Part shown: piece by piece, positions 1-5,008 of the stretch
How positions within the stretch are numbered: the stretch's first letter is position 1
Layout of the letters: the number at the start of each line of letters is the position of its first letter
DNA from: a virus
IMG/VR virus record: IMGVR_UViG_3300045988_167509
Span: 1-5,008 of that record
Reading direction: 5' to 3' (one strand)
DNA length: 5,008 nt
Notes under the pieces: generated by a model
Seen by the model: the letters and a program-made list of their open reading frames with translations, nothing else
The model's database searches: none
Told to the model about the DNA's origin: nothing
Program-made: the position numbers and the translations under genes

Positions 1-63
1 AACGAACATAGGGGCGAAAATTCCGGAAATGTCATTTACAACAGACAAAGGGCTCACCTCCAT
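1..63 (-). CDS. Partial duplicate copy (N-terminal 21 codons) of the VP2-like gene, present because of the terminal redundancy
   Basis: The minus-strand ATG at 63..61 is the same ATG as 4972..4970 (MEVSPLSVVNDISGIF...). The ORF runs off the window start. This is an assembly/linearisation artefact, not a second gene. Confidence 0.5.
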   Translation of the reverse strand, partial: MEVSPLSVVNDISGIFAPMFV

Positions 64-99
64 CAGAGATAAAAAAAGTGCAATAACGTAAAAAAAAAT
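1..99. repeat. Terminal redundancy of the linearised circular genome; identical to 4910..5008
   Basis: I compared 1..99 with 4910..5008 base by base and they are identical. This gives a circular unit of 4909 nt. The anchor 'cat' at 61..63 matches 4970..4972. Whether the identity extends beyond the window ends cannot be seen. Confidence 0.9.
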
Positions 100-111
100 A
101 GGAAAGCACAT

Positions 112-161
112 TCAAAAACTCCGAACGGAGCTTAATACCGCAAATGCGGCGCTCCGTCCGG
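112..161 (-). terminator. Putative rho-independent terminator downstream of VP1
   Basis: On the minus strand, 161..121 forms a GC-rich stem (121-131 ccgaacggagc pairs with 151-161 gctccgtccgg, 10 of 11 bp). It carries an internal mini-hairpin, ccgc-aaat-gcgg at 138..149. It is immediately followed, at 120..112, by AGTTTTTGAA and further T-runs (CCTATTTTTTTTTACG). It lies 15 nt after the VP1 stop at 176..178. A second 6-bp GC stem, 165-170 ggccgg / 182-187 ccggcc, straddles the VP1 stop. Confidence 0.45.
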
Positions 162-175
162 AATGGCCGGCGAAA

Positions 176-1879
176 TCACATCCGGCCAAGGTGAGCCGGA
201 ATAGAATACATAGGCATAGGACGAGTATGCAGAACGTCAAAAGCGAAATCACCGAAAATCTGATTGGAAACAGAGGAAGAAACAGTAAGAACACGATCAA
301 CATTTGCAACATCCTCTCTAATCCAAGAATCAGAAAGAACAGGAGGGGAAGAATAATTGTCCGCAAGCGTCCAAGTGAAAAGGGAATTCTTCACATTCGG
401 GCGAAGCTCGCCAGAGACGCGCGAAGGTTTGTATCTATAATCAGACCAAGCTTCCTGATAAGCGAACACATCACCAACCGGATTATCGTCCGAATAAAAG
501 ATTTCGTCACGGTAAACGGGTTGCTCTCCAATCGAACTAAACACGGGAAGAAAGAAATCAAAAACAGAATCACGCATCCAAAAACGTTCAAGACCCTGTG
601 CATAAGTGTGACGATAACGAACAACACCGAGACAGAAAAGAAAACCATGTTCAGTAAAAGACTTACGAACATCAAAATGAACATCAGCGGTGACAGAGTT
701 AGCGCCCAAATCACCAAGAAAATCATTCTCCGTCTGGGCAGTGTTAGCCACAGCCGAAACATTCAAACGAATGCGATTCCCTCCGAGATACTCGGGAATC
801 TGCAGACGGGCATCAGGCGAGATGACGCCAAAATGATTACGCAGAATTTCGGTATAGCGAGAACCGCCGCGCGCATTTCGCTCTAAATACTCCTGAGCGG
901 CGAAGGCATAACGAAGATCATTGACCGTGAAATTTGTTGCCGAAGAACCGGGAACATCAACTTTTAAATTGGATGGAAAAGCATAAACTTTACCTTCCGT
1001 AAGTTCGCCACTGTGCGAACCATAACGCCAAGAATAATCACCAGATTGACCGTCAATCTGAACGAAACCGGGCTGCTGCAAAGAACCAAAATTCGACCAA
1101 GAACCATCACTGTTATAGACCTTAGAGAAGAAACGCAAAGGAGAAGAACCGGGAGTAAAAGTCTGATCGTCGGCGGTAATTACAGGAAAAGAACCGCCAG
1201 AAAAAGAAGGAATAGGGATATTGACGGCCTGACCTTTCTGAGGGGAAGGAAGAGCAGAAGTGAAATAATCGTGAAGCTTCGAAGCCTTGAAAGGCTTACC
1301 GCCTAGCGGCACATCGACAAGATAATTAGAACCGTTTGAGCCGGTAAGGGAGGAATCACCAACATAAACATTAAGAGGGTCAGTCAAATTCTCGTCACGG
1401 AAAAACGTATTGCATATCAAAGAATAACCGCGGAAAGGAAGAGCAGACGGGGCTTTCTTCGTATCAGTAACCGATACACCAACGGGAATGCCCATATAGT
1501 CAGCAATAGTACCAGTCTGCCAACCGCCATCAGGCGGAATGAGCTTCGGCACAGAATAAGAAGTCGTGGGCGCCCAAGCACTCTGAGTATTTTCGCCTTG
1601 AAATTGCTGCCAATGCTCCCAAGTAAGACGGTTAGGAACAAAAAACCAATATGTATCAAAGAAAAGATCATCAAAGATCGGGGAATGAAGAGTCTGGAGA
1701 CGAACAAGCTTGCTCATGGTAATCTCCACGGAATCACCAGGCAAAATCTCATCTACATAAAGGGGAACAACGTCACCAACGTTAAAAGACGTAGTATGAC
1801 GACTGGGACGCTTAAAAATCGAACGCTGAATATTAGCTGACGGAAGAATAGAGAAATGAGAAGAATCATTCCGAGACAT
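176..1879 (-). CDS. Major capsid protein VP1 (Microviridae F-like), 567 aa
   Basis: A 567 aa ORF. The N-terminus MSRNDSSHF...SFNVGDVVPLYVDEILPGDS and the block RYTEILRNHFGV resemble conserved gokushovirus VP1 blocks as I recall them. The start ATG at 1879..1877 is preceded by AAGGAGGT (1896..1889) with a 9-nt spacer. A Gly/Ser-rich central segment is consistent with the variable insertion loop of gokushovirus VP1. Confidence 0.95.
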   Translation of the reverse strand: MSRNDSSHFSILPSANIQRSIFKRPSRHTTSFNVGDVVPLYVDEILPGDSVEITMSKLVRLQTLHSPIFDDLFFDTYWFFVPNRLTWEHWQQFQGENTQSAWAPTTSYSVPKLIPPDGGWQTGTIADYMGIPVGVSVTDTKKAPSALPFRGYSLICNTFFRDENLTDPLNVYVGDSSLTGSNGSNYLVDVPLGGKPFKASKLHDYFTSALPSPQKGQAVNIPIPSFSGGSFPVITADDQTFTPGSSPLRFFSKVYNSDGSWSNFGSLQQPGFVQIDGQSGDYSWRYGSHSGELTEGKVYAFPSNLKVDVPGSSATNFTVNDLRYAFAAQEYLERNARGGSRYTEILRNHFGVISPDARLQIPEYLGGNRIRLNVSAVANTAQTENDFLGDLGANSVTADVHFDVRKSFTEHGFLFCLGVVRYRHTYAQGLERFWMRDSVFDFFLPVFSSIGEQPVYRDEIFYSDDNPVGDVFAYQEAWSDYRYKPSRVSGELRPNVKNSLFTWTLADNYSSPPVLSDSWIREDVANVDRVLTVSSSVSNQIFGDFAFDVLHTRPMPMYSIPAHLGRM

Positions 1880-1974
1880 TATTCATTAACCTCCTTCTGA
1901 GATTCAAGAAGCTCTTTGAGAAGATCAAAGAGAGACGGGAGAATTGCAAGCAGAAACTTTTTGAGAAATTCCAT
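1879..1974 (-). CDS. Unlisted 31 aa amphipathic peptide ORF (MEFLKKFLLAILPSLFDLLKELLESQKEVNE), translationally coupled to VP1
   Basis: The minus-strand ATG is at 1974..1972. It is preceded by GGAGGT, embedded in the C-terminal codons of the 148 aa ORF, with an 11-nt spacer. The stop TAA at 1881..1879 overlaps the VP1 ATG by 1 nt (TAATG). The peptide has a hydrophobic N-half and a charged C-half. It is below the ORF-track length cut-off. Confidence 0.35.
   Translation of the reverse strand: MEFLKKFLLAILPSLFDLLKELLESQKEVNE
1889..1896 (-). promoter_or_regulatory. Shine-Dalgarno AAGGAGGT for VP1
   Basis: Minus-strand AAGGAGGT lies 9 nt upstream of the VP1 ATG. It sits inside the last codons (QKEV) of the 31 aa upstream ORF. 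Confidence 0.8.
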
Positions 1975-1976
1975 AA

Positions 1977-2423
1977 TCAAGAATCACCTCCTTCCGGAGA
2001 AGAACCAACAGGGGGAGAGCCGACAGGGGGAGAATCAGAAACGGGTGCACCAGCAGAAACCCAATCCTTCAGAGAATTAAACTTCGAACGCAATTCGTGA
2101 GGAAGAAGGTCAAAAGCACGCGATGCCTCAATGCCGACATCAAGAAACTCTCGAAGATTACCGGGAATTTGCGAACCATCGCCAAAAACGGCGGGCGCTC
2201 GACAGAGCGCGGAAAAGTCACCATTCTCAAGCTTATTGAGAATCAATGAAAGATCACACTCATCAGCATGAGAATTAATCTCATCCTTGATGTTGACCTT
2301 AGCAAGCGGAAGCAACTCAAAAGAACCATTTGGAAGAAGATGCGGAGAAAAAACAGTGTGCTCAGAGTCACCGCAAGCGGAAAAGGGAGCAGAAGGCATG
2401 AGAGACGCAAAAGAATTTCTCAT
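1977..2423 (-). CDS. Hypothetical 148 aa protein immediately upstream of VP1; possibly an internal scaffolding (VP3-like) protein by size and position only
   Basis: The ATG at 2423..2421 is preceded by GGAGGT with a 9-nt spacer. The ORF-track TTG at 2429 is only 3 nt from the SD, so it is an unlikely start. The start overlaps the stop of the 74 aa ORF by 1 nt (TAATG). The C-terminus has a tandem SPPVGSPPVG repeat. I do not recognise sequence-level homology. Confidence 0.6.
   Translation of the reverse strand: MRNSFASLMPSAPFSACGDSEHTVFSPHLLPNGSFELLPLAKVNIKDEINSHADECDLSLILNKLENGDFSALCRAPAVFGDGSQIPGNLREFLDVGIEASRAFDLLPHELRSKFNSLKDWVSAGAPVSDSPPVGSPPVGSSPEGGDS
2007..2036 (-). repeat. Imperfect 15-nt tandem duplication encoding SPPVG-SPPVG at the C-terminus of the 148 aa ORF
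   Basis: Plus strand 2007-2021 aacagggggagagcc and 2022-2036 gacagggggagaatc match at 12 of 15 positions. Confidence 0.8.
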
Positions 2424-2647
2424 TAGCAAACAACCTCCGGCGGAATAACCGCCGTAACAGTGCCAGAATCCATATCCATATCAGCAACATGATAAAGGGA
2501 AAGATCAGCAACAGAAAGAGAAAGATCAGAATTGGTTTTGAGAAAAAACTGCCAATCACGAACAGCTTGTTCAACAGAAGGACAAGTGATAGGGTCAGCA
2601 AAACCAGTGCGAGCATCACGAACGGCAAAAACAGGACGAATAAACAT
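2423..2647 (-). CDS. Hypothetical 74 aa protein (MFIRPVFAVRDARTGFADPITCPSVEQ...)
   Basis: The ATG at 2647..2645 is preceded by GGAGGT with a 9-nt spacer, the same 12-mer leader (GGAGGTTGTTT) as the 148 aa ORF. Its start overlaps the TGA of the upstream 53 aa ORF (TGATG). Its stop TAA overlaps the next ATG. Confidence 0.5.
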   Translation of the reverse strand: MFIRPVFAVRDARTGFADPITCPSVEQAVRDWQFFLKTNSDLSLSVADLSLYHVADMDMDSGTVTAVIPPEVVC

Positions 2648-2808
2648 CAAAAAACAACCTCCGTTTCAATTTCATCATCAAGAACAAAAACAACATCATC
2701 ATCAGGGAAAAAACGACGAAGAGAACGCCCTAGCTGATTTCGCTCTGGCACATTAGAGAAAGAAGCAGAGAAGAAAAGGAAATCCCCAACACGAACAAAA
2801 CAAGTCAT
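2647..2808 (-). CDS. Hypothetical 53 aa protein (MTCFVRVGDFLFFSASFSNVPERNQLGRSLRRFFPDDDVVFVLDDEIETEVVF), not in the ORF track
   Basis: I translated the minus strand by hand. The ATG is at 2808..2806, with GAGGAG 5 nt upstream. The start overlaps the TAA of the 68 aa ORF by 1 nt. The stop TGA at 2649..2647 overlaps the ATG of the 74 aa ORF. The region is 162 nt, 53 codons plus stop. Confidence 0.4.
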   Translation of the reverse strand: MTCFVRVGDFLFFSASFSNVPERNQLGRSLRRFFPDDDVVFVLDDEIETEVVF

Positions 2809-3014
2809 TAAATCTCCTCACAAAAAACAAAAAAATGAGAAGTGTTCATAAAATCACCACACCGAGCAGAAGAAGAAGAAAGAAAATCGACAAAACAAGA
2901 AACTGCATAAATCTCAGAACAAGAAGCAAAAGGAGAAAGACAACGTACAACATCTTCCTTGCAAGAGCAGCGATCATAAACAGAACTGTCTTTGCGACGA
3001 ACAAGAACAACCAT
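2808..3014 (-). CDS. Hypothetical Cys-rich 68 aa protein (7 Cys; MVVLVRRKDSSVYDRCSCKEDVVRCLSPFASCSEIYAVSCF...)
   Basis: This is the minus-strand ORF from the track, trimmed to the ATG at 3014..3012. It has a weak SD (AAAGG) 9 nt upstream. Its stop is coupled (TAATG) to the 53 aa ORF. It is in the same frame as, and 15 nt downstream of, the Arg-rich ORF stop. Confidence 0.4.
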   Translation of the reverse strand: MVVLVRRKDSSVYDRCSCKEDVVRCLSPFASCSEIYAVSCFVDFLSSSSARCGDFMNTSHFFVFCEEI

Positions 3015-3029
3015 TTTCAAAAGCCTTTC

Positions 3030-3146
3030 TCAAAGGCGAATACCGCCTCGATAGTTAACAACGCCAAGGTTAACGTCCTTAGTGCGCGAAGCAGTGCGAG
3101 CAAAGAAACGACGATCAGAACGGCGACGAACACGAAATCGATTGAT
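3030..3146 (-). CDS. Candidate small basic DNA-binding protein (J / ORF8-like): 38 codons, 11 Arg plus 1 Lys, no canonical start codon
   Basis: The minus-strand frame INRFRVRRRSDRRFFARTASRTKDVNLGVVNYRGGIRL* is open from the TAG at 3194..3192 to the TGA at 3032..3030. The only plausible initiator is ATC at 3146..3144, 6 nt after the GGAGGT that overlaps the Rep stop (TAGGAGGTG). The size and charge resemble microvirus J/ORF8 packaging proteins. There is no in-frame ATG, GTG or TTG. Confidence 0.3.
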   Translation of the reverse strand: MNRFRVRRRSDRRFFARTASRTKDVNLGVVNYRGGIRL

Positions 3147-3157
3147 AAAAACACCTC

Positions 3158-4111
3158 CTAAATTTTGTTCTTCTTCAGACGAGAAAGAGCACTATTTTGT
3201 GAAGCTTCTTTCACCTCCAGATAATCAGTTAAACCAAGATCAGTGTACTGCAATTCAAGAAGCTGCCTATCATCAGCAAAACGCTTCCTTGACTTGACAA
3301 TACTTTTATACCACTCGTCACCGAAGATGTCAATACCTTTCTTCAAAAGAAATTTAGGTGTAGTACACTTTCCTCTATGCTCATCGCCGAGGAAATGAAA
3401 ATAGTCATCCTTTGCATCAGGATGATCTTGCCAAAAATAACCAGCAAGACCGGGCCGACGCGACATAGTGGCAAATTCGGGCTCAATATTATGTTCAGCA
3501 TAAAAAATAGCATTTTTTCCAGTCTGCTTTTTCAAGCAATAACGGGCAACATAAGCACAAGTACGCCACGAAACATTAGCAAGAGAACACTGACCTTTTT
3601 TCCAAAGTCTATCAGACAAAAGAGCAGAAACAAAAACAGGATCACCAAGCTCATTTTTGAAAAGCAAACGAGCATCAGAAAAGTCGGAAAGCGAAAGACC
3701 AAAGACAATCAAATGATAATGCGGCCGAGCAGTTTTGTCGCCGTACTCACCAGCACAAAAAAAACGAATCTCTTTATCTTGAAAATAGAAGCGCAAGCGC
3801 TTTAGAAAGAGCTGAGCATCACGTTTATCAAGAGAAAATATAGGGGTATCGTTTTCAGTAATCAAGCCAATAGGCACATTCTCGGGCGAATACGTAAGCG
3901 TAAGAAAAACGGCAGTCTTTGAATGATCAAGCTCCATCATCATTCGATCAGCCCACTGGCGGGAACGATCGAGACGGCAGCCAATGCACTGTCCACAAGG
4001 AATAGAAACCTCAGTAAGATCAAGACGTTCACCAGTAGCACGACCGGGAAGAATCTTAATCTTCTTTTCAATTGGGTCATAAACTCCAACCATAGGCTTA
4101 TAGCAAGACAA
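3158..4111 (-). CDS. Rolling-circle replication initiation protein (VP4/Rep, phiX174 gpA-like), 317 aa
   Basis: It carries the motifs FLTLTY (motif 1), PHYHLIVF (HUH, motif 2) and YVARYCLKK (motif 3, Y..K). An N-terminal Cys cluster, CGQCIGCRLDRSRQW, is as I recall typical of gokushovirus VP4. The start is TTG at 4111..4109 with AAAGGAGG 7-8 nt upstream. The first in-frame ATG, at 4093, is 26 nt from the SD. Confidence 0.93.
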   Translation of the reverse strand: MSCYKPMVGVYDPIEKKIKILPGRATGERLDLTEVSIPCGQCIGCRLDRSRQWADRMMMELDHSKTAVFLTLTYSPENVPIGLITENDTPIFSLDKRDAQLFLKRLRFYFQDKEIRFFCAGEYGDKTARPHYHLIVFGLSLSDFSDARLLFKNELGDPVFVSALLSDRLWKKGQCSLANVSWRTCAYVARYCLKKQTGKNAIFYAEHNIEPEFATMSRRPGLAGYFWQDHPDAKDDYFHFLGDEHRGKCTTPKFLLKKGIDIFGDEWYKSIVKSRKRFADDRQLLELQYTDLGLTDYLEVKEASQNSALSRLKKNKI

Positions 4112-4119
4112 AGTTTTTT

Positions 4120-4127
4120 CCTCCTTT
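4120..4127 (-). promoter_or_regulatory. Shine-Dalgarno AAAGGAGG for Rep (serving the TTG start)
   Basis: On the minus strand, GGAAAGGAGGAAAAAACTTTG reads directly into the Rep ORF. Confidence 0.75.
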
Positions 4128-4132
4128 CCTGT

Positions 4133-4172
4133 CAGTCAGCACAGTTACATCAAGTAGAACATGTGCTGACTG
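4133..4172. promoter_or_regulatory. Perfect 10-bp inverted repeat (cagtcagcac / gtgctgactg) with a 20-nt spacer in the Rep leader
   Basis: 4133-4142 is the exact reverse complement of 4163-4172. It lies 22-60 nt upstream of the Rep start. It could be an operator, an RNA hairpin or an origin element. Confidence 0.6.
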
Positions 4173-4174
4173 CA

Positions 4175-4219
4175 TCCATTGGCTATGCAAAACGCTATCG
4201 CGTTTAACACAGCCAATGG
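4175..4219. promoter_or_regulatory. 9-bp inverted repeat (tccattggc / gccaatgga) enclosing copy 1 of the 32-bp direct repeat, with a nested 6-bp hairpin
   Basis: 4175-4183 tccattggc is the reverse complement of 4211-4219 gccaatgga. Inside it, aaacgc-tatc-gcgttt forms a perfect 6-bp stem with a 4-nt loop. Confidence 0.6.
4182..4213. repeat. 32-bp perfect direct repeat, copy 1 (gctatgcaaaacgctatcgcgtttaacacagc)
   Basis: It is identical to 4229..4260. Each copy contains the palindrome aaacgcTATCgcgttt. Confidence 0.9.
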
Positions 4220-4228
4220 AGAAAAAAC

Positions 4229-4260
4229 GCTATGCAAAACGCTATCGCGTTTAACACAGC
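4229..4260. repeat. 32-bp perfect direct repeat, copy 2
   Basis: It is identical to 4182..4213. Copy starts are 47 bp apart. Confidence 0.9.
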
Positions 4261-4303
4261 GTTTTATAACTACTAGAGACTCGAAATCACTTCTTTCTAT
4301 CTA

Positions 4304-4972
4304 CTAATTAAGGACAGAATCAAGCGCTTGAAGACCTGCTTTCGCGCCGTAATAAACAGAAGCTGAAAGCTGAAAATTTTTGGTTGCTGCCATAGTGGCA
4401 GCACTGGCAAGAGCTGCGGCAGCAGACTGAATATTACCGTTATGAAGCAACGAACGAAAAGAAAAATCATTGCTCTTAACAGAAGAAGCGGAAGAGCCGT
4501 AACCACCGGAAGAGCCGTAACCAGAAAGACCGGCAGAAGCAGTAGAAGCGCCGCCAACGTTACCAAGGGCAAGAACAGGATTTAAACCAGCAGCTTTAAG
4601 ATCAGCAACACGACGCTGTATAGCGGTATTATCAAGCGCTTCTTGATAAGCAGTTGAAACACCAAGACCGTAATGTTTAGCAAGATCGGCGTTGAGATAA
4701 TCAACGGCAGGAGAGGAAACATTACCAGAAAAACCACTGCCGTTGGAAGGCTGAACGGACGGCGTTTTCTGCGAATCTGCAGAACTACCGAAAAAGAGCT
4801 CAAGAATACCGGGCGACTTCTGAGCATTCATCTGAGAAGCGCCACCAGGTGAAAAAGGCGCTAGAACGTAAGAGGCAATGGAAGAACCAACAGCAGAAGC
4901 AGAAGAAGGAACGAACATAGGGGCGAAAATTCCGGAAATGTCATTTACAACAGACAAAGGGCTCACCTCCAT
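4304..4972 (-). CDS. Minor capsid / DNA pilot protein (VP2-like), about 217-222 aa, Gly/Ser/Ala-rich
   Basis: This ORF follows VP1 on the coding strand. The segment AKHYGLGVSTAYQEALDNTAIQRRVADLKAAGLNPVLA resembles the conserved block of gokushovirus VP2 as I recall it. The start is ambiguous: the ATG at 4972 has no SD. An in-frame TTG at 4957..4955 sits 8 nt after GGAGGT. A further upstream ATG, equivalent to 111..109, would add a 16 aa hydrophobic extension. Confidence 0.75.
   Translation of the reverse strand: MEVSPLSVVNDISGIFAPMFVPSSASAVGSSIASYVLAPFSPGGASQMNAQKSPGILELFFGSSADSQKTPSVQPSNGSGFSGNVSSPAVDYLNADLAKHYGLGVSTAYQEALDNTAIQRRVADLKAAGLNPVLALGNVGGASTASAGLSGYGSSGGYGSSASSVKSNDFSFRSLLHNGNIQSAAAALASAATMAATKNFQLSASVYYGAKAGLQALDSVLN
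4490..4524 (-). repeat. Tandem 18-nt repeat (cggaagagccgtaacca x2) encoding the GYGSS-GGYGSS low-complexity segment in VP2
   Basis: 4490-4506 and 4508-4524 are identical 17-mers separated by 1 nt. Confidence 0.85.
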
Positions 4973-5008
4973 CAGAGATAAAAAAAGTGCAATAACGTAA
5001 AAAAAAAT
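4910..5008. repeat. Terminal redundancy, identical to 1..99
   Basis: Base-by-base identity with the window start. Confidence 0.9.

Follow-up and report, generated by a model that had tools for sequence, protein, structure and literature searches.

Gene content and junctions of the region between Rep and VP1 in a gokushovirus-type microvirus

Layout of the gene chain

The window, i.e. the whole stretch of 5,008 nt analysed here (positions 1 to 5,008 of IMG/VR virus record IMGVR_UViG_3300045988_167509), repeats 99 nt at its two ends, and from this terminal redundancy the viral genome is concluded to be a 4909-nt circle. The virus is a gokushovirus-type microvirus, a small single-stranded DNA phage. 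All genes of the block are carried by the T-rich minus strand, on which the ORFs run without gaps from Rep into VP1, with TAATG or TGATG stop/start overlaps and GGAGG boxes ahead, in the order Rep(VP4)–VP8–[accessory slot: o68 and o53]–VP5–VP3–[o31]–VP1–VP2 (Table 1). The junction and ORF coordinates of the original prediction were all recovered in the sequence. Its picture of one same-strand chain with boxes embedded in the preceding genes also held across the 12 lineages compared, in which the overlaps are kept by every relative carrying the ORFs concerned.

Table 1. Features of the window between VP1 and Rep
Feature	Position	Strand	Details
VP1, major capsid protein	176..1879	-	downstream end of chain; PF02305 (2e-137)
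Junction TAATG, o31/VP1	1881..1877	-	sequence
o31, amphipathic-helix peptide gene	1879..1980	-	31 aa (ATG at 1974) or 33 aa (TTG at 1980)
GGAGGT box for VP1	1889..1894	-	within last o31 codons
VP3, internal scaffolding protein	1977..2423	-	148 aa; PF09675, phrog_1642
Longest Shine-Dalgarno match in genome, AGGAGGTGA	1984..1992	-	in last VP3 codons (E-G-G-D-S)
Junction TAATG, VP5/VP3	2425..2421	-	sequence
VP5 (Phage_ORF5, phiX174 protein C counterpart)	2423..2647	-	74 aa; PF20577, phrog_1670
GGAGGT box for VP3	2433..2438	-	within VP5 codons P-E-V-V; repeat family D14
Junction TGATG, o53/VP5	2649..2645	-	sequence
o53, lineage-specific acidic protein	2647..2808	-	53 aa; conservation
GGAGGT box for VP5	2657..2662	-	within o53 codons T-E-V-V
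Junction TAATG, o68/o53	2810..2806	-	sequence
o68, fast-evolving lineage-specific accessory ORF	2808..3014	-	68 aa; frame-0 constraint
GAGGAG box for o53	2814..2819	-	within last o68 codons
VP8/J-like Arg-rich DNA-binding protein	3030..3146	-	38 aa; phrog_10695, full length, E=8e-8
GGAGGT box for VP8	3153..3158	-	overlaps Rep stop codon
Rep/VP4	3158..4111	-	upstream flank of chain; PF23343, phrog_942 (2e-96)
Candidate overprinted ORF	2628..2368		86 aa; within VP5/VP3
Candidate overprinted ORF	3010..2846		54 aa
Candidate overprinted ORF	3154..3017		45 aa

Downstream starts either have one base in common with the preceding stop (TAATG, TGATG, TTGA) or lie at most 15 nt from it, and for most of them the Shine-Dalgarno box is contained in the 3'-terminal codons of the gene ahead. 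As predicted, GGAGGT precedes the starts of VP5, VP3 and VP1 at 9 nt and that of o31 at 11 nt, while the signals of the other two ORFs are weaker, with GAGGAG 5 nt ahead of the o53 ATG (relatives retain GAGG only) and merely AAAGG ahead of o68. On the coding strand GGAGG occurs nine times, compared to 2.3 +/- 1.5 in shuffled sequences, and six of these occurrences lie 7-11 nt ahead of a proposed start. At the o31 box, GGAGGTGA is kept in all o31-bearing relatives, two of which lack the leading A. The 12-mer AAACAACCTCCG is present twice (2428..2439 and 2652..2663) and is indeed shared by the 3' ends of the 53- and 74-aa ORFs, though the proteins end in E-V-V-F and E-V-V-C rather than in E-V-V as had been stated. 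Start codons are exchanged among relatives (GTG for VP5 in L048, TTG for o31 in L001 and L062), but initiation potential is always kept.

Core genes and their counterparts

Family matches identify three of the genes as canonical: VP8 is the DNA-binding protein, VP5 the C-like protein and VP3 the internal scaffold. VP5 scored 46 bits against PF20577 (cut-off 27) and matched phrog_1670 at 2e-10; its pN/pS of 0.086 lies in the range of the core genes (0.08-0.13). VP3 scored 68.2 bits against PF09675, the Chp2 internal scaffold family (cut-off 25), and matched phrog_1642 at 1e-17, with a variable, low-complexity C-terminal tail and total lengths of 145 to 173 aa among relatives. The Arg-rich VP8 ORF was missed by gene callers and contains no ATG, GTG or TTG; its aligned start is the near-cognate ATC, which in relatives is ATC, CTG or TTG, with GGAGG 7 nt upstream. 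Small Arg-rich J/VP8 proteins and the equivalence of C and VP5 have been described (PMC3091885).

These matches bear on several earlier suggestions. Half of the cassette is canonical gokushovirus core, so the region does not qualify as the least characterised part of the genome, and of the three products thought to be unrecognisable, the 74-aa protein is VP5, whereas the 68- and 53-aa proteins are lineage-specific. The loose likeness of the 53/74/148-aa series to K/C/D of phiX174 survives for C (PMC3091885) but not for K, to which the 53-aa protein has no link, nor for D. The 148-aa protein was considered as a D analogue and rejected, as its family is that of the internal scaffolds, to which phiX174 B corresponds; the external scaffold D has no equivalent in gokushoviruses.

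Gene order, strand and the core families Rep/VP8/VP5/VP3/VP1/VP2 are the same as in gut-type Gokushovirinae (Chlamydia phage Chp2 nomenclature; pig-faeces records MG945340 and MG945553), though VP1 is only 56-60% identical to that of the nearest GenBank records. The order agrees with the one published for gut gokushoviruses, VP4-VP5-VP3-VP1-VP2 (PMC3394797). The genome is further set apart by o68, o53 and o31, which are without counterpart outside a very small clade, and by the gene inserted between VP3 and VP1; in a survey of 55 other gokushoviruses, these two overlap in 48. The C-D-J junctions of phiX174 have stop/start overlaps of the same architecture, nucleotide 848 being common to D and J and the overlap of C with D measuring 4 nt; C and J are regarded as the counterparts of VP5 and VP8. 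In contrast to phiX174, the genome holds no D, G, K or E homologue, and its orphans are, in the tests run, separate ORFs and not overprinted.

Translation of the chain

The block would be read from one polycistronic mRNA, on which ribosomes ending one ORF most likely re-initiate on the next, while the embedded Shine-Dalgarno boxes may also permit fresh initiation; relative protein amounts would thereby be set locally. Scans for consensus promoters and terminators gave background levels only. RNA folding at the junctions revealed no unusual structure hiding the downstream boxes (z -1.8 to +1.9); coupling is therefore putative, and the strong boxes could support independent initiation.

It is accordingly possible, if on the unlikely side, that overlaps and embedded boxes reflect genome compaction only, with each ORF initiated independently and without functional coupling. 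The strong, well-spaced GGAGG boxes of VP8, VP5, VP3, o31 and VP1 would suit such a reading, as would the lack of RNA structure sequestering the junction boxes. It is further favoured by relatives carrying a different ORF family in the accessory slot (type B, described below), in which 10-14 nt separate the stop of the preceding ORF from the VP5 ATG, so that the two do not overlap, and VP5 is present nonetheless. However, wherever a start has a weak box or a near-cognate codon, it is found right at the upstream stop or shortly past it, as seen for o68 (AAAGG), VP8 (ATC/CTG) and the type-B ORF of L064 (ATC), and in L002, L003 and L047 the deletion in o68 was followed by a new junction of o53 with the stop ahead of it. 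Both observations speak against this reading.

Lineage-specific ORFs

The three remaining ORFs appear to be real genes, albeit lineage-specific orphans; searches of protein databases and of folds gave no homologue or fold match pointing to function. The expected conservation of frames was seen, and in o53 and o31 variation is concentrated at synonymous sites; o68 shows no codon-position bias. Other frames and the opposite strand were searched for a better gene, and none was found (off-frame pN/pS >1). The indels of o68 are all in frame, and some relatives lack o68 or o31.

Constraint is strongest on o53, with a pN/pS of 0.085, variable columns distributed 6/4/27 over the codon positions and an identical protein in five of eight lineages. 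It is represented by 3 clusters among 5.8 billion proteins, and a search of 1.84 billion representatives brought up no true relative. The AF2 model is confident (pLDDT 81.8) and has a beta-beta-alpha-beta-beta layout, for which the fold search returned no significant match. We read o53 as a small, acidic and strongly constrained alpha/beta protein.

In four close relatives (L001, L062, L063 and L064) the slot occupied by o68 and o53 holds an unrelated family of 61-73-aa ORFs (type B), and o68 and o53 are therefore read as dispensable rather than core. The presence/absence pattern and trees reveal mosaicism, and the slot between VP8 and VP5 is recombination-prone. The o68 ORF, found in just 2 clusters among 5.8 billion proteins, is also absent from L003 and L047 and hence not essential. 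It might even be, and by extension the type-B ORFs as well, no functional gene but an open T-rich spacer that is at most passively translated. Its pN/pS of 0.66 (0.66-0.70 with the type-B ORFs included), the even spread of variable sites over codon positions (28/20/27), its loss in two lineages and half loss in L002, and a nearly open +1 frame are in line with this, as is the modest improbability of a 68-codon open run at this composition (~4.5%) and of the frame remaining open by chance (~0.06). Nevertheless, we consider the spacer reading improbable, since the substitutions observed leave the frame-0 protein far better preserved than a random placement of them would (z 2.5-4.7 and P<=0.008 in all four pairs), and the type-B ORFs, too, have their protein preserved in frame 0 only; other-frame comparisons had no effect in five of six cases, the sixth (frame 1, L048 vs L058) giving a z of 2.4. 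Moreover, all four indels, one of them a 102-nt deletion in L002, are multiples of three, and none of the six carriers has lost the ATG or the overlap with o53. The best AF2 model, one of two confident models out of five, reached a pLDDT of 89.8; it gave no match in the fold search and points to a small alpha/beta protein.

The start of o31 could be either of two codons. At position 1974, five lineages have ATG and two have TTG. The TTG at 1980 is invariant and runs into the VP3 stop as TTGA; with this start o31 would comprise 33 aa and overlap VP3, and the claim that it begins 2 nt past the VP3 stop is true for the start at 1974 only. The ORF is detected by gene callers, has a pN/pS of 0.30 with variable columns of 8/5/18 (seven lineages), and retains 22 of 31 residues unchanged among five close relatives. 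Its hydrophobic moment is 0.44, compared to 0.19 in shuffles, and its Kyte-Doolittle maximum of 1.37 falls below an assumed transmembrane cut-off of ~1.6. As the ORF is absent from the close relative L057, it is not essential. The position of o31, which fills the space from the VP3 stop to the VP1 start and overlaps both, together with its absence from L057, could mean that it is functionless as a peptide and a short leader bringing ribosomes to VP1. This is rather unlikely, given the constrained amino-acid sequence (off-frame pN/pS is 1.8-4.4) and the finding that in most gokushoviruses VP1 lies directly at the VP3 stop, which makes a leader unnecessary.

Like phiX174 E, o31 encodes a small hydrophobic product adjoining scaffold and capsid genes, with a Leu-rich helix containing L-P-S-L. 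It differs from E in not being overprinted, in lacking a transmembrane-grade stretch (E reaches 2.79) and in net charge (-2 vs +2 for E residues 1-35), and the sequence similarity of the two is not significant (P ~0.07 vs shuffles). MG945181 (L052) carries a 28-aa peptide ORF at the same position between VP3 and VP1, as does MG945340 (L004) with the corresponding ORF; these are similar to o31 in length and in the N-terminus, M-x-D-F-L, and likewise end in K-E and stop, dictated by the VP1 Shine-Dalgarno box. With a Kyte-Doolittle value of 2.4-2.6, a segment of these peptides is truly transmembrane-grade, unlike the amphipathic o31, and homology is not demonstrable at such length.

No lysis gene is known in gokushoviruses, which was counted in favour of real genes being overprinted hydrophobic ORFs in another frame, like E within D of phiX174; in the window, as in several relatives, three such frames are open and hydrophobic, yet the idea is very improbable in view of an off-frame pN/pS of 1.6-7, a VP5 synonymous divergence (dS 0.72) that shows no reduction compared with VP1 and Rep, start positions and lengths that vary among relatives (40 to 86 aa), the absence of family hits, and a T content at codon position 3 of 54-72% (o31, with 41%, being the one exception), enough on its own to suppress +1-frame stop codons.

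Taken as a whole, including coupling and the roles proposed, the small-gene chain is probably the ordinary central gene block of a gokushovirus genome. Small unassigned ORFs between core genes are frequent in microviruses (PMC9239249). Here, o68 and o53 may serve in host interaction or competition, and o31 would be a highly translated peptide, at best guess a membrane-active or capsid-assembly helper.

The central gene block

The chain of small ORFs between Rep and VP1 is real and conserved, and comprises an ordinary central gokushovirus block together with three lineage-specific small genes in two variable slots. Because its first and last 99 nt are identical, the window represents a 4909-nt circular genome, in which every gene is encoded on the minus strand (37% T). 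Profile searches matched VP1 to PF02305 (2e-137) and Rep/VP4 to PF23343 and to phrog_942 (the latter at 2e-96), and a VP2-type pilot protein was also found. The closest GenBank records are microviruses from pig faeces, with approximately 66-68% nucleotide identity across 33-40% of the genome and 56-60% identity of the VP1 protein. The window is a gokushovirus-type microvirus, and it shows the gene order VP4-VP5-VP3-VP1-VP2 already published for gut gokushoviruses (PMC3394797).

The clade to which the window belongs is rare. IMG/VR, JGI metagenomes and a collection of 5.8 billion proteins yielded three full genomes with 89-94% identical VP1 (relatives L001-L003) and also L049 and L050, two copies nearly identical to the window; eight further lineages or fragments are L047, L048, L051, L057, L058/L059, L062, L063 and L064. 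Three clusters were found for o53, two for o68 and seven for VP5 (at least 78% identity). A prophage and host search with VP1 in 185,579 genomes gave no relative. The heavy use of Shine-Dalgarno (SD) boxes by this virus presumably counts against a Bacteroidota host.

Coordinates of features in the window and, where named, in relatives
Feature	Position	Strand
VP8 (Arg-rich ORF)	3146..3030	-
o68	3014..2808	-
o53	2808..2647	-
VP5 (74 aa)	2647..2423	-
VP3 (148 aa)	2423..1977	-
o31	1974..1879, or from TTG 1980	-
VP1	1879..176	-
Junction o68/o53, TAATG	2810..2806	-
Junction o53/VP5, TGATG	2649..2645	-
Junction VP5/VP3, TAATG	2425..2421	-
Junction o31/VP1, TAATG	1881..1877	-
12-mer AAACAACCTCCG	2428..2439 and 2652..2663	
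Terminator-like hairpin at VP3 SD box	2454..2438	
VP3 C-terminal tail	1977-2060	
Off-frame hydrophobic ORF, 86 aa (VP5/VP3)	2368-2628	-
Off-frame hydrophobic ORF, 54 aa (o68)	2846-3010	-
Off-frame hydrophobic ORF, 45 aa (VP8)	3017-3154	-
VP2 ATG	4972	-
GGAGGTG within VP2	4970-4964	-
VP2 in-frame TTG	4957	-
17-nt tandem repeat in VP2	4489-4523	
VP2-Rep intergenic region	4133-4260	
32-nt direct repeat	4182-4213 and 4229-4260	
Inverted repeat, 21-nt arms	4175-4195 and 4200-4220	
Hairpin CTCCG-TT-CGGAG, then TTTTT	~114-130	-
~28-aa peptide, MG945340 (L004)	2000-2103	
~28-aa peptide, MG945181 (L052)	2010-2100	
Type B start comparison, L064	~590-610	
Type B start comparison, L062	890	

The 74-aa product, which the original prediction had found unrecognisable, is gokushovirus VP5: a profile search matched residues 6-74 of 74 to PF20577 (Phage_ORF5) with 46 bits (cut-off 27), the match to phrog_1670 reached 2e-10, and the gene has Rep/VP8 on one side and VP3 on the other, all on one strand. 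Protein C of phiX174 has been equated with VP5 (PMC3091885), and by this literature equivalence VP5 may act like C in switching replication over to single-stranded DNA synthesis and packaging. On its profile matches, the 148-aa ORF is assigned as the internal scaffold VP3, with 68.2 bits (cut-off 25) against PF09675 (Chlamy_scaf, the scaffold family of Chlamydia phage Chp2) and 1e-17 against phrog_1642; its length agrees with the approximately 150 aa expected, and only o31 lies between it and VP1. Of the loose likeness that had been drawn between the 53/74/148 size series and phiX174 K/C/D, the C member thus survives as VP5, and K and D do not. The 148-aa ORF was rejected as external scaffold D, since its sole Pfam match is the internal scaffold family, and D has no equivalent in gokushoviruses (PMC3091885). 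Identity of o53 with protein K was likewise dismissed, as o53 has no Pfam, PHROG or NCBIfam match, is a separate rather than overprinted ORF and is predicted to be a soluble alpha/beta protein. The C-terminal tail of VP3 is of low complexity, rich in Pro, Ser, Ala and Gly, and made of short tandem DNA repeats; its length is highly variable in close relatives (L001-L003, L047 and L057), where VP3 comprises 145-173 aa.

The Arg-rich ORF, with 11 Arg or Lys among 38 residues, gave a full-length match to phrog_10695 (E=8e-8) and fits the J/VP8 class of Arg/Lys-rich proteins of 25-40 aa (PMC3091885). Its gene has no ATG, GTG or TTG start in the window. Both the window and four or five relatives (L051, L048, L057 and L047) have ATC as the aligned start codon, L058 has CTG, and L001, L003, L062, L063 and L064 have TTG, with a GGAGG box 5-8 nt upstream in all cases. 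A canonical start is not family-defining for the VP8/J type. VP8 was skipped by gene callers in every relative, and ORF finders miss it because the start codon is non-canonical. PDB sequence searches with VP3, VP8 and o31 returned nothing relevant.

Selection on the orphan ORFs

The reading of the small ORFs as genes was borne out for o53 and o31, the frames of which are kept in relatives with variation concentrated at synonymous sites; core genes served as the reference, with a pooled Nei-Gojobori pN/pS of 0.08-0.13.

Substitution patterns of the orphan ORFs
ORF	Lineages	pN/pS	Variable columns by codon position	Off-frame pN/pS
o53	8	0.085	6/4/27	1.6-2.5
o31	7	0.30	8/5/18	1.8-4.4
o68	5	0.66	28/20/27	0.75-1.12

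The o53 protein is identical in five lineages with many synonymous differences, and its constraint is at the level of the capsid gene. Both o53 and o31 were concluded to be genes. The copy of o53 in the window is the most divergent known, with five changes (S12F, A16S, A29S, S33F and E38D) from the protein common to five other lineages.

By simple pN/pS, o68 was ambiguous, and its open frame is only marginally unlikely by chance. Because o68 was left undecided in this way, a permutation test was added, in which the observed substitutions were re-placed at random sites and protein similarity was scored. In each of the four lineage pairs, the frame-0 protein, that is the proposed reading, was kept far beyond chance (z 2.5-4.7, P<=0.008), and frames 1 and 2 showed no effect in seven of eight comparisons, the exception being frame 1 between L048 and L058 (z 2.4). 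All four indels in o68 are multiples of three, and a 102-nt deletion in L002 leaves a 34-aa ORF that retains the overlap with the o53 start. Thus, o68 is very probably a fast-evolving gene.

AlphaFold2 predicted a beta-beta-alpha-beta-beta layout for o53 (pLDDT 81.8) and a beta-beta-alpha-alpha-beta-beta layout for o68 (pLDDT 89.8, in two of five models only), and fold searches with both models gave no significant match. The sole matches of a profile search with o53 among 1.84 billion representatives were its own cluster and a HEAT-like repeat protein of 1106 aa, which carries a 10-residue motif (AFxxVPxxNQ) in five repeats and was judged a spurious homologue. NCBIfam and PHROGs gave no match for the orphans, and Rfam gave a sub-threshold chance match only.

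The coding strand also has long hydrophobic ORFs in its other frames, overlapping VP5/VP3, o68 and VP8. Within the present tests they were rejected as overprinted genes, given pN/pS above 1 where measured, variable lengths and no family match; neither alternative-frame nor antisense ORFs matched a family in NCBIfam or PHROGs, and the best family match of a plus-strand ORF was no better than E=0.03. These off-frame ORFs are accounted for by the 54-72% T at third codon positions.

Gene junctions and initiation signals

The four stop/start junctions of the original prediction are all correct, coordinates included, and the 12-mer AAACAACCTCCG is present at both of its proposed positions, where it belongs to a 19-nt repeat (84% identical). 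The claim that o53 and VP5 both end in E-V-V holds for the shared residues; the true ends are EVVF and EVVC. The shared E-V-V and E-G-G-D-S endings arise because SD boxes sit within the coding sequence. GGAGG occurs nine times on the coding strand versus 2.3 expected, and six of these copies lie 7-11 nt upstream of a proposed start. The strong boxes could also permit initiation that is independent of the upstream ORF.

Consecutive ORFs of the strand overlap by stop and start or closely abut, an architecture that is the same at the phiX174 D/J junction. The overlaps are kept in relatives wherever the ORFs exist, despite sequence divergence, and start-codon changes at the junctions are confined to the initiation-competent ATG, GTG and TTG. 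ORFs with a weak box or near-cognate start are always found where an upstream ORF stops or shortly after it, as seen for VP8 (ATC or CTG), o68 and an ORF of L064 (ATC) from the type B family, which occupies the VP8-VP5 slot in some relatives; where o68 has been lost, o53 is re-joined to the preceding stop. Termination-reinitiation coupling along the gene chain would predict the junction pattern seen, and we infer from this arrangement that the chain is translationally coupled. RNA folding revealed no exceptional structure and no sign of SD-box occlusion at any junction, and the terminator-like hairpin adjoining the VP3 SD box is not conserved in relatives.

Elsewhere in the genome, the VP2 ATG has no upstream SD box, a GGAGGTG lies inside its first three codons, 6-8 nt before an in-frame TTG, and the alignment with VP2 of L047 starts no earlier than residue 6. 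From the SD placement and this alignment, the true VP2 start may be the TTG. The pilot protein contains a repeated GYGSSG motif, which stems from a perfect 17-nt tandem repeat (18-nt spacing) in the DNA. The VP2-Rep intergenic region holds a perfect direct repeat, an inverted repeat and, directly 5' of the Rep SD box, a stable hairpin (z = -3.1 versus shuffles); the region probably serves as an origin or in regulation. Past the VP1 stop, a hairpin and the TTTTT after it resemble an intrinsic terminator, which the terminator scan omitted on account of its loop of only 2 nt.

Two variable slots

The VP8-VP5 slot holds o68 and o53 in some relatives, o53 alone in L003 and L047, and a truncated o68 with o53 in L002, while L001, L062, L063 and L064 carry a 61-73-aa type B ORF of an unrelated family. 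Homology among o68, o53 and type B was rejected (hhalign probabilities 0.8-15%). Type B resembles o68 in its pN/pS of 0.70 and in frame-specific protein conservation (z 2.7-5.2). In trees of the Rep and VP5-VP3 segments that flank the slot, genomes of one cassette type are not cleanly grouped, and the slot has therefore been exchanged among close relatives. The L064 type B ORF has ATC where its L062 homologue has ATG, with the same SD box upstream; besides VP8, this is the second apparent ATC start in the clade.

VP3 overlaps VP1 in 48 of 55 other gokushoviruses surveyed, and the clade of the window carries o31 in between. The close relative L057 is without o31, its VP3 tail reaching the VP1 SD box in place of it. 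The start of o31 had been put 2 nt after the VP3 stop; this may have to give way to an alternative, invariant TTG overlapping that stop (TTGA). At 1974, five lineages have ATG as the start codon and the other two have TTG, and the SD box upstream, AGGAGGTGA, is the longest SD match in the genome. The peptide comprises a single amphipathic helix (hydrophobic moment 0.44 versus 0.19 in shuffles, 0.7% of which reach 0.44). The polar face is narrow, there is a Pro at the centre and the tail is acidic; the net charge is -2. The o31 peptide is not hydrophobic enough for a classical transmembrane helix.

Proteins of the phiX174 E type cause lysis through MraY inhibition. Protein E has an N-terminal transmembrane helix, with a Kyte-Doolittle 19-residue maximum of 2.79 compared to 1.37 for o31, and o31 was rejected as its homologue (local alignment score 29 versus 22.5 +/- 3.9 in shuffles, P about 0.07). 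In MG945340 and MG945181, whose VP1 is approximately 60% identical to that of the window, the VP3/VP1 slot holds a peptide of approximately 28 aa with a true transmembrane-grade segment (…VAGVAAI…FKE). Downstream of the VP3 stop, the peptide of MG945340 has no canonical start codon; a GAGGT box is followed 5 nt later by a CTG. A DNA-pattern scan of IMG/VR for the o31 core found only the three known relatives and one chance match inside a larger protein. With queries this short and low in complexity, a tblastn search of phage records with o31 and with the 28-aa peptide gave no match and missed even the source record, and a metagenome scan with the o31 alignment was equally uninformative.

To our knowledge, gokushoviruses have no identified lysis gene, and the missing lysis function, or else superinfection exclusion, might reside in the peptides of the VP3/VP1 slot. 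It appears rather unlikely, if conceivable, that o31 and the transmembrane peptides of MG945181 and MG945340 would form a hitherto unrecognised class of membrane-active peptides, very small and highly expressed, in a gokushovirus lineage. A parallel reading would make the VP8-VP5 slot an exchangeable accessory cassette (o68 with o53, or type B) of anti-host or anti-competitor genes. The low rating of the membrane-active reading reflects that its support consists of sequence character and position.

For annotation, the analysis removes a false mystery: VP5 and VP3 account for two of the "unknown" ORFs, and VP8 for the Arg-rich one. The 31- and 53-aa ORFs and the ATC-start VP8 are real genes of a kind missed in microviruses by default ORF finders and gene callers. 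The otherwise rigid 4.9-kb genome has two small variable positions, at both of which lineage-specific genes are gained, swapped and lost among genomes with approximately 90% identical capsid proteins. Both slots are natural candidates to harbour putative gokushovirus lysis, exclusion or anti-defence functions.

Follow-up and report, generated by a model that had tools for sequence, protein, structure and literature searches.

Relatives of an uncultivated gokushovirus-like microvirus point to an AUC start codon for its small basic VP8 gene

The virion of phiX174 contains the small basic protein J in 60 copies. Gokushoviruses encode an Arg/Lys-rich analogue of J, VP8, whose basic N-terminus contacts DNA and whose C-terminal residues lie buried inside the coat protein (PMC11281519). 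Where the SpV4 structure paper cites the gokushovirus capsid structure of phiEC6098, it describes the C-terminal 10 residues of VP8 as ordered (PMC11281519), and Kirchberger et al. count VP8 as a conserved gokushoviral gene (PMC9239249). In E. coli, AUC supports initiation at 1–2% of the level of AUG and the product carries an N-terminal Met (10.1101/063800). Hecht et al. name the AUU starts of infC and pcnB as the only natural non-canonical starts confirmed in this bacterium (10.1101/063800). A limited literature search found no mention of non-canonical VP8 starts; the one paper found to treat both Microviridae and a non-canonical start codon is about transcription in phiX174.

The stretch of DNA analyzed here (the window) comprises 5008 nt with a 99-nt terminal redundancy, and the genome is therefore a circle of 4909 nt. 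As listed by ORF, the minus strand carries all long open reading frames (ORFs) of the window, including the following genes.

1879..176, minus strand: VP1, Pfam family Phage_F
2429..1977, minus strand: scaffold protein VP3 of the Chlamydia-phage type, Pfam family Chlamy_scaf
2650..2423, minus strand: VP5, Pfam family Phage_ORF5
4111..3158, minus strand: Rep/VP4, Pfam family REP_ORF2-G2P, from the ORF list, Pfam and tblastn to microvirus VP4/replication initiator genes

Phage_F, REP_ORF2-G2P, Chlamy_scaf and Phage_ORF5 are found together on one strand and the VP8 gene described below adjoins VP4, which is a gokushovirus-type genome context. Using tblastn, Rep matched thousands of microvirus VP4 genes with identities of no more than 49%, and a megablast search of INPHARED phages with the entire window returned short fragments only and no close relative. 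On these grounds we assign the window to an uncultivated gokushovirus-like microvirus. An exact-match search with the window Rep, in its 317-aa and 311-aa forms, retrieved zero contigs, and a prophage/host scan of genome contigs found nothing. The record names of related metagenomes, Hadza and ZEEV15 among them, hint at the human gut as the source. An alternative genetic code was considered and dropped: each of TGA, TAA and TAG serves as a stop in this genome, and table 11 yields full-length Pfam matches for VP1 and Rep.

Right after Rep, the initial annotation had described an Arg-rich frame of 38 residues, 11 of them Arg and one Lys, that lacks any in-frame ATG, GTG or TTG. Translation of the minus strand bears out both the composition and the absence of these three codons, which holds throughout the open frame. 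The site contains the following features.

3030..3146, minus strand: coding sequence of VP8, a putative small basic DNA-binding/packaging protein, from translation, phrog_10695, family alignment and pN/pS
3144..3146, minus strand: ATC, the probable initiation codon, homologous to ATG, TTG or ATT in relatives and with no other canonical or near-cognate start in frame
3152..3159, minus strand: Shine-Dalgarno (SD) sequence AGGAGGTG, read from the sequence, overlapping the Rep stop codon, with a T5 spacer (3151..3147) after it
3147..3191, minus strand: upstream open part of the frame, 15 codons, consisting of the Rep 3' end in the -1 frame, the SD and the spacer, with no start codon

From the ATC, the VP8 frame runs for 38 codons to a TGA stop (3032..3030) and its product, INRFRVRRRSDRRFFARTASRTKDVNLGVVNYRGGIRL, ends in YRGGIRL directly before the stop. 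Upstream, an in-frame stop at 3194..3192 is followed by 15 sense codons (CSFSSEEEQNLGGVF) before INRFRVRRRSDRRFFARTASRTKDVNLGVVNYRGGIRL. This stretch is not part of the VP8 gene, because it holds no start codon and in-frame stops shorten its equivalent in two relatives (L001 and L088). Of the remaining two frames, one encodes a hydrophobic peptide from the SD's own GTG and the other is full of stops. The plus strand does contain the basic ORF (3082..3297) noted before, and stops break it in most relatives, in agreement with its description as a mirror artefact. The CpG-rich patch was likewise recovered: the VP8 ORF contains 15 CpG in 117 nt, the genome maximum for windows of 117 nt (genome mean 0.053 per nt), since all 11 Arg codons are CGN.

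In PHROG, the VP8 peptide hits phrog_10695 (39 positions, function unknown) with E=1.5e-7 and with residues 2–38 aligned to profile positions 3–39 of 39. As is characteristic of gokushovirus-type VP8, it is a free-standing, strongly basic peptide within the range of about 31–40 aa, and its IMG/VR homologues span 31–40 codons from probable start to stop. Genes annotated as 'DNA binding protein' in Dulem virus 115 and 155 occupy the same post-Rep site, encode 35–38 aa and have the pattern D-R/K-x-F-x-R-T-A...K-x-N...Y/F-RGGIRL in common with the window VP8. A VP8 family profile built from eight aligned peptides, with the 45-aa open frame of the window as first row, matches 643 protein clusters of 33–39 aa at E≤1e-3. 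These are mostly located on contigs of up to about 5.5 kb, and the few named ones are called 'DNA binding protein' or 'hypothetical protein [Microviridae sp.]'. The profile also matches PDB 8DES_E ('Putative DNA binding protein', 39 aa, ending in MRGGIRL) with E=0.004; we take 8DES to be the phiEC6098 capsid structure cited in the SpV4 structure paper. A Pfam search with the VP8 peptide returned no family at E≤1, Microvir_J included, and tblastn of the 38-aa peptide against phages gave zero matches at E≤0.01 and, at E≤10, only C-terminal matches of 16 aa (E 3–5). These comparisons place the peptide in the gokushovirus VP8 family, which is already known, and it is no new kind of element. The J-like/VP8 class proposed initially thus stands on the side of gokushovirus VP8, by phrog_10695, the annotated homologues and 8DES_E. 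Since Pfam gives no match, the peptide relates to phiX174 J through its function and not by sequence membership.

IMG/VR, ENA and Logan supplied 16 further contigs of the clade, all with a Rep identity of 82% or more, and the window was compared with these in order to place the ATC. The codon at the VP8 start is distributed over the 17 contigs as follows.

ATC (6 contigs): the window, L091, L092, L001, L009, L094
ATT (1 contig): L088
ATG (3 contigs): L010, L011, L012
TTG (7 contigs): L002, L003, L086, L087, L089, L090, L093

Relatives carry ATG, TTG or ATT at exactly the same codon behind the same SD, which strengthens the initial proposal of a rare AUC initiator, and an Arg-rich ORF follows Rep in these genomes too, with a proper ATG in the three contigs listed. 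One of them, L010, encodes the same peptide as the window, started at ATG (Met instead of Ile). In two separate ENA assemblies, L091 and L092, Rep shares 99.8% nucleotide identity with that of the window, and both contain the exact TAGGAGGTGTTTTTATC; an assembly artefact is hence excluded for the ATC and for the frame. The start is separated from the nearest stop upstream by 15 sense codons in the window, by 4 in L001 (GGA GGT GTT TTT) and by 1 in L088 (TAA TTT ATT), and no ATC or ATT genome contains an internal ATG, GTG or TTG in VP8. This leaves the ATC or ATT as the sole near-cognate initiator. As six of the nine one-step neighbours of ATG are table-11 starts, the observed set of ATG, TTG, ATC and ATT is by itself weak evidence. 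Taking the comparisons together, translation of VP8 very probably begins at the ATC.

Across the wider family, the start is nearly always ATG: among 73 IMG/VR loci there are two with TTG, one with GTG and one without a canonical start. The latter is L001, which puts the family-wide frequency of ATC at 1/73 of the IMG/VR loci. Searching IMG/VR with the DNA pattern CGTTCTGATCGTCGTTWYTTT returned just three contigs, all previously found, while a metagenome scan with the Rep alignment added one new locus, L009.

Pairwise pN/pS in the VP8 frame ranges from 0.0 to 0.39 overall and from 0.06 to 0.28 among ATC carriers, the latter resting on small counts (Sd 3–6, Nd 1–3). Reading this DNA in either of the other frames gives 1.0–5.3. 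Variable sites number 7, 6 and 19 at codon positions 1, 2 and 3, respectively. The Arg frame is therefore under purifying selection, ATC carriers included, although the counts for these are small, and the ORF is almost certainly a real, selected VP8 gene. ATC carriers occur in five or more independent datasets and their Rep genes diverge by 11–14% at the nucleotide level, so the codon has persisted through substantial divergence. A bootstrapped neighbor-joining tree of Rep places the ATC carriers in two groups with 100% support, each with a TTG sister: {window, L091, L001 | L086} and {L009, L094 | L093}. L010 (ATG) pairs with L088 (ATT), and the outer branches are all TTG. This pattern indicates that the start codon switched several times, always among table-11 initiators. 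Recombination could blur this start-codon history.

Rep ends at a TAG (3160..3158) that sits within TAGGAGGTG, as initially reported, and lies 11 nt upstream of the VP8 ATC. The spacing of the ATC, given earlier as 6 nt after the SD, is 5 nt counted from the SD's GTG and 7 nt counted from AGGAGG. The element (A)AGGAGGTG is kept in 17/17 clade contigs, with the start codon 5–7 nt after GGAGGTG, and the T run beside the start varies from T5 to T8 among relatives. The duplex between the SD and the 16S 3' tail comprises 8 nt (-14.1 kcal/mol), which is among the stronger sites of the genome, and in some relatives pairing reaches 11 nt (TAAGGAGGTGAT). The 101-nt start region folds more weakly than 200 of 200 shuffles (z=+2.4), consistent with an accessible initiation site. 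In all 17 contigs the Rep stop overlaps the SD, 11–13 nt before the VP8 start, and Rep is likely the translational-coupling partner of VP8.

We infer SD-directed initiation at the AUC by initiator tRNA. The tRNA would read AUC (3146..3144) with a third-position mismatch, so that the product should begin with Met. The 8-nt SD (AGGAGGUG), its optimal spacing and the unstructured region may make such initiation possible, and ribosomes that reach the Rep stop, 11 nt upstream and within the SD, probably help through translational coupling. By analogy, VP8 would accompany the ssDNA into the capsid and its C-terminal YRGGIRL would anchor it to the coat protein. A weak start is hard to reconcile with a peptide expected in many copies per virion, as the copy number of VP8 is presumably similar to the 60 of J. 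Any one of three things could solve this dosage problem: the strong SD, the coupling, or a host that discriminates less strictly among start codons. An adaptive role is a more speculative and rather unlikely reading, in which the AUC/AUU start acts as a throttle that times or doses VP8 relative to replication, or else reflects a host with relaxed start-codon discrimination. With a throttle, VP8 output would depend on Rep-coupled ribosomes or on the IF3/initiation state of the host, because IF3 discriminates against AUY. If this were true, the repeated turnover of ATG, TTG, ATC and ATT between almost identical genomes would form a natural allelic series by which the VP8 dose is tuned.

It is possible, albeit doubtful, that the AUC is reached by termination-reinitiation only, with a 70S ribosome that finishes Rep at the TAG sliding 11 nt to the start and VP8 output being strictly dependent on Rep. 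The invariant overlap of Rep stop and SD speaks for this route, whereas a full SD of 8–11 nt at optimal spacing suffices for de novo initiation and the copy number required of Rep is presumably far below that of a capsid-lining peptide. Since both use the same start codon, reinitiation would be a sub-mechanism and not another gene model; the termination-reinitiation suggested by the initial annotation is possible as the ribosome's route to the AUC, not as an alternative to it. A different proposal, to which we assign a low probability, is that VP8 of the ATC and ATT lineages is hardly translated or not translated at all, the genomes being defective, VP8 being dispensable or the protein being supplied in trans by co-infecting ATG or TTG relatives. 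AUC is about 50–100-fold weaker than AUG in E. coli, and the ATG, TTG and ATC variants share similar gut metagenomes (IMG dataset 3300045988 contains L001, L002 and L003), both of which fit this proposal. Against it, the ORF is intact, its pN/pS among ATC carriers stays far from the values above 1 in the other frames, the SD and its spacing are kept, and ATC persists across the Rep divergence and the datasets given above.

Initiation at the AUC also has to be weighed against three further readings. The open frame of the window extends 15 codons upstream, overlapping the Rep 3' end in the -1 frame, as would be expected if VP8 were a C-terminal extension of Rep made by programmed -1 frameshifting or stop-codon readthrough. 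However, relative to Rep, VP8 takes the -1 frame in the window, frame 0 in L001, L002 and L003 and the +1 frame in L009 and L094, because the length of the T run and the stop (TAG or TAA) differ among relatives, and L088 has an in-frame TAA just before its ATT (TAA TTT ATT). This variation and the in-frame stop are incompatible with a conserved frameshift and with readthrough from Rep. In addition, the Rep frame ends AAC AAA ATT TAG without an X XXY YYZ heptamer and the family members are free-standing proteins of 33–39 aa, so that an extension of Rep is very improbable. Even less credence is due to the idea that the missing start stems from a sequencing or assembly error, be it an indel or a miscalled base. 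The homopolymer T runs next to the start do differ in length (T5–T8), as such an error might produce, but two independent ENA assemblies of the same strain have the identical sequence, which disposes of the error or frameshift raised in the initial annotation, and four additional, diverged contigs have ATC or ATT. Moreover, no single indel yields an in-frame canonical start, save the SD's own GTG. This GTG opens the only ORF with a canonical start at the site, a hydrophobic one of 45 aa (3154..3017, minus strand), whose frame is open in L001 too. That it is the real gene, or that VP8 is reached from the GTG by slippage on the T run, is nevertheless barely conceivable: the GTG abuts the SD with no spacer, the frame stops after 1–3 codons in L002, L003 and L088 (in L088 the GTG is directly followed by TAA), its pN/pS of 1.0–5.3 stands against a selected gene, and PHROG and Pfam give no significant match.

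Natural AUC or AUU starts are rare, and evolutionarily maintained AUC starts are hardly documented. The novelty here is in the initiation codon, as the family is already known, and the view of VP8's role is unchanged by the result. The near-isogenic genomes of the clade, in which the start site of a presumably essential gene is ATG, TTG, ATC or ATT, provide a natural series for measuring how much start-codon strength matters under a very strong SD. On several related contigs gene callers left VP8 uncalled, even in its TTG versions, and clade genomes are consequently annotated without a DNA-binding protein.

Compared with VP8 of phiEC6098 (8DES chain E) and SpV4, the window VP8 is alike in its length of about 38–39 aa, in its Arg/Lys richness and in being a same-strand gene of a VP1/VP2/VP4/VP5/VP3 genome, and the RGGIRL tail, buried in the coat protein, is common to it and gokushovirus VP8. 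On the other hand, gokushovirus VP8 starts at ATG and the window VP8 at a putative ATC, the likeness to 8DES_E is weak at the level of the family profile, and the basic residues of the window peptide are nearly all Arg, while the N-terminus is Lys-rich in many relatives. Closer in position are the genes of Dulem virus 115 (XCD07974.1), Dulem virus 155 (XCD04069.1) and Sigmofec virus UA08Rod_5899, which also follow Rep, encode 35–38 aa and share D-R-x-F-x-R-T-A...K-x-N...YRGGIRL with the window VP8. Their products are 40–49% identical to the window peptide, and their start is a canonical GTG or ATG that overlaps the Rep stop by 4 nt. In the phiX174 genome, J is located between D/E and F, unlike VP8, which comes after Rep. 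J is likewise a small, basic, virion-internal ssDNA-binding peptide with a hydrophobic C-terminal anchor, a functional analogy (PMC11281519) next to which no sequence similarity was detected with Microvir_J at Pfam E≤1.

As to the start codon, the nearest described cases are infC and pcnB of E. coli, in which AUU is the sole initiator behind a functional SD; VP8 of the window would likewise rely on an AUY codon. Here the codon is AUC (AUU in L088), it belongs to a phage structural gene and alternates with ATG and TTG among relatives, and IF3-linked regulation as for infC is not known. Two traits of an infC-type AUY start are present in the window: its VP8 frame has no in-frame ATG, GTG or TTG, and the codon in question is homologous to canonical starts and lies at a working distance from an SD.

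Public collections appear to miss many short VP8 genes in their gene calls. In the gene calls stored with four public contigs from the same clade as the window (L087, L089, L090 and L093), an uncalled gap of about 140 nt lies at the position after Rep where this small Arg-rich peptide is encoded. VP8 is left uncalled in all four despite a TTG start, and therefore the under-calling appears to be independent of the start codon.

Start codons vary elsewhere as well. Rep begins with TTG in the window (4111, minus strand) and with ATG in the relatives L010 and L003. Four ORFs of the window begin with TTG followed by ATG one to two codons on, and their true starts are ambiguous because both codons are present:

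2429, minus strand: start of VP3
2650, minus strand: start of VP5
1980, minus strand: start of the 33-aa ORF
3020, minus strand: start of the 70-aa ORF

Weak start codons combined with strong SDs seem to be a general habit of the window's clade.

The 70-aa ORF is in frame with the VP8 TGA stop, only 9 nt apart (3020-3032, minus strand), an arrangement that could suggest a design for readthrough from VP8 into this ORF. Such a design is disfavoured by the relatives L002 and L009, in which VP8 ends with TAA and the distance to the downstream ORF also differs from that in the window. Since stop and spacing differ in this way, the shared frame looks like a coincidence.

Comparison of the window with L001, L002, L003, L011 and L087 revealed that gene content between VP8 and VP5 varies. 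This slot is located as follows:

2808-3020, minus strand: window
1909-2000: L001
150-210: L002
4657-4700: L003

The window encodes a Cys-rich 70-aa ORF followed by a 53-aa ORF. By eye, L001 seems to carry a version of the 70-aa ORF with an internal deletion, and in L002 a homologue of the 53-aa ORF (MTCFVRVGDF...) comes directly, without the 70-aa ORF. L003, L011 and L087 apparently have a different ORF here, called as 67 aa in L011 and L087. None of the slot ORFs has a match in Pfam.

The ends of the window form an exact 99-nt direct repeat (1-99 and 4910-5008): the genome is a circle of 4909 nt whose assembled contig overlaps itself. The VP2-like ORF starts within this repeat and is separated from Rep by an intergenic region:

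4972..4304, minus strand: VP2-like ORF
4112-4303: VP2/Rep intergenic region
4133-4172: hairpin with a perfect 11-bp stem

In the intergenic region, a 32-nt sequence also occurs twice in the same orientation and without mismatch (4182-4213 and 4229-4260), each copy within an imperfect hairpin of 19-21 nt. A whole-window megablast against INPHARED phages detected no DNA-level similarity to MG945450, a microvirus from yak faeces, outside positions 4128-4172. Over these positions, identity to an unannotated part of that genome is 93.6%, and the intergenic stretch represents a conserved non-coding element that may serve as an origin, promoter or terminator.

Follow-up and report, generated by a model that had tools for sequence, protein, structure and literature searches.

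A conserved hairpin with a phiX174-like nick motif as a candidate viral-strand origin between VP2 and rep in gokushoviruses

Where the replication protein of a gokushovirus cuts its own genome is the question raised by the repeat-dense gap between VP2 and rep described here. No published description of a gokushovirus origin was found in the literature searched, in agreement with an earlier sequence-only reading of this DNA, which had called such origins essentially undefined. The window, i.e., the whole stretch of 5,008 nt analysed (IMG/VR record IMGVR_UViG_3300045988_167509, positions 1 to 5,008), consists of a circular genome of 4909 nt and a 99-nt terminal overlap. Because the minus strand carries every gene of the window, the functional reading of the VP2–Rep gap (192 nt, 4112–4303) is its reverse complement. 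On that strand, the gap is bounded upstream by the VP2 stop codon TAG (4304–4306) and leads to the ribosome-binding site GGAGG (4124–4120) and start codon TTG (4111–4109) of rep. The earlier statement that it is the only sizeable non-coding region is doubtful: a further 112 nt separate VP1 from VP2 (64–175), and the stretch from Rep to the next conserved ORF (2809–3157) contains just small, poorly conserved ORFs. When the entire genome was compared with GenBank phages at near-identity, only four short matches emerged, one of which led to the hairpin that we call H3, and an Rfam scan of the whole window at a permissive threshold gave a single sub-threshold chance match, outside the gap.

The Rep ORF (4111–3158, minus strand) matched the Pfam family PF23343 (E = 1.1e-17) and contains an HUH motif (HYH, residue 131) and the motif YVARY (residues 187–191), the latter corresponding to YVAKY (Y343/Y347) of phiX174 protein A. 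The two proteins have the HUH block in common (pairwise E = 2e-4), as well as YVA(R/K)Y, and the monophyly of the Rep proteins of gokushoviruses and the phiX174 subfamily has been stated previously (PMC6668415). A search of solved structures with this Rep returned nothing useful.

The repeat and hairpin structure of the gap is far beyond chance. The 32-mer GCTATGCAAAACGCTATCGCGTTTAACACAGC is present twice, at 4182–4213 and 4229–4260, with 100% identity, and each copy contains the hairpin AAACGC-TATC-GCGTTT, as the sequence-only reading had reported. The other inverted repeats that it described were likewise recovered and proved somewhat longer: copy 1 is flanked by TCCATTGGC/GCCAATGGA, with full arms at 4175–4195/4200–4220 (86% complementarity), and the 10-bp repeat CAGTCAGCAC/GTGCTGACTG (4133–4142/4163–4172) is extended to 11 bp by an A4143/T4162 pair. 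Copy 2, for which no such repeat had been noted, is bracketed too (AAAACGC/GCGTTTT, 4224–4242/4247–4265), so that the minus strand carries three long hairpins in succession: the distal 32-mer hairpin H1 (copy 2; 4224–4265; 19-nt arms, 4-nt loop), the proximal 32-mer hairpin H2 (copy 1; 4175–4220; 21-nt arms, 4-nt loop), and, 2 nt from H2, H3 (4133–4172). Six consecutive T at the 3' base of H1 (4222–4227, coding strand) give this hairpin a terminator-like context. When the gap was folded as single-stranded DNA, the coding strand reached −49.4 kcal/mol, compared with −19.1 ± 2.9 kcal/mol for shuffled sequences (z = −10.5, 0/200), and folded 5 kcal/mol better than its complement, an asymmetry that would fit an mRNA role of the hairpins equally well.

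H3 is the conserved hairpin of the gap and the candidate nick site, a designation drawn from its sequence, DNA fold, covariance-model match, and covariation. On the minus strand, its 5' arm (4172–4162) and 3' arm (4143–4133) form 11 bp, with three more pairs beyond a bulge. The loop contains TCTACTTGAT, within which ACTTGAT (4149–4155) is identical to the phiX174 origin heptamer. ACTTGAT occurs once in the genome, in the gap and outside the Rep gene; a nick inside the rep gene itself, as in phiX174, had been named as an observation that would speak against an origin in the gap. The 3' flank of H3 carries TGACAG (4129–4134, minus strand), 14 nt after CTTGAT, which is the window's own version of a family motif TGACAC(C) and a candidate Rep-binding determinant. 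The sequence-only reading had listed H3 last, as a plain inverted repeat, and had overlooked the phiX174-like nick motif.

A comparison of intergenic regions among related microviruses, which that reading had proposed, showed that H3 is family-wide, whereas the 32-mers are confined to the window's own lineage (five genomes in all). In a blastn search of the gap against GenBank phages, 185 microvirus records matched, all at window positions ~4125–4176 and none on the 32-mers. The 16-mer CTTGATGTAACTGTGC occurs in more than 120 IMG/VR microvirus contigs; its occurrences in four non-microvirus contigs lacked the hairpin and were discarded as chance matches within coding sequence. A covariance model of the element matched the window at 4124–4173 on the minus strand (44.9 bits, E = 7.5e-9) and found H3 in 70 of 80 relatives (~88%), with no match in the remaining ten; these 80 genomes had been picked by similarity of VP1 (the capsid protein) alone. 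Many elements, the bulged stem of the window among them, escaped a simple descriptor requiring a perfect stem and were recovered by the covariance model; a relaxed stem descriptor returned mainly noise. With filters off, an H3-type element was the top match in Chp2 (2900–2953; E = 0.005), phiMH2K (3294–3345; E = 0.013), and SpV4 (508–556; E = 0.025), each on the deposited strand and with modest E-values, and the covariance-model search of Chp1 gave no convincing copy. The element mostly lies between VP2 and Rep, but it precedes VP1 at ~11 of 123 loci and follows Rep in clades in which it is inverted; in an Escherichia coli gokushovirus prophage, it is internal, between VP3 and VP1. In the enterogokushovirus L209, it spans 4499–4543.

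The stem of H3 is maintained by compensatory change. Among 14 diverse elements, both sides had changed at 12 of the 14 pairs, and 90.8% of the cells were paired, a score reached by 0 of 500 shuffles and far from the 30–40% of slid registers. In the 77 distinct elements aligned with the model, both sides had changed at all 14 pairs. A non-circular test gave the same picture: perfect stems (7 bp or longer) closed at 49 of the 59 CTTGAT sites followed by GACAC, with 29 distinct arm sequences, versus 8 of 271 other CTTGAT sites. The spacing from CTTGAT to TGACAC is fixed at 14–15 nt regardless of the stem sequence, and in alignment A5 the columns G42, A43, C44, and A45 of the TGACAC flank are invariant. 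H3 therefore has the hallmark of a hairpin-type rolling-circle origin, namely, a conserved loop motif presented by a hairpin whose stem changes in a compensatory manner.

The closest parallel for the loop is the 30-nt phiX174 ori(+), CAACTTG/ATATTAATAACACTATAGACCAC (the slash marks the cut), which is cleaved by protein A. The phiX174 record annotates the replication origin at A4306 within CAACTTG/ATATT..., and cleavage at G4305/A4306 is quoted elsewhere (bioRxiv 10.64898/2026.07.25.740675). H3 shares with this origin the (A)CTTGAT core, the cleavage position in phiX174 and the predicted one in H3, and a GAC-containing block ~15 nt downstream, and the two Rep proteins are homologous, with an HUH motif and a Y-x-x-x-Y pair. 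In the window, ACTTGAT is found once, in the H3 loop, and the core recurs in the 70 of 80 relatives that carry the element, with some loop variants (CTAGAT, CTTGTT, CTTGTC, and CTTGTA). The consensus CTACTTGATGTAACTGTGCTAGGTGACACC agrees with the 30-nt phiX174 origin at 15 of 30 positions in an ungapped comparison counted by eye, with GAC at the same spacing; the likeness amounts to 6–7 bases and one spaced trinucleotide. The phiX174 ori(+) lies inside gene A and has an AT-rich spacer and no hairpin, whereas H3 is intergenic, with the 3' arm of a covarying 7–18-bp stem as its spacer and its nick motif in the loop. In these latter respects, H3 resembles the origins of CRESS-DNA viruses (geminiviruses, circoviruses, and nanoviruses), in which a loop-borne nick motif on a covarying stem is intergenic and adjoins rep; however, their loop sequence is different, and the gokushovirus Rep, which lacks a helicase domain, comes from another HUH lineage.

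The 32-mer hairpins behave differently from H3. A search for the 32-mer core in IMG/VR found only a sister contig, metagenome contigs yielded one further lineage member, and one representative genome per bacterial species yielded none; nothing here therefore suggests a repeat of host origin or a host binding site. Within the lineage, a single indel distinguishes the 123 nt holding H1 and H2 from those of a relative with 86–88% overall identity (~13% change genome-wide). Across the five related genomes, the loops change (GATA, GTA, GGA, and GAA) while the stems persist, and almost every substitution in a stem leaves a pair or a G.T wobble in place on the coding strand. H2 is present in all five members, with wobble-compatible changes and one T-T mismatch (in L129), and the outer pair of H1 (columns 48/87) forms a series of A-T, G.T, and G-C. 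The six-T run at the foot of H1 is found in three of the five genomes and is replaced by TTCTTCC or TTCTTTCC in L128 and L129, and neither H2 nor H3 has a T-tract. The promoter and terminator scans called nothing in the gap, H1 included, and their genome-wide counts were at the level of shuffled sequence. As for the earlier suggestion that the repeats might form the VP2 terminator and a main promoter, no sigma-70-like promoter was found in the gap, and a terminator role may apply to H1 only.

These hairpins are probably coding-strand accessory structures, serving as a terminator and/or a complementary-strand priming signal, rather than Rep iterons. In the plasmid pT181, the nick hairpin is IR-II, and the single-strand origins of rolling-circle plasmids lie just upstream of the double-strand origin; in the intergenic region of Ff phages, the minus-strand hairpins B and C stand beside the nick hairpin D. 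The arrangement in the window is similar, with imperfect hairpins directly 5' of the nick hairpin on the strand that would be displaced, and in all these systems such hairpins are lineage- or host-specific in sequence. By analogy, H1 and H2 occupy the position of a complementary-strand origin, and a priming role is putative; no sequence similarity between them and the plasmid or Ff hairpins was found. The phiX174 ori(−)/T_F hairpin, a PriA site and terminator located intergenically after a structural gene, is an earlier case of the double function that H1 may have, although it is far from ori(+), whereas the window hairpins exist in two copies directly beside the candidate nick site. An ssoA-type single-strand origin has a long imperfect hairpin, a conserved loop hexamer CS-6 (TAGCGT/A), and an RS-B site. 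This identity was considered and dropped because CS-6 is not conserved in the lineage (TAGCGT in the window, L127, and L128; GAGCGT/AAGCGT in L129; AAGCGT in L207).

The presence of an origin-type element next to rep, as the sequence-only reading had supposed, is very probable, but the case had been placed on the 32-mers, and the conserved element is H3. The reading that we favour, and hold to be somewhat more probable than all others taken together, is that the gap is a three-hairpin replication control region in which H3 is the viral-strand origin nicked by Rep and H1 and H2 are lineage-specific accessory hairpins. The stem of H3 would expose the loop TCTACTTG/AT as a single strand. Rep, a homologue of phiX174 protein A in the HUH/YxxxY endonuclease class, would recognise this loop together with the TGACAG flank 14 nt downstream and, we infer, cut the minus strand between G4151 and A4150, becoming joined to the 5' end. 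The free 3'-OH would then prime synthesis while the T-rich coding strand is displaced, and Rep would re-ligate the displaced strand into the circle that is packaged. Lying directly 5' of the nick hairpin on the same strand, H1 and H2 would become exposed last during displacement of that strand, and H1 with its T-run may also end the VP1–VP2 transcript.

The orientation of H3 is linked to strand bias. In 22 of the 70 relatives carrying H3, the hairpin is inverted with respect to all their genes, and both the loop and the flank are kept on the antisense strand. These inverted-hairpin relatives have genomes of 5.3–6.2 kb and make up about a quarter of the sample (22/80); IMG/VR 3300045988 is one of the samples containing such clades. 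The coding-strand (T−A)/(T+A) ranged from −0.16 to +0.27 in the 48 sense-oriented genomes and from −0.27 to −0.41 in the 22 inverted ones; the window's own value is +0.32. The strand bearing CTTGAT was always the T-rich one, with the bias reversed in exactly the 22 inverted genomes; the T-over-A bias tracks H3 orientation in 70 of 70 genomes, a count that ignores kinship, the inverted genomes representing a few clades. In CRESS-DNA viruses, the orientation of the stem–loop sets the encapsidated strand, a likeness that we propose for H3. Single-stranded DNA phages are T-biased (PMC3278643). Inverted hairpins with a reversed bias predict microviruses that package the antisense strand. We give slightly less than even odds to the reading that H3 is the missing gokushovirus viral-strand origin with its orientation denoting the packaged strand, which would make 22 of the 80 relatives negative-sense microviruses. 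In sense-oriented relatives, the 70 nt 5' of H3 folded at −12.3 kcal/mol versus −6.8 kcal/mol for random 70-mers of the same genome (p = 7e-9), but the inverted group showed no extra structure in the 70 nt upstream of H3 (−6.9 versus −5.7 kcal/mol, p = 0.87), which weakens the idea of a complementary-strand origin that inverts together with H3. A very strong GC hairpin does stand upstream of H3 in seven inverted genomes.

Two other readings also place replication signals in the gap. The sequence-only reading took the 32-mers to be iterated double-stranded Rep sites, i.e., iterons or operators that set origin specificity or repress rep, as beside the stem–loop of geminiviruses and circoviruses. 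Two perfect direct repeats do adjoin the candidate nick hairpin just upstream of rep, their conservation within the lineage is strong (1 change in 123 nt versus ~13% genome-wide), and the palindrome in each 32-mer could seat a dimer. We nevertheless judge this reading unlikely: the 32-mers do not occur outside the five close genomes, their substitutions preserve pairing or wobble and not sequence, the loop is free even in length, and their 47-nt spacing, ~4.5 helical turns, would put the two sites on opposite faces of the duplex. The loop and the TGACAC flank, the likelier Rep determinants, are common to genomes with unrelated GC-rich hairpins at the same position, and direct repeats 14 nt or longer were found in the 200 nt upstream of H3 in just ~5 of 140 lineages, so flanking iterons of the CRESS-DNA type are not a general feature of gokushoviruses. 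Slightly less likely still is that H3 is a complementary-strand origin on the packaged strand, used by host primase, PriA, or RNA polymerase in the manner of the G4 origin or phiX174 ori(−), with the Rep nick elsewhere. Negative-strand origin function has been suggested for intergenic microvirus hairpins (PMC9865509), the hairpin of phiX174 ori(−) overlaps a terminator, and the strand-bias result, which ties H3 to the packaged strand, fits viral-strand and complementary-strand origins alike. However, phages of unrelated hosts (Chlamydia, Spiroplasma, Bdellovibrio, E. coli, gut, and marine) share the conserved loop and flank, which favours a partner encoded by the phage over priming machinery specific to the host; moreover, the loop is the phiX174 Rep cleavage heptamer with GAC at a phiX-like spacing, and the genome has no second ACTTGAT.

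It is very unlikely that the region is purely transcriptional, with RNA hairpins that terminate transcription after VP2, protect an mRNA 3' end, or regulate the translation of rep and have no role in DNA replication. Six T follow H1, which lies ~40 nt past the VP2 stop, the G.U-compatible changes and the better coding-strand fold would suit RNA, and only 5 nt separate the end of H3 from the rep ribosome-binding site. Yet in 22 of 70 relatives H3 runs opposite to every gene, a T-tract is missing at H3 and H2, the promoter and terminator scans were empty in the gap, the T-run after H1 is lost in L128 and L129, and a conserved loop on a freely covarying stem is unexpected of a terminator. The palindromic architecture of H3 with its central spacer also recalls a site-specific recombination site, dif-like or an attachment site, for integration as in enterogokushoviruses, and gokushoviruses can integrate via Xer at dif-like motifs in non-coding regions (PMC7062461). 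Recombinase sites, however, have conserved arms and a variable spacer, whereas the arms of H3 vary and its centre is conserved; dif-like motifs were found in 48 of 855 gokushovirus genomes (PMC7062461), compared with H3 in ~88% of our sample; and in the E. coli prophage the element is away from the prophage ends. A Xer/dif-like site was consequently dropped as scarcely credible.

Few single-stranded DNA phages are as abundant in gut and marine viromes as gokushoviruses, and a 50-nt element with a predicted cut site makes their origin experimentally testable; E. coli gokushovirus prophages of the kind bearing the H3 element have already been revived in the laboratory (PMC7062461). Through H3, the phiX174 origin is connected with the hairpin-type origins known from other rolling-circle replicons, the recognition core being the same and its presentation different, and H3 gives annotators a marker of genome start and strand. 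If its orientation marks the packaged strand, strand polarity would be readable from metagenomic assemblies, and in the inverted clades every gene would be antisense to the encapsidated DNA, an organisation not described for this family.

The window holds an entire microvirus genome, circular and 4909 nt long, cut with an overlap: bases 1–99 recur exactly at 4910–5008. Every recognisable gene lies on the minus strand (the coding strand; T 37%, A 19%): those for the major capsid protein VP1 (1879–176; Pfam Phage_F, E = 2e-137), VP2 (4972–4304), Rep/VP4 (4111–3158; PF23343, E = 1e-17), VP5 (2650–2423), and the scaffold protein VP3 (2429–1977). The Rep gene starts with TTG, seven bases 3′ of GGAGG, and its product carries an HUH motif (HYH, residue 131) and YVARY (residues 187–191), the counterpart of which in phiX174 protein A is YVAKY (Y343/Y347); the HUH blocks of the two proteins aligned pairwise with E = 2e-4. 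The stretch that separates Rep from the next conserved ORF (2809–3157, minus strand) contains small ORFs with poor conservation, one of 45 aa (3154–3017) matched only by the relative L126 and one of 70 aa (3020–2808) with 44–54% identity in two relatives, and may be variable or partly non-coding. The adjoining 53-aa ORF (2808–2647) showed 84–91% identity.

On the coding strand, the 192-nt VP2–Rep intergenic region (4112–4303) folds into three successive hairpins: H1 (4265–4224) and H2 (4220–4175), each containing one of two identical 32-mers (4229–4260 and 4182–4213), and H3 (4172–4133), closest to Rep. The fold energy of this strand was -49.4 kcal/mol, compared with -19.1 ± 2.9 for shuffled sequences (z = -10.5), and the complementary strand folded 5 kcal/mol more weakly. 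The 32-mers, hairpins, and inverted repeats are all as the sequence-only reading described them, with correct coordinates; it had overlooked the inverted repeat that brackets the second 32-mer as well, the direction of the genes on the opposite strand, and the recognisable sequence in the H3 loop.

In a sensitive DNA search of GenBank phages with the intergenic region, all 185 matched microvirus records aligned at about 4125–4176, that is, at H3; elsewhere, the genome has hardly any nucleotide-level relatives among these phages. The shared coding-strand sequence is a hairpin with (T/C)ACTTGAT at the end of its loop and TGACAC(C) after its 3′ arm. The 16-mer CTTGATGTAACTGTGC occurred in >120 microvirus-size contigs in IMG/VR; among the matches listed, 117 of 121 had it on the strand that encodes the capsid. 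When sites were chosen by a sequence-only rule (CTTGAT, then GACAC within 30 nt), a perfect stem of 7–18 bp closed at 49 of 59, compared with 8 of 271 other CTTGAT sites, and the stem-closing sites had 29 different arm sequences. Among 14 diverse elements, 90.8% of cells paired and 12 of 14 pairs had changed on both sides, values reached by none of 500 shuffles; a slid register gave a pairing of only 30–40%. A covariance model built from the 14 elements found H3 in 70 of 80 genomes, which were chosen by VP1 similarity alone and therefore not selected for the motif. In the model alignment of 77 distinct sequences, which leans towards the model's structure, all 14 pairs covaried, and the CTTGAT-to-TGACAC spacing was constant (14–15 nt) irrespective of the stem sequence.

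With filters off, the best model matches in cultured gokushoviruses, all on the deposited strand, were at 2900–2953 of Chp2 (E = 0.005; loop TCTACTTGAT; a 14-bp stem of unrelated sequence), 3294–3345 of phiMH2K (E = 0.013; loop CTACTTGTT), and 508–556 of SpV4 (E = 0.025; loop ACTTGTT); the same search found no matching hairpin in Chp1. Seven E. coli chromosomes also contained the element. In the one that was opened, strain C5 (NZ_CP010122; locus L209), the hairpin GGCACAGTGCCCTACTTGATGTAACTGTGCCAGGTGACACC lies on the coding strand between VP3 and VP1 (4499–4543), inside a gokushovirus prophage at about 2876–7162 of the locus. In nine relatives (L018, L028, L032, L048, L060, L072, L075, L080, and L116), GTCACCTA(GC) 30–40 nt upstream pairs with (GC)TAGGTGAC, the flank on the 3′ side of the hairpin, and this pairing encloses an upstream GC hairpin and H3 in a possible three-way junction. 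Elsewhere, the TGACAC flank doubles as the 5′ arm of another hairpin that follows immediately (e.g., GACACC...GGTGTC; L008–L010, L054, L064, L073, L094, L107, L122, and L124), and in L109 the 3′ arm and flank are tandemly duplicated downstream, giving TAACTGTGCTAGGTGACACCAG twice.

The 32-mers were limited to one lineage of five genomes (the window, L126/L127, L128, L129, and L207), of which L126/L127 have 86–88% nucleotide identity to the window, and no copy was found in bacteria (one representative genome per species). Within this lineage they are constrained: between the window and L126, a single indel separates the 123 nt that span H1, H2, and the beginning of H3, and about ten differences lie in the 38 nt directly 3′ of the VP2 stop. 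The loop reads GATA, GTA, GGA, or GAA and the inner stem is invariant; one H1 pair is A-T, G.T, or G-C in different genomes, and the remaining stem changes are A-to-G opposite T, the only exception being a T-T mismatch in H2 of L129. In the lineage alignment, 99.6% of cells paired and four pairs had changed on both sides (equalled by 2 of 500 shuffles), a pattern that appears to favour structure over sequence; such wobble pairs are possible only on the coding-sense strand. Sense-oriented relatives have unrelated GC-rich hairpins at this position, the 70 nt 5′ of their H3 folding at -12.3 kcal/mol, compared with -6.8 for 70-mers drawn at random from these genomes (p = 7e-9); inverted clades, in which H3 opposes the genes, show no general structure there. 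Long direct repeats beside H3 are rare in relatives; L053, L104, and L112 have their own (40 nt or more, no farther than 200 nt upstream), that of L053 holding a small hairpin (AGCCC...GGGCT).

The earlier proposal that the 32-mers are iterated Rep-binding sites does not fit elements that are confined to five genomes and whose changes keep structure rather than sequence. We tentatively regard H1 and H2 as a duplicated, lineage-specific accessory hairpin of a single strand (DNA or RNA). The single-strand origins of rolling-circle plasmids and Ff phages lie immediately 5′ of the nick hairpin, and H1 and H2, directly 5′ of a candidate nick hairpin, would be analogous in position. In both 32-mer hairpins, the loop together with the 3′ arm also spells TAGCGT (4196–4201 and 4243–4248; minus-strand ATAGCGT). 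This is the CS-6 hexamer known from the single-strand origins of ssoA-type plasmids, but neither L129 nor L207 conserves it, and the likeness is therefore probably a coincidence. Given the six T at its foot, H1 could also be the terminator of the VP1–VP2 transcript, a double duty with a precedent in the phiX174 T_F/ori(-) hairpin (bioRxiv 10.64898/2026.07.25.740675); two of the five genomes have a degraded T-run.

The proposal of an origin in this region is supported in part, on grounds other than those first given: the origin is better placed at H3 (4133–4172), which carries a phiX174-type nick motif in its loop, than at the 32-mers, which would be accessory only. In the phiX174 GenBank record, the origin of viral-strand synthesis is annotated at A4306, in CAACTTG|ATATTAATAACACTATAGACCAC, and cleavage occurs at G4305/A4306 inside a 30-nt origin (bioRxiv 10.64898/2026.07.25.740675). 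The ACTTGAT in the H3 loop is the sole copy in the genome. The gokushovirus consensus matches the phiX174 30-mer at 15 of 30 positions without gaps, including CTTGAT and an equally spaced GAC block, although this alignment is suggestive only, because positions were counted by eye. The Rep proteins of the gokushovirus and phiX174 subfamilies are regarded as monophyletic (PMC6668415). Since the loop and flank are kept in phages of very different hosts, their partner would seem to be phage-encoded rather than a host factor. Judged from the loop motif, the Rep kinship, and the cross-host conservation, H3 is most likely the viral-strand origin, a hairpin of the rolling-circle kind; Rep is predicted to cut the minus strand between G4151 and A4150. 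The presumed nick motif varies in some loops: CTAGAT in L168, L174, L182, L187, and L201; CTTGTT in L167, L189, L197, and L199, as in phiMH2K and SpV4; CTTGTC in L162, L165, and L166; and CTTGTA or CTCGTA in L188 and L193. Full-text searches of the literature turned up neither this hairpin nor an origin described for any gokushovirus; the first papers on Chp2 and phiMH2K lay outside these searches, so that an earlier mention is possible.

In 22 of the 70 genomes (L151–L157, L159–L163, L165, L166, L171, L177, L181, L183, L191, L200, L204, and L205), the whole element, loop reading and flank included, is opposite to all genes; VP1, VP2, and VP4 were co-oriented in the 17 checked, and at the inverted loci examined the element either follows closely on the Rep stop or occupies the VP2–Rep gap. 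Three further genomes, L004 (MG945492), L066, and L091, belong with them, with the hairpin inverted relative to VP1 and an A-rich coding strand. Seven of the 22 (L171, L177, L181, L183, L191, L204, and L205) carry very strong 13–20 bp GC hairpins of alternating purine-pyrimidine sequence (GCGCGTGCGCGC...), which fold at -36 to -42 kcal/mol and lie 20–60 nt 5′ of H3 when the sequence is read in the direction of H3 itself. At synonymous sites, single-stranded DNA phages favour T, a bias ascribed to C-to-T pressure on single-stranded DNA (PMC3278643). With genomes counted singly and kinship ignored, the coding-strand (T-A)/(T+A) ranged from -0.16 to +0.27 in every one of the 48 sense-oriented genomes and from -0.27 to -0.41, that is, A-rich, in every one of the 22 inverted ones. 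At VP1 third codon positions in the descriptor-detected subset, the average bias was +0.49 in 34 sense and -0.25 in 17 inverted genomes. The bias tracks the hairpin and not the genes, and the CTTGAT-bearing strand is therefore the T-rich strand in every case, as expected of a strand that undergoes displacement and packaging. The result supports a role for H3 in replication that is tied to strand identity, and a viral- or a complementary-strand origin would fit it equally; in very small microviruses, intergenic hairpins have been proposed as possible negative-strand origins (PMC9865509).

If the orientation of H3 marks the packaged strand, microviruses that package the antisense strand are predicted. 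H3 makes the open question of the gokushovirus origin directly testable, and the E. coli gokushovirus prophage offers a tractable system for testing this candidate.
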